Shown here: piece after piece, positions 1-64,000 of the stretch
How the letters are laid out: each line of letters opens with the position of its first letter
Position numbering within the stretch: position 1 is the stretch's first letter
Source: a virus
Lineage: Duplodnaviria > Caudoviricetes
Strand: one strand, 5' to 3'
DNA length: 64,000 nt
IMG/VR virus record: IMGVR_UViG_3300027759_000043
Translations under genes and position numbers: made by a program
The notes under the pieces: generated by a model
What the model was told of the DNA's origin: nothing
The model's input: only the letters and a program-made list of their open reading frames with translations
Databases searched by the model: none

Positions 1-218
1 ACGAAAAAGACAACTTCCGTGGAGGTGCCAAGCCCAGTATCATGGATTCAATCAAGGCCAAGAGTCAAGTTAAAACTGCCGAAGAAGGTGAATCTAGCAC
101 ACCACCCTGGGAACGTGCCAAGCCTCGAGAAGACTTTGATCTAGAAGCACCCAAAGTCACTGCTGATGTGCAAAGTGCAAAATTAAAACAATTGCTGGGG
201 CAAATTAAACAATCGTAA
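1..218 (+). CDS. C-terminal end of an upstream gene (partial), probably DnaB-like replicative helicase
   Basis: Open frame from nt 3: EKDNFRGGAKPSIMDSIKAKSQ...KVTADVQSAKLKQLLGQIKQS*, stop at 216-218. The helicase call rests only on recalled similarity of this tail to related phage helicases. Confidence 0.5.
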   Translation, partial: EKDNFRGGAKPSIMDSIKAKSQVKTAEEGESSTPPWERAKPREDFDLEAPKVTADVQSAKLKQLLGQIKQS

Positions 219-292
219 TATACATTGTTAATTGTGTCAATGGTTTGTCTAAAACTAATAACCGATAAATAAATCAAAGGCCACTGATAGTA

Positions 293-541
293 ATGCAAAA
301 ACGCACCCGTAGTTTGTTAGAAGAATTAGACTCAATGTATGTTGAGCGTGAGCGCCATCTAGTGATAGAAAGCCGTGCAAGCAACGTAATAGCCAGTGCT
401 ATCAATCTGCTGGAACAAATTGACGCCACTTTTCCGCCTGAACAAGCAGAAAATCTAACTCGTAAATTGCTCAATGCTATTCGCACTAGAGATGCTGGCC
501 GTTTTGAAAGAACAGTGAGACGTACCCATGCAGATTCATGA
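293..541 (+). CDS. Hypothetical protein, 82 aa
   Basis: ORF downstream of a GATAAATA late-type motif (264-271); overlaps the next start codon. Confidence 0.75.
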   Translation: MQKRTRSLLEELDSMYVERERHLVIESRASNVIASAINLLEQIDATFPPEQAENLTRKLLNAIRTRDAGRFERTVRRTHADS

Positions 542-1415
542 ACTAACCAAACGACAACTCAACGAAGTCAACATAGCAGGCCCTGGCGGTCTGGTGAACC
601 GAGCGCAAACTGCATATCAAGCCGCAAAACAACCGGGTGCATTGGGCAGTCTAGTTAAATCTCAGCAGGCTGCACCTCCGGGTTCTAATCTATGGCAACG
701 TGCAAAAACAGCCCTGGCATCCAATCCGCTGACCAGTTCATCGGCCCTGGCTCGCAGCCAATTTTCACAGGCACAATATGCCCAACGTACTGCGGCACAA
801 GGAACACAAGTTGCAAAAAATCTTCAGAACAATTGGTTACAGTGGGAACAGTATTTGGCACAGACTTCGGGCATTCCCGCATTACCTCCTGCGCAGTATC
901 GACAAACACTAGAAGATTGGTTTAAAAAGAAGGCCGTACCTGACACATATGATGCTGAGGATTTTTTAGACCCGACTGAAAACACTTTGGCCAATGCAAT
1001 CAAACAAACATTAGATCTAATAGCCGACGCCGCAGAAAAAAGCGATGCCACGGCCATGGAGAGAGAGTTTAAAGAATTGACAACGCTAATTCAACAATCA
1101 GCACAAGGTTTAACCAGCAAAGATGAGCAAGCAAAGTTAGCGGCTAGAGCACAATACAAACAAGCACAGCGCCAGGCGCAAGCCACTGGTGCCGCACAGC
1201 CACAAACCCAACAGCCACAAACCCAACAGCCACAGCAACAGGCACCCGTGGTAACGCCTGCTACGATAACACAAACTCTACAACAGTTTGGACTCAAACC
1301 CGGAACAAACTTGCAAAATTTTATACCACAAATGGTAGGTGCTGCCACAGTAGGATCAACAGGCAATGCCAACGCTGATAATCTACTCAAAGCCTTGGGA
1401 TTACAAGTACAATGA
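528..1415 (+). CDS. Gln/Ala-rich hypothetical protein, possible internal head protein
   Basis: 295 aa ORF, N-terminus MQIHEL, QPQTQ repeats at about 1197-1240; coupled to neighbouring ORFs. Confidence 0.7.
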   Translation: MQIHELTKRQLNEVNIAGPGGLVNRAQTAYQAAKQPGALGSLVKSQQAAPPGSNLWQRAKTALASNPLTSSSALARSQFSQAQYAQRTAAQGTQVAKNLQNNWLQWEQYLAQTSGIPALPPAQYRQTLEDWFKKKAVPDTYDAEDFLDPTENTLANAIKQTLDLIADAAEKSDATAMEREFKELTTLIQQSAQGLTSKDEQAKLAARAQYKQAQRQAQATGAAQPQTQQPQTQQPQQQAPVVTPATITQTLQQFGLKPGTNLQNFIPQMVGAATVGSTGNANADNLLKALGLQVQ

Positions 1416-3337
1416 ACTTATTTGAAGGTGGCAACGTATTTAAAGATGCTGACGGCAAACCACTCACACAACGCATCAATCAGACTGATGTGCCCAGTAC
1501 AGTAACATGGCTGGAACAACTCACAGGTCTAGAGTTTCCACGTGAACGTTGGTTGGGATCAACAGGCAAAGCACCCACATCAGGTGACTTGGATCTAGCA
1601 GTTGATGCCAGTAAAATCTCCAAAGAACAACTGGCCGCCAAGTTAGAAGCCTGGGCTCGTAGTCACGGTGAGGATCCTAGGAACTGGGTCAAGAAGTCGG
1701 GCGAAGTACACCTGCGTACTCCCATCACCGGCAGACCTGAACTTGGCTACGTACAAACAGACTTTATGTTTTTCCCCGACCTGGATTGGGGTACATTCTA
1801 CTATAATCAAACATTCCCAAGTGCCTACAAAGGCATGCATCGTGCTGTGCTAATGAGTAGCATAGCCAAACAACTGGGTCTCAAGATAGGTGCTAATGGC
1901 ATGTTCAGTCGTGCCACTAACAAATTGGTTAGTCAAGATCCTGACTACGTTGCCAAAGCCATACTAGGACCCAAAGCCACTCGAGAAGATCTGGGCAATG
2001 TAGAAAGCATTTATGCATTCCTGGCACGTGACAAAGACCGTGATGCCAAACTCCGAGACTTCCGTGATCAATTGGCACGTGACGGACTCAAAGAACCCAC
2101 ACAATTGGAAGAAAGCGGCGACGTTTACTTCTTGGCACGCCTACGTGATCGCATTGTGAACCAAGGCATGTATGCCTTGGTAGAGGCAGCCGCACCTCCA
2201 GCCGCTGCCGCACCTGTGGGTGGCAAAGCCAAGGGCATTGAGCACCTGGAAGATTACATATTTAGAAATGGCACAGCCGGTGTCAAGACAGCCCTGGCCA
2301 TTGTGGACAACTTCAAGGAAGATCCCAAGACTGCAAGCGTCAAATGGGACGGCAAGCCTGCTGTGGTATTTGGTCGCAAGCCCAGCACAGGCGAATTTGT
2401 ACTGACAGATGGATCAGGATTTGAGGCTGTGGGCTATGATGGCTTGTTTACCAGTCCCCAGGCCATTGAGGCCAACATGGCACAACGTGATGCCAGTGCC
2501 GCTGCCAAGGGCAACGTGGCCAACAGAGTTGAAACACTGTTACCAGTGTATCAAGGCATTTGGCCCTATCTTGAAGCCGCAACCCCTGAAAACTTCCGTG
2601 GTTATGTCAAGGGCGACTTGTTGTATACTACCACACCTCCTGTGGTAGCAGGCAATGTAGAATTCAAACCCAACACAGTGGAATATCGTATTCCTGTAAA
2701 AAGCAAACTAGGCACAGCAATTGCCGACAGTGACGTTGGTGTGGCAGTACACACCATGTATGCGGATGCTGGTGCTGCCAAACAACCTCTCAGCAGAGTC
2801 AAATTTAACCCTGTGCCGGGCCTGTTGTTGATTGAACCCATCTATGCTCGACCTGTGGAAATAGAAAATCCCTACGTAAAGAAAATCAAGAGTCTATTAC
2901 GAACAATGGGTCCTGCAATTGACACATTGTTCAACCCTGCAGAACTACGTGCTGCCAAGATCACTGATTTGGCCAAATTATGCGTAGATTATATCAACAA
3001 ACGTATCAATCCCGAATACCCTGCCTACACCGGAGACTTCTCAGACTTAGTGCCGGGCTTCATGAACTACTTGAAATCCACACAAACTCCGCAAAAGTTT
3101 CGCAACATTACAGAATACCTGCGTAGTCCTACTTCAAACGAGGGCGCACTGGCCGGTGCCTTTGTGTTGTTTGAATTGTTACACGATCTCAAACTGGACT
3201 TGCTGGGTAAACTGGATGCACAAGTTCCTGGCAACGAGGGATGGGTGTTTGCAACGCCAGCAGGCTATGGTAAAGCAGTAAATCGTTTTGATTTTACAGC
3301 CAGAAACCGCCAAAGAAACAACCCCACAACCACCTAA
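1412..3337 (+). CDS. Two-domain protein: Pol-beta-type nucleotidyltransferase plus ligase-like (KxDG) domain
   Basis: N-terminal LGSTG-x4-SGDLDLAVD and VQTDFMF; C-terminal SVKWDGKPAVVFG and KGDLLY. Confidence 0.6.
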   Translation: MNLFEGGNVFKDADGKPLTQRINQTDVPSTVTWLEQLTGLEFPRERWLGSTGKAPTSGDLDLAVDASKISKEQLAAKLEAWARSHGEDPRNWVKKSGEVHLRTPITGRPELGYVQTDFMFFPDLDWGTFYYNQTFPSAYKGMHRAVLMSSIAKQLGLKIGANGMFSRATNKLVSQDPDYVAKAILGPKATREDLGNVESIYAFLARDKDRDAKLRDFRDQLARDGLKEPTQLEESGDVYFLARLRDRIVNQGMYALVEAAAPPAAAAPVGGKAKGIEHLEDYIFRNGTAGVKTALAIVDNFKEDPKTASVKWDGKPAVVFGRKPSTGEFVLTDGSGFEAVGYDGLFTSPQAIEANMAQRDASAAAKGNVANRVETLLPVYQGIWPYLEAATPENFRGYVKGDLLYTTTPPVVAGNVEFKPNTVEYRIPVKSKLGTAIADSDVGVAVHTMYADAGAAKQPLSRVKFNPVPGLLLIEPIYARPVEIENPYVKKIKSLLRTMGPAIDTLFNPAELRAAKITDLAKLCVDYINKRINPEYPAYTGDFSDLVPGFMNYLKSTQTPQKFRNITEYLRSPTSNEGALAGAFVLFELLHDLKLDLLGKLDAQVPGNEGWVFATPAGYGKAVNRFDFTARNRQRNNPTTT

Positions 3338-3397
3338 GATTTTGCCAATTTCATAAATAAGAGTAGGGCGAGAGCCTACTTATTAGGAGATTTTAAA

Positions 3398-3829
3398 ATG
3401 GCAGTATTTACAAAAACAAACGGTACCACCCAACCAGTATTCCACATGGACACTGGCAATGCGCAAATTGTTGGAACATCCAACATTGCGGCAACGGGTT
3501 CGGTCAACTTTCAAGGACCAAAACTAGACTTTTTCTCAGTGGTGGCCAATGGTAGTTTGACAACATCTGGTAATGTTAACGGTTACATCAACAACATTTT
3601 GCAAGCAATTCAGCAAAAAGGTACAGTTGCTATGTATCAAGTTAGCCCAGCGGCACCCACAGTGTTGAACTTGGCTATCTATCCAACTGATGCTTACACA
3701 GCAACAACGCTGTTGGCTCAGGCTAACACAAGCGCAACAGTTGCGTCTGGTGGTCAAAACTTGCAGTTGAACAGTGCAGCCGGTAACGCCGTGTTCACTT
3801 CAGCCGCAAGCAACTTCGCTCCAGTCTAA
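3398..3829 (+). CDS. Putative virion structural protein (Ala/Thr/Asn-rich)
   Basis: CATAAATA at 3352-3359, leader hairpin, AGGAG RBS, downstream terminator. Confidence 0.6.
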   Translation: MAVFTKTNGTTQPVFHMDTGNAQIVGTSNIAATGSVNFQGPKLDFFSVVANGSLTTSGNVNGYINNILQAIQQKGTVAMYQVSPAAPTVLNLAIYPTDAYTATTLLAQANTSATVASGGQNLQLNSAAGNAVFTSAASNFAPV

Positions 3830-3848
3830 TCATAGACTCTGCGATCGC

Positions 3849-3880
3849 AACCCTGGATGTAAAAAATCCAGGGTTTTTTG
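3849..3880 (+). terminator. Rho-independent terminator
   Basis: AACCCTGGAT/ATCCAGGGTT stem followed by a T-run. Confidence 0.85.
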
Positions 3881-3898
3881 TTGGCTGTAAATACAGCC

Positions 3899-4312
3899 AT
3901 GCCAACAAGAATACGTGTGACTACTCAATTTGACTGCACTACCACAGGAGTCACAGGACATTTTAGAACCAATGTGTTACCATTTGATGATCGAGAAGGC
4001 CAAAGTGTGACTGATTTAGAGACCTGGACCAGATCTAGAAACCAACAACGTAACTGGGAAACCATACTACAGATCATTGGCTTGTATACACAAGCACAAG
4101 ATATCACACCCACAGAACATACTGACGGAAAATGGCAATTTGAATTCTCCACTGACTTTGATGATGTGTTCAGTTCCCAAGGTGACCCATTGGGCTTGTT
4201 AAAAACAGCCTGCCGTGGTGTACCTATGTTTTATAATCTAGACACCCAACCCAAAACTGCTCAGTTGGACCCGGATCAGAACATTGAATTCACCATAGTG
4301 GACCATAAATAA
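3899..4312 (+). CDS. Hypothetical protein (start MPTRIRV)
   Basis: ATG 3899 lies 5 nt after GTAAATA (3887-3893), in frame with track ORF 3878..4312. Confidence 0.7.
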   Translation: MPTRIRVTTQFDCTTTGVTGHFRTNVLPFDDREGQSVTDLETWTRSRNQQRNWETILQIIGLYTQAQDITPTEHTDGKWQFEFSTDFDDVFSSQGDPLGLLKTACRGVPMFYNLDTQPKTAQLDPDQNIEFTIVDHK

Positions 4313-4327
4313 TAGATTGGAGCACAC

Positions 4328-4591
4328 ATGGTTGACACAACTGATATCGAAAAGAAAAGTCTTGAAGCCCACGTTGAACTATGTGCTCAACGCTATACCG
4401 CTTTAGAGCAACGTATTGACGATGTCAAACAAGACACCGCAGAATTAAAAACCACCATTCAAGAAGTACATAGATTGGTGCATAAAATGAGTGACAGTCG
4501 TAACACACAATTGATTGGCTGGGGAGTGGGAATCATTGGATTCTTGACAGCAGTCATAGGATACTTGGTCACTCACTACGTACTAAAATGA
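4328..4591 (+). CDS. Coiled-coil protein with a C-terminal TM helix (XhlA/holin-like architecture)
   Basis: Heptad-rich N-terminus, then hydrophobic LIGWGVGIIGFLTAVIGYLV. Confidence 0.55.
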   Translation: MVDTTDIEKKSLEAHVELCAQRYTALEQRIDDVKQDTAELKTTIQEVHRLVHKMSDSRNTQLIGWGVGIIGFLTAVIGYLVTHYVLK

Positions 4592-5079
4592 AAACCAGTC
4601 AAAAACTTGCGGCACTTGCTGAGCAAGAATTGCCTAAATTACTAGATCATGTGATTGTGGCAGACGGCGAGAAATACCGTGTGTTTGGCTCATATGTGTT
4701 GCGTCAAACCGTACAGGGCTATACACTGACCTATCAAGACCGCCCAGTAGGCACATTTACCAGCACCAGAAGCGCCGTGGCCTGGTGCATAGCCGACAAA
4801 AATCGCCAATATCGCTTGGCTAACGAAATACAACACTTGGATTTTACTCTGTTAAGACTACGCAACGATATTGAAACCCGTAGCGGGCAAGCCCAAAAAA
4901 GTTATGGAAATTTTTGGGAAACAGTCAGTGCCAAAGCCGCACACAAAAGATCACAAAGCCAGCAGATAGAAAATGAATTAACAAAATGTATAAATTCGGC
5001 TAAATACTGGCAACTTCGAGGAAGCAACAATGAAACTGCAAGAACTGGCCGTAACACGCCCTACAAAACAAATCGCTAA
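4588..5079 (+). CDS. Hypothetical protein, 163 aa
   Basis: ORF coupled by an ATGA overlap. Confidence 0.7.
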   Translation: MKTSQKLAALAEQELPKLLDHVIVADGEKYRVFGSYVLRQTVQGYTLTYQDRPVGTFTSTRSAVAWCIADKNRQYRLANEIQHLDFTLLRLRNDIETRSGQAQKSYGNFWETVSAKAAHKRSQSQQIENELTKCINSAKYWQLRGSNNETARTGRNTPYKTNR

Positions 5080-5917
5080 AGTATTCGAGAGTCACTTTGA
5101 CCAACGCTTATCTTTTGATTCAATGAATCGCAACCAAGTGCGTGGCATGCTCAATCGTGTGCGTGGCCTGGTCAACGAACACCGTGCAAGCCCTGCATTT
5201 CATTATAGCGAAAAGAATCCTGCCTATCTCAAACTCATGATGATGGAACAGGCTCTAACACAACAATTGCAAGAGTTTGGTGCTACTCCAGCCACTGGTG
5301 CTCCAGGCGCTCCTGGTGCTACTGCCGCTTTGTCTACTGTACAACAACAGCAGAAAAAGAAACAGATGCAGGACGAAATCAAACAAAAGCAAAAAGAAAT
5401 TCAAGACTTGCAAAAGGCCATGATGAACCCGACAATGGCAGCAGAAAACAACACAGGCAACTTCTTGCGTGAATCAGAAATTCAACAAGCACAAGTTGTG
5501 TTGGCCGCACAAGACATGGTCGACCGTGTGCAGAAAATGCTGGAAGACACAACAGAAATGCAATTTAAAGAATTACCTGCCTTGGTTGATTCTATTAAAA
5601 ATGAAGTTGGTATGGATCAAGCCGCACAGTTTAACGCAGATGCTGCCGCCGCACTGTCGGGACTTGTACAAAATCTACAGGCCAGCAAAGGTCAATTGGA
5701 AGCCGCACTGGGTGTGGTAACTGGTACCGGTGGTGGTGCTGTTGTACCTGGAGCCGAAATGGGCGCAGACATCGGTGCTGAAATGGGCGCAGACATGGGT
5801 GCCGAACTAGGCGCAGAGGCTGGGCTTGATGCCGCTGCCGCTGATGCAGGCGCTGAACTTGAACCAGAACCCGAAGCCACTACACCAGCCGCCAGTTTGG
5901 GCCGCGGACGTAGATAA
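5030..5917 (+). CDS. Hypothetical protein, possible head/scaffold-associated
   Basis: N-terminus MKLQEL, coiled-coil centre, acidic GAEMGAD repeats at the C-terminus. Confidence 0.65.
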   Translation: MKLQELAVTRPTKQIAKVFESHFDQRLSFDSMNRNQVRGMLNRVRGLVNEHRASPAFHYSEKNPAYLKLMMMEQALTQQLQEFGATPATGAPGAPGATAALSTVQQQQKKKQMQDEIKQKQKEIQDLQKAMMNPTMAAENNTGNFLRESEIQQAQVVLAAQDMVDRVQKMLEDTTEMQFKELPALVDSIKNEVGMDQAAQFNADAAAALSGLVQNLQASKGQLEAALGVVTGTGGGAVVPGAEMGADIGAEMGADMGAELGAEAGLDAAAADAGAELEPEPEATTPAASLGRGRR

Positions 5918-6255
5918 TGCGTATCGACGAAGTTGGCAACGGCCGGTCAGATGACACAGCCGCTCGACTTTTAGGCTTGGCTGAATTCCTGTTGGGTCGT
6001 GCAAAAGACACAGGTGGCCAAAAACAAATCGGCATGCAGACTTTTTTAAATCTGGCCAAAAATATGCAGATCGATCTTACGCCCGAAATTCTTCAAAACA
6101 TGGCCAGCCAGGCACCACTGAGTGGAGTGTTCATGCCCATTGAACCCAATTCCGGTGTGATCAAATTCAAAGGCAACGATTCTGGTCCTGTGCCCATGCC
6201 AGTAAACAAGGCGCAAGACATTGTTGCCTCTGCGGCAAAACGGGCAATGAAATAA
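5917..6255 (+). CDS. Hypothetical protein, 112 aa
   Basis: TAATG overlap; N-terminus MRIDEV. Confidence 0.7.
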   Translation: MRIDEVGNGRSDDTAARLLGLAEFLLGRAKDTGGQKQIGMQTFLNLAKNMQIDLTPEILQNMASQAPLSGVFMPIEPNSGVIKFKGNDSGPVPMPVNKAQDIVASAAKRAMK

Positions 6256-6279
6256 AACTCAAATGTAGTCAACCATTAG

Positions 6280-6308
6280 TTGACACAACCGGTTAAATAG
6301 TGTATACT
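6280..6308 (+). promoter_or_regulatory. Sigma70-type promoter
   Basis: TTGACA-N17-TATACT. Confidence 0.8.
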
Positions 6309-6326
6309 CAACTGTAGGAGGCATAT

Positions 6327-6458
6327 ATGAAACTGCGTAAATTAAGAGATAAATTATATCAAGCAATCTTCAAACATGATAGTGCTAAAGAAAAAAAGAT
6401 TTGGTTCAAGATTCTTCGAAAATCTACCAAACACAAACACACCGAGGACATACGATAA
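6327..6458 (+). CDS. Small basic protein, 43 aa (not in ORF track)
   Basis: AGGAGG RBS; MKLRKLRDKLYQAIFKHDSAKEKKIWFKILRKSTKHKHTEDIR*; stop overlaps the iscU ATG (TAATG). Confidence 0.7.
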   Translation: MKLRKLRDKLYQAIFKHDSAKEKKIWFKILRKSTKHKHTEDIR

Positions 6459-6838
6459 TGGCATATTCAGACCGAGTGATTGATCACTATGAGAATCCAC
6501 GTAACGTGGGTAAATTTGAAATTGACGACACTGTCGGTACAGGCATGGTAGGTGCACCTGCTTGCGGTGATGTTATGAAACTACAGATCAAGGTAGGCAG
6601 TGATGGCATAATCACCGATGCAAGATTCAAAACATATGGTTGTGGAAGTGCAATTGCCAGCAGTTCATTGATCACAGAGATGGTAAAAGGCATGACCCTG
6701 GACCAAGCAGGCAAGATCAAAAATAGCGACATTGCTGAAGAACTGGCTCTACCACCTGTGAAAATTCATTGTAGCATCCTGGCCGAAGACGCCATCAAAG
6801 CCGCAGTAGCAGACTATCGCAAAAAACATTTGCAGTGA
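6458..6838 (+). CDS. iscU: Fe-S cluster scaffold IscU
   Basis: MAYSDRVIDHYENPRNVG, GAPACGDVM, FKTYGCGSAIAS, LPPVKIHCSILAEDA. Confidence 0.95.
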   Translation: MAYSDRVIDHYENPRNVGKFEIDDTVGTGMVGAPACGDVMKLQIKVGSDGIITDARFKTYGCGSAIASSSLITEMVKGMTLDQAGKIKNSDIAEELALPPVKIHCSILAEDAIKAAVADYRKKHLQ

Positions 6839-7773
6839 AAAGTGTAAACTGTTGGTTCTCTGATGATCAAAAATTCCTTGCCAACTGGTTCAAACACGAT
6901 ATAACCTGCACCGAATACTGGGTTAATTTACACGAAATTAATCTTCAATGTCTTGAACAAATCACTAAATCTGCCAGTCAAATTGTGTTTTATGATTGGA
7001 CTCATGCTGATCCCAAGATGTCATCATATTGGACTAATTTGGTTGAGTACGCCAACAACAAATGCGATACTATTTGGTACACCGTAAATCAATTACCAAT
7101 AGATAATTTACCTGTTAAAAAGTTTGATTTTTATTGGAATCGTTGCAAATCTAATCATGCACATGGTCACTGGCGCTGGAGATACAAATGTACAGGTGAA
7201 GAGTTGCCGCATCATCCATTGCATTGGCAGCCGAGAACGCACAAATATCTCAGTCTAATCCGCAGACCTAACAACTATCGAGACCAATTATATAAATTTT
7301 TAGAATCTTTTAAAGGTTTTTCCAGTAACAAATCTAAAGGACATATCTTAGAATCAGATATTGGAACAGAAAAGGATGTCTTGAATGGTTTAAATGTACC
7401 ACCTGCTAAACATTATTTTGACAACAGTTATGTGAGTTGTCAGGTGGAAAGCCAACATCTCACTGGAGGATCAGTGGTATTCAGTGAAAAAACTTACGAT
7501 CATTTGATTCAGGGCCGTTTTGTTTTGAACTTTGGTCCACAACATTTTTATCGCTGTCTCGAACAACAAGGATGGAAACTCTGGCAAGGAATTGACCTTG
7601 CATGGGACTCTGTTGAGTACGATGCTGTTAGATGGCAAGGATATGTTGACACATTGAAACACATCCTTGAATTGAGTACGGCTGATTTACATGATCTTTT
7701 TTTGTTAAATAAATACAACATAGAGCACAATTGGCAAATGCTCTATGATAAACCTTATGATATCCTTAACTGA
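6835..7773 (+). CDS. Glycosyltransferase-like protein of a repeated unnamed family (AT-rich)
   Basis: C-terminal VESQ...VFSEKTYDHLIQGRFVLNFG...QGWKLW...AWDS, which resembles three paralogs in the window. Confidence 0.5.
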   Translation: MKSVNCWFSDDQKFLANWFKHDITCTEYWVNLHEINLQCLEQITKSASQIVFYDWTHADPKMSSYWTNLVEYANNKCDTIWYTVNQLPIDNLPVKKFDFYWNRCKSNHAHGHWRWRYKCTGEELPHHPLHWQPRTHKYLSLIRRPNNYRDQLYKFLESFKGFSSNKSKGHILESDIGTEKDVLNGLNVPPAKHYFDNSYVSCQVESQHLTGGSVVFSEKTYDHLIQGRFVLNFGPQHFYRCLEQQGWKLWQGIDLAWDSVEYDAVRWQGYVDTLKHILELSTADLHDLFLLNKYNIEHNWQMLYDKPYDILN

Positions 7774-8080
7774 CACAGCCAGAAACAAAATACAAAAATT
7801 AGTCACAGCCAAAGGTTACGCTGGTATTCGTCTTGGGGTAAAAACTACAGGTTGCAGTGGCCTTGCTTATGTGTTAGAATACGTTAAAGAATACACACCT
7901 GAACAGTATGTTATTAACTACGCACAAAATGATTTTGTGGTATTAGTAAATCAAAAAGACAATGTGTATCTTCAAAACATGACAGTAGACTATGTGCGTC
8001 AAGGCCTCAACGAAGGCTTTGACTTTTCAAATCCCAATGAACGTGATCGCTGTGGTTGCGGAGAAAGTTTTAGAGTTTAA
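7757..8080 (+). CDS. iscA: Fe-S carrier IscA/HesB
   Basis: MISLTDTA, IRLGVKTTGCSGLAY, C-terminal RCGCGESF. Confidence 0.95.
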   Translation: MISLTDTARNKIQKLVTAKGYAGIRLGVKTTGCSGLAYVLEYVKEYTPEQYVINYAQNDFVVLVNQKDNVYLQNMTVDYVRQGLNEGFDFSNPNERDRCGCGESFRV

Positions 8081-8081
8081 T

Positions 8082-8798
8082 TTGTACAATCCAAAATTTG
8101 ATTATCAACCAATTCCTCGCGTGACAATAGAGGGTAAGCGTTACTATGCCACCCCAGATGGCAACAACTTACCCAGTGTGACCACAATCCTGGACCGAAC
8201 AAAACCCCCAGAAAAAGTTGAAGCACTTGCTCAATGGCGACGTCGTGTGGGCGCAGAAAAAGCACAACAAATCACAACCGAAGCCGCCAATCGTGGCACA
8301 CGTATGCATACCTATCTTGAACAGTATGTCAAGGAGGGAGCGATCAAAGAGCGCGGATCAAATCCTTTCTCCTGGCCCAGCCATGTGATGGCAGAAACTG
8401 TGATCAGAGATGGACTTAAAAATGTTACAGAATTTTGGGGTATTGAAGTTCCCTTATACTTTCCCTCCATTTACGCAGGCACAACAGATGGTGCAGGTAT
8501 ACACTTAAATGAAGAAAGCATATTAGATTACAAGCAAACCAACAAGCCCAAAAAGCGTGAATGGATTGACGATTATTTTGTACAACTGTGCGCCTACGCA
8601 GAAGCACACAATGAATTACACGGCACAAAAATACGCAAAGGTGTTATTTTGATGTGTGTCAAACCCGATCTAGATGAGCAACACAATATCATTGGAAAAC
8701 CCGAATACCAGGAATTTGTGTTAGAAGGTGCAGAATTTGATCGTTACCGAGATCTATGGTGGCGAAAGGTCGAGCAGTACTACATGCTAAATACATGA
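8082..8798 (+). CDS. PD-(D/E)XK exonuclease (phage type)
   Basis: PSVTTIL, RGTRMH, YAGTTDG, ILDYKQT, YFVQLCAYAEA; TTG start inferred. Confidence 0.8.
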   Translation: MYNPKFDYQPIPRVTIEGKRYYATPDGNNLPSVTTILDRTKPPEKVEALAQWRRRVGAEKAQQITTEAANRGTRMHTYLEQYVKEGAIKERGSNPFSWPSHVMAETVIRDGLKNVTEFWGIEVPLYFPSIYAGTTDGAGIHLNEESILDYKQTNKPKKREWIDDYFVQLCAYAEAHNELHGTKIRKGVILMCVKPDLDEQHNIIGKPEYQEFVLEGAEFDRYRDLWWRKVEQYYMLNT

Positions 8799-8817
8799 TA
8801 GCAAGAGGACAACCACT

Positions 8818-9306
8818 GTGGCAATTGTACAAGTATCCCGAATAACAAACCGTAAAGGCCTAGAAGAAAATCTACCGCAATTGGCCGGAGCCGAACTAGG
8901 TTGGGCAACAGATGCCCGCAAATTATACATTGGTAATGGCACACTCGAGGACGGCGCTCCTGTGATTGGTAATACTGAAATTCTTACTGAATTCAGCGCA
9001 GTGCCTTTTCCAACTGCTGTGACTCTAGCAGATAATACAGCATCGGCCACCACAGCATTCAGTCTTGCGGCCAACACCGCAGTGATCGCTTATACCATCA
9101 TTAGAAACACTGCACTCAGCGCAGGAACTATTTTGGTGGCCGCTTCAGGTGCTGGGGTAGCATTTAATGCCACTGCACAAACAGTTGGTACTACCGGCAT
9201 AGTCTTGAGTGCAATCTATGCTGATGATCTAATTCAAATACAGTATACCAGTACCTCCACTGGGTCAAGTGCCCAACTAACATACGCAGTTACAATCTCA
9301 TCCTAA
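8818..9306 (+). CDS. Virion structural protein with a tail-fibre-anchor-like N-terminus
   Basis: MAIVQVSRIT.RKG...LPQLAGAELGW..D..KLYIGNG; CTAAATA at 8787-8793. Confidence 0.65.
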   Translation: MAIVQVSRITNRKGLEENLPQLAGAELGWATDARKLYIGNGTLEDGAPVIGNTEILTEFSAVPFPTAVTLADNTASATTAFSLAANTAVIAYTIIRNTALSAGTILVAASGAGVAFNATAQTVGTTGIVLSAIYADDLIQIQYTSTSTGSSAQLTYAVTISS

Positions 9307-9731
9307 TGTGGCCTGCTACCTTTGAACAGCGCCTGCATGCGTGGGGTGTTCTTCGTGAATCAATCCGATACGCACCATTACCACAAGCACTTGCGGACAT
9401 CAATGCCTGGTGGTTTCACGCACCCTGGCGAGCCTATCATTTGCACTGGGATGATCAGGTCGTTTGGCCAGATCCCTGGCAATTATTGAGTGATAATCTC
9501 TATTGTGATCTTGCTCGAGGGCTGGGAATCCTGTATACTATTACTATGTTAGATCGACCTGATCTGCAGGATTTGTTATTGGCCGAGACTGAACAGGGGA
9601 ATTTAGTCCTGGACCAGGATCGGAAATATATACTGAATTGGGACTCAGAGCAGGTGTTAAATATCAATCCGGGGCAGATCAATGTCCGTCACAGCATTAC
9701 GCAAGAGCAAATAAAACAACAAATTAGGTAA
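9306..9731 (+). CDS. Hypothetical protein, 141 aa
   Basis: TAATG overlap; Trp-rich. Confidence 0.7.
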   Translation: MWPATFEQRLHAWGVLRESIRYAPLPQALADINAWWFHAPWRAYHLHWDDQVVWPDPWQLLSDNLYCDLARGLGILYTITMLDRPDLQDLLLAETEQGNLVLDQDRKYILNWDSEQVLNINPGQINVRHSITQEQIKQQIR

Positions 9732-9733
9732 CA

Positions 9734-12049
9734 ATGAAGCAAATTACAGTACAAAAACGCAGTGGTCGCCGCGAGCCGCTAGCGTTGGAAAAATGGCAGG
9801 CACAGATAGCCAAGGTATGTGCAGGCATAGCAGACGTGAGCCAGAGCATGATTGAGATCAAGGCACAACTGCATTTTTATGATGGCATTACAACTAACGA
9901 AATTGATGGTATCACATTACGAGCAATAGTGGACTTGATTGACGTAGAATCAAATCCCGACGTTGGACACACCAACTATCAATATGTAGCAGGCAAACAA
10001 CGACTATCAATGTTGCGTAAAGATGTCTACGGATCATATGATCCTCCCCACTTGTATGAGATTGTAAAGAAGAATGTGGCCACTGGCCTATACACTCCTG
10101 AACTGCTGGAGTGGTACAGTGAAGACGACTGGAATCGTATGGAAGACATGATTGATCATGCCAAGGACGAACAGTACTCATATGCGGCGGTGGAACAACT
10201 GATTGAAAAGTATCTTGTGCGTAACAGAAGCACAAAAGAAATTTATGAAACGCCACAAGTGCGTTACATGATTGCGGCTGCTACGGTGTTCCACAAGGAA
10301 GAACCCAACACAGCCCGTATGCGTTACATAAAGGAATACTACAATGCCGCAAGTGATGGATTGTTTACCCTTGCTACTCCCGTCCTTGCTGGTCTCGGTA
10401 CCCCTACTAAGCAATTCAGTTCGTGCGTACTCATTCGCAGTGATGATGACCTGGATAGTATTTTTGCTAGTGGCGAGATGATGGCCAAGTATGCCAGCAA
10501 GCGAGCAGGCATTGGTTTAGAAATTGGACGCTTACGTCCGCTAGGTTCGCCCATACGTGGCGGCGAAATCATGCACACCGGCATGATACCATTTTTAAAG
10601 AAGTGGTTCGGAGATTTACGCTCATGCTCACAAGGAGGTATTCGCAATGCAAGTGCTACTGTATTTTATCCCATTTGGCATCATCAGTTTGATGATCTTA
10701 TCGTTCTTAAGAACAATCAAGGAACAGAAGAAACCCGTGTCCGGCACATGGACTATGGGGTTGTTCTTTCCGCATTTTTCTGGAGGCGATTCAAGAATAA
10801 AGAAAACATAACTTTCTTTGATCCCAACCAAGTACCTGAACTGTACGAAGCGTTCTATGCCAACACCGAACGTTTTGAAAAACTCTATGTGGAATACGAA
10901 AAGCGTCGGGACCTGCGCACTAAGACCATGAGTGCTGAAGAAGTATTCAAGTCAGGCATACTCAAAGAGCGCACTGACACAGGACGTATCTATCTTGTGT
11001 TTATTGACAATGTTCAGAATCAAGGACCGTTTGATACTGAATATCACACCATTTACCAGAGTAACCTTTGCTGTGAAATCTTACTTCCTACAAAACCTTT
11101 TAAACGCTTGGACGACGCCGAAGGCCGAATCGCTTTATGTACTCTTGGATCGATCAACTGGGGTGCGTTTCGCAATCCTGAAGACATGCGTCGTGCTTGC
11201 AGAATTCTGCAACGCAGTCTCTGTAACATTCTCGACTACCAAGACTTCCTGTCGATCCAGAGTCAGTTATCAAATGACGAAATTCAGCCGCTTGGTATCG
11301 GCATTACTAACCTTGCTTACTGGCATGCCAAGCGAGGACTGCAATATGGTAACAAAGACGCTCTTGGAGAGGTCAAATCTTGGATGGAACACCAGGCCTT
11401 CTATCTTACCGAAGCAACAGTTGAACTTGCTAAAGAAAGAGGCCGTTGCAAAGATTCTGACCGCACCTGGTACGGTCGTGGTATTTTTCCTTGGGAACGC
11501 CGTGCCAAAGGCGTAAATGAATTAACGGACTTCTCTCCTGAACTAAACTGGGAAGGCCTACGTGCCGAAATGAGATCATATGGTGTTCGTAATGCTACCT
11601 TGATGGCTATTGCACCTGTTGAAAGTTCTAGTGTAGTAATCAATTCAACCAATGGCATTGAAATGCCTATGTCACTTATTTCAGTTAAGGAAAGCAAAGC
11701 AGGTTCCCTTACACAAGTTGTCCCTGAGTATCATAAACTCAAGAACAAGTATCAAATGATGTGGGCGCAGAAAGACTGTGATGGTTATTTAAAAACAGCG
11801 GCTGTATTAGCGGCCTACGTTGATCAGAGTATCAGTACTAACACATTCTATAATCCAGCACACTTTGCTGATCGTAAAGTTCCCACAACATTGATTGCTC
11901 GGAACTTGATGCAAGCACACCACTGGGGATTGAAAACATTCTACTACAGCCTGATCAACAAAGCAGGATCAAAACAAACTGCCGAAGCGGCACCTCTTGA
12001 GGTCATTGACTTTGATCTTGAGGAAGACTGCGAAGCCTGCAAGTTATGA
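9734..12049 (+). CDS. nrdA: Ribonucleotide reductase class Ia alpha subunit
   Basis: ATP-cone-like VQKRSG, TPVLAGLGT, FSSCVL, SQGGIRNASA, catalytic SNLCCEI, C-terminal CEACKL; no intein-size insertion. Confidence 0.97.
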   Translation: MKQITVQKRSGRREPLALEKWQAQIAKVCAGIADVSQSMIEIKAQLHFYDGITTNEIDGITLRAIVDLIDVESNPDVGHTNYQYVAGKQRLSMLRKDVYGSYDPPHLYEIVKKNVATGLYTPELLEWYSEDDWNRMEDMIDHAKDEQYSYAAVEQLIEKYLVRNRSTKEIYETPQVRYMIAAATVFHKEEPNTARMRYIKEYYNAASDGLFTLATPVLAGLGTPTKQFSSCVLIRSDDDLDSIFASGEMMAKYASKRAGIGLEIGRLRPLGSPIRGGEIMHTGMIPFLKKWFGDLRSCSQGGIRNASATVFYPIWHHQFDDLIVLKNNQGTEETRVRHMDYGVVLSAFFWRRFKNKENITFFDPNQVPELYEAFYANTERFEKLYVEYEKRRDLRTKTMSAEEVFKSGILKERTDTGRIYLVFIDNVQNQGPFDTEYHTIYQSNLCCEILLPTKPFKRLDDAEGRIALCTLGSINWGAFRNPEDMRRACRILQRSLCNILDYQDFLSIQSQLSNDEIQPLGIGITNLAYWHAKRGLQYGNKDALGEVKSWMEHQAFYLTEATVELAKERGRCKDSDRTWYGRGIFPWERRAKGVNELTDFSPELNWEGLRAEMRSYGVRNATLMAIAPVESSSVVINSTNGIEMPMSLISVKESKAGSLTQVVPEYHKLKNKYQMMWAQKDCDGYLKTAAVLAAYVDQSISTNTFYNPAHFADRKVPTTLIARNLMQAHHWGLKTFYYSLINKAGSKQTAEAAPLEVIDFDLEEDCEACKL

Positions 12050-12243
12050 ACAGTTTAGAAAAGATCTGGGCCCGGGCCACCGGGCACTTGATGGGCGAGA
12101 GTGACCATGATCGCCCGGATGTACCTATACTGACCTTGCGAGAAGCCCGAATAGCACTATTTTTCAAAACGTTCTGGGTTATAATACATGTTATAACTTG
12201 TGGCTTTATCATAGCCAACACAATTAGACACTGGAACAATTAA
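12046..12243 (+). CDS. Small membrane protein, 65 aa
   Basis: C-terminal hydrophobic segment; coupled to nrdA. Confidence 0.7.
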   Translation: MNSLEKIWARATGHLMGESDHDRPDVPILTLREARIALFFKTFWVIIHVITCGFIIANTIRHWNN

Positions 12244-12248
12244 ATTCA

Positions 12249-13394
12249 ATGAATTCAAAAACTTTTTGTTTAGCCCCTTGGGTTAGTACCTGTGTATTAC
12301 CAACTGGAAAATTGGCACCCTGTTGCCAATGGACAGGAATGTCGGACATTAATTTTCAAGAGTTTGATTCTTGGATAAATTCAGATTATCTCCAAAATAT
12401 TAGAAAACGCATGTATGAAGGAGAACAAATTTCAGAGTGTAACAAGTGCTGGAAGGATGAAAGTGTTGGCAAACAAAGTTTAAGAGAGATTTATAATCGT
12501 GAGTTTTCTAAATTTTCGATTCGAGACAGTATTAATAAAACTTGGCAAGTAAAAGACAGTGTATGTGCCTTGGATCTTAAACTTGGAAATTTGTGCAATT
12601 TAAAATGTGTCATGTGTAACCCATTTTCAAGTAGCCAATTATTAACTGAATACAAAACACATTCAGAACAATTTGACAATTTAAAAACTTATTCAATAGA
12701 GTTCTTAGAGGAAGATTTTTCATGGCCGCTGACGGAGGCTTTTAAGATGTTTCTAAGTAAGTTTCAAAATCAAATTAAATGGATTAAATTTACTGGCGGC
12801 GAACCAACAATCATTCCGCATGTGTTGGATGTACTAGATAATATAAATTGTGCCTCAGAGACAACAGTAAGTTTTACTACCAATGCTACAAAACTTGACC
12901 AAAAATTTATCGACAAAATTAAAAAATTTAATACAGTCTGGTTAAGTGTCAGTCTTGAAGGAATAGAAGAACATAACGATCAGATTAGATTTTTATCCAA
13001 CTGGAATGAAGTAGAAAAAAATATCTTGAGAGTTTGTAATTTACCAAACGTATATTTTAATATTAATTATGTTTTGCAATGCTTTAGTGTGTCTACTTTT
13101 ATACCTCTATTAAAGTGGTGTGAAAAACATCAAATTACACTATGTATTCTAAAATTATCAAACCCGGACTATTTGAGTATAGACGGAGTAGACATAAATA
13201 TCATAAACAAATTTGCAGATAGTCTTAGCGAATTAAATTTAACTAAAAATCAAAATGTAATATTGCAAGTGCTGGGCCACCTGCAAACACACAAATACAG
13301 TAAAGACCTTGCCCGACAACGGCATGAATATTTACAACTAATAGATTCTATTAGATCAACAAAAACAGATCAAATTATTCAGGAAATGACATGA
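12249..13394 (+). CDS. Radical SAM protein with an N-terminal Cys-rich (SPASM/twitch-like) domain
   Basis: CNLKCVMC (CxxxCxxC), FTGGEPT, TTNAT, SVSLEG; N-terminal CLAPW...PCC...CNKCW. Confidence 0.85.
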   Translation: MNSKTFCLAPWVSTCVLPTGKLAPCCQWTGMSDINFQEFDSWINSDYLQNIRKRMYEGEQISECNKCWKDESVGKQSLREIYNREFSKFSIRDSINKTWQVKDSVCALDLKLGNLCNLKCVMCNPFSSSQLLTEYKTHSEQFDNLKTYSIEFLEEDFSWPLTEAFKMFLSKFQNQIKWIKFTGGEPTIIPHVLDVLDNINCASETTVSFTTNATKLDQKFIDKIKKFNTVWLSVSLEGIEEHNDQIRFLSNWNEVEKNILRVCNLPNVYFNINYVLQCFSVSTFIPLLKWCEKHQITLCILKLSNPDYLSIDGVDINIINKFADSLSELNLTKNQNVILQVLGHLQTHKYSKDLARQRHEYLQLIDSIRSTKTDQIIQEMT

Positions 13395-14491
13395 GTCAAG
13401 CACAATACAATTTAAAAACAAAAACAGATTATCTCAGTCGCAAGATGTTCTTGGATCCAGCAGGGCCTGTGACCGTACAACGATTTGAAGAAGTCAAATA
13501 TAACAAACTGGTCAAGTACGAACAAGAAGCACGTGGTTTCTTTTGGGTGCCAGAGGAAATATCTTTGACCAAAGACGCACAAGACTTCAAAGACGCCAGT
13601 GACACTGTCAAGCATATCTTTACATCAAACTTGCTACGTCAAACAGCACTAGACAGTTTGCAAGGTCGTGGTCCTAGTCAAATTTTTACGCCGGTAGTGT
13701 CAATCCCAGAACTAGAAGCACTAGTATACAACTGGACATTCTTTGAAACAAACATTCACTCACGCAGTTATAGTCATATCATTCGCAACATCTACAACGT
13801 GCCCAAGGATGTGTTCAACACAATTCATGATACACAAGAGATTGTGGACATGGCATCAAGTGTTGGCAACTACTACGACCGACTACACATGATCAACTGT
13901 CGCAAAGAACTGTTAGAAGAATTTCCTGAGCGTGAACATATCAAAGCCGTCTGGTTGGCACTCAATGCCAGTTATGCGTTAGAAGCATTCCGCTTTATGG
14001 TATCATTTGCCACAAGCCTAGCCATGGTAGAGAACAAGATCTTTATCGGCAACGGCAACATTATTCAGTTGATCCTGCAAGATGAAATGCTACACAAAGA
14101 GTGGACAGCATGGTTGATCAATCAAGTGATCAAAGAGGATGCACGTTTTGCCGCTGTCAAAACTGAATGTGAAGCAGAAGTATACCAAATGTATCTAGAT
14201 GTTATTCGTGAAGAAAAAGCCTGGGCTGACTACTTGTTTAACAAAGGTCCGGTGATTGGTCTTAATGCAAACATTCTTAAAGACTTTGTGGACTTCACAG
14301 CATTCAATGCACTCAAAGAAATTGGCATCAAGTACACAGAAGATCATCCACGTTCAACACCCATTCCTTGGTTTACCAAGCACGTGGACACCAGCAAGAA
14401 ACAAACTGCACTGCAAGAGAACGAATCAACTAACTATGTTATTGGAGTCATGAGTGACAGCATTGATTACGACGAATTACCAGAATTATAA
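13391..14491 (+). CDS. nrdB: Ribonucleotide reductase class Ia beta subunit
   Basis: FFWVPEE, QTALDSLQ, ETNIHSRSY, LEAFRFMVSF, DEMLH, QTALQENESTNY. Confidence 0.96.
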   Translation: MSQAQYNLKTKTDYLSRKMFLDPAGPVTVQRFEEVKYNKLVKYEQEARGFFWVPEEISLTKDAQDFKDASDTVKHIFTSNLLRQTALDSLQGRGPSQIFTPVVSIPELEALVYNWTFFETNIHSRSYSHIIRNIYNVPKDVFNTIHDTQEIVDMASSVGNYYDRLHMINCRKELLEEFPEREHIKAVWLALNASYALEAFRFMVSFATSLAMVENKIFIGNGNIIQLILQDEMLHKEWTAWLINQVIKEDARFAAVKTECEAEVYQMYLDVIREEKAWADYLFNKGPVIGLNANILKDFVDFTAFNALKEIGIKYTEDHPRSTPIPWFTKHVDTSKKQTALQENESTNYVIGVMSDSIDYDELPEL

Positions 14492-14505
14492 CAAGGAAAA
14501 TAAAA

Positions 14506-14736
14506 ATGAAAGCAATTGTATGGTCAAAAGACCAGTGCCCTTATTGCACTCAAGCAAAGGCATTGTTAGAAAGCCGAGGTATCGAGTATGAAGAACGCAA
14601 TATCAATAACGGTTGGGACAAAGAAGATTTACTGGCGGCAGTACCAACGGCTAGAACATTACCACAAATTTTCCTAGATGAAGAATTAGTGGGCGGATTC
14701 ACAGAACTTAGACAAAGGTTAACACATGCTACTTGA
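14506..14736 (+). CDS. Glutaredoxin
   Basis: CPYC active site, TLPQIF, VGGFTEL. Confidence 0.93.
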   Translation: MKAIVWSKDQCPYCTQAKALLESRGIEYEERNINNGWDKEDLLAAVPTARTLPQIFLDEELVGGFTELRQRLTHAT

Positions 14737-15022
14737 AATTGACAAAGGACTCGCCGAAGGCGACGTGGTTACACTCAAACTCACATCAGGTGAGGAGATT
14801 GTGGCACGATTGGACAAAGAGACTGACACACACTACAGACTAACCAAGCCCATGGTGATTGCCATGGGACCGAACGGTCCAGGGTTGTTGCCTTACTTGT
14901 TTACAGTGAGTCCGGACAAGACTATTGGCCTATCCAAAGGTACCGTGACTGTGGCTGTGACTTCGGACAAACAGTTTGCAAGTCAATACATGCAGAGCAC
15001 AACCAACATACAAATGGTTTAA
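14726..15022 (+). CDS. Hypothetical protein, possible Sm-like fold
   Basis: VVTLKLTSGEEIVARL beta-rich pattern. Confidence 0.55.
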   Translation: MLLEIDKGLAEGDVVTLKLTSGEEIVARLDKETDTHYRLTKPMVIAMGPNGPGLLPYLFTVSPDKTIGLSKGTVTVAVTSDKQFASQYMQSTTNIQMV

Positions 15023-15053
15023 CGCACCAGATTTCTACTTCCATAAATAATCA

Positions 15054-15269
15054 ATGGGACATCGCTTTGTAATCATGCACAACGAACAGTTGTCGGAATA
15101 CACCGAGTACGAGCAAATTCCCAGTGAATTTGATCACGTGATAGAGTTTGCTCCTGAAATCCCGCCAGGACCGCACACTGATCAAGATCATGAAGAAATT
15201 GATCAGTGGCAGACTAAATTTGAAAGATTAATGGAAATAGAATATGCCAGCAGCCGCAAGAAAGAGTGA
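15054..15269 (+). CDS. Hypothetical protein, 71 aa
   Basis: ATG 4 nt after CATAAATA (15042-15049). Confidence 0.7.
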   Translation: MGHRFVIMHNEQLSEYTEYEQIPSEFDHVIEFAPEIPPGPHTDQDHEEIDQWQTKFERLMEIEYASSRKKE

Positions 15270-15627
15270 TAAGTGTGTGCCACATTGCTCGCCTTTTACC
15301 GTGGCAAAGGGCAGTGCCGATGTGTTTACTGATGGCAAAGCGGCATCTCGCGTGGGCGACACAGTTACCTCTCACAAAACACCCGGTGGCGGTGCGGCAG
15401 CGGGACAAGCAGCCAGCATAGGAGCAAAGTTTGCTCCACCTCCTTACAGTTTTGCTTTGATGGCCGTGGGCTTTGTGATGAAAAAATGTACTGACCATGC
15501 GCCGGCAATTGCCACAGGTTCCAGTAGTGTTTTTATAAATGGCAAGCCAGCCGCCTTTGTTGGTAGTAGTATAACTGGATGTACCAGTGTGTCTGCTGGC
15601 AGTCAAACTGTGTTTATTGGTAGATAA
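15244..15627 (+). CDS. PAAR-repeat spike tip protein (gp5.4-like)
   Basis: MPAAARK.D.C..HC, VF.DGKAASRVGD, VFINGKPAAFVG, C/H metal ligands. Confidence 0.9.
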   Translation: MPAAARKSDKCVPHCSPFTVAKGSADVFTDGKAASRVGDTVTSHKTPGGGAAAGQAASIGAKFAPPPYSFALMAVGFVMKKCTDHAPAIATGSSSVFINGKPAAFVGSSITGCTSVSAGSQTVFIGR

Positions 15628-15628
15628 C

Positions 15629-16918
15629 GTGCCTTCAATTTTGACCCCATTACAAATGATCGCGGGTGCCACACTCAGCAACAATCAAGGTGTGGCCATT
15701 GCTACCAATTTTACCAACGCCATCTCTTCTTATACCGGCACCACGTTACTTGCACCATTGTTTGTGGCCTTGGGCAACAGCGCCAATGCCAACTTGAGCG
15801 TGACTACTCTCAACAGTCTTGAGGTCATGGCCGCCAACAGTTGTCCTGCATTGGCAGACAGCACACCTGTATCATATGCCAGCAACATAGGCAACATACT
15901 AGGTCCACGAATACAAACAACATTCACCACAAACTATACCACATTCAGCGGAAATATTAACGGTAATGTATTGACTGTGACCAGTACGCCGGCACCAAAT
16001 CTCATATACGTGGGATTACAAATAGGTGCTGTGGGGACCAGTGCCAACACTTTTATCACAGCCGACATCAGCGGTGGTGGCGGCGCAGGCGATTATGAAA
16101 TAACTCCTGACCAAGATGTTCCTGATACCACAATAGCCGCCAATCCATCATATGCCTCTTATGGCAATAGTATTGCAGGATTTACTGGAGTCATAACTGA
16201 CATTGGTAATACCTATCTTGGTCAAGGCAATACTACAGTTTTTGCACAGGTGTTTTCAGCCGCACAAGGTTACATAAATCAAAACAATGATTTTATCAAC
16301 ACTGCCTACAACAGTCAAACCTATCTAGGCAGTACGTTTACTTCCATGAACAGTTTGATAACTGGTAACTTGACCGATGTCAACCTGGCCTTGCCTTCTT
16401 TTGGTAGTGATCTAGCAAGACTTGGATATTTGATTGATCTAGCCAACCTGGGCAACTTTGGATTACCTAGTACTGTGTTCCGGCAGTTGGCCACAGTGAC
16501 CAACCTAACTCCCAGAATCACCATAGCACTCAAACAGGTGGGATTCACTACCATACAAATTGAACGCATTACTGACCCTGACGCCACACTGACTGATACT
16601 GAAGAAGCCAAACTATATCGAGCCATGTTGTTGGTAACTGATGTGGCACTACAACAGGTATGTGACATTCTCAGAATCACTTTGCCAGTGGCAGGTGTGA
16701 ACACAACTCAACCACAGAATCCTGGACTGACCTCCATGGCCGACTTGTTGAATCCTGTAAAAATCTTTCCTACCAGTTATGCCAGCCTCACAGTGAGAAC
16801 TTACAATCAAAATACCACCAGTGAGTTGCGAGCCATCTATCTAGATGCAACTGGTAATGTCAACAGCAATTTGTTACAGTACCTGCCAAGGTATGTATTA
16901 ACGGTGGTGCCAGCATGA
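15629..16918 (+). CDS. Putative baseplate/virion structural protein
   Basis: GTG start after the PAAR stop; T/N/A/G-rich, about 430 aa. Confidence 0.55.
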   Translation: MPSILTPLQMIAGATLSNNQGVAIATNFTNAISSYTGTTLLAPLFVALGNSANANLSVTTLNSLEVMAANSCPALADSTPVSYASNIGNILGPRIQTTFTTNYTTFSGNINGNVLTVTSTPAPNLIYVGLQIGAVGTSANTFITADISGGGGAGDYEITPDQDVPDTTIAANPSYASYGNSIAGFTGVITDIGNTYLGQGNTTVFAQVFSAAQGYINQNNDFINTAYNSQTYLGSTFTSMNSLITGNLTDVNLALPSFGSDLARLGYLIDLANLGNFGLPSTVFRQLATVTNLTPRITIALKQVGFTTIQIERITDPDATLTDTEEAKLYRAMLLVTDVALQQVCDILRITLPVAGVNTTQPQNPGLTSMADLLNPVKIFPTSYASLTVRTYNQNTTSELRAIYLDATGNVNSNLLQYLPRYVLTVVPA

Positions 16919-17862
16919 TTACCTATGAACGATTGAGCAAAATTATACCTGCTGACCAAGCCTTGGCCTGCAAGGCTGTAAGTGTGAGCCTGCAACAAAT
17001 AAAAAATGTCAGCACACTGTCATCGCCGCAGTTGGCTGTGGCCTTTGTGGCCACTGTGACCACCAAGGATCTTGATCAAATCAATGCACTCACAGTGGCA
17101 GTACCAGCCAACGTGGCTGCCTACTATACTGACACCTACGCCACAGGCACCGGCACAGGTAACACCTTGGTACTGACAGACTTGCTGGGTGCCGCTGTGG
17201 GTATAACCTATATAGATCAATTGAACAATGTGGTGACCACACTGAACTCAGTTGGTAACGTGGGCGGCTTATCTAATCTAACAACCATTTACACCAGAAT
17301 GGAAAACACAGTAAACGGTGTTTATGGCAATGCTGTGTCGGGTCCGGTTACCATCCCTGCAGGTTATGCCGCGGGTACCTATGCCAATGCAGATGTGGCA
17401 TTTAGTACAGCACTGATTCCCAATGCTGTGGTTGAAATTGGCAATGTTGTCACAGCATACCCAACCGAAACCACATCAATGAATACAGAGTTTGATACCA
17501 TGGCACAAAAGGTTCTAACTGAAAGCAACAACTTGACCTTGGCCACTATAAACATAGCCGAACTAACCACTACTGATCGTGGTCCGGTCATGAGTTTTGT
17601 TGAAAGCCTGCCCACATATGGCGTCAACCGAGAGCAAAATGGGCCCACCTGGTTCCTGGAGCAAGTGGCAGATTTAACCACACTGGGCGGGCAAGCAATT
17701 GTGGGCTGTTTGCGTGAGGGGCAAAATCTTGTGATTCTTAATAATGCGGGAATTGGGGTAGATACCAATATCCCCAGCCAGCCCAGTTCGCCCAATCCGG
17801 TTGCAAATCTTATCCCAGCCACGTATACTGAAGCACAAGCAGCCAATTTAGTGGTAAAATAA
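16915..17862 (+). CDS. Putative baseplate/virion structural protein
   Basis: ATGA-coupled; T/A/V/N-rich, 315 aa. Confidence 0.55.
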   Translation: MITYERLSKIIPADQALACKAVSVSLQQIKNVSTLSSPQLAVAFVATVTTKDLDQINALTVAVPANVAAYYTDTYATGTGTGNTLVLTDLLGAAVGITYIDQLNNVVTTLNSVGNVGGLSNLTTIYTRMENTVNGVYGNAVSGPVTIPAGYAAGTYANADVAFSTALIPNAVVEIGNVVTAYPTETTSMNTEFDTMAQKVLTESNNLTLATINIAELTTTDRGPVMSFVESLPTYGVNREQNGPTWFLEQVADLTTLGGQAIVGCLREGQNLVILNNAGIGVDTNIPSQPSSPNPVANLIPATYTEAQAANLVVK

Positions 17863-17938
17863 ACATCTAATACGTGTTTCTACTAAATATTATTCTGTGT
17901 TTATAACTGAACACAATCTTTTTAAAAGGAAAAACTAA

Positions 17939-18478
17939 ATGAAGAAAATCTTCGCAATCTTGGCTTTGGCCATCACAGGTACTGCATTTGCAGCCGACAG
18001 TTTCACTGTCGAAGGTCAGCACATCAACAACGCAGGTGCTGCCGCTCAACAACAATATGTTTTGGGTGTAAAGAAAGAGTTCAACGGCTTCGCTGGTGAC
18101 TTGGCAGTGTCTAATGCACAAACTGAAGGTACCAACGCTTTGAGCACACGCCTTGAAGCCGGTGCTACAGTACCCGGTCCAGTTGGATTGTATGCTCGTG
18201 CCGCAATTGGTCAAAAGTATAGCAACACCACAGACTTCTCATACTACTCAGTTGAGCCAGGCATTGCCGCTCCAATTGGTTATGGGTTGACTGCTAAGTT
18301 TGGATATCGTTTCCGTAGTGCTTTTGATGGCTCACAGAACAATGACCAAACACAAACAGCACGTTACTCATTGGCTTATGCTTTGAGTAAAGACGATACT
18401 GTTGCTGTCAAGTATGACCGTGTCAAAGGCGACAGCAATCAAAAGGTTGTTAGTGTAGCATACACACGTGGTTTCTAA
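17939..18478 (+). CDS. Outer-membrane beta-barrel protein
   Basis: Signal peptide MKKIFAILALAITGTAFA, alternating amphipathic strands, C-terminal YTRGF (terminal Phe). Confidence 0.75.
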   Translation: MKKIFAILALAITGTAFAADSFTVEGQHINNAGAAAQQQYVLGVKKEFNGFAGDLAVSNAQTEGTNALSTRLEAGATVPGPVGLYARAAIGQKYSNTTDFSYYSVEPGIAAPIGYGLTAKFGYRFRSAFDGSQNNDQTQTARYSLAYALSKDDTVAVKYDRVKGDSNQKVVSVAYTRGF

Positions 18479-18507
18479 AAAGTAACACTTTTTATTACCC
18501 CGAAAAG

Positions 18508-18525
18508 GTAATACTCAAGTACTAC
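18508..18525. promoter_or_regulatory. Palindromic operator-like site, copy 1
   Basis: GTAATAC-TCAA-GTACTAC; related copies at 45922, 54408 and 57031. Confidence 0.65.
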
Positions 18526-18555
18526 AAAACCCTGCCCAGTGCAGGGTTTTCTTTT
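18526..18555 (+). terminator. Rho-independent terminator
   Basis: AAAACCCTGC/GCAGGGTTTT stem plus T-rich tail. Confidence 0.8.
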
Positions 18556-18558
18556 GAT

Positions 18559-18587
18559 TTGACCAAATATTCAAGATCGGTTATAAT
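18559..18587 (+). promoter_or_regulatory. Sigma70-type early promoter
   Basis: TTGACC-N17-TATAAT. Confidence 0.85.
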
Positions 18588-18593
18588 AATAAC

Positions 18594-18827
18594 ATGAAGT
18601 TAGAAATCAATGAAATACTACAGTGGGCCGGAGCGGTGTTTATCATCGCGGGACACAGTCTTAATGCTGTAGGCCCTAGTGCTTACCCCTATAACATACT
18701 TGCCTTCTTTTTAGGCACAATTTTGTTTATGGCCTGGACCATACGTGTTGCAAATAAGCCACAGTTGATGGTGAACATTGTGGCATTGTGCATTGGAGCA
18801 TCGGGACTGGTAAAAGCATTTGGTTGA
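18594..18827 (+). CDS. Small multi-pass membrane protein, 77 aa
   Basis: Three hydrophobic segments; no SD, ATG 7 nt after the -10 element. Confidence 0.7.
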   Translation: MKLEINEILQWAGAVFIIAGHSLNAVGPSAYPYNILAFFLGTILFMAWTIRVANKPQLMVNIVALCIGASGLVKAFG

Positions 18828-18852
18828 CTCAAAATTGTCTATTTGCTATAAT
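18824..18852 (+). promoter_or_regulatory. Sigma70-type early promoter
   Basis: TTGACT-N17-TATAAT. Confidence 0.85.
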
Positions 18853-18882
18853 ATACACATAAAGAAACAAAAGGAACTCAAA

Positions 18883-19023
18883 ATGACCGTAGCAGACTTT
18901 ATTGAAATTCTCCGCACCATGCCCGCAGACGCTCGTGTGGTTGCACATGACAGCGACTGGGGTTACACCACTCCTCTTGTGGAAGTGGATGACGACGGCG
19001 AAGTTGTAATCTCCGCAGGTTGA
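18883..19023 (+). CDS. Small acidic protein, 46 aa
   Basis: AAGGA RBS; MTVADFIEIL. Confidence 0.65.
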   Translation: MTVADFIEILRTMPADARVVAHDSDWGYTTPLVEVDDDGEVVISAG

Positions 19024-19048
19024 CCCAAAATTACCATTTTGTTATAAT
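19020..19048 (+). promoter_or_regulatory. Sigma70-type early promoter
   Basis: TTGACC-N17-TATAAT. Confidence 0.85.
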
Positions 19049-19078
19049 ACTTGTATAGAAACTAAAAAGGAGCCTAAG

Positions 19079-28681: not shown

Positions 28682-29110
28682 ACAAAAATCACATCTTTAG
28701 ATCTCACCCCCTTCTACCGTAACACAATTGGCATGGACCGCCTGTTTGACAGGATTGTCAGTCAATTTGATCATGCTACGCAGACCAACTATCCACCCTA
28801 TGACATTGTCAAAACAGCCGAAGATAGTTACGAAATTCGTGTGGCAGTGGCCGGCTTTGGCCAAGGTGAAGTTGACGTGACTTTCCATGAAGGTCAGTTG
28901 GTTATCACAGGCGAAAAGCACACGGAAGAAAACGTGAATTATCTACATCACGGCATCAGTGCTCGTAAATTTACACGCAGTTTCCAACTGGCGGAGTATG
29001 TGGAAGTGAAGTCAGCAATTGCCCAGGATGGCATTCTCACAGTATGCTTGGAGCGTACTGTGCCAGAAACAGCCAAGCCAAAGACTATTGCTATCACCTA
29101 CACTTCCTAA
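28679..29110 (+). CDS. Small heat-shock protein Hsp20 (IbpA-like)
   Basis: IGMDRLF, NYPPYDI, AVAGF, YLHHGISARKFTRSF, DGIL, PKTIAI. Confidence 0.95.
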   Translation: MTKITSLDLTPFYRNTIGMDRLFDRIVSQFDHATQTNYPPYDIVKTAEDSYEIRVAVAGFGQGEVDVTFHEGQLVITGEKHTEENVNYLHHGISARKFTRSFQLAEYVEVKSAIAQDGILTVCLERTVPETAKPKTIAITYTS

Positions 29111-29169
29111 TATAATAGTGTAAATACAGTAGCGGGATGGTCCCGCTACTGAACAAACAAGGACTCGAA

Positions 29170-29478
29170 ATGTCGCAAGCAGAAACTATTGTAGCAACAA
29201 GAACAAAAACCGCCGTCAAAGAACCAAGTCTGTATCGGGTAATTTACCTCAACGACAACACAACCACAATGGAATTTGTTGTGGAAACCTTGATAGAATT
29301 CTTTGGCTATACAGAAGAAACAGCCGCACAAATTACTGTGGACATACATGACGCAGGATCAGCCACAGTGGCAGTATTGCCATTTGAAATTGCCGAACAA
29401 AAGGGCGGTGAAGTCACGCTGAGTGCTAGAGCACAGAATTTCCCACTACAGGTCAGAATTGAACCTGATGTGACCTAA
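29170..29478 (+). CDS. clpS: Clp protease adaptor ClpS
   Basis: YRVIYLNDNTTTMEFV, IHDAG, EIAEQK, FPLQVRIE. Confidence 0.88.
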   Translation: MSQAETIVATRTKTAVKEPSLYRVIYLNDNTTTMEFVVETLIEFFGYTEETAAQITVDIHDAGSATVAVLPFEIAEQKGGEVTLSARAQNFPLQVRIEPDVT

Positions 29479-30282
29479 TCACCAATTAATTTCAATACGT
29501 TTGGGATAATACACATGAGTGCGATGCAGAGTATCGCCTCGTCCACGACAGTTGTTGACATAACGTATGCCATTTAGAATTCTGTCAACTGTGCCGTGAT
29601 AATGGCCGAAACACCAGGTGTGTATTTTGTGTTCAGTATCATTGGTGTGTACTAGATGCATGAGTCTGTTGCCCATGACATTGAAATGATATTGCCCGTC
29701 TAGATCAATATCGTGTTTGATAAGTTCTGCTTCGGGCACAGTATGAGTAACAATTACAATTTTCTTTACATCTTGATGAGTTTGTAATCGTTGTACACTA
29801 CTCACTAGATATGCCGCATCTGTTCTACTGGCATCCAGAATCATTTGCGTATCCACTACAACTTCTGGATGTCGTTCTTCGTAACGATCCTTCATCCATT
29901 GCTTGGAGCCTTCTGTATCTAAATTTTCGTCTAGATCAAAACCCCACCATCCATTGGTGCCCAAGATAGCCACACCATCAATCACAACAACATTGTCCTG
30001 TAAATAGGTCACACGTGGGATTCTGCGTATGGCCTGATTTAATTTTGAGTAACTGGCACCCAGATCACCCAGTTGAAAACGATGTTCGTCATTGCCATCT
30101 ATGTAAAACACAGCGGCATAGCATTCTGATAGATGCTTTAGAAACTTTTTGACCATGTTATGATCTCTAGAGACGTCGCCTGCTACTACACATACTGGGC
30201 TCGTGGCTTGCCCACTAAAGTTCAGCGGCTCATCCCAGGTTTCTAAATGCAAGTCAGAAATTAAATCAAATGTCATTGTCAT
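29479..30282 (-). CDS. Calcineurin-like metallophosphoesterase (paralog 1)
   Basis: SDLH, AGD, GNDEH, VTH, FGHYH. Confidence 0.85.
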   Translation of the reverse strand: MTMTFDLISDLHLETWDEPLNFSGQATSPVCVVAGDVSRDHNMVKKFLKHLSECYAAVFYIDGNDEHRFQLGDLGASYSKLNQAIRRIPRVTYLQDNVVVIDGVAILGTNGWWGFDLDENLDTEGSKQWMKDRYEERHPEVVVDTQMILDASRTDAAYLVSSVQRLQTHQDVKKIVIVTHTVPEAELIKHDIDLDGQYHFNVMGNRLMHLVHTNDTEHKIHTWCFGHYHGTVDRILNGIRYVNNCRGRGDTLHRTHVYYPKRIEINW

Positions 30283-30306
30283 GATACATATTTAAAAGGA
30301 AACGCA

Positions 30307-30675
30307 ATGAACATAATATTTGGAACAGAAATGGCCAAGCAAGCACAGGAACGCTATACGGTACTTGAACTAGACACATTTAACTTGTTGCCCACAGATG
30401 AAATAGTCACCGCCTATTGCATTGTTGAAACTATACCCTTTGAAGAAATGGCTGCTGTAGAGAGTCTCAAAGATCTTCACATAAATCTCATGGCAGAATA
30501 CAGAAAACGCAACTGGAAATATTGCGAAGATGCTATTGCACACCTAACTGGAAAATGGCATGGAGAGTTAAACAGTTTCTATACCGAACTATATCAACGA
30601 ATTTCCAAACTCAAACAAGAGGATCTTCCCCAGGAGTGGACGGGTCGACTTGACAAGACTGTCGAAGTTGTCTAA
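30307..30675 (+). CDS. Hypothetical protein resembling the C-terminal tail of class III adenylate cyclases
   Basis: VLELDT, Y.KRNW, FY..LY.RI, LPQEWTG; no cyclase core. Confidence 0.4.
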   Translation: MNIIFGTEMAKQAQERYTVLELDTFNLLPTDEIVTAYCIVETIPFEEMAAVESLKDLHINLMAEYRKRNWKYCEDAIAHLTGKWHGELNSFYTELYQRISKLKQEDLPQEWTGRLDKTVEVV

Positions 30676-32014
30676 GACGCCTAGTGGATATTCTACGAGA
30701 AACTATGCCCATATCTAGCATGTTGTGTTCTCTGAGTATTGTTAACCATCCAAAATAATATTTGCCTCGTGACTTTGCCACTTGTTGCATGGCTGATTTT
30801 AGATTGTCTTTTAATTCATTTTCAATTTGATAGGAGAAATCGGCACTGAAAAAATGTTTTTTATTAAATTGTGCAATAGATTGAATTTTTTGGAAAAATT
30901 CTTTACGATCTTGTCCTTGAAGATTTTGTATTTGTTTCATTGACTCAATGATTTTTTCCATTCTAGTGAGACTGTCAGATTCGTGATCATACGATTCATC
31001 TATCCATGGACTAAATGTTTGGAAGCCATAACTCTTTAAGTACTGCAATGCGCCAGGTCCTGCTGCCAATATAAATGGATGTCCACAAGCAATGGGTTTT
31101 AATATTTTTTCTGTCAAATGTATTCTACTGTCATCGAACACTGTTTCTAAAACTACACTGATCTGTGTTGAAACAAAATCGTTATAACTGTAATCTGCGC
31201 TTGCTGTACTAGAAAAATTGTTGTTGGGTATCTGGCCTAAGAGTTGTGGATTATTGAGTTTAAATTTTGGATTTACAAATTCATAGTTTGCAAAATGCAC
31301 ATTGTCGGTGTTGGTGTGCATTACACTTGTTTGGCATATGTGATCAAGATTGTTCTCTATCAGTAATTCTAAAAACTTCAATCTATATTCTCTACGATGA
31401 CTCCAGTCTCTACAGTAGATTAAAAATATGTTTTCGGGTAGATCATGATGTACAGTGAGCCTGGAGTCATGTTCTGCAAATCTAAACCAATCTCTAGCAA
31501 TAACTGCATGTGCCCAATAATGAACACAAATAAATTCATTACTTTCATATTTTAATAAATCCTGAGAGTTTTTTTCTGAATGTATCAAAATAGTTTTATC
31601 ATAGATCAGGGCATTTTTACGAAGAACCTCAGATCTCAAATTGAATTTAGAACAATATTTAAATCTTAAATCAAAAAACTCTGGAGAAAAAACAATCCAA
31701 TCCGAGTCATTGGTACTGATTTCTTTTTCAAAGTCTGCTTGGGATTCAAATTTTTCTTTCCAACGCGACTGTCGAGTTAGTGTACTCCAAAATTGTTGCC
31801 ATTGTTTGGAATCGTTGTAAAGATCCCAGTCCAGTGGTTCCTGATCATGCATGATTACAGCAGGCATTTGCCATTTTTCTCTAAGATTATAATCTTTTAA
31901 CCAACGTAAATTGGAAATATTTTTACTACCATGTGGATGGAATACATATACACATGCTGGTGCAGGCAACAACCCGTCTACCCAGTTATAAAGATTATCT
32001 AAAGGAATACTCAT
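30611..32014 (-). CDS. Glycosyltransferase-like protein of the repeated family (AT-rich)
   Basis: VVLETVF..RIHLTEKILKPIACGHPFI...GF.TF.PWIDESYD; start MSIPLDNLY inferred. Confidence 0.55.
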   Translation of the reverse strand: MSIPLDNLYNWVDGLLPAPACVYVFHPHGSKNISNLRWLKDYNLREKWQMPAVIMHDQEPLDWDLYNDSKQWQQFWSTLTRQSRWKEKFESQADFEKEISTNDSDWIVFSPEFFDLRFKYCSKFNLRSEVLRKNALIYDKTILIHSEKNSQDLLKYESNEFICVHYWAHAVIARDWFRFAEHDSRLTVHHDLPENIFLIYCRDWSHRREYRLKFLELLIENNLDHICQTSVMHTNTDNVHFANYEFVNPKFKLNNPQLLGQIPNNNFSSTASADYSYNDFVSTQISVVLETVFDDSRIHLTEKILKPIACGHPFILAAGPGALQYLKSYGFQTFSPWIDESYDHESDSLTRMEKIIESMKQIQNLQGQDRKEFFQKIQSIAQFNKKHFFSADFSYQIENELKDNLKSAMQQVAKSRGKYYFGWLTILREHNMLDMGIVSRRISTRRLRQLRQSCQVDPSTPGEDPLV

Positions 32015-33253
32015 ATGAAAAAAATTGGATTTATTGGAATCGGCAAATTGGGTCTTGATTGTGCTGAAGTCATGGCAGAGAAGCATGAAGTCAGGGGATA
32101 TGATATTTACCCACGTGCCAGCGACTCGGTAAAAGTTTGTGACATTGACGAATTAGTCAACGAAAGTGAGTGGATCTTTATTGCTGTGCCCACTCCACAT
32201 GCAGAAGGTTATGATGGATCAGTTCCATCAAGCCACATGGAGCCACGAGATTTTGGTCACGACGCTGTGATTGATGCTATCCATAAAGTCAATGCTCATG
32301 CTAGATCACCCAAGAAGGTGGTGTTGATTTCCACAGTACTACCGGGCACCACACGCCGCAAGTTCTATCCCTTGCTGGACAAGCAACACCAGTTCCTGTA
32401 CAACCCATACTTGATTGCCATGGGTTCGGTCAAGTGGGACATGGTCAATCCTGAAATGATCATGATCGGCACAGAAGATGGTGCCTGGAATGGCATCGCT
32501 GGCGAACTCAAAGACTTGTATGACACAGTGATGCAAAACAATCCACGTTACGAAATTGGCACCTGGGACGAGTGCGAAAGTGTCAAGATCTTTTATAACA
32601 CATTCATCTCTGCAAAAGTTGGCTTGGTCAACATGATCCAGGACTTTGCCTTGCGTATTGGCAACATCGACGTTGATGTGGTTACAAATGCTCTGGCACG
32701 TAGCACTATGCGTATCATGGGACCTAAGTACATGACTGCAGGCATGGGAGATGCAGGTGCCTGCCATCCACGTGACAACATTGCTCTGCGTTGGTTGGCC
32801 AAAGAATACGACATTGGTTATGACCTGTTTGACACAGTGATGCATGCTAGAGAAATTCAAGCAAAGAACCTTGCATTGTTCCTGGTAGATCAAGCCAAAC
32901 AACGCACCATGAGCATAGTGATTCATGGTAAGGCCTACAAACCGGATGTGCCTTACTGTATCGGATCATACTCTACCTTGGTCGGGCACTACATCAAAGA
33001 AGCAGGACATAATGTTAGATATTTAGATCCATTGGCAGATGATCCTACTGAAGTAATTTCAGAATTGGTTGGTCCTGTTGTTATCCTGTGGGCACACAAT
33101 CGCAAGATCACATATGAATACACAGGTGATCAACCTGACACACTGCCGTACTGTGCTATTCCTCGAGGAAGTGTAATTGTTGATCCCTGGCGCAAACTAC
33201 CCAATATTGAAGGACTGACTGTGGTCCACTATGGCAACACCCGCAAAAAATAA
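32015..33253 (+). CDS. ugd: UDP-glucose/GDP-mannose dehydrogenase family protein
   Basis: GxGxxG (GIGKLG), IAVPTP, ESVKIFYNTF, GACHPRD, GKAYKP. Confidence 0.88.
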   Translation: MKKIGFIGIGKLGLDCAEVMAEKHEVRGYDIYPRASDSVKVCDIDELVNESEWIFIAVPTPHAEGYDGSVPSSHMEPRDFGHDAVIDAIHKVNAHARSPKKVVLISTVLPGTTRRKFYPLLDKQHQFLYNPYLIAMGSVKWDMVNPEMIMIGTEDGAWNGIAGELKDLYDTVMQNNPRYEIGTWDECESVKIFYNTFISAKVGLVNMIQDFALRIGNIDVDVVTNALARSTMRIMGPKYMTAGMGDAGACHPRDNIALRWLAKEYDIGYDLFDTVMHAREIQAKNLALFLVDQAKQRTMSIVIHGKAYKPDVPYCIGSYSTLVGHYIKEAGHNVRYLDPLADDPTEVISELVGPVVILWAHNRKITYEYTGDQPDTLPYCAIPRGSVIVDPWRKLPNIEGLTVVHYGNTRKK

Positions 33254-33752
33254 CACTTGGGCTCAAGGACATGCTGAGCCCTGGTGGGGACTGCGCCACC
33301 GCGACCTGGCTTATTTCAATGAAGCATTCAATGATCCTGTGAGTCTCAGTGAATGGCGCGGCCTGGGCTACACCCAGAAAAAATTCACAGGTGACATGTA
33401 TGACATGCGCATGCCCGAACCTGAATGGATGCGCAAGTTTACAGATATTTTTCCGTTTCGAAATCTAAGTTGGAGTGTGTATCGCATGACTCCGGGTTGC
33501 GTGTTGCCCATGCACAGCGATACCTATAACCGATTCAAGGAAATATATGCTGTGCCAGACACTGCCACTGTGGTGCGTGTTATTGTGTACCTAGAAGATT
33601 GGGCCAGTGGCCACTACTGTGAAATGGCTGGTCGGCCCATTACAGGATGGCGTGCCGGAGATTGGGTGAGTTGGCACGATGACTTCCCTCACCTGGCAGC
33701 CAATATGGGCCGAACTGATCGTTATACATTACAACTCACAGGAACCTTATGA
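33231..33752 (+). CDS. Putative 2OG-Fe(II)/cupin-type oxygenase
   Basis: HxD (MHSD) plus a distal His (PHLAAN) and RYTLQLTG. Confidence 0.6.
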   Translation: MATPAKNNTWAQGHAEPWWGLRHRDLAYFNEAFNDPVSLSEWRGLGYTQKKFTGDMYDMRMPEPEWMRKFTDIFPFRNLSWSVYRMTPGCVLPMHSDTYNRFKEIYAVPDTATVVRVIVYLEDWASGHYCEMAGRPITGWRAGDWVSWHDDFPHLAANMGRTDRYTLQLTGTL

Positions 33753-34660
33753 TATCAAGCGTCAACGAATGGAGTCCATTAAAGAAGATTGTGGTAGGAA
33801 GTGCCACCGATGCCAACTGGCCTGTTAATGATCCTGTGTTTGCTAAAGAAGGTGAAAAGACTACCTGGAAAGAAACGCCTGTTCCACGTGGACCTGTCTC
33901 ACAGCGTATAATCGAAGAAACCAACGAGGACTTGGATGGTCTGGCATGGACCCTGATGAGCCTGGGTGTGGAAGTAGTACGTCCGGATCCACTCAACTTC
34001 CAGGTCTACGACGGCATGTACAATTATTGTCCACGTGACCGGCTACTGGTGCATGGTTCAACAGTGATCGATACTGCCATGATGTATCCCTGCAGAGACA
34101 TGGAACTGCAATGCTATCACGATATTGTCGAAGATGCTGAAGTGATTCACATGCCACGTGGTCAAGGTCTGGTACTGGATGCGGCTAACGTATGTAGACT
34201 AGGCGATAGTATGCTGTTTTTGGAGTCAGCAAGTGGCAATCGTGCCGCTTATGATTGGCTATGCGAGCAATTTCCTGATGTGACTATCGAACTGTGTAAC
34301 TTTTATGCTGGTGTGCATATTGATTCAACTATTGTGCCGCTACGTGAAGGCTTGGTCATGCTCAATGCTAGCCGTGTTAGTTTTGATACTGTACCCAAGG
34401 TATTTGATGGTTGGCACAAGATTTGGGTCACGGATGTGGTAGCACAGGACTTTTATAAATATCCTTATGCATCAAAATGGATAGCCATGAATATGTTAGT
34501 AGTCGACCCTCACACTGTCATATGCGATCGTAATCAAATTGAATTGATTAAAACTTTAAAAAGTTATCAATTTGAAGTTATTCCTCTTGAACTTAGACAC
34601 AGTCGCACACTAGGTGGTGGCTTTCATTGTGTCACACTAGACCTGCACCGTGAGTCATGA
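33749..34660 (+). CDS. Amidinotransferase (glycine/inosamine-phosphate amidinotransferase family)
   Basis: NEWSPLKKIVVG, NYCPRD, LDAAN, HIDST, GGGFHCVT with the catalytic Cys. Confidence 0.88.
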   Translation: MISSVNEWSPLKKIVVGSATDANWPVNDPVFAKEGEKTTWKETPVPRGPVSQRIIEETNEDLDGLAWTLMSLGVEVVRPDPLNFQVYDGMYNYCPRDRLLVHGSTVIDTAMMYPCRDMELQCYHDIVEDAEVIHMPRGQGLVLDAANVCRLGDSMLFLESASGNRAAYDWLCEQFPDVTIELCNFYAGVHIDSTIVPLREGLVMLNASRVSFDTVPKVFDGWHKIWVTDVVAQDFYKYPYASKWIAMNMLVVDPHTVICDRNQIELIKTLKSYQFEVIPLELRHSRTLGGGFHCVTLDLHRES

Positions 34661-35211
34661 ACATTGCTTGGTTGTTTGCCGAAAACACCCTGCTACCTCC
34701 TGCCACAGATGTACAGGCCATAAAGAATGTGGCACCCATATGGGGCTCATGGCGCACACAACGTGGCTATCAAACTGACAATGTAATCTGTTGGGATCCT
34801 GAGCAAGCCACGCAACTGGTAGCGCAAGGTTATAATGCTATCTGTAATCTTTTTGTACATCAGTTGGTTTATGACGAACTAGATAAACCAGATGGTGTGC
34901 GGGCGTTCGGCGGAGAGTTTGTGCATGAGGTAGACTCACACGATGATGTTGTGGGCATGCATCTAGTGGCCAGCGCCGCAGATGTTATTCTTATGGTGGG
35001 ATTTGATTTCGCCGAACCAAAAAACCCAACTGAATCCCGAACCAACTATTTGGGTTTAGCCGCACAAGTGGTAAAGGATTACCCAAAACAGCAATGGGTC
35101 TTGATTGATCACTCAACCGAATTGGCCAAACCATTTCATGGCCAGGAAAATATCACTTGCGACAAAATGAAAAATGTGTTACAATTACTGATGTTTAACA
35201 CAACCGAATGA
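34657..35211 (+). CDS. Hypothetical protein, weak resemblance to DUF115/Maf-like sugar-transfer proteins
   Basis: HLVASAADVILMVGFDF (I.L.GFD-like). Confidence 0.4.
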   Translation: MNIAWLFAENTLLPPATDVQAIKNVAPIWGSWRTQRGYQTDNVICWDPEQATQLVAQGYNAICNLFVHQLVYDELDKPDGVRAFGGEFVHEVDSHDDVVGMHLVASAADVILMVGFDFAEPKNPTESRTNYLGLAAQVVKDYPKQQWVLIDHSTELAKPFHGQENITCDKMKNVLQLLMFNTTE

Positions 35212-35214
35212 CGT

Positions 35215-36234
35215 ATGACTGCTCGAATTGGCTTTTGTTGTAAATGGCTTAATGACCCTAGTGAGTGTGGGGGTATGAAAGTCAATGCTGTGGACCGTGA
35301 CCTAAACGGCAGATCTACCACCATGCGCTGGTTGCGTGAACATCCTGCAGACGCCGATCAGCGTCAGTGGGACATCATGAACCACAATGCGGCAGCCGCA
35401 GTGCGATTGATTGAGCGTGTGGCCACATTACCTGAGGGTCGTAGAATGGTCCGTCTAGGCAGTGAGATGCTACAAGGCTACACTGAGAAAGATTGGATCA
35501 ACTGGTGGCAACGTACTGAAATTCAAGATCACTGTGCTAAAATATTTGCTCCTGTGGGCGATACTGCTCGGAGGCTTGGCGTTCGGCTATCCTTCCATCC
35601 AGGGCAATTTTGTGTGCTGGCAAGTGAAAGTGATGAGATTGTGGAACGATCCATCCTCGAGTTTGAATACCATGCTGACATGGCACGGTGGATGGGCTAC
35701 GGAGAAACCTGGCATGATCATGGATTCAAGATCAACGTACACTTGTCGGGCAAAGGCGGCCCTGCTAAGTTTTTGCAAACACTCAAGCGATTGAGTCCCG
35801 AGGCTCGCAACCTCATAACTATCGAAAATGATGAGATGACAAATGGATTGGACACTACTTTGGCTGTGGCTCAGCATGTGGCTCTTGTGTTGGATGTACA
35901 TCACCACTGGATCAACTCAGGCGAATACATCTCGCCCACGGACGTTCGCACAAGTAGGGTTATTGACTCTTGGCGTGGTGTTCGTCCTGCAATGCATTTT
36001 AGTACTAGTCGCGAGGACGTTTTGGTCGACCATGATCGAACAGTTCGACCAGACCTTGCTGAACTTCTTGCTAGAGGTTATAAAAAGCAGAAACTCCGAG
36101 CGCACAGTGACTTCTGTTGGAATCGGGCTGTGAACGACTGGGTCTTGGGCTTTGCTGACGACTTTGACATACAAGTAGAAGCCAAAGGCAAGAACTTGGC
36201 TAGTCAGCAGTTGTTTGACCAGTCAAATCTGTAA
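35215..36234 (+). CDS. uvsE: UV-damage endonuclease UvsE/UvdE
   Basis: RIGFCCK, RLSFHPGQF, INVH, ITIENDE, LDVHHH, PAMHFS, AHSD, VEAKGKNLA. Confidence 0.9.
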   Translation: MTARIGFCCKWLNDPSECGGMKVNAVDRDLNGRSTTMRWLREHPADADQRQWDIMNHNAAAAVRLIERVATLPEGRRMVRLGSEMLQGYTEKDWINWWQRTEIQDHCAKIFAPVGDTARRLGVRLSFHPGQFCVLASESDEIVERSILEFEYHADMARWMGYGETWHDHGFKINVHLSGKGGPAKFLQTLKRLSPEARNLITIENDEMTNGLDTTLAVAQHVALVLDVHHHWINSGEYISPTDVRTSRVIDSWRGVRPAMHFSTSREDVLVDHDRTVRPDLAELLARGYKKQKLRAHSDFCWNRAVNDWVLGFADDFDIQVEAKGKNLASQQLFDQSNL

Positions 36235-36263
36235 CAAAATTGTAACACAAATTGGCCTAAATA
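36229..36263 (+). promoter_or_regulatory. Pho-box-like direct repeat plus TAAATA upstream of pstS
   Basis: CTGTAAC-AAAA-TTGTAAC (11-bp period), 10 nt, CTAAATA. Confidence 0.75.
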
Positions 36264-36286
36264 ATTGTCTAACCAAGGAGACTTTA

Positions 36287-37291
36287 GTGAAACAATTATT
36301 TGCAATCTTACTAGCGTCAATATCAATCTCAGCATCAGCACAGACCATAACAGGTGCTGGTGCAACATTCCCATACCCTATCTATTCCAAGTGGTCAGAA
36401 CTTTATAACAAAGAAACTGGCGTAGCACTCAACTATCAATCAATTGGGTCCAGTGGCGGCATTCGTCAAATTGATGCCCGTACAGTCACATTTGGTGCAA
36501 CTGATGCGCCTGTGCCTGGCGACAAACTAGACAAGAACGGTCAAGTACAGTTTCCCGCTATCATTGGCGGCACAGTTCCTATTGTGAACCTGGATGGATT
36601 CAAGCCCGGCGAGTTGCGTATTACAGGTCCTGTAATGGCAGAAGTGTTCTTGGGTGAAATCTCCAAATGGAATGATCCAAAGTTGGCGGCACTTAATCCA
36701 GGTAAAAAATTGCCTGACTTAGAAATTACTATTGTGCATCGTGCAGACGGTTCAGGTACTACATTTAACTGGACAGACTACTTGACAGTGGTCAGCACCA
36801 AATGGGCCGAAAAAGTAGGCAAAGGCGCCGCAGTTAAATGGCCAGCCGCAACATCAGTGGGCGGCAAAGGCAACGAAGGTGTTGCTGCCAATGTACAACG
36901 TGTTAAGGGCTCCATTGGCTATGTTGAATATGCCTATGTTAAAAAGAACAACTTGACTTTCTTGCAGTTGCAAAACAAGTCAGGCAAGTATGTCAGTCCA
37001 GATGATCTAACATTTGCTGCCGCGGCAGCCGGTGCTGATTGGTTCTCAGTCTCAGGTATGGGCGTGAGCATTGTGGATCAAAAGGGTGATGCTGTTTGGC
37101 CAGTGAGTACAGCCAGTTTTATCATCATGTACAAAGATCCCACAGACAAGAAAGCCAGCCAAGATACGTTGAAGTTCTTTGACTGGGCGTTCAAGAACGG
37201 TAAGAAAGCCGCAGAGGAATTGGACTATGTGGCCTTACCAGATAGCCTAACAAAGCAAATTCGCGAGCGAGTCTGGAGCCAGATTAAATAA
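36287..37291 (+). CDS. pstS: Phosphate-binding protein PstS
   Basis: Signal peptide; GAGATFPYP, YQSIGSSGG, FGATD, RADGSGTT, GSIGYVE; AAGGAG plus GTG. Confidence 0.96.
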   Translation: MKQLFAILLASISISASAQTITGAGATFPYPIYSKWSELYNKETGVALNYQSIGSSGGIRQIDARTVTFGATDAPVPGDKLDKNGQVQFPAIIGGTVPIVNLDGFKPGELRITGPVMAEVFLGEISKWNDPKLAALNPGKKLPDLEITIVHRADGSGTTFNWTDYLTVVSTKWAEKVGKGAAVKWPAATSVGGKGNEGVAANVQRVKGSIGYVEYAYVKKNNLTFLQLQNKSGKYVSPDDLTFAAAAAGADWFSVSGMGVSIVDQKGDAVWPVSTASFIIMYKDPTDKKASQDTLKFFDWAFKNGKKAAEELDYVALPDSLTKQIRERVWSQIK

Positions 37292-37340
37292 ACAAACCGC
37301 ACACAACGATAGAGTGTGACCAGAACTCGTAACTGGTACT

Positions 37341-37364
37341 AAGCACCGCAAGGTGCTTTTTTTT
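37341..37364 (+). terminator. Rho-independent terminator
   Basis: AAGCACC-GCAA-GGTGCTT plus a T-run. Confidence 0.88.
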
Positions 37365-37415
37365 GGGCTAGTTTTAAACTTAGACACGGTAAATACATCA
37401 AAAGGGCTGTTTACT

Positions 37416-39866
37416 GTGTCTATAAAAAAACCTTCCGCTGTTGAGTCAATATACGTTACTACCACTGATATTACTCCTGTTAAAAAACCTTCCGCGGTTA
37501 ATTCGGCATACGTTACTACTGCTAATACCACTGACATTACTCCTGTTACAAAACCTTCCGCGGTTAATGCACCGCAAGTTATCACCGATACTAATCCGGT
37601 TACAAAACCTTCTACGGTTGATTCCCCATATGTTACTCCGGATACTACTCCTACTAGACTTGCTGCCGCACCTGTAGCCGGTGGTGGAATCTCCACTGTA
37701 GTTGCCGCTGTCGCTAATACTGTGTCTGCTGATGCTAATACAGATACTAGCACATCCAGCACAGGATCAAATGTTTCTTATTACGCCTCAGGAATCGAGG
37801 GCATTGCTGGCCTGGTCAACTATGGCCGAGTGTTTGATGGAGCCAATGTGTATGTTACCCTGGAGCAACAGCAATACAATACCTACAATCAAACAATTGG
37901 AATCGGCAACAGTATCAGTGTAACAGGCAATATTACCAGTGGTGGATACTTTATTGGCAATGGTTCACAACTAACAGGATTGGCCGCAACTTATGGCAAC
38001 GCAAATGTAATCACTTTGTTGTCTAGTTTGGGCAGTAATATCATCAGTGGTACAGGTAACATCACAACCACTGCCAACATCAGTGGCGGTTATATCCTAG
38101 GTAACGGCAGTCAATTGAGTGGTATTCCTGCCAGTTATGGCAATGCTAATGTTGTGGCTAACTTGGCGTTGCTAGGTTCAAACCCGGTCAGCACCACAGG
38201 TAATGTGACTGCTGGCTACGTGATTGGTAATGGATCCACATTGACCAGTATTGCTGGCGCCAACGTCACAGGCACTGTGGCCAATGCAACCTATGCGGTG
38301 TCAGCAGGATCAGCAACCAGTGCAACCACATCTAGTACAGTGACAACTGCGGCACAGTCAAATATAACTTCAGTTGGTATATTAAGCAGTTTAAGTTCTA
38401 CAGGTAATGTCACAGGTGGCAACATACTAACTGCTGGTATAATAAGTGCCACAGGTAACATTGCTGGCAACGTATTCATTGGTAATGGTTCACAGTTGAC
38501 TGGTCTACCAGCAACGTATGGCAATGCCAACGTTGTGGCCAATTTAGCAGCCTTGGGTTCAAATCCGGTAAGCACTACAGGCAATGTGACTGGTGGTAAT
38601 TTATTATTTGGACCGGGCATCATTAGTGGCACCGGCAACATAACTGGTGGCAACTTAGATTTATCTTACATGGGCGGCGCGGCAAAAGGTAATCTTACCG
38701 GTGGTAATATATCAGTAACTGGCAACATCACTGGTGGTAACTTGTTAACAGGTGGACTGTTATCAACTGGTGGCAATGTAACTGGTGGAAATATTTTAAC
38801 AGCCGGAGCCGTGAGTGCCTCCAGTACAATTACTGGTGCCAACTTATCAACAGGTGGAACGGTAAGTGCTACCGGTAATGTCGCAGGTGGCAATATCGTA
38901 ACTGGTGGACTGATCTCCGCCACAGGCAATATAACTTCAGCCGGTAACATATTAAATCAAGGCTTTGTATCAAGTACTGGCAATGCCATACACGGCAACA
39001 TCTTAACTGGTGGGCTTGTGAGTGCAACTGGTAATATTACTAGTGGTAATTTGTCAGTAGTAGGAACTATCAATGGTAGCAATATTAATTTAGGATTTAA
39101 CTTATCGGCAACTGGTACAGTGACTGGTTCAAATTTCAATACTACTGGGCTAATAAGTGCAGGCGGTAATGTCACAGTCGGTAACCTACTAACTGCTGGC
39201 ATAATATCAGCAACATCAACAATTACAAGTGCCGCCAACGTAACAGGTGGCAACATCTTAACTGCTGGTGTTGTGACTGCCACAGGCAATATTGTCACAG
39301 CCGGTAACTTTGTGGGCAACGGTGCCGCATTAACCAATGTCACTGTGAGTGTGGCCGGTAACATCATTGGCACACAGTCAAATGTAACCTTGGTAGCCGG
39401 CTCATACAATTGGACATTTAACAACACCGGTAACTTGACTTTGCCCGGCAACACGTTTGCTGTAAACTACGCCAACAACACACAGGTGAATGCGGTCACA
39501 AGATTTGAAGGTGCTTGGACTGTGCCCGTGGGCAACAGCACCCAAAGTTTCACTGTGACACCCAGCGAGACCTACTACATGTGGGTTGATTGCAATATCC
39601 CCAATGGTATCTTGTCCTGGAACGCCACGGCCTCCGTTACCAACACCAACGTACCTGTTGTGGGTGTTCAGTATGCCTGGGTCTACAACGGTGGTGGAAC
39701 ACCTATTGATTTTACCAGCATACCCAATCAGTTTATAGGCACTGCCAACACCATAGTTCGTAGCAATGTGGCTCCTAGTTCAACTACCAATAGATTTGAC
39801 TTTGGAATCAACAACACCAGCGGCGCCAGTCAGACGGTGCGTTACGGTTGGATCGCAATCAGTTGA
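37416..39866 (+). CDS. Tail fibre/spike-like protein with Gly/Asn/Thr repeats
   Basis: Many (S/T)ATGN(I/V)TGGN repeats; GTG start inferred after GTAAATA (37389-37395). Confidence 0.8.
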   Translation: MSIKKPSAVESIYVTTTDITPVKKPSAVNSAYVTTANTTDITPVTKPSAVNAPQVITDTNPVTKPSTVDSPYVTPDTTPTRLAAAPVAGGGISTVVAAVANTVSADANTDTSTSSTGSNVSYYASGIEGIAGLVNYGRVFDGANVYVTLEQQQYNTYNQTIGIGNSISVTGNITSGGYFIGNGSQLTGLAATYGNANVITLLSSLGSNIISGTGNITTTANISGGYILGNGSQLSGIPASYGNANVVANLALLGSNPVSTTGNVTAGYVIGNGSTLTSIAGANVTGTVANATYAVSAGSATSATTSSTVTTAAQSNITSVGILSSLSSTGNVTGGNILTAGIISATGNIAGNVFIGNGSQLTGLPATYGNANVVANLAALGSNPVSTTGNVTGGNLLFGPGIISGTGNITGGNLDLSYMGGAAKGNLTGGNISVTGNITGGNLLTGGLLSTGGNVTGGNILTAGAVSASSTITGANLSTGGTVSATGNVAGGNIVTGGLISATGNITSAGNILNQGFVSSTGNAIHGNILTGGLVSATGNITSGNLSVVGTINGSNINLGFNLSATGTVTGSNFNTTGLISAGGNVTVGNLLTAGIISATSTITSAANVTGGNILTAGVVTATGNIVTAGNFVGNGAALTNVTVSVAGNIIGTQSNVTLVAGSYNWTFNNTGNLTLPGNTFAVNYANNTQVNAVTRFEGAWTVPVGNSTQSFTVTPSETYYMWVDCNIPNGILSWNATASVTNTNVPVVGVQYAWVYNGGGTPIDFTSIPNQFIGTANTIVRSNVAPSSTTNRFDFGINNTSGASQTVRYGWIAIS

Positions 39867-39867
39867 T

Positions 39868-40572
39868 ATGATCATACAAGGTGTAACACTGACTGGCGTT
39901 GCTGTATATGATGGTGTTGTATCCAGTGGGCTACAATTATATCTTGATGCGGCCAGTTCCTCAAGTTATCCAGGTTCGGGCACCACTTGGTTTGATCTAA
40001 GCGGCAACGGCAACGACGTTGCGATGCAGAATTCGGGCAGTATCTCGTACACTGCATCAGGTGGTGGATACTTTACTTTGGCCAGCAATGGCTATTTTAA
40101 CCGAGCCTCAACCACCGGCATTCCCACAGGCACAAGTGCTTATACATTTAGTGTATGGATACAAAAGGGAGCAAGTTGGGGCGGCAACGGCATGATTGGT
40201 GTGGGTAGTTCAACTACTACTAATCAAACCAATCAATTTAGAACTACCAGCACAAATGCGTATGTAAACTATTGGTATGGTAACGATCTAGCCGCAACCA
40301 GCACACTTAGTCCTGCATCACAATGGTTTAATGCTGTGGCACAATGGGATGGGACCACTAGAAAAATCTGGGTCAACGGTACACAACTCAGCAGTGCCGG
40401 GGCCAGTGGACTCAATGTATCCTCAAGTCTACTACAAGTCGGTGCAACCAATGTTGGCGGTAGTGAACCTTTACAAGGCAACATTGGTCAAGCATTGATC
40501 TATAACCGTGCATTAACTTCAACAGAAATTCAACAAAATTACACTGCAACCCGAACAAGGTACGGAGTCTAA
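39868..40572 (+). CDS. Concanavalin-A/LamG-like lectin domain protein
   Basis: LQLYLDA..SSSYPGSGTTWFDLSGNGN, IWVNG, IYNRALTS.EI.QNY. Confidence 0.85.
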   Translation: MIIQGVTLTGVAVYDGVVSSGLQLYLDAASSSSYPGSGTTWFDLSGNGNDVAMQNSGSISYTASGGGYFTLASNGYFNRASTTGIPTGTSAYTFSVWIQKGASWGGNGMIGVGSSTTTNQTNQFRTTSTNAYVNYWYGNDLAATSTLSPASQWFNAVAQWDGTTRKIWVNGTQLSSAGASGLNVSSSLLQVGATNVGGSEPLQGNIGQALIYNRALTSTEIQQNYTATRTRYGV

Positions 40573-40600
40573 TAAATACTCCAGCCCAAAGGAATTGCCT

Positions 40601-40765
40601 ATGAGTTGGTTCAGAAGACTCCCACACCGTTATCCGCCTGCAACCCCTGCTCCTGCACCGCATAGAACCAGTCCTGCTAGTGATCTAGCACTAGAACAAG
40701 CCAAAAAAATTGGCCCAAGCAGTCATAAAAATGTCAAAAAATCCCGCCCTATAAATAAGGAATGA
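40601..40765 (+). CDS. Small basic Pro-rich protein, 54 aa (not in ORF track)
   Basis: AAGGA RBS, ATAAATA upstream; MSWFRRLPHRYPP...; stop overlaps the next ATG. Confidence 0.55.
   Translation: MSWFRRLPHRYPPATPAPAPHRTSPASDLALEQAKKIGPSSHKNVKKSRPINKE
40720..40757 (+). promoter_or_regulatory. Pho-box-like repeat plus TATAAATA upstream of the GATase-like gene
   Basis: CAGTCAT-AAAA-ATGTCAA, then TATAAATA at 40750-40757. Confidence 0.55.
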
Positions 40766-41409
40766 AACCCACTATAGCCCTGTTCATTTACGATCCCAAG
40801 TGTAGTGTACAAAGCGGCAATGGCATTATTCGAGCATTACAATCACACTACAACTTCAAGATATTCGGCAAGAATGAACTGGAAAAAGTTTTCTTTGACG
40901 ATGTGGACATGATTGCAGTTCCGGGCGGACTGGGTGATGCCAGTAGTTATGAAACTGCATTTAGGTACAATGCTCAGCCAGTACGAGATTTTGTAGCACA
41001 GGGTGGTCGATACCTTGGCATCTGTATGGGTGCTTACTGGGCCGGAAGTCACTATCTTGATATACTGCAAGATGCGGATGCTGAACAATACATTTGTCGC
41101 CCTGGAACAGACACACGTAGGCCACATGCTAAAAATTTAGATGTGCATTGGAATCATGTTCCTCAAAAAATGTTCTTTTATGATGGCTGTGCCTTGGTAG
41201 GCGATACAAACAAATTCCGAACTGTGGCAACCTATGCTAATGGTGATCCCATGGCTATTCAGCAAAACAACATTGGCCTAATAGGATGTCATCCCGAAAG
41301 TGAACAGTTCTGGTTCGACAGTTATTCATGGATGCGGGGTCGATATCACGGCGGAGAGCATCACAGGCTCTTACTTGAATTTGTTGATCAAATGTTTGTC
41401 ACAAAATAG
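40762..41409 (+). CDS. Class I glutamine amidotransferase-like (BPL_N-type) protein
   Basis: VPGG, GGRYLGICMGAY nucleophile elbow, IGCHPE. Confidence 0.75.
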   Translation: MKPTIALFIYDPKCSVQSGNGIIRALQSHYNFKIFGKNELEKVFFDDVDMIAVPGGLGDASSYETAFRYNAQPVRDFVAQGGRYLGICMGAYWAGSHYLDILQDADAEQYICRPGTDTRRPHAKNLDVHWNHVPQKMFFYDGCALVGDTNKFRTVATYANGDPMAIQQNNIGLIGCHPESEQFWFDSYSWMRGRYHGGEHHRLLLEFVDQMFVTK

Positions 41410-41430
41410 TAACACAGATCTGCCTAAATA
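41396..41430 (+). promoter_or_regulatory. Pho-box-like repeat plus TAAATA upstream of the plcP-like gene
   Basis: TTGTCAC-AAAA-TAGTAAC, 10 nt, CTAAATA; same spacing as the pstS element. Confidence 0.75.
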
Positions 41431-41436
41431 CTTGCT

Positions 41437-42231
41437 ATGCTAAAAACATACCGCAGTATTTTTATCAGTGACGTACATCTTGGCACAAGAGACTGCAAGG
41501 CAGAAGAACTAAACAATTTTTTAAAACATAACTCATGTGATACGCTGTATCTAGTGGGAGACATCATCGATGCGTGGAAGATACAACAAAATAAATTGCG
41601 ATGGAAACAAAGCCACACCAATGTGGTACGCAGAGTACTTGGACATGCCAAACGTGGCACTAGGGTGGTATACGTAGCCGGTAATCATGACGAATTCCTG
41701 CGACCCATGATACCATACGCGGCGTCATTTGGCACTGTGGAAATTTGTAACCAATGCGAACATATAGGTGCAGACGGTCGACATTATCTTGTGGTACACG
41801 GCGACTTATTCGATGGCATCACACGATTAGCACCGTGGTTGAGTTTTTTAGGAGACAAGGCATATGATTTTATCTTGGGACTTAATAGTAGATTTAATTG
41901 GATCCGCCATCGTATGGGTTTTGGTTATTGGAGTCTTAGCCAGTTTCTTAAGCATAGGGTCAAAAAAGCCATTGACTTCATGTTCCACTTTGAACGGAAC
42001 CTCGCAACCTACTGTAAGAAAAGAGGATTTGATGGCGTGGTCTGCGGTCACATACACCACGCAGAAATAAAAGAAATTGACGGTGTTACATACATGAACG
42101 ATGGCGACTGGGTTGAGAGTTGTACAGCCTTAGTTGAACATCATGACGGACGTTGGGAAATTGTAACTTGGACAAAAACACATGACGAAAAAGATACTGA
42201 TAATAACGGACAACTTACCGGACCAAATTAA
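41437..42231 (+). CDS. plcP: PlcP-like phospholipase C (LpxH-like metallophosphoesterase)
   Basis: YRSIFISDVHLG, YLVGDIID, GNHDEFLR, HGDLFD, GD.AYD, YWSLS, CGHIHH, YMNDGDWVESCTAL. Confidence 0.8.
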   Translation: MLKTYRSIFISDVHLGTRDCKAEELNNFLKHNSCDTLYLVGDIIDAWKIQQNKLRWKQSHTNVVRRVLGHAKRGTRVVYVAGNHDEFLRPMIPYAASFGTVEICNQCEHIGADGRHYLVVHGDLFDGITRLAPWLSFLGDKAYDFILGLNSRFNWIRHRMGFGYWSLSQFLKHRVKKAIDFMFHFERNLATYCKKRGFDGVVCGHIHHAEIKEIDGVTYMNDGDWVESCTALVEHHDGRWEIVTWTKTHDEKDTDNNGQLTGPN

Positions 42232-43192
42232 TGGCGTGGTCACCACTTACAAGAACATCGAGGCTTGTGCGGTACTGGATGGTTATCACGTTGATTATAT
42301 TGATCCCGGGCGGTTCCGCTACATTAATTGCCCTCGCTACCACGAAGTCAAGATTGCCTATCCCCGGAACTTGGGCGCGAAGATTGAGGAGATTGCTCCG
42401 GATTATATCCATATCGCCACAGAGGGTCCTCTTGGTCTGTGGGCTAGAGCATATCTTTCACTGGGCGATATTCGTCACAATACCGCTTATCACACTAAGT
42501 TTCCTGAAGGGCTCAAAAAGTTATTTGGAATACCTGAGTCTATTACCTGGCGTTTTGTACGATGGTTTCATAAACATAGTGGCAAGGTTTTAACAACAAC
42601 CGATTCAATGGTAGCAGAGTTGCAATCGCACGGATTCAATGGCGAGGTAGTTCCTTGGACACGCGGTGTTGACCGTGAAATCTTTACTCCTGCACTTAGA
42701 GAAGATGCGCCAGCAAAATATCTCTTATGTGTTAGTCGTGTGAGTAAAGAAAAGAATCTTGAACAATTCCTCGAACTTGACTATCCTGGATATCAAAAGA
42801 TCATGGTAGGGGATGGACCCATGCTTGACACTTACAAGAAAAAGTATCCTGATGTACACTTTACAGGTTTTAAAACAGGTCGAGATTTAGCACGTTACTA
42901 TGCCAATGCTGACGTATTTGTGTTCCCAAGCCAGTGGGAAACATTTGGTATTGTGATGATTGAAGCCATGGCCTGCGGAACCCCAGTTGCGGCTTACCCT
43001 GTTCAGGGGCCTGAAGATGTCATAGATGAAGGCATTACTGGCTGTATGAATCTTGATCTAAAGCAGGCAGTTACTGATTGTTTATTTTTAAATAGACAGA
43101 AAGTATGGGAAGGTAGTCAACGTTGGAGTTGGGAGAGAGCATGGGCAATATTCCGCGACAATCTTACTCCCAATCACCTGTGGACCAATTAA
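42182..43192 (+). CDS. GT4 glycosyltransferase, Agt-like glycolipid synthase
   Basis: DQINGVVTT, IHIATEGPLG, TAYHTKFPE, RWFH, W.RGVD, EKN, FPSQWETFGIVMIEAMACG. Confidence 0.75.
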   Translation: MTKKILIITDNLPDQINGVVTTYKNIEACAVLDGYHVDYIDPGRFRYINCPRYHEVKIAYPRNLGAKIEEIAPDYIHIATEGPLGLWARAYLSLGDIRHNTAYHTKFPEGLKKLFGIPESITWRFVRWFHKHSGKVLTTTDSMVAELQSHGFNGEVVPWTRGVDREIFTPALREDAPAKYLLCVSRVSKEKNLEQFLELDYPGYQKIMVGDGPMLDTYKKKYPDVHFTGFKTGRDLARYYANADVFVFPSQWETFGIVMIEAMACGTPVAAYPVQGPEDVIDEGITGCMNLDLKQAVTDCLFLNRQKVWEGSQRWSWERAWAIFRDNLTPNHLWTN

Positions 43193-43209
43193 ACAAACAA
43201 AGGAAAAAT

Positions 43210-43818
43210 ATGAAAGAAATCTTACAAACACTTCGCGAGCAACGCTGGGACGACCATCGTTACTATCATCACAGTAGAATCAATCAATTCTTACACTTAA
43301 TCTCAGCCTCAAGTTTCTTGATTGCTTATGTGTATCTGTTTATTGATCCTGTTGTGAGTGCCTGGATTGCCTGGTTAGTTGCCATGACCACTCGCCAAGC
43401 CGGACACTTCTTCTTTGAACCACACGGCTACGATGAATACAACAAGGCCACATTCGAATACAAAGAAAAAATTAAGATTGGTTTCAATCTAAAACGCAAA
43501 CGAGTATTGTTATCTTGTTGGATAGCAGTTCCTATCTTGGCATTCTTTGATGCTGAGTTGATGAACTTGTTAATACCTGACAATGATCCCATGACATTTG
43601 TAAATCGTGTGGGCATGGGATGGTTATGGTTGGGTGCCGCCGGCGTTGTGTTTAGAATGATTCAACTGACTGCATTACAAAGCCGAAAGGTTGCACTGGT
43701 CTGGTGTCTAAAGATCATAACTGATCCATTCCATGATGTATGGATCTATCGTAAGAGCCCTATATATCTGATGCAGGGTCAGTTAATAGATCCTGACCTA
43801 AGACAAGATTATGCCTGA
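43210..43818 (+). CDS. Membrane protein resembling the DUF962/Mpo1 family
   Basis: AAGGA RBS; WDDHRYYHHSRINQFLHLIS and RQAGHFFFEP His motifs; several TM helices. Confidence 0.55.
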   Translation: MKEILQTLREQRWDDHRYYHHSRINQFLHLISASSFLIAYVYLFIDPVVSAWIAWLVAMTTRQAGHFFFEPHGYDEYNKATFEYKEKIKIGFNLKRKRVLLSCWIAVPILAFFDAELMNLLIPDNDPMTFVNRVGMGWLWLGAAGVVFRMIQLTALQSRKVALVWCLKIITDPFHDVWIYRKSPIYLMQGQLIDPDLRQDYA

Positions 43819-43898
43819 TTGCAAAGACTAGCAAGTCTTGCTTCATTGACAATTTTGTATGTGCTTTAGTTTTAAGCACCGTAGTTTAAATACTTGCT

Positions 43899-44039
43899 AT
43901 GAGCAGTATTTTTGAAGAACTAAACGACTTAATAACAGAGAACCCTGTTGGCAAAGTGCTGGGGATCACTCTGCTGGTTCTTGTTTTCTCTGGAGCCATT
44001 GCTCTTGGGTTTGCCTATTGGATAACTCACAGACATTGA
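43899..44039 (+). CDS. Small single-pass membrane protein, 46 aa (not in ORF track)
   Basis: TAAATACTTGCT-ATG; MSSIFEELNDLITENPVGKVLGITLLVLVFSGAIALGFAYWITHRH*. Confidence 0.6.
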   Translation: MSSIFEELNDLITENPVGKVLGITLLVLVFSGAIALGFAYWITHRH

Positions 44040-44819
44040 TCATCTTCCCAAATATTTTTTAGGTTCGGCTTCTAATTGTCGTTGACGTTCTGACTTTGGT
44101 ATGATGCCAGTGCCCAATTGAGGATACTTCTCAATTCTGTCTTGTATCACCAACGCCATCATTAGCCCAACTGAACAGGCAATAACCACAGCCACCACTC
44201 CCCATATGGCATTGGCCCACACAGCGTCTATACGTCTTTTTCTACGGACTGCACGAACATGATCTTCTCGCATTTGTCGGGCAATAAGAATTTTTTGTTG
44301 CTTACCCATCTTCTCCATCATGTCTTCAACTTCTGAGTGCAATGCACCCAGTTCGGGAGGTGATTGATACACCATTATTTCACGCAGTTCTGTACCCATC
44401 TGTTCTAACTGCTTTTTCATCAGCACACGTTGTAAGGCACGTTTGCCTAGACTGGCATCGCCTGAATAAATCTCGTGTTGACTGTGTTTTTCTTCTTCTT
44501 CAAAGATGGCCATGCACTTGTAGTAGTTGTCGTAGTATGCGCCAAGATGCTCGCCCAGTTCGGTGTAGATGCCCGCTGTTTCACCGTCGCGTTTGTTTAA
44601 TTCAATAACACGATTTTTTTCTTTTACAAATTGATTGCGTTGTTCAACAGTAGGTGTTTTGCCTTTTCCTTCGTATGTACCATGGAACTGTTCGTCGAGA
44701 TCCTTGAGTACAGCCTTGACATCGCCAGCGGCACCCTTGATGTCTTTATAAAGTTGGCAACCTTTTTTGACAGCAGCCACAGCACCATTGGCCAGAGCAA
44801 AGAGGGTTATGGGATCCAT
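44040..44819 (-). CDS. Coiled-coil protein with a C-terminal TM helix
   Basis: MDPITLFALANGAV...; TM segment AIWGVVAVVIACSVGLMMALV. Confidence 0.7.
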   Translation of the reverse strand: MDPITLFALANGAVAAVKKGCQLYKDIKGAAGDVKAVLKDLDEQFHGTYEGKGKTPTVEQRNQFVKEKNRVIELNKRDGETAGIYTELGEHLGAYYDNYYKCMAIFEEEEKHSQHEIYSGDASLGKRALQRVLMKKQLEQMGTELREIMVYQSPPELGALHSEVEDMMEKMGKQQKILIARQMREDHVRAVRRKRRIDAVWANAIWGVVAVVIACSVGLMMALVIQDRIEKYPQLGTGIIPKSERQRQLEAEPKKYLGR

Positions 44820-45073
44820 TACTTGACCTCTTTCTTCAAGCGATACTCGACACAGATCAGTGTTCTGCGGTTGAGGTCACCAATCCAGGCAGTCCTTACA
44901 CATTCAGCAACACCGTGATTGAGTCGGACTTCTCGTTCTCGGGCAGGTAATTCTTGTGCTACACTGGGCCGATTGCCGCCGTACATGGGACTAGATGACA
45001 CAATCGCAGAACCACACAGTATTAACAATAATACCAAGATTACAGTTCTATAGATGGCCCCATATTTTTTCAT
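44819..45073 (-). CDS. Hypothetical exported protein, 84 aa
   Basis: Hydrophobic N-terminus, GGAG RBS, TAAATA upstream on the - strand. Confidence 0.6.
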   Translation of the reverse strand: MKKYGAIYRTVILVLLLILCGSAIVSSSPMYGGNRPSVAQELPAREREVRLNHGVAECVRTAWIGDLNRRTLICVEYRLKKEVK

Positions 45074-45161
45074 CGTACTCCGTGCCCTTGTTGATCAGGG
45101 CTTAAAGTATTTAAAGCAATGTTTGCTTTAGATTAAACAGCGGTTAATTATTTCAGCCAAT

Positions 45162-45181
45162 AAAAAAGCCCCTTGCGGGGC
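45162..45181 (-). terminator. Rho-independent terminator
   Basis: GCCCC-GCAA-GGGGC plus T6 on the - strand. Confidence 0.85.
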
Positions 45182-45185
45182 AGTG

Positions 45186-45506
45186 TTATTTTGCAGGAGT
45201 TTTTCGGACTCGGGGTTTCTTGAGCACAACTGGCTTTTCAGCAGGTGCTTTCTTTGCCCGGGTCTTTTTGGGTTTAGCAGGATTGTCTGCGTGTACTGAC
45301 CACTCTTCAGGTGTCAACGAATGTAACCCAACACAGAACCCAGTTTGACTACGTCCGCAACCACATTTGGTTTGAGTGCTCGGCTTGGCATCCACATGTG
45401 CCTTGGGAAACGGCCAATCGCTTGTGGGTGCCTCAACCTTGTAGGGTGCTTCGGGTGCTGACTCTTTTGGTTTGCCCAAAAAGAATTCTTTGATCTTGTT
45501 AAACAT
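45186..45506 (-). CDS. Small basic protein with a CDGSH-like Cys/His motif
   Basis: TATAAATA plus AAGGAG; CGCGRSQTGFCVGLH resembles CDGSH Fe-S motifs (C-x-C-x2-S-x4-C-x-G-x-H); Lys-rich tail. Confidence 0.55.
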   Translation of the reverse strand: MFNKIKEFFLGKPKESAPEAPYKVEAPTSDWPFPKAHVDAKPSTQTKCGCGRSQTGFCVGLHSLTPEEWSVHADNPAKPKKTRAKKAPAEKPVVLKKPRVRKTPAK

Positions 45507-45594
45507 AATGTTCTCCTTGAAGTATTTATATTCTAGTGATCGCTCACTAGTAAAAACCATTGATTTACAATTATGTTATCATATATAATAGCAC

Positions 45595-45652
45595 ATAGGA
45601 CGCTGGATAGGCCGGGTCCTATAGTAAACTCGCTTTATAGGAGAATCATATG
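45595..45652 (+). promoter_or_regulatory. ROSE-like RNA thermometer, second copy
   Basis: Hairpin ATAGGAC/GTCCTAT, then CTCGCT-TTAT-AGGAG. Confidence 0.6.
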
Positions 45653-45925
45653 TTTACAGCAGACGCACTCATCGATACAGTTCAAACTGGTAAAAAAACT
45701 TTCGTTAACACATTCGTCACAAACGAATCAGTAAAAGACGCAATGATCAAGTTCATTGACGCACAAGCCGATTACACCAAAAAAGCCTCCAAGGTTGGTT
45801 TGGACACAGCAACCACGCTCACAAGCGAAGCAATGAAACAAGTGCAAGAAGTGGTTAAATTTGACTATGTCAAAGCCGGACAAGAATTCTTCAAAGCATT
45901 CCAGCCAGCAACAGCCAAAAAGTAA
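45650..45925 (+). CDS. Amphipathic helical protein, phasin-like
   Basis: 91 aa, A/K/T/Q-rich helical pattern; AGGAG RBS. Confidence 0.5.
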   Translation: MFTADALIDTVQTGKKTFVNTFVTNESVKDAMIKFIDAQADYTKKASKVGLDTATTLTSEAMKQVQEVVKFDYVKAGQEFFKAFQPATAKK

Positions 45926-45939
45926 TACATTAGTATTAC
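45922..45939. promoter_or_regulatory. Palindromic operator-like site, copy 2
   Basis: Perfect arms GTAATAC-ATTA-GTATTAC. Confidence 0.65.
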
Positions 45940-45946
45940 CATTTAC

Positions 45947-45969
45947 AAGCCCTGTTAGCACAGGGCTTT
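45947..45969 (+). terminator. Terminator-like hairpin
   Basis: AAGCCCTG/CAGGGCTT plus a short T tail. Confidence 0.65.
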
Positions 45970-45972
45970 GTC

Positions 45973-46001
45973 TTGACCAATAATGGCTATTCTGCTATAC
46001 T
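45973..46001 (+). promoter_or_regulatory. Sigma70-type early promoter
   Basis: TTGACC-N17-TATACT. Confidence 0.8.
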
Positions 46002-46007
46002 TGCCAC

Positions 46008-46244
46008 ATGAGATACTTAATACCGTTAGTTGTTGTGGTAGCAGGTTGTGCCAATGTGCGGCCACCTGTGGACGTGAGTCTTATTCCCAATGACTGTGCC
46101 AATCAATCCGCCATCATCAACTGGCTGGAAGAACAGAGCCGAATTTCCCCTTCAACCTTTTCAGACAAGGACCAATATGCAAGACATCGTGCCTCGATTC
46201 GCCAGCGTGTATGGAATATGCGTTACACTTGCAATCTTGTGTAG
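46008..46244 (+). CDS. Putative lipoprotein, 78 aa
   Basis: MRYLIPLVVVVAGC lipobox. Confidence 0.7.
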   Translation: MRYLIPLVVVVAGCANVRPPVDVSLIPNDCANQSAIINWLEEQSRISPSTFSDKDQYARHRASIRQRVWNMRYTCNLV

Positions 46245-46518
46245 TGCAGGTTGTTCAACTGTGCAACAAACGCCCATGGGCTTTCAAGACCTAGATCACT
46301 TCAAAGTCAATTGCAAGAAAAAAGCAGAACAAATTGCATTCTTACAAAGCATGAGACCCACACGAGATGAAAAATTACTTGCTGGGTTCAGTGTCATGTT
46401 GCAACCCTGGAACTATCTTGTGGAGCCTTATGAACACGACAGCAAACGAGCAGTATCAACAGGAAGATCAGAATGGGTAATAAATCAATTGTTAATGGAA
46501 CTTCGCGACAACTGCTGA
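46177..46518 (+). CDS. Putative lipoprotein
   Basis: VTLAILCSAGC lipobox; start inferred. Confidence 0.55.
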   Translation: MQDIVPRFASVYGICVTLAILCSAGCSTVQQTPMGFQDLDHFKVNCKKKAEQIAFLQSMRPTRDEKLLAGFSVMLQPWNYLVEPYEHDSKRAVSTGRSEWVINQLLMELRDNC

Positions 46519-47066
46519 TTGCAAGTTTGTTGGCACCTGTCATGGCCATGGCCCAACAGTGTGTGATGCAGACCAAAACAGTCACGCAAAGTCAAGTTCA
46601 AATTGAAGAGCGCAGTCAGATCACTGCACAGATTGTGCCGGTTCCCGGTGGCGATCAACGATGCATGATCTCCATGCGAGGTCGCGTGGGTGCCACATGG
46701 TACACTGGATTTGGTGACTTTGTGTTTGCACGAACAGGCGTTCCTGAACAGGCCTGTGCTTCGGCTCAGCAACGTGCTGAAGCCAGTATTGTGACACAAG
46801 CAGGTCCAAAACGAGTGGCAACTGATAACACTTTGATTTGTCGAGAAGACCCCACACTGGATACAATACGTAAAACGGATCCAGGTACAGTGGCCAAATT
46901 GGCACAGTACCGCCCACATCCGGATTACCCGCGAGAATTCCACTACAACGGATCACGGTGCCGTTGGTTTTTGGATCCTGCTTGGACCGGACGTGATCTG
47001 CGTACAGGACAGGGCATAATTTGTCACTTACAAGAAAACAATTGGGTTGTGGTTGACAAATTTTGA
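46473..47066 (+). CDS. Putative exported Cys-containing protein, 197 aa
   Basis: Signal-like LLIASLLAPVMAMAQ. Confidence 0.6.
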   Translation: MGNKSIVNGTSRQLLIASLLAPVMAMAQQCVMQTKTVTQSQVQIEERSQITAQIVPVPGGDQRCMISMRGRVGATWYTGFGDFVFARTGVPEQACASAQQRAEASIVTQAGPKRVATDNTLICREDPTLDTIRKTDPGTVAKLAQYRPHPDYPREFHYNGSRCRWFLDPAWTGRDLRTGQGIICHLQENNWVVVDKF

Positions 47067-47081
47067 CAGATCAGTTATACT
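47053..47081 (+). promoter_or_regulatory. Sigma70-type promoter
   Basis: TTGACA-N17-TATACT. Confidence 0.75.
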
Positions 47082-47112
47082 ACAAACATCGTTAATCACC
47101 AAAGAGGTAGAT

Positions 47113-47862
47113 ATGAAACTTTCAGTAATCGCTTTAGCACTTGTTGCAGTCATGGGGACAGCACAAGCACAAACACAACCGCATCCTTATGCAATGAATC
47201 AAGCACCGGTCTCGGCACCGCCTAGTGCTCCTGCATGGTTCACAAGACTGCCCGAAGACACCGCGGACATGATCTTTTCGGCCGCAGTGGGTTCTAGCGT
47301 GGACGAGCAGATGGCCTATGACAAGGCACGTATGCAAGCCGAACGTAAGTTGGTAGAACTCATGAGTTCTAGAGTTCGCTCAAATGTAAAAAGTTACCGC
47401 AATGACCGTGGTGATTCAATGCAAGAAAGCACAGAAGTCACAATCAACAAAACAGCCGATGGCGAGTTGATTGGCGCACAACGTGTGGACAGTCAGGCCA
47501 CATTTGATGGTCGTGTGTATCGTGTTTATGTATTGCTACGTTACCCACTGGCACAGAACAACACCTTGCGTAAAGAGCGTGAAGGTGCGCAGGGCAAGCG
47601 TGAAGCAGACTTGAGAGCCGCAAGGGCACAGCAAGACCTTGAGCGTGAGACTCAACGTCAACGTTCGGAAGCAGAGGCCGCAGATCGTAGATTGAAAGAG
47701 GAAATCGGACCACGCTCTGATGCTCCAGCACCGGCCTCAACAGTCAACACCACTGAAGGTCCTGTGAAGTTACTGGATGTGGACAATGCTGAGTACCGGC
47801 AAAAACGCACAGAAGCACTGGCCAAACCCGGCGCAGTGATTGGACAAACAGTCGTCAGATAA
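47113..47862 (+). CDS. Exported protein with an LPP20-like domain
   Basis: GAGG RBS; signal peptide MKLSVIALALVAVMGTAQA; PAWF...AVG.S.D.QMA.DKA. Confidence 0.55.
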   Translation: MKLSVIALALVAVMGTAQAQTQPHPYAMNQAPVSAPPSAPAWFTRLPEDTADMIFSAAVGSSVDEQMAYDKARMQAERKLVELMSSRVRSNVKSYRNDRGDSMQESTEVTINKTADGELIGAQRVDSQATFDGRVYRVYVLLRYPLAQNNTLRKEREGAQGKREADLRAARAQQDLERETQRQRSEAEAADRRLKEEIGPRSDAPAPASTVNTTEGPVKLLDVDNAEYRQKRTEALAKPGAVIGQTVVR

Positions 47863-47877
47863 TAACCTATAAATAAC

Positions 47878-47905
47878 AGCGGTCTTCGGACCGCTTTCTT
47901 TCTTT
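47878..47905 (+). terminator. Rho-independent terminator
   Basis: AGCGGTC-TTCG-GACCGCT plus a T-rich tail. Confidence 0.8.
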
Positions 47906-48490
47906 ATGACCATGCCCACACAAGAAACTATTCAAACGGAACAAAATCATTCACAGTCCCTGGCCGACAATGGCATGTATGTTTTCATGGGTGACGTGGA
48001 TGACGAAAACATCAAGCCAGTAGTGGAATGGGTTTTGTACGAAAACTATGTGACCAAGAAAAAGAAAAAGGAACTGTTACTAATGATCTGCTCCGGTGGA
48101 GGAGACATGGGCGCGGCCTTTGCCCTGATTGACGTCATGATGAGTTCGCAGATTCCAATTAAAACTGTGGGTCTTGGTACTATTGCATCAGCAGGCTTGC
48201 TGATCTTTATATCCGGCACTCATGGACGCAGAATACTCACACCCAACACCAGTATTCTAAGTCATCAGTTTTCGTGGTACAATGAAGGCAAAGTGCATGA
48301 GTTGTTTGCCACAATGAAAGAGTTTGAACTCACACAGGCTCGAATGTTGGCACACTATGAATTGTGTACTGGTCTGGGTAGAGAAGAGATACGCACGAAC
48401 CTGTTGCCAGCACAGGATGTTTGGCTGAGTGCATCGGAAGCCCTGGCTCTGGGCGTGTGCGATGATATCAGCGTTTTAAATAGGTCTTAA
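47906..48490 (+). CDS. Divergent ClpP-family serine protease
   Basis: ICSGGG, IASAG (catalytic Ser), R..TPN...SHQ (His), QDVWL, ALALG.CD. Confidence 0.8.
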   Translation: MTMPTQETIQTEQNHSQSLADNGMYVFMGDVDDENIKPVVEWVLYENYVTKKKKKELLLMICSGGGDMGAAFALIDVMMSSQIPIKTVGLGTIASAGLLIFISGTHGRRILTPNTSILSHQFSWYNEGKVHELFATMKEFELTQARMLAHYELCTGLGREEIRTNLLPAQDVWLSASEALALGVCDDISVLNRS

Positions 48491-48663
48491 CCGCCACGTG
48501 CGCTTCGGCGTGTGACATTGGCACCACCGAAGCCTTTGGTGTTTGCTTTGGGACCTTGCTTTTTAGGTGCCTTGCCCAGGCCAGGATGCAGTTCCTGGTT
48601 TTTCTTTTTGGCATCGTTGGCCATGTTGATAAATGGATTGGAACTTTTCTTTGGTTCTGTCAT
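48487..48663 (-). CDS. Small basic protein, 58 aa (not in ORF track)
   Basis: AAGGAG RBS; MTEPKKSSNPFINMANDAKKK...TRRSARGG*. Confidence 0.65.
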   Translation of the reverse strand: MTEPKKSSNPFINMANDAKKKNQELHPGLGKAPKKQGPKANTKGFGGANVTRRSARGG

Positions 48664-48672
48664 AACAACTCC

Positions 48673-50292
48673 TTAGCGTTTTCTTACATTTCGACCCAGC
48701 ACATCCTTGGTCATTCGCGGTGCTTGAGTTTGTCTGGCTGCCTTGGCGCCAGGACCAGTCAAGCGTTTTTTGTCAGTTTCTGCATCCAAGGTGTCGGCAC
48801 TGACTCCAGGTCCCATATAGTCCACAAGTTCCCCGGCGTTGTTATCACCAGGTGCGTCGGTAGTGGCAGTCTTTTCAACGTTGTCTATAGCCCGGGGTTC
48901 TTTGTTGATATTGAATACTAGTTTGCCGCCCGAACTGGCAGTTGAACTGTAACTCTTTTGTGCTTCTAGTGTGACTTGAGTAAACAACTTGCTGGGCCAT
49001 ATGGTTCTAAATCCTTGGATAACAAATTCGCCATCTTTGGTCTTGGAAGCATCGGTGTACATTTGCACAAAGGCCGAGTGGTTAAGGATGTCAGCGGCTG
49101 CCTCAGAGAAGTTGGTTTTCAAGTTGATTTCATTACAAACTTTATACGCAATAGAACTCACCAAGTGATTGAGAGGAACTATCTTGCTGGGATCTTCTGC
49201 ATTGCGATCTTGATACAGTTGTTTGAGATTTTTTGATAACTTGGTTTTTTTGATGTCAAAGTCAGGATCGCCAGCCGATTGTTTGAGACTCATCACTTGA
49301 GATATTTCATCCGGAGTAATAATTTCCAACTGCACAGCCAAGTTTAACGGACCAGAGTTGTGGTCGCCTCGGTCAATTGTGTTAAGGATCTCAACAACTT
49401 CGGGATAATTCTGAGCAAACTCGGGCATGCCAGCGGCTTCAAGTTCACGTAAAGCAACCAACAAGTTCACACTACTGGCCATGGCACCTTTGGCACCCTT
49501 GCTTGACAGTTTGATTTGCTTGCCTTCGGGACTGACCAACAATGAGTCGTATAACTCGCCACTCACATTGGTATTAAAACTAACGGTACAATCTGCAAAC
49601 CCGTTTTGGCCCATGAACAATGCGGCTGCCTCGCCGGCATTGCCTTGAACCTCACCTCCGTTGATTAACACACAGGGCTGGAGCATTTCACAAAAGTAAT
49701 CACGGAAACCTTTGAAGTCCATGCCTTCACCATCTACTGCTACAGGGAATGTGGGCGAGTTCATGATGGTTGCGGCGGCCCGATATTCAGGACTTTCTGT
49801 AGTGAACTTTGCACCAATCTGTGCCAAGATACTCTTGGGGGTTTGTTTCTTGAAATTGGTCAGCACATCGCTGGGTTTGTAACCGGCTTTTTCTTTGCTA
49901 CCGCGAGCATCAGTTTGGCCAAAGCCACCAGGTATGTCTTTGGTCTGGAAAAATGTATTCTGTGTTCTTACAGGTTTGATATCTCGAGTGAACTTTGCTA
50001 GATATCTAGTGCCCACGGCGGTGTCAAATGCCGCGATACCAAATGCTCTCATGCTGGCATTGGGCTGATTGACTTTTTCAATTGGATGACCAGCGGCTTT
50101 TTCCACATCCATCCAAGCATCCATAAAATCATGTGCATTTGCGTAACTGCCAACTTCGGGGTAAAATGTCAAGGATTTAAACACAATTTTATCATCAACT
50201 GTTTCTCCCCGGGAATATATTTCACCGGGTTTACGGGCACTGAGTCCACGGCTTTCCACAATTGAATCTAATAGGTTGATTAAATCTCTCAT
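48673..50292 (-). CDS. Hypothetical protein, 539 aa, possible virion-packaged nuclease-like protein
   Basis: N-terminus MRDLINLLDSIVE; LYDSLL...IKLSSKG resembles a PD-(D/E)XK-like core. Confidence 0.5.
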   Translation of the reverse strand: MRDLINLLDSIVESRGLSARKPGEIYSRGETVDDKIVFKSLTFYPEVGSYANAHDFMDAWMDVEKAAGHPIEKVNQPNASMRAFGIAAFDTAVGTRYLAKFTRDIKPVRTQNTFFQTKDIPGGFGQTDARGSKEKAGYKPSDVLTNFKKQTPKSILAQIGAKFTTESPEYRAAATIMNSPTFPVAVDGEGMDFKGFRDYFCEMLQPCVLINGGEVQGNAGEAAALFMGQNGFADCTVSFNTNVSGELYDSLLVSPEGKQIKLSSKGAKGAMASSVNLLVALRELEAAGMPEFAQNYPEVVEILNTIDRGDHNSGPLNLAVQLEIITPDEISQVMSLKQSAGDPDFDIKKTKLSKNLKQLYQDRNAEDPSKIVPLNHLVSSIAYKVCNEINLKTNFSEAAADILNHSAFVQMYTDASKTKDGEFVIQGFRTIWPSKLFTQVTLEAQKSYSSTASSGGKLVFNINKEPRAIDNVEKTATTDAPGDNNAGELVDYMGPGVSADTLDAETDKKRLTGPGAKAARQTQAPRMTKDVLGRNVRKR

Positions 50293-50324
50293 GCATTACT
50301 TATCTCTGCAATAAGTAAACCACA

Positions 50325-51332
50325 ATGAATGTCACAATACCCATAGAAGTCAGCGGCGATATATGGTACAACGAAATAGAAGTACGACAACAGTTAAGAG
50401 AATTGCCCAGCGACGCCAAAATCACATTAGATTTATGCAGTGAAGGGCCCAGTCTACATCGCCTGGGCATAATGTCTGTAGTAGATGATTGGTTGACCCA
50501 ACACAACTTGCCGCCCAATGCTGTTACAATCACACGATGGAGCAACGGCGGAGAATCTGTTGGTTATAAAAAATCCAGATGTAGTTATCCTAGTCATTTT
50601 TGGCATTATGCAAGAAACTATCAACTGCCACCTGAACAAAATTTCAGCGGAGTAAAGGAATATTTGTTTGGCTTGTTTTTGGGACGAGCCACAGTTCATC
50701 GTAATGTAATTTTATATCAAGTTCAACAACAATGGACCAATCAATTTTTGATCAGTCGACTCACCGCACTTACTCCTGAAGGTACTCCAGTGCCTGAGCC
50801 CTGGAACATACGTAACTTTAAAGGCTGGCGCTTGCTAGAGACACTAGCAGATTGGGCACCAGACAATCAGCAGAATATTATTGATTGGTTTGCCACACAA
50901 AAATTCTTAAGCCTGGATGGTAGAACTGTTCGAGATCAATATGGGGATCCGGGCAATCATTTGGTACATAACCGAAGTATGTTAGAACATTATCATAAGT
51001 TTAATATAGAACTTGTGTGTGAAAGTTATACTCTAGGACAGACATTTTTCCCCACAGAAAAAACAGCAAGGCCTATTGCAGGAACACGGCCTTGGATCAT
51101 CTACGCCGCACCAGGATATATTCAACAATTGAAACGCATGGGCTTTTGCAGTTTTGATTCTATATGGGATGAATCTTACGATCAATTGGAAGGGCCTGCT
51201 AGATGGACAGCAATGAAAACAGTTATTCAGCAACTGATTGAGTTGGATAACAACGCACTAAATTCAGTATTAGAACAAGCACATGCAATTGCTTTGCAAA
51301 ATCGTCTGCATTTTGAAGTTTTATTCCCATGA
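50325..51332 (+). CDS. Glycosyltransferase-like protein of the repeated family
   Basis: ELVCES...FPTEKTARPI..RPWII...GF.SF..IWDESYD. Confidence 0.55.
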   Translation: MNVTIPIEVSGDIWYNEIEVRQQLRELPSDAKITLDLCSEGPSLHRLGIMSVVDDWLTQHNLPPNAVTITRWSNGGESVGYKKSRCSYPSHFWHYARNYQLPPEQNFSGVKEYLFGLFLGRATVHRNVILYQVQQQWTNQFLISRLTALTPEGTPVPEPWNIRNFKGWRLLETLADWAPDNQQNIIDWFATQKFLSLDGRTVRDQYGDPGNHLVHNRSMLEHYHKFNIELVCESYTLGQTFFPTEKTARPIAGTRPWIIYAAPGYIQQLKRMGFCSFDSIWDESYDQLEGPARWTAMKTVIQQLIELDNNALNSVLEQAHAIALQNRLHFEVLFP

Positions 51333-52318
51333 TAATCAAAACATTTGATCAAGGATGGGGACAACAATATCCTCTCAAACAATATGAACAAGAGATTGTT
51401 GCCAGTCTCATAATACCATTTGCAGAGAGCAGCCAACGAATAGTTATGATCAACAGCGTTTGGTACACTAACGAAATGCACGAACAAGTAATCTCCTGGT
51501 TACGCAATAACACCTGGGATCAAATAGTACTTGTGGCTATGTTGGATGCCGCTATTCCCTATCCTGATCGATACGCAGAGTTTGGCCGACCGGTAACAGG
51601 TATTGGTTACTACCCAGGGGCAGGACAAGTGGACTTTTGTGCTTTGTTTGTTGATCATTTTTTACACGCACCTGATCAACCACTACTGCTAGAGGCTGGC
51701 ACAATTGACACAGCCTACATGTGCTTGAATCGAAAACCGCACTGGCACAGAAGACGACTGTTCAATAGACTGGATACCTTGGGAATTGTGAGCAAGGGTA
51801 TTGTGAGCATGGGTGGCGAGGGTCAGGCTGTGGTGACTTTAATACAGGATAGAGAACATGATACTCTTGCACCCAATGCCACACGAAATCACTATGGTGT
51901 TCCCAACGACATTGTGAGTCTTGGACATCTAGGAAACTGGCGCAGACATTTGGTCAACGTGGTTACTGAAACGTTTTATGATATTAATCAAACCGGTTTT
52001 GTGAGTGAAAAAATCTACAAACCCATTGTGGGTTGCAGACCTTTTTTGATTTATGATCCTGATGGCGGCACACGTTGGTTACATGATCGTGGATTTGAAA
52101 CCTACACACAGGACTTTCAAGATATTTCAGATCTGGATCTTGCAGAACCACATAACCTTCCTGAATTTCTAAAGGTACTATGTGGGCAAACTCCTGCATA
52201 CTGGCAAAAGAAATTTGTTGACTTACAGGAAAAAATCCTATACAATAAGGATCATTTTGCTGATTATGTTAGTCAGCAACAATCTATAGTTAAACAAGGA
52301 ATATCATGCCCCATTTAG
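51329..52318 (+). CDS. Glycosyltransferase-like protein of the repeated family
   Basis: [12 protein letters not shown]; NVVTET...[19 protein letters not shown]...GFETY. Confidence 0.55.
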
Positions 52319-52899
52319 TACCTATTGTGCTTGAACAAACCGCCAAAGGCGAACGCAGTTATGACATCTACAGTCGCCTGTTAAAAGACCGTGTGATCAT
52401 GCTGGACACAGAAGTTAGTGAACACACGGCCAGTTTGTTGGTAGCACAGATGTTGTTCTTGGAATCAGAAAATCCTGACAAAGATATCTCCCTGTACATT
52501 AACTCACCAGGCGGAAGTGTCACAGCAGGCATGGCAATTTATGACACCATGCAGTTTATCCGGTGTGATGTGCAGACCATTGTGATGGGGCAAGCCTGCT
52601 CCATGGGATCACTATTGGCCATGGCCGGTGCCGCAGGCAAGCGCATGATCCTGCCCAATGCTCGACACATGATTCATCAACCCTCGGGTGGCGCACATGG
52701 ACAAGCCACAGACATTCAAATTCAAGCAAGAGAAATCCAAAAAATGAAAGAGTATCTAACTAACATCTATGTCCGGCACAATACCGCAGGAAAAAGTTAC
52801 CAAGAACTAAGCGCAGATATGGAACGTGATTTCTTTATGTCAGCACAAGAGGCTGTGGACTATGGCCTAGCCGACAAGATCATTAACAAAAGGATATAA
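52306..52899 (+). CDS. clpP: ATP-dependent Clp protease proteolytic subunit
   Basis: [49 protein letters not shown]. Confidence 0.96.
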
Positions 52900-52901
52900 T
52901 A

Positions 52902-54017
52902 TTGTTCTTTACTCTATCTCTTGATAAAGATTTAAGATTACCTAATCACGCAATCATTGGCAATTGGTGTTTCAGTTACGATGATGGGTGGGCTAAAACA
53001 AGCAATGGATGGTTTAAAGGTTACAACCAACCCAAAATTAATCATGGCAACTATGTTGAGATCGTAAAAGATAAATCAGATATCAGTATTGTTCATGACC
53101 AGTATCGCTCTTTTCCACTGTGGTGGAATGAATCCACTGTTACACTTACAAATTTACTAGGCAATGGAAAAGTTATATGCGCTGATGACCTGGTGATGTT
53201 GACTCCTGATCACAACATCAAATATGCCAAACAAGATGTCATTGGTGCAATTTCTGAAAATACTATATCTTTAGATCAAGCAGTAGAAAAAATAGAACAA
53301 AATCTTTTAAGTAAAACAATAGATTTAGCCATAAGTTATAGTTCTTTACCAAAAAAATTGTTTGTGTCGGGTGGTGTAGATACCTTGCTGTTGTATGCGT
53401 TGATCAAACAACAAGATTTGCCGGTTGATGTAATTAACTATGAACACATAGAATATGATTGGTTTTTAAACAATAATTTCAAAGAAATTAAATCCCAACA
53501 TTGGACCTACAATCAAATACATCATTGGAAAGACAAGACCATGCTGATAACAGGTTCTTGCGGCGATGAATATTTATTTCGAGGTCCAAACACAATTGCA
53601 TTATGGGCGGCCTGGCACGACATTGACATTGAAAAATACATCAAGAAACACAATTATTATCATACAAATTATTTTTTAAAAGAAAAAAATATCAGTGTGT
53701 TTCAAAAGTTTTACAAAAATAAAAAACAAATACAAGAACAGTTTGTTACAAAGGTTGATCTAGTGCAACAAATACTTGATATTCTCGTCAATGACCATCA
53801 ACACTGGCACATCGGTAATACTCTTACCTGGACTCCGTTTAAAGATTTGGAACTAATTAAAATTGTTTTGCAACTGTCAGTTGATGACTTAATGAAACAA
53901 ATATTAGATGCCAAAATCAATAAAATGATAATGGAAAGGTTGTACCCCCAAAGTTTAATTTATCTTAGCAATTCAAAAAATCATAAACCAAGAGAAAATT
54001 TGCATCTGTTAAAATAA
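52902..54017 (+). CDS. Asparagine-synthase-like (PP-loop) protein, AT-rich
   Basis: LFVSGGVDTL, ITGSCGDEYLF, TPFKD. Confidence 0.6.
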   Translation: MFFTLSLDKDLRLPNHAIIGNWCFSYDDGWAKTSNGWFKGYNQPKINHGNYVEIVKDKSDISIVHDQYRSFPLWWNESTVTLTNLLGNGKVICADDLVMLTPDHNIKYAKQDVIGAISENTISLDQAVEKIEQNLLSKTIDLAISYSSLPKKLFVSGGVDTLLLYALIKQQDLPVDVINYEHIEYDWFLNNNFKEIKSQHWTYNQIHHWKDKTMLITGSCGDEYLFRGPNTIALWAAWHDIDIEKYIKKHNYYHTNYFLKEKNISVFQKFYKNKKQIQEQFVTKVDLVQQILDILVNDHQHWHIGNTLTWTPFKDLELIKIVLQLSVDDLMKQILDAKINKMIMERLYPQSLIYLSNSKNHKPRENLHLLK

Positions 54018-54018
54018 G

Positions 54019-54081
54019 TTAAGGATGTACTTCCCAGCCTTCACGTGCCCAACGAAACAATGTTACGAGAGCGTCGATCAT
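54019..54081 (-). CDS. Micro-ORF, 20 aa
   Basis: MIDALVTLFRWAREGWEVHP*; ATG 2 nt from the previous stop. Confidence 0.45.
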   Translation of the reverse strand: MIDALVTLFRWAREGWEVHP

Positions 54082-54082
54082 G

Positions 54083-54178
54083 TTAGTACATTCCGTGGCC
54101 GCGACGCTTGGACATCTGGTAGCGATGCTCGCCTACAACTTCAAGAAAATACCAAATTGCGTTTAGAACTTTTTTCAT
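54083..54178 (-). CDS. Micro-ORF, 31 aa
   Basis: MKKVLNAIWYFLEVVGEHRYQMSKRRGHGMY*; ATGA overlap. Confidence 0.5.
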   Translation of the reverse strand: MKKVLNAIWYFLEVVGEHRYQMSKRRGHGMY

Positions 54179-54345
54179 ACAAAATTTCTTTCATGATTTT
54201 TATCGTACTGGCGTGACCAGTACTCTACGTCTGATGCACTGGTTATGCATTTGGTGCTTAAATACTGTTCCAAGCGAGATTGGTAATTTTGCTTGGGGAA
54301 CATCTCAGCAAGACGTTCTACTAATTGAATAAACATTTGTGACAT
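54175..54345 (-). CDS. Small protein, 56 aa (possibly DUF3563-like)
   Basis: GTAAATA plus AAGGAG; MSQMFIQLVERLAEMFPKQNYQSRLEQYLSTK...DVEYWSRQY. Confidence 0.65.
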   Translation of the reverse strand: MSQMFIQLVERLAEMFPKQNYQSRLEQYLSTKCITSASDVEYWSRQYDKNHERNFV

Positions 54346-54407
54346 TTATTTTTCTCCTTCTCAGTATTTACCACAAGTGACTAGTGGTTTCTACTAATAT
54401 AATCAAG

Positions 54408-54427
54408 ATTAGTACTCAAGTACTAAT
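54408..54427. promoter_or_regulatory. Palindromic operator-like site, copy 3
   Basis: ATTAGTAC-TCAA-GTACTAAT, perfect arms. Confidence 0.55.
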
Positions 54428-54435
54428 TTTGGGGT

Positions 54436-54464
54436 TTGACCAAAAAATTCTGATCTGTTAAAAT
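54436..54464 (+). promoter_or_regulatory. Sigma70-type promoter
   Basis: TTGACC-N17-TAAAAT. Confidence 0.75.
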
Positions 54465-54495
54465 GCAGTACAAGATTAAACTTTTGGAGAAAATT

Positions 54496-55686
54496 TTGTC
54501 TAAATTTTGGTGTTTATTAATTTGCCTAGCACTTGCGGCCTGCGGCGGAGGTGGAGGAGGGGGCAGTAGCGATTCTTCTAGTACTCCAGCCACCGGTAAT
54601 TCGGTTAATTTTGTTCGTACAGTAACACCTAACGACAATGTGGTCAAGAATTTAGCAGTAGGTGACCTAAACGGTGATGGTTTAGATGATGTGGTCATTG
54701 GCGGCTGGAACGGCACAGGTACTGCTTATCTTTATGTACTAATACAAAATGCCAATGGCACACTAACAGACAAAACTTTGCAACTGTTGAGCAACAATGT
54801 CTATGGGGGTAGTCAGCACATATTCATTGAAGATTTTGATAATGATGGCTACAAAGATATTTTCCTCCCAGGGTTTGATGACTGTTCAAGTTGTCTAACC
54901 AAAAGCATAGTATACTGGGGTTCAGCCGCGGGCACATTTACCAAACAAACATTACCCGATCAGATATCTGCACACGGAGCCTGCGTGGCCGACGTTAACA
55001 ACGACGGCACCTTGGATGTGTTAGTGTCAGGATATCAAACTGGTGGACTCTATGTAAATCAAGGTTCTAGATCTTTTGTGCTCAACAAGACGTTGTTGGT
55101 CAATAACGCATTTAGCACCTGTAGTGTGATCCGCGACGGCACCAGTGGAAATATTGCTGTGCTACTGGGCAACAATAACCAAGTGTTAGGCCATCCTTCC
55201 AATATCAATGTATACGATAGCAATCTAAATCTGCTAAGTCAACAAGGGGTGTCTGGGCAAGATGCCACGGCTTTTGATCTTGTGATGAGTACCACAGCAG
55301 ATGTCAATGGCGATGGCTACAAAGATTTAATATTGGTATTTAATCCATTGGCACCAAGTTCTCCGGGGAGGAAGGAAATATGGTTGAATTCAGGCAACAA
55401 TACTTGGAGTTACAGCACAACAGTTGATTCGATTTATCACAATCAATATGACATAACATACGTGGCCAATGGATCCAATTACTTGTATTATTTTTCCGGC
55501 GCCTGGAATGGGTCCGGTTTGTATCGCTTGGTCAACGGTGCGTTTGAAACATACAAACATACCAGTTTTACATCAATGCTCAACAGTATTGGTGCCAGCA
55601 TTGATATTGGCACCATTTACCAGGGCAACGGAACAGTTTACATGATGCAGATGGTTGGCGGATCCATATATACACGAGCACTTTGA
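54496..55686 (+). CDS. FG-GAP/VCBS-repeat lipoprotein
   Basis: GGAG plus TTG; lipobox LAAC, Gly/Ser linker; [37 protein letters not shown]. Confidence 0.85.
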
Positions 55687-55711
55687 CTGTGACACAAACA
55701 TGTGTTATAAT
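55683..55711 (+). promoter_or_regulatory. Sigma70-type promoter
   Basis: TTGACT-N17-TATAAT. Confidence 0.75.
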
Positions 55712-55739
55712 GCACTATCGGTTTAACAAAGGAATTGAC

Positions 55740-55964
55740 ATGAACAATTGGGACAAAGGAAATTTAGATTTTATCTTGAACAGTTCGGACGCAGATATGG
55801 AGGACTTTTTATCCTGGGCATCTGATGAAGATCTAAGATATGCACTAGAATTGATTCATGCGGCTAAATCTGAATTGGCTGTGCAAGAAATAGAACTACT
55901 AGAAGCAGATGCTGATGAGGACTTGTCACAAGCGCAGGCAGTGCTAGAACGATTCCGTTTGTGA
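55740..55964 (+). CDS. Acidic hypothetical protein, 74 aa
   Basis: AAGGA RBS. Confidence 0.7.
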   Translation: MNNWDKGNLDFILNSSDADMEDFLSWASDEDLRYALELIHAAKSELAVQEIELLEADADEDLSQAQAVLERFRL

Positions 55965-57034
55965 AAATACGACTGATTGGTAAACGCAACAACTTGGGTA
56001 TTGGTACCCATTTTGCCAATTTTGCAGACGCACTGCGGCGTGTGAGCCATTGGGGTGCCTGTGTTGAAGAGTTTGACTGTGAAGATCCGCAGAGACTAGA
56101 AGCAGAAGCCAAACTTAGCAAGCCAGGTGATATCAACATCTGTTTTGTGAGCATACCCCTACAAGATCATTTCAAAGGCACCAACATTCAATGGGTGGTG
56201 TTTGAAAGTACTAGAGTACCGCCCACAGTAATGAGTACCATGCTCACAGCGGATCAAGTTTGGGTTCCTAGTGAATGGGGCAGATCAGTGCTGGTTGCTA
56301 ATGGCCTGGATCCTGCACGTTGTGAGGTAGTGCCAGAAGGAGTGGACACAGATCAATACCACCCTTATGCACCTCGAGTCGACAATCCAATTCTAACTTA
56401 TTTGATCACTGGCAAGTACGAACTAAGAAAAAGTATCATTGAAACAGTGTATGCCTGGGCACAAGAGTTCGGCAACGATCCCGAGGTTGAACTTGTGGTC
56501 AAAACCAATCACTTTATGAATCAAGAAGACAAGTACAACGAAATCACCAGGTGGCTTGGACAGATGGGTCTGACCAATGTGCGTGTGATGTGGGGATCTA
56601 TCACAGCCAACGACATGGCTGACCTGTACCAACAAAGTCACATATTTGTTTTGCCTTCTAAAGGTGAAGGTTGGGGCCTGCCGCTAATTGAAGCCGCGGC
56701 AGTGGGCTTGCCTATTATCACCACTTGGTACAGTGCTCATACAGAATTTTTACAACACATTCAATCCAGTGTGATCTCAGTGGCGTTTGACATGATTCCG
56801 GTGAACTGTCAAGAATATCAGTTCTTTTATCCTGCACCGGACGGTGACTGGGGCAAATGGGCTCAACCTAGCATTGACAGCCTCAGGCAAGCACTAAGAG
56901 AAGCCCGCAAGAATTATGAGCATCTGCATCAAGAAGCCGTTATAAACAGCCACATTATACGTAAGGATTTTTCCTGGGCACAAAGTGCAGATCGTGCCCT
57001 GCAAATCTTGCAAAAACACGGTTTTCTAAAGTAA
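55961..57034 (+). CDS. GT4-family glycosyltransferase
   Basis: VFESTR, VWVPS.W, PEGVD, GKYELRK, LPSKGEGWGLPLIEAAA. Confidence 0.85.
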   Translation: MKIRLIGKRNNLGIGTHFANFADALRRVSHWGACVEEFDCEDPQRLEAEAKLSKPGDINICFVSIPLQDHFKGTNIQWVVFESTRVPPTVMSTMLTADQVWVPSEWGRSVLVANGLDPARCEVVPEGVDTDQYHPYAPRVDNPILTYLITGKYELRKSIIETVYAWAQEFGNDPEVELVVKTNHFMNQEDKYNEITRWLGQMGLTNVRVMWGSITANDMADLYQQSHIFVLPSKGEGWGLPLIEAAAVGLPIITTWYSAHTEFLQHIQSSVISVAFDMIPVNCQEYQFFYPAPDGDWGKWAQPSIDSLRQALREARKNYEHLHQEAVINSHIIRKDFSWAQSADRALQILQKHGFLK

Positions 57035-57048
57035 TACTAGAGTACTAC
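57031..57048. promoter_or_regulatory. Palindromic operator-like site, copy 4
   Basis: GTAATAC-TAGA-GTACTAC. Confidence 0.65.
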
Positions 57049-57059
57049 TTTTTGATCGG

Positions 57060-57088
57060 TTGACCAATAATTGCCCATTTGCTATAAT
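57060..57088 (+). promoter_or_regulatory. Sigma70-type early promoter
   Basis: TTGACC-N17-TATAAT. Confidence 0.85.
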
Positions 57089-57117
57089 ATACGCATAGAC
57101 AGCAAAAAGGAGCCCAA

Positions 57118-57369
57118 ATGCGACACGTATCAGGTTTTAGTAATAGCACAAAAATTCGCTATATCGTTAACGGTTTTGGCATGTACGGAACTGTAAACGA
57201 CATCTATACAAAAACAGCCACAGTCACGCATGGCAAAGCACTGCGCCTTGCAATACAAAAATTGGCTTACGATCGCAGACACAGTAGTTTCTCAGGTGAA
57301 GGTCGTCCGGTGGGTGTTGGTATCACCTACGAAGGCATTGACGTTCAAATCACATTAATGGCCAACTAA
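57118..57369 (+). CDS. Hypothetical protein, 83 aa
   Basis: AAGGAG RBS. Confidence 0.75.
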   Translation: MRHVSGFSNSTKIRYIVNGFGMYGTVNDIYTKTATVTHGKALRLAIQKLAYDRRHSSFSGEGRPVGVGITYEGIDVQITLMAN

Positions 57370-57374
57370 TTTGG

Positions 57375-57403
57375 TTGACCAATATTTCCCAATTTGCTAT
57401 AAT
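57375..57403 (+). promoter_or_regulatory. Sigma70-type early promoter
   Basis: TTGACC-N17-TATAAT. Confidence 0.85.
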
Positions 57404-57434
57404 ATGCACATAGTTTGAAATAAAGGAGCCCCAG

Positions 57435-57719
57435 ATGAGTCATAGTTATTATGTTGTTAGTAAAGGTTCGGGTGTTATTGTCAACGACGGCCCGAACAAA
57501 AATCGTGCATACAAAACTTTTGGCGCGGCAATGGCTACCCGTACTCGTCTTTGCCGCAAAGGTGGTTGGAACATTAGCGAACTTAGCATTATTGCTACTA
57601 GCCACTACCGACCACGCATGGTCACCCGCACTAACTTAATGACCGGACAAGAATTTGAGGAAGATGTTAACACCCCAAATTGTTGCTCACCCTCATCAGA
57701 AACTTTTTGGAGCATGTGA
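57435..57719 (+). CDS. Hypothetical protein, 94 aa
   Basis: AAGGAG RBS; C-terminal TPNCCSPSSETFWSM. Confidence 0.75.
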   Translation: MSHSYYVVSKGSGVIVNDGPNKNRAYKTFGAAMATRTRLCRKGGWNISELSIIATSHYRPRMVTRTNLMTGQEFEEDVNTPNCCSPSSETFWSM

Positions 57720-57841
57720 TGAGTGAGCCAGTTTGGATTATTAGTTGGACACAGAATTATCCCAACTGGGAACCTGTTGAATTACCTATTACCAACTTTG
57801 CACAAGCCCGCGAAGTGTTAGCAAGGATCATGTCCTTATGA
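57719..57841 (+). CDS. Small protein, 40 aa (not in ORF track)
   Basis: TGATG and ATGA overlaps; MSEPVWIISWTQNYPNWEPVELPITNFAQAREVLARIMSL*. Confidence 0.55.
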   Translation: MSEPVWIISWTQNYPNWEPVELPITNFAQAREVLARIMSL

Positions 57842-58188
57842 AATGGTTTGCAGAAACAACTGTATTTGCAGGCGCACTCTCGCCCAATCATGTTTACCTG
57901 CTGGACGACAGCAAGAGTAAAATGTTTGCCTACAAGCCTTTTGGGCAGGGCAAGATTCAAATTTTTAAAAACCCCATACGCATCGACGTTCGCGGACGCA
58001 AGTTCCAAGTCAATGACGTGCAATTTAAAACTTCAGTAGAACCCGAAGTCCCTGAAGGACGTGTGATTGAAGTTAAGGGTAGCAAAGGTGACGTATACAA
58101 AGTAATCGAACTCAATGGCAACTATTCTTGTACTTGCTCAGGATTTAAGTTCCGCGGCGACTGTAAACACATCAAGAGCGTGGCATGA
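57838..58188 (+). CDS. SWIM zinc-finger protein
   Basis: YSCTCSGFKFRGDCKHI (CxCxnCxH). Confidence 0.8.
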   Translation: MKWFAETTVFAGALSPNHVYLLDDSKSKMFAYKPFGQGKIQIFKNPIRIDVRGRKFQVNDVQFKTSVEPEVPEGRVIEVKGSKGDVYKVIELNGNYSCTCSGFKFRGDCKHIKSVA

Positions 58189-58430
58189 AGTTTCCTTTTA
58201 AGAATTCGCCAGAGTGGTTTACCAACTACGTGACTGAAACTTATGTGGACGAGTTCCACCAAAAAGTAAAAGATGTCAACTGGGACCAAACAGATCGCAT
58301 TGCATTGTTAGATGCGGCTGTGGAGTTCTTTACCGAAAAAGGTTTTAGGGTTTACTGCTACAATAGAGAACTTTGGTTTGACTTGGACGAGACCCAAGAA
58401 ACCACAATGCTGGCCCTACAGTGGTCCTAA
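58185..58430 (+). CDS. Hypothetical protein, 81 aa
   Basis: ATGA overlap. Confidence 0.65.
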   Translation: MKFPFKNSPEWFTNYVTETYVDEFHQKVKDVNWDQTDRIALLDAAVEFFTEKGFRVYCYNRELWFDLDETQETTMLALQWS

Positions 58431-58431
58431 C

Positions 58432-58863
58432 TTACTTGTAAATGTAGTTGATGGTATCTGAATTTTCTCTATAGACGCCGGCACCATTCTTTAAATGAAA
58501 GCGTCGAGCCATTTCTGTTTTAGGGCTCAAAGTCACATAGGTTTGAATTTCAGGAAACTCTGACTTGATCGATTTCTGTGTTTCCACAATCAACTCACGC
58601 CCTGCCCCTGCGGTATAACTCCAAATAGTGTAAAATACTGCGGTAGTAGCACTACCCACCAACTCGGCCAGGTCGTCTACTGCGGCTGGAATGGCTTGCA
58701 AGAACTTAACACAGGTCACTGCTTGGGTTTGATCCCCATCCTTCAACATGTAGATTCTGCTGTTCTCGTTTACCCGTTTGGTCATGGGAATTTCGGGACG
58801 TACAGGGTCATCCTTGATCAGGGTTTCTAAGTCTTCAGTAATGGTGGTAATGGTGTGTAACAT
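58432..58863 (-). CDS. GNAT-fold protein resembling the malonyl-CoA decarboxylase catalytic core
   Basis: TAVFYTIWS..GAGRELI...EFPEIQTYVTLSP. Confidence 0.5.
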   Translation of the reverse strand: MLHTITTITEDLETLIKDDPVRPEIPMTKRVNENSRIYMLKDGDQTQAVTCVKFLQAIPAAVDDLAELVGSATTAVFYTIWSYTAGAGRELIVETQKSIKSEFPEIQTYVTLSPKTEMARRFHLKNGAGVYRENSDTINYIYK

Positions 58864-58931
58864 AATCTACGCCGTTAATGTTTATGCAAAGGTATTTATC
58901 ACAACCTTTGTTACACTAAAATTACAGAAGT

Positions 58932-59264
58932 TTAGGTGTGGAGTTCTCGGTATCGAGCCATGGCTCTTGCTCGAGCCACTGCCAGTCTCACAGTCACGTA
59001 ATCCGAGACCTCGTCATCCACCGGGTCGGTTGGTGGTGTGACCTTGGGCCTGCGTGTGCTACTGCTACACAGAAAATCATCATCCGGTGCATCATAAGGA
59101 TCGGTACCTTGCAACCGAATGGCAGTGAATCTGTGAGGATTACTGCGCAAAAGTTTGATTCTTGGCACTCGCGGACGGGCTGAATGATCGGTGCTCACGT
59201 GAACAGGCACCTGGGCCCAAGCGGTGACGGATACCATGGCGACAATGATCAAGATTTGTTTCAT
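58932..59264 (-). CDS. Exported hypothetical protein, 110 aa
   Basis: Signal peptide MKQILIIVAMVSVTAWA. Confidence 0.6.
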   Translation of the reverse strand: MKQILIIVAMVSVTAWAQVPVHVSTDHSARPRVPRIKLLRSNPHRFTAIRLQGTDPYDAPDDDFLCSSSTRRPKVTPPTDPVDDEVSDYVTVRLAVARARAMARYRELHT

Positions 59265-59299
59265 GTATATATAACGCCTTGACCCTGGTTTACGCTGAC

Positions 59300-59324
59300 A
59301 AAAAAAGGCTCCGAAGAGCCTTTT
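59300..59324 (-). terminator. Rho-independent terminator (possibly bidirectional)
   Basis: AAAAGGCTC-CGAA-GAGCCTTTT flanked by an A-run. Confidence 0.8.
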
Positions 59325-59344
59325 AAGTAAACTTCCTATACCTT

Positions 59345-59878
59345 TTACATTCCTGTATCTGGCGGAAGTTGTTGGGATTTTTTATCCAGATCACCAAAGT
59401 CGTAGTGACCAACACCCCATATTAGAACCGCTGATACAATATAAAACAATGTTGCTAAAATATCATGTCCTGCGGCATTCAACGCATTTCCGATAGTACC
59501 ACCTGTTAGTAAATCTGTAAAACCAACCAATGGGATAATATTAAAAAGACCGGTTAATACCTTAGTCTTTAAACTAGAGCCTGTCCCAAAAAATGTGCCT
59601 GCTTCTTCAGCAACCGGTTGTCCACCTTTTGCAAGTGGTGCTAAATCTTGTTGTGTGATACCAATAGCCGACATAAACTTATTCTTATCACCACCTGATT
59701 GGTCATATGCTTGTTTCAACCCTTGCATTGTTTGTGGGTCTAACTTTCCCATCAATGCATTGGCTGCTTTTTTGATATAAGGATTTAACATATCCATAAT
59801 ACCTTCATCAAGTTGAACTCGGGGTTGTTCTGCTTCCTTGATAATGTCAATATAGTTTCTTAAAAAATCTGTGCTCAT
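59345..59878 (-). CDS. Hypothetical protein with C-terminal TM helices, possible virion-packaged protein
   Basis: MSTDFLRNYIDIIKEAE; GTAAATA plus GGAG upstream. Confidence 0.65.
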   Translation of the reverse strand: MSTDFLRNYIDIIKEAEQPRVQLDEGIMDMLNPYIKKAANALMGKLDPQTMQGLKQAYDQSGGDKNKFMSAIGITQQDLAPLAKGGQPVAEEAGTFFGTGSSLKTKVLTGLFNIIPLVGFTDLLTGGTIGNALNAAGHDILATLFYIVSAVLIWGVGHYDFGDLDKKSQQLPPDTGM

Positions 59879-59946
59879 AACATCTCCAAATGATTACTTT
59901 TATTTACCTTATGTGCAAGTTTAGGCAAATGTCTTGTCAAAAACGC

Positions 59947-59975
59947 TTGATCTTATCAGCAAGATGCCTTATACT
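59947..59975 (+). promoter_or_regulatory. Sigma70-type promoter
   Basis: TTGATC-N17-TATACT. Confidence 0.6.
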
Positions 59976-60022
59976 TGTTGAATGCTGTACGCAACGGCTA
60001 TTTTACATGAAAGGTAATTTAT

Positions 60023-60289
60023 ATGCGTTTTAATCCAGAAACTAAGACTTTTAAAGTTTTCACCGCTTTACACAATGGCGAGACATTGACTCCTGCTGAA
60101 GCCAAGAAGCGTTTTGGCGTGGGCAACTTGAGTGCTGAAGTGTCACGTATCCGTCAAAACGGATTTGCTGTGTATTCTAACACACGCAAGGCCGGCAACG
60201 GTGTTCGCGTAACTGAATACGCAATTGGCAAGCCAAGCCGCAAAATCATTGCAGCCGGCTACAAAGCAATGGCAATGGGCTTGGTCTAA
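60023..60289 (+). CDS. Winged helix-turn-helix DNA-binding protein
   Basis: LTPAEAKKRFGVGNLSAEVSRIRQNGF; monocistronic, with its own promoter and terminator. Confidence 0.65.
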   Translation: MRFNPETKTFKVFTALHNGETLTPAEAKKRFGVGNLSAEVSRIRQNGFAVYSNTRKAGNGVRVTEYAIGKPSRKIIAAGYKAMAMGLV

Positions 60290-60327
60290 TTTAGACACGC
60301 TGTCCAATTCAGACTGGACACTTGAAC

Positions 60328-60354
60328 AAAACCCTACCCCCGGTAGGGTTTTTT
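60328..60354 (+). terminator. Rho-independent terminator
   Basis: ACCCTACC/GGTAGGGT plus a T-run. Confidence 0.85.
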
Positions 60355-60355
60355 C

Positions 60356-60384
60356 TTGACCGAAAACTCTAAATCCTGTATAAT
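60356..60384 (+). promoter_or_regulatory. Sigma70-type early promoter
   Basis: TTGACC-N17-TATAAT. Confidence 0.8.
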
Positions 60385-60390
60385 AATTGT

Positions 60391-60843
60391 ATGCTTAAAA
60401 AACTCTTTGAACGTTTGGGTCGGTATCGTGTAATTATGGACCGTGTGGACAATGAACCTTACTTGGAACGCTACTATGTGTTTCTTCGAGATAGAAACCG
60501 ATTCCCATTCAATATCTTTGTACACAAGTTTTTGAAATCGGATCCGGATGAGGTTCATGATCATCCTTGGCCCTACTTTACCGTGATCTTGCGTGGCGGT
60601 TACTGGGAGTGGGTTCCGCACTTTGATTTACGTGGTCAAAAGATTTGCGAAATACAAAAATGGCGTGGTGCCGGACATTTCCGTTTTAATCGAGCCACCA
60701 GTTACCACCGTATTGAACTAGATCCTGATATCACCTGTTGGACCTTGTTCTGTCCCGGTCCCAAACAACGTGATTGGGGATTTTTAGTTAAGAATAAATG
60801 GGTGCAATGGGAACAATACCTAGCCGCCCGCTCAAGTAAATAA
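60391..60843 (+). CDS. Cupin-like protein
   Basis: VHKF..SD...HDHPW...ILRGGYWE, YHRIEL, WTLF..GP..RDWGF. Confidence 0.7.
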   Translation: MLKKLFERLGRYRVIMDRVDNEPYLERYYVFLRDRNRFPFNIFVHKFLKSDPDEVHDHPWPYFTVILRGGYWEWVPHFDLRGQKICEIQKWRGAGHFRFNRATSYHRIELDPDITCWTLFCPGPKQRDWGFLVKNKWVQWEQYLAARSSK

Positions 60844-61233
60844 ATGCAAGGAAAAGAGATTATGAACTTGGAAACTATCATTACTGCCATGTTTACCGGA
60901 GTAGGATTTGGTGTTATATTATTTTTGCTATTTGTTTGGATAATATCTCGCAGACTCCAGTTTCGAGTTGATTCGGAACTGTCAGGTATCATGGAAAAGT
61001 TGGCCCAGGACCGGCTGATAGCACTCACAGTAGAGGTTGACCAAAACCAATATTTCTGCTATAATGCTATTACTAAAGATTTTGTATGCCAGGGTTACAG
61101 TTTAAAAGAAATTGTAGAACGATTTCGTTTGCGTTATCCCAACAAGGCTGCCGCCATATACGACGGCGACGAAACAGCAGTAAAGACACTTAAATCTCAA
61201 ATGGAAGACTTGGATGAAAATCTCACTTGTTAG
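60844..61233 (+). CDS. Single-pass membrane protein
   Basis: N-terminal TM segment IITAMFTGVGFGVILFLLFVWII. Confidence 0.65.
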   Translation: MQGKEIMNLETIITAMFTGVGFGVILFLLFVWIISRRLQFRVDSELSGIMEKLAQDRLIALTVEVDQNQYFCYNAITKDFVCQGYSLKEIVERFRLRYPNKAAAIYDGDETAVKTLKSQMEDLDENLTC

Positions 61234-62068
61234 CGATGTGCATTTAGAATTTGGAGACTTGGACTTTGATAATGATCAAGGTGCTGAAGTCCTGATTCTC
61301 TCTGGCGACATTTGCGTGGCCCATGATATCACACAACGTGATCCATACGGCGTGATGGGCCCAGAATATCGTAGCAATCGCTTTCATGATTTCTTTCAAC
61401 GCTGTCATGCAAGATTCCCACATGTGATTTACATTGTGGGCAATCACGAATACTACCATGGTGACTTTGGCACTGCTCTTGCACATCTAAAGGATGTGCT
61501 GGGCTACTTGCCCAATTTGCACATTCTAGAAAAAGAGTCAATCACTATCGGCGATGTCACATTCTTGTGTGGTACTCTATGGACCGATATGAATCAGGAA
61601 GATCCAGACACCTTGTATCGCATTCGCAGTTACATGAATGACTTTAGAATCATCCGGGACAGTCGCTATCCTGTGCATTACAAGGACAGCGAAGGCAAAC
61701 ACCACACACGTGAGGGCCGATTCAGTCCCGAAATCAGTGTGGAAGAACACCGGGCCATGGTGAAGTTTGTAAAGGAGTCAGTTGACGCTGACCCCACTGC
61801 TCGGTATGTGGTTGTTGGTCATCACTCGCCTAGCAGATCAAGTACTCACCCACAGTATGCAGATCAAACCATGGTGAATGGTGCTTACAGTAGCGACTTG
61901 GATCAGTTTATCCTTGATCGCCCACAAATCAAATTGTGGACACATGGACACACTCATCATGAGTTTGACTACATGATTGGCTCGTGCCGTGTGGTGTGTA
62001 ACCCACGTGGTTATGATGGATATGAACAACAGGCAGAACAATGGCAACTAAAAACAGTGGATATCTAA
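61214..62068 (+). CDS. Calcineurin-like metallophosphoesterase (paralog 2)
   Basis: SDVH, SGDI, GNHEYY, GHH.P, THGHTH, NPRGY. Confidence 0.88.
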   Translation: MKISLVSDVHLEFGDLDFDNDQGAEVLILSGDICVAHDITQRDPYGVMGPEYRSNRFHDFFQRCHARFPHVIYIVGNHEYYHGDFGTALAHLKDVLGYLPNLHILEKESITIGDVTFLCGTLWTDMNQEDPDTLYRIRSYMNDFRIIRDSRYPVHYKDSEGKHHTREGRFSPEISVEEHRAMVKFVKESVDADPTARYVVVGHHSPSRSSTHPQYADQTMVNGAYSSDLDQFILDRPQIKLWTHGHTHHEFDYMIGSCRVVCNPRGYDGYEQQAEQWQLKTVDI

Positions 62069-62247
62069 AATGGTTGCGTTACAGTGGTGTCAGCATCATT
62101 GTAACGCTTAACCCACTGCATTGGCGCTGGGTGCCACAAGCACGTTGCGAACGCAATACTGAGTGGCCCAGTCCCAATGAGGTCACATACATGGCAAGTT
62201 GGTTGTTTTTGACCATACGTGGTTGGGTTGACAATGGAGATTGGTAG
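62041..62247 (+). CDS. Hypothetical Trp-rich protein, 68 aa
   Basis: Coupled ORF. Confidence 0.6.
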   Translation: MATKNSGYLKWLRYSGVSIIVTLNPLHWRWVPQARCERNTEWPSPNEVTYMASWLFLTIRGWVDNGDW

Positions 62248-62399
62248 TGCGAGATCTAGTGTCATACATAGTTTATGCCATACTCATGGTATTGCTGTAT
62301 ATCAACACCTCTGTAGTAGGTGAAGATCGTGAACGTGCGGCATTGGATCGGGTACGCAACTCAAGTGGATACTTAATACGATATGAACAAACAGACTAA
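62247..62399 (+). CDS. Small membrane protein, 50 aa (not in ORF track)
   Basis: GGAG plus GTG overlapping TAG; MRDLVSYIVYAILMVLLYIN... Confidence 0.5.
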   Translation: MRDLVSYIVYAILMVLLYINTSVVGEDRERAALDRVRNSSGYLIRYEQTD

Positions 62400-62655
62400 A
62401 CAACTAGCAGAACAGGCAGGATTTGTCCTGGATGAATTACCAGACACGGTTCTACAGCCATTGGAAACATTTGCTGACCTATTGCGAGCCGCTAACACTC
62501 GTGAAGTGATTGCATTGTGTGCCAACACCATTAACCGCAACCTTAACGAACAACAACAAAAAACAAAACGTCGTTGGGATATAGTAGAAGCCGTGGTAAT
62601 CGTAACAGCATTGGTAGCCTGGGGTGCCTGGTGGTACACTCAATTACACACATAA
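62383..62655 (+). CDS. Hypothetical protein with a C-terminal TM helix
   Basis: IVEAVVIVTALVAWGAWWY. Confidence 0.6.
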   Translation: MNKQTKQLAEQAGFVLDELPDTVLQPLETFADLLRAANTREVIALCANTINRNLNEQQQKTKRRWDIVEAVVIVTALVAWGAWWYTQLHT

Positions 62656-62665
62656 AGGACCGGAT

Positions 62666-63379
62666 ATGAAAATTTATATTGGCAAACCTCGAGATCACTG
62701 GATCTCACCTTACACCATATTGGATTACATGTTCTTTTGGACTGACTGGAGCAAGTGCAGTCGCGACCGCCGCATTCGCACTCTTGAAGAAGAACGCAAT
62801 TACGTGGAACATCCTGAGTGGGTAGAACGCTGGAGTGATCGACTGGAACCTGTCAGCCATGCTATTCGGTGGATCTTGGATCGTGTGCATCCGGCCATCA
62901 ACTATGTAAAGATTGATCGTTGGGATACCTGGAGCATGGATCATACCTTGAGTCCCATCATCTTGCCCATGCTCAAGCAACTGAAAACAACTCAGCACGG
63001 TGCAGGATTTGTTGACGATGAGGACGTTCCTGAAGAACTAAAAAGTACCAGCGCACCCGCCAAAGAAAACGAGTGGGACACTGATGCCAATCACTTTGCT
63101 CGTTGGGAATATGTGCTGGATGAAATGATCTTTGCATTTACTTGCAAAACAGATGACTCCTGGGAAGATGAGTTCCGTTCAGGCGAGATCGACATGCTGT
63201 GGGTACCAGTAGACAAAGATGGCAACGAGGTACCCAAGGGAGAACACAAGTTCTCTGAAATGAGACGTGGTCCCAACGACACATACAAGTGCGATTATGA
63301 AGGCATGCGAGTGGTTGAAGCACGTATACAAAACGGCTTCCGCTTGTTTGGCAAGTATTATCAGAATCTCTGGGACTGA
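62666..63379 (+). CDS. Conserved phage hypothetical protein
   Basis: AAGGA RBS; VKIDRWDTWSMDHTL..IILPMLKQLK, W..VLDEMIFAF, GFRLFGKYYQNLWD. Confidence 0.75.
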   Translation: MKIYIGKPRDHWISPYTILDYMFFWTDWSKCSRDRRIRTLEEERNYVEHPEWVERWSDRLEPVSHAIRWILDRVHPAINYVKIDRWDTWSMDHTLSPIILPMLKQLKTTQHGAGFVDDEDVPEELKSTSAPAKENEWDTDANHFARWEYVLDEMIFAFTCKTDDSWEDEFRSGEIDMLWVPVDKDGNEVPKGEHKFSEMRRGPNDTYKCDYEGMRVVEARIQNGFRLFGKYYQNLWD

Positions 63380-63852
63380 TGGAAGAATCCAACTCCGCCA
63401 AAGGCCGGGACAGTTTTGATGTTGCAACCGGCAATACCTTGGTGCATTTTTTTAATCGTAATGTAACACCTTACGCCACCAGCACACTAGGACCCAAGTT
63501 TGATCTAATACCTGTTGAAAAACAAAAAGATCTCATGATCAATCATGCCAGGATGTATGCCCAGCAAGAATATGATCGTATCATGGAAATGGTCACAGTT
63601 CTACAACGACAGGCAGATGACATTAGACGCAGACTAGAAGTAACTGACGCAGTATATGCCGCAGAATACAATTTTCAGATTGTCATGGGCAACTGCTATT
63701 GGTTGGTTTGGCACAAGAGGTATGAAAAAACTCTGTTGGTACATAGCGGTCCTGATGACTGGAATACCGGAGTGCCGGAGGATTATGAATACATGACGCA
63801 GGTCAAGTACATGGGTGACCATACTTGGCAAGAAGTTGACTCCAAATTATAA
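63379..63852 (+). CDS. Hypothetical protein, possibly DUF2452-like
   Basis: AEYNFQ.V.GN.Y.L, GP..W, VKY.GD.TW.EV. Confidence 0.55.
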   Translation: MEESNSAKGRDSFDVATGNTLVHFFNRNVTPYATSTLGPKFDLIPVEKQKDLMINHARMYAQQEYDRIMEMVTVLQRQADDIRRRLEVTDAVYAAEYNFQIVMGNCYWLVWHKRYEKTLLVHSGPDDWNTGVPEDYEYMTQVKYMGDHTWQEVDSKL

Positions 63853-63864
63853 ATGTGTTACAAT
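63836..63864 (+). promoter_or_regulatory. Sigma70-type promoter
   Basis: TTGACT-N17-TACAAT. Confidence 0.75.
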
Positions 63865-63869
63865 ACGAT

Positions 63870-64000
63870 ATGACTACTATAACTGTTGAAGGTGCCGATC
63901 GAGCAATTGATGCGGGCATATGGCTTAATGAACAATGTATAGACTATCAAATTGATATGGAGCAAGTTTGGACTAAGACCGAGCCTCGATATCAATTTCA
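63870..64000 (+). CDS. Hypothetical protein, 3' end runs off the window
   Basis: MTTITVEGADRAIDAGIWLNEQCIDYQID... open to the window end. Confidence 0.5.
   Translation, partial: MTTITVEGADRAIDAGIWLNEQCIDYQIDMEQVWTKTEPRYQF

Follow-up and report, generated by a model that had tools for sequence, protein, structure and literature searches.

Phage use of a host phosphate regulon has been established only in marine cyanophages, and the boxes predicted there are loose and unreliable. PMC10976474, citing Zeng and Chisholm (2012), places pstS and phoA of cyanophage P-SSM2 under host PhoBR control; the phosphate genes of cyanophage S-PM2d are likewise controlled by host PhoBR, and the cyanophage boxes are 8-bp PyTTAAPyPyT/A repeats which are loosely placed and poorly predictive (PMC10976474). 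In proteobacterial PhoB promoters, 7-bp repeats at an 11-bp pitch replace the -35 element and lie about one helical turn before a -10-like element (PMC4447250, PMC4415409), and both PstS and PlcP belong to the usual repertoire of the Pho regulon (PMC4796936, PMC4415409). PhoB is also required together with a non-sigma70 factor at the sigma-VreI promoters pdtA and phdA of Pseudomonas aeruginosa, where the box lies upstream of the core (PMC4971064). The late promoters of T4-type phages consist of TATAAATA at -13 to -6, or of CTAAATA from -12 in Aeh1, and are read by gp55, gp33 and the gp45 clamp (PMC1524935, PMC2988020). Within this machinery gp33 sits on the beta-flap docking site of region 4, which the gp55/gp33 polymerase lacks, and no site-specific host activator is known, with only weak binding by the phage protein DsbA being mentioned (PMC2988020).

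An earlier note had pointed to three Pho-box-like sites in the window, the 64,000-nt stretch of IMG/VR virus record IMGVR_UViG_3300027759_000043 (Caudoviricetes) analysed here, and the letters found there match the noted sequences exactly. Also identified was a fourth box, absent from that note. The sites and the genes behind them are as follows.

36229..36246, + strand: Pho box 1 (CTGTAAC-AAAA-TTGTAAC), pstS site; rank 1 with the bacterial matrix
36258..36263, + strand: TAAATA promoter core, 11 nt 3' of box 1
36258..36302, + strand: leader hairpin of pstS, 11-bp stem; compensatory changes in relatives L088, L113 and L106
36287..37291, + strand: pstS, phosphate ABC transporter binding protein with signal peptide (NCBIfam equivalog NF008171)
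37341..37366, + strand: intrinsic terminator 3' of pstS, 7-bp stem followed by a T run
40720..40737, + strand: third, weaker Pho-box-like site (CAGTCAT-AAAA-ATGTCAA); rank 3 with the bacterial matrix
40750..40757, + strand: TATAAATA core after the third box, 4 nt before the ATG of the GATase-like gene
40762..41409, + strand: GATase-like / BPL_N-like gene (PF09825, E 5.9e-9)
41396..41413, + strand: Pho box 2 (TTGTCAC-AAAA-TAGTAAC), plcP site; rank 2 with the bacterial matrix
41425..41430, + strand: TAAATA core, 11 nt 3' of box 2 and 6 nt before the plcP ATG
41437..42231, + strand: plcP-like LpxH-family metallophosphoesterase (Metallophos domain)
42182..43192, + strand: GT4 glycosyltransferase (agt-like), overlapping the plcP end
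43123..43818, + strand: Mpo1/DUF962-like membrane protein, last gene of the plcP unit (weak match, E 1.9e-4)
58432..58863, - strand: 143-aa ORF with a partial malonyl-CoA-decarboxylase/GNAT-like domain (PF05292, E 4.8e-7)
58893..58898, - strand: TAAATA core, 11 nt 3' of box 4 and before the 143-aa ORF
58910..58927, - strand: fourth Pho box (CTGTAAT-TTTA-GTGTAAC); rank 9 with the bacterial matrix

Each box is a pair of CTGTCAT-like 7-bp direct repeats whose pitch is 11 bp and which are separated by an A/T-rich spacer of 4 bp. Box 1 takes in the stop codon of an upstream uvdE-like gene within its first half-site, and box 2 overlaps the end of the GATase-like gene. As previously noted, the pstS and plcP sites share an identical geometry of box, 11-nt gap (or 10 nt to NTAAAT) and TAAATA. 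The box stands in the -35 position, and neither a -35-like hexamer nor a sigma70-type -10 hexamer (TAnnnT) was found at these promoters, TAAATA ending in A. The two 35-mers have 29 of 35 bases in common; the flanks are indeed unrelated, as had been claimed, but this does not extend to the 11-nt spacer, which is 7/10 identical between the sites and suggests that the two promoters may share ancestry rather than being independent.

The window was scanned with a PhoB position matrix whose training set was 56 boxes from bacterial pstS promoters and nothing else; of the 127,958 positions scored, the three noted sites took ranks 1, 2 and 3. With an ad hoc Pho score, three sites reached at least 20.5 where 0.23 were expected, and none of 400 Markov-2 simulations yielded three sites at that score. 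Although the window contains 51 TAAATA hexamers, a high-scoring box lies upstream only at these sites, and in a complete relative (364 kb) the top box by the ad hoc score is that of its own pstS promoter, 11 nt from TAAATA. Similar boxes are thus not scattered at random, as the simulations, the matrix ranks and the complete relative all indicate.

A survey of 1.39 Mb of related IMG/VR phage DNA revealed 140 box sites followed by TAAATA, a design found at no fewer than six unrelated gene families, with quantised gaps (11 nt, n=99; 21 nt, n=20; 22 nt, n=9; 14 nt, n=6); the site counts overstate independence because homology links many of the conserved promoters. Among relatives, a box was present in 39 of 51 distinct pstS upstream regions, at gap 11 in 31 of these 39, and in 57 of 72 plcP upstream regions at gaps of 11, 21 or 22. 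Upstream of the 143-aa gene family, TAAATA is near-universal (56 of 60 relatives) and the box is rare (only about 7, mostly at gap 11), such that the box looks like an addition to a pre-existing TAAATA promoter. The same genes are also preceded in relatives by TAAATA without any box.

Within positions -40 to -1 of ORFs, TAAATA shows enrichment in a single orientation, and neither flank conservation nor a -35 element was found among 72 ORF-proximal TAAATA sites of one relative (G004). There, TAAATA immediately precedes the gp18 and gp20 homologues, other structural genes lying inside operons, and it is never the -10 of the relative's 36 TTGACA-N16-18-TAnnnT promoters. Homologues of gp55 were detected in all four near-complete relatives (phrog_234, E 1e-22 to 1e-25), and of gp23 in three of the four. 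From these sequence patterns, TAAATA is the phage's own promoter class in this lineage, without a -35 element. It resembles T4-type late promoters in its core, in the absence of a -35 element, in its placement before sheath and portal genes in a relative, in the presence of gp55 among relatives, and in often lying a few nucleotides before the start codon; unlike at T4 late promoters, a predicted response-regulator site here occupies a fixed upstream position.

The closest bacterial PstS proteins are those of Comamonadaceae (74-78% identity), as against 36% identity to cyanophage PstS, and the plcP product shares 52-57% identity with its homologues from Limnohabitans, Acidovorax and Polynucleobacter. 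The host, as judged only from gene similarity, is probably a member of the Betaproteobacteria, likely of the family Comamonadaceae. In pstS promoters of this family the same box is followed by 10 nt and a sigma70-type TAnAGT, and phoA, pstS and phoB of E. coli likewise combine the box, 10 nt and TAnnnT. Placed in the T4 late register (TAAATA at -11 to -6), the 11-nt phage gap puts the 3' edge of the box at -23, which matches the gap of 10 to a hexamer at -12 to -7 in host and E. coli promoters. The phage promoters thus share the repeats, pitch, -35 replacement and helical distance of proteobacterial PhoB promoters, as well as their location before pstS and other phosphate-stress genes; they differ in their phage genome location, in having TAAATA rather than TAnnnT, a gap of 11 rather than 10, and a second spacing class of 21-22 nt. 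The last -10 position is T in 85% of bacterial promoters, whereas the phage TAAATA has no T at -7. Half-sites also differ at position 5, the phage having mostly TGTAA (A 91%; logo TGTAA(C/T)) and bacteria TGTCA (C 94%), and the affinity of the phage half-sites for host PhoB is assumed. No PhoB/OmpR-type DNA-binding domain was found in the relatives or the window, and the protein that binds the box should therefore come from the host. The cyanobacterial-type Pho box, with 8-bp PyTTAAPyPyT/A repeats and 3-bp linkers, was considered and rejected, the repeats being TGTxA-type 7-mers with 4-bp spacers.

Scores for PstS exceed the model cut-offs (NF008171, 394.8 bits against 339; TIGR00975, 364.6 against 205), and the terminator following pstS indicates that the gene is monocistronic. 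For plcP, the product falls below the cut-off of LpxH models (48.9 against 134), the GT4 gene is probably on the same transcript, and the ATG, 6 nt after TAAATA, has no Shine-Dalgarno sequence (a leaderless layout). The pstS leader, on the other hand, can form a hairpin that pairs TAAATA and the next 5 nt (5' arm) with codons 2-6 of pstS (3' arm) and encloses the Shine-Dalgarno sequence (36275-36280) and GTG start; it is significant in only about one third of relatives. A transcript starting some 6 nt past TAAATA would lack the 5' arm. In the leaders of T4 genes e, soc and 49, a late promoter is similarly enclosed by a hairpin masking the ribosome site. Since TAAATA itself serves as the 5' arm, only transcripts that start at this promoter would leave the pstS ribosome site free; unlike the T4 leaders, the pstS hairpin is combined with a Pho box.

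Taken together, these findings lead us to favour, with somewhat more than even confidence, composite phosphate-responsive phage promoters gated by PhoB and read by the late polymerase (gp55 with gp33). From the promoter letters and their conservation we infer PhoB binding, activation, phosphate dependence and the form of polymerase. Such a promoter would consist of a proteobacterial PhoB site, with two TGT(A/C)A(C/T) half-sites at an 11-bp pitch and A/T-rich spacers, placed 11 nt upstream of TAAATA or, in some relatives, one helical turn further (21-22 nt). In a phosphate-starved host, PhoB~P on the box would help RNA polymerase at TAAATA and raise expression of pstS, of the plcP-agt-Mpo1-like lipid-remodelling unit and of the 143-aa gene, and possibly of the GATase-like gene. 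The T4-type late polymerase would read TAAATA with PhoB at its host-promoter position, its 3' edge at -23. PhoB is known to act through sigma70 region 4. Since the gp55/gp33 polymerase lacks this region, activation of the late enzyme by PhoB would need a new contact, and we only tentatively suggest, at rather less than an even chance, that PhoB~P directly activates it from -41 to -23. The earlier proposal of host PhoB control gains support from boxes that match those at pstS in the likely host family and are conserved with quantised spacing. Its proposal of a hybrid promoter, with a late motif instead of a sigma70 -10, agrees with TAAATA being of the phage class and not TAnnnT. The third box, at a gap of 14 nt, differs in geometry from the pstS and plcP sites, is outside the conserved 11 or 21-22 nt spacing class, and is kept only in a few close relatives, at gap 14 or 11.

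The sites might instead be ordinary host-type Pho promoters, at which sigma70 and PhoB~P use TAAATA (or NTAAAT) as a weak -10 and the likeness to the late motif is incidental or due to an A/T-rich genome. E. coli and Comamonadaceae promoters show this same architecture, a box in place of the -35 element and then 10-11 nt to a -10-like hexamer; TAAATA retains T-12 and A-11, and the phage pstS promoter could have arrived with its gene. We nevertheless regard this as unlikely: hosts keep TAnnnT, with its final T in 85%, while TAAATA is preserved at about 100 distinct phage promoters; sigma70-type promoters of this phage lineage have the canonical TTGACA-N17-TAnnnT form, in which TAAATA never appears; the box was seemingly added onto pre-existing, autonomous TAAATA promoters; and the one extra nucleotide in the gap suits the late-motif register rather than that of sigma70. 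Multiple promoter classes are often found at a single T4 gene. An overlapping promoter with two uses is conceivable, served early by PhoB~P and sigma70 in the starved cell and late by gp55 at the same TAAATA without PhoB, so that expression would be phosphate-responsive early and constitutive late. The boxless TAAATA promoters at the same genes in relatives and a box position suited to contact with sigma70 region 4 agree with such an arrangement, which we think has a small probability, as it shares the problem of a weak -10 and the 21-22 nt class puts the box upstream of the -35 position. To our knowledge, PhoB alone does not activate sigma70 promoters from there.

Systematic differences from host boxes at position 5 would also fit a binder other than host PhoB, whether a different regulator of the OmpR family or a phage protein that escaped recognition; alternatively, PhoB could act as a repressor or roadblock, given that the sliding clamp which activates T4 late transcription could be blocked by a protein bound immediately 5' of a late promoter (PMC2988020). 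We consider this group of explanations improbable. The 11-bp pitch, TGTxA core and A/T spacers are a PhoB signature (PMC4447250), no such winged-helix regulator was found in the relatives, the genes behind the boxes have Pho-regulon functions, and shutting off phosphate scavenging in a starved cell would have little biological rationale. Chance likeness without function, which might be expected from short A/T-rich motifs being common in a 44% GC genome, has been left with next to no probability and is effectively refuted by conservation across divergent relatives, the quantised spacing and ranks 1-3 under an independent matrix.

In the literature, we found no paper describing the design of box, 11 nt and TAAATA. 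The upstream box of sigma-VreI promoters resembles the 21-22 nt class; however, sigma-VreI is a cellular ECF sigma factor with region 4 and a -35 element, and gp55 has neither. As in the cyanophages, pstS and other genes of a T4-like phage are here predicted to be under a host phosphate two-component system via Pho boxes. No fixed coupling to a late motif has been described for cyanophage Pho promoters, whereas spacing from TAAATA is strict here, and the present case differs further in its proteobacterial-type boxes, its freshwater phages of probable Betaproteobacteria and the predicted control of the plcP-agt lipid unit.

Across a large group of uncultured freshwater jumbo phages with probable betaproteobacterial hosts, the boxes give a clean signal that is conserved and keeps strict spacing, and the predicted control covers a membrane-lipid remodelling unit in addition to pstS. 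Host nutrient status therefore probably gates these genes, the captured phosphate-uptake gene among them, in a giant freshwater T4-like phage. Should the late polymerase respond, host nutrient sensing would feed phage late transcription through an undescribed regulator-polymerase contact. Direct activation, if true, would make PhoB the first host-encoded protein to activate T4-type late promoters from a specific site, by a contact surface that is new and has been added repeatedly onto late promoters in a large freshwater phage group. Either way, the box, 11-nt gap and TAAATA provide a short, defined test object for asking how the auxiliary genes of phages are adjusted where phosphorus is limiting in lakes.

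We identified three Pho-box-like repeats on the plus strand of the window, each comprising two 7-bp direct repeats at 11-bp pitch around an A/T-rich 4-bp spacer, whose sequences match exactly, and at the same positions, those quoted in an earlier note; a fourth, on the minus strand, was added here. In the following list, the gap is the distance between the end of the box and TAAATA.

36229-36246, plus strand: site 1, CTGTAAC-AAAA-TTGTAAC, before pstS; gap 11 nt, TAAATA at 36258-36263
36275-36280, plus strand: pstS Shine-Dalgarno, downstream of site 1, with the GTG start at 36287
40720-40737, plus strand: site 3, CAGTCAT-AAAA-ATGTCAA, before a GATase-like gene; 12 nt to TATAAATA, 14 nt to TAAATA
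41396-41413, plus strand: site 2, TTGTCAC-AAAA-TAGTAAC, before plcP; gap 11 nt, TAAATA at 41425-41430
58927-58910, minus strand: fourth site, CTGTAAT-TTTA-GTGTAAC; gap 11 nt, TAAATA at 58898-58893, 143-aa ORF downstream

The equal geometry previously claimed for sites 1 and 2 holds, and their 35-mers have 29 of 35 bases in common; the geometry of site 3 differs. The plcP-like gene begins with an ATG at 41437, 6 nt past TAAATA, with no Shine-Dalgarno there.

Chance is an extremely improbable explanation for the resemblance to Pho boxes. An ad hoc score (threshold ≥20.5), circular in that its matrix was shaped after the sites seen and accepts A at half-site position 5, found three window sites against 0.23 expected, a number reached in 0 of 400 Markov-2 simulations, and placed a high-scoring box upstream of only 4 of the window's 51 TAAATA hexamers, namely those of sites 1-4. 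Because of this circularity, we trained an independent 22-bp log-odds matrix on 56 bacterial pstS promoter boxes only. This matrix ranked sites 1-3 first, second and third among 127,958 window positions, and the fourth site ninth, so that the random scatter which the earlier note had named as fatal to its proposal is not what the boxes show. For the whole-genome box scan, the complete 364-kb genome of a relative, G004, stood in for that of the window's own phage.

The phage behind the window is an uncultured T4-like jumbo phage from fresh water. Its IMG/VR relatives have genomes of 343-364 kb, and a megablast search of the GenBank phage collection found no near-identical phage. Homologues of the T4 capsid protein gp23 and late sigma gp55 were found in 3/4 and 4/4 near-complete relatives, respectively, the gp55 check covering these four relatives. 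Among IMG/VR relatives identified through PstS (274) and PlcP (549), boxes precede 39 of 51 pstS and 57 of 72 plcP copies with distinct upstream regions; counted likewise, 31 pstS and 21 plcP copies have TAAATA at gap 11, and 6 pstS and 33 plcP copies at gap 21-22. Across 1.39 Mb of these loci, TAAATA follows 140 of 249 high-scoring boxes within 30 nt, most often at gaps of 11 (99 sites), 21 (20), 22 (9), 14 (6) and 10 nt (3), site counts that overstate independence as many of the promoters are homologous. Gaps confined to 11 and 21-22 nt, which differ by one helical turn, are nonetheless what would be expected if a protein bound there has to face the polymerase.

At least six unrelated families lie behind boxes: pstS, plcP, the GATase-like and 143-aa genes, an acidic protein of 118 aa and a binding-protein-like gene. 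In plcP copies the ATG lies 4-8 nt past TAAATA, a leaderless layout. In the 143-aa family, TAAATA stands some 25-30 nt upstream of the start in 56 of 60 distinct relatives, and a box in only about seven, of which six have gap 11. Most copies of the GATase-like gene have TATAAATA alone, 4 nt ahead of the ATG; site 3 is the weakest in the set because only a few close relatives keep this box, at gap 14, or 11 in the closest relative. The boxes thus appear to have been added to pre-existing TAAATA promoters.

With respect to gene content, PstS scores above NCBIfam equivalog cut-offs, and the plcP-like product is an LpxH-related metallophosphoesterase; downstream come a GT4 glycosyltransferase gene that overlaps plcP and a gene for an Mpo1-like membrane protein. 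Between pstS and the GATase-plcP unit lie a repeat-rich ORF (about 820 aa) and a LamG/ConA-like gene (37390-40572), which have a TAAATA of their own (37390) but lack a box; since the GATase-like gene directly follows pstS in the closest relative, the block appears to have been inserted into a phosphate-stress island. The 143-aa gene (58432-58863, minus strand) is very common among related phages, with about 600 IMG/VR matches, and its product contains part of a malonyl-CoA decarboxylase C-terminal (GNAT-like) domain. We also observed a 15-mer, TAAATACTTGCTATG, identical at 41425-41439 (before plcP) and 43887-43901 (before a 46-aa ORF, 43899-44039), both in leaderless layouts, the latter lacking a Pho box. 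A search of public RNA runs with an 8-kb stretch listed no matching run; 4-7% of the words of a pstS query occur in two marine metatranscriptomes, which are available as assembled contigs, a form that does not reveal where transcripts start, and have no bearing on expression.

In G004, TAAATA is enriched in one orientation between -40 and -1 of ORF starts (64 occurrences, against a background of about 1 per 10-nt bin). It lies within 60 nt of 72 of the 406 ORFs, where no conserved flanks or -35 element were found, at a bimodal distance from the start codon (3-8 or 16-32 nt), and it immediately precedes the homologues of gp18 (sheath) and gp20 (portal). T4 late promoters carry TATAAATA at -13 to -6, and those of Aeromonas phage Aeh1 CTAAATA from -12 (PMC1524935). 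Together, these features make TAAATA best read as a late-type, gp55-class core of this phage group. Its lack upstream of the relatives' major capsid gene is uninformative because that gene lies inside an operon. Within the window, a canonical sigma70-type promoter at 6270-6310 (TTGACA, 17 nt, TATACT), with a TAAATA in its spacer by chance, shows that ordinary promoters of host type are in use in this phage too. T at +2 past TAAATA occurs in 72% of Pho-type versus 33% of all TAAATA promoters, which may reflect shared ancestry.

The closest bacterial PstS sequences are from Comamonadaceae (Acidovorax, Limnohabitans, Hydrogenophaga; 74-78% identity), with 58-62% for Polynucleobacter. Comamonadaceae pstS promoters read TTGTCAC-N4-TTGTCAC, 10 nt, TA(A/C/G)AGT, and the gap is likewise 10 nt in E. 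coli phoA, pstS and phoB (NC_000913), to TATAGT, TATTTT and CATAAT. The bacterial logo comprises TGTCA and a TAnanT hexamer that ends in T in 85%, whereas that of 69 distinct phage promoters with gap 11, selected for the TAAATA that is consequently invariant, comprises TGTAA and TAAATA. The phage promoters thus replicate the host layout, except that TAAATA, without the critical last T, stands in for the sigma70 -10. Taking TAAATA as -11 to -6, a box at gap 11 has its 3' edge at -23, as does one at gap 10 from the E. coli/Comamonadaceae hexamer at -12 to -7; one additional nucleotide is expected if the sigma70 hexamer gave way to the late motif, positioned in the motif's own register, and PhoB stayed where it was with respect to polymerase. 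In this register the commonest plcP spacing, 5 nt, puts the A of ATG at +1. Within the fetched loci, no strong box directly precedes plcP homologues of five Burkholderiales genomes; these genes are probably inside operons. In Acidovorax and Limnohabitans, pstS and a plcP homologue are separated by only some 7-10 kb, so that host phosphate-stress genes are also loosely clustered.

A uvdE-like gene (35215-36234) lies upstream of pstS, its TAA stop (36232-36234) falling inside the first Pho half-site. No terminator was found in the uvdE-pstS interval, and read-through transcripts are therefore expected; a clean intrinsic terminator ends pstS. In such RNA, a possible 11-bp hairpin (36258-36302), pairing TAAATA plus 5 nt with codons 2-6, is predicted to hide the Shine-Dalgarno and GTG start, whereas RNA begun past TAAATA would lack the 5' arm and be unstructured. 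Pairing exceeds shuffled controls in 13 of 37 relatives, with compensatory changes in three. This conservation, and a logic like that of T4 gene e, implies that initiation at the putative pstS TAAATA promoter matters.

A search for PhoB/OmpR-type winged-helix domains that covered the window, the fetched loci, the closest partial relative and all four near-complete relatives detected none, so that the binder should be host PhoB. OmpR sites have a 10-bp pitch; an OmpR-type site was rejected given the 11-bp pitch of the boxes and the Pho functions of the genes controlled. Another binder, or repression, is very unlikely: an 11-bp pitch, a TGTxA major-groove tract and A/T minor-groove spacers form the PhoB signature (PMC4447250). 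A/T-rich spacers increase PhoB affinity and can offset change in the TGTCA tract (PMC4447250), which may explain the tolerance of TGTAA in phage boxes.

We consider it somewhat probable that these are composite promoters, in which PhoB~P at the box would gate reading of the TAAATA core by the late polymerase. Against this, PhoB normally acts via sigma70 region 4, where the late enzyme has gp33, on the beta flap (PMC2988020); in favour of its plausibility, Pseudomonas promoters read by the ECF sigma VreI need PhoB (PMC4971064). A conventional Pho promoter, read by sigma70 through a weak -10, would share the host layout and is unlikely, TAAATA serving as -10 in none of the 36 canonical TTGACA-N16-18-TAnnnT promoters of G004. 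Dual use of overlapping elements, by sigma70 and PhoB early and gp55 late, is quite unlikely; a sigma70 -10 of the form AATAnT overlapping TAAATA, considered in view of the frequent T at +2, would be 13 nt from the box and was rejected as the main reading. Throughout, we infer PhoB binding, phosphate dependence, start points, timing and polymerase form from sequence.

In cyanophages, host PhoBR is known to control phage genes; the boxes there differ in being of cyanobacterial type, loosely placed and poorly predictive (PMC10976474, PMC3037559). For Pho boxes of proteobacterial type in phages, or for such boxes fused to late promoters, our literature search returned no paper. A divergent phage lineage (15 loci) has a different recurrent upstream motif, GAACTTAGATA, and its pstS and plcP carry a TGTGAC-AGTT-TTGTTTC box followed, after about 15 nt, by TAGATA or TACATA, not TAAATA. 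This small sample hints that the downstream element follows the phage's own promoter type.
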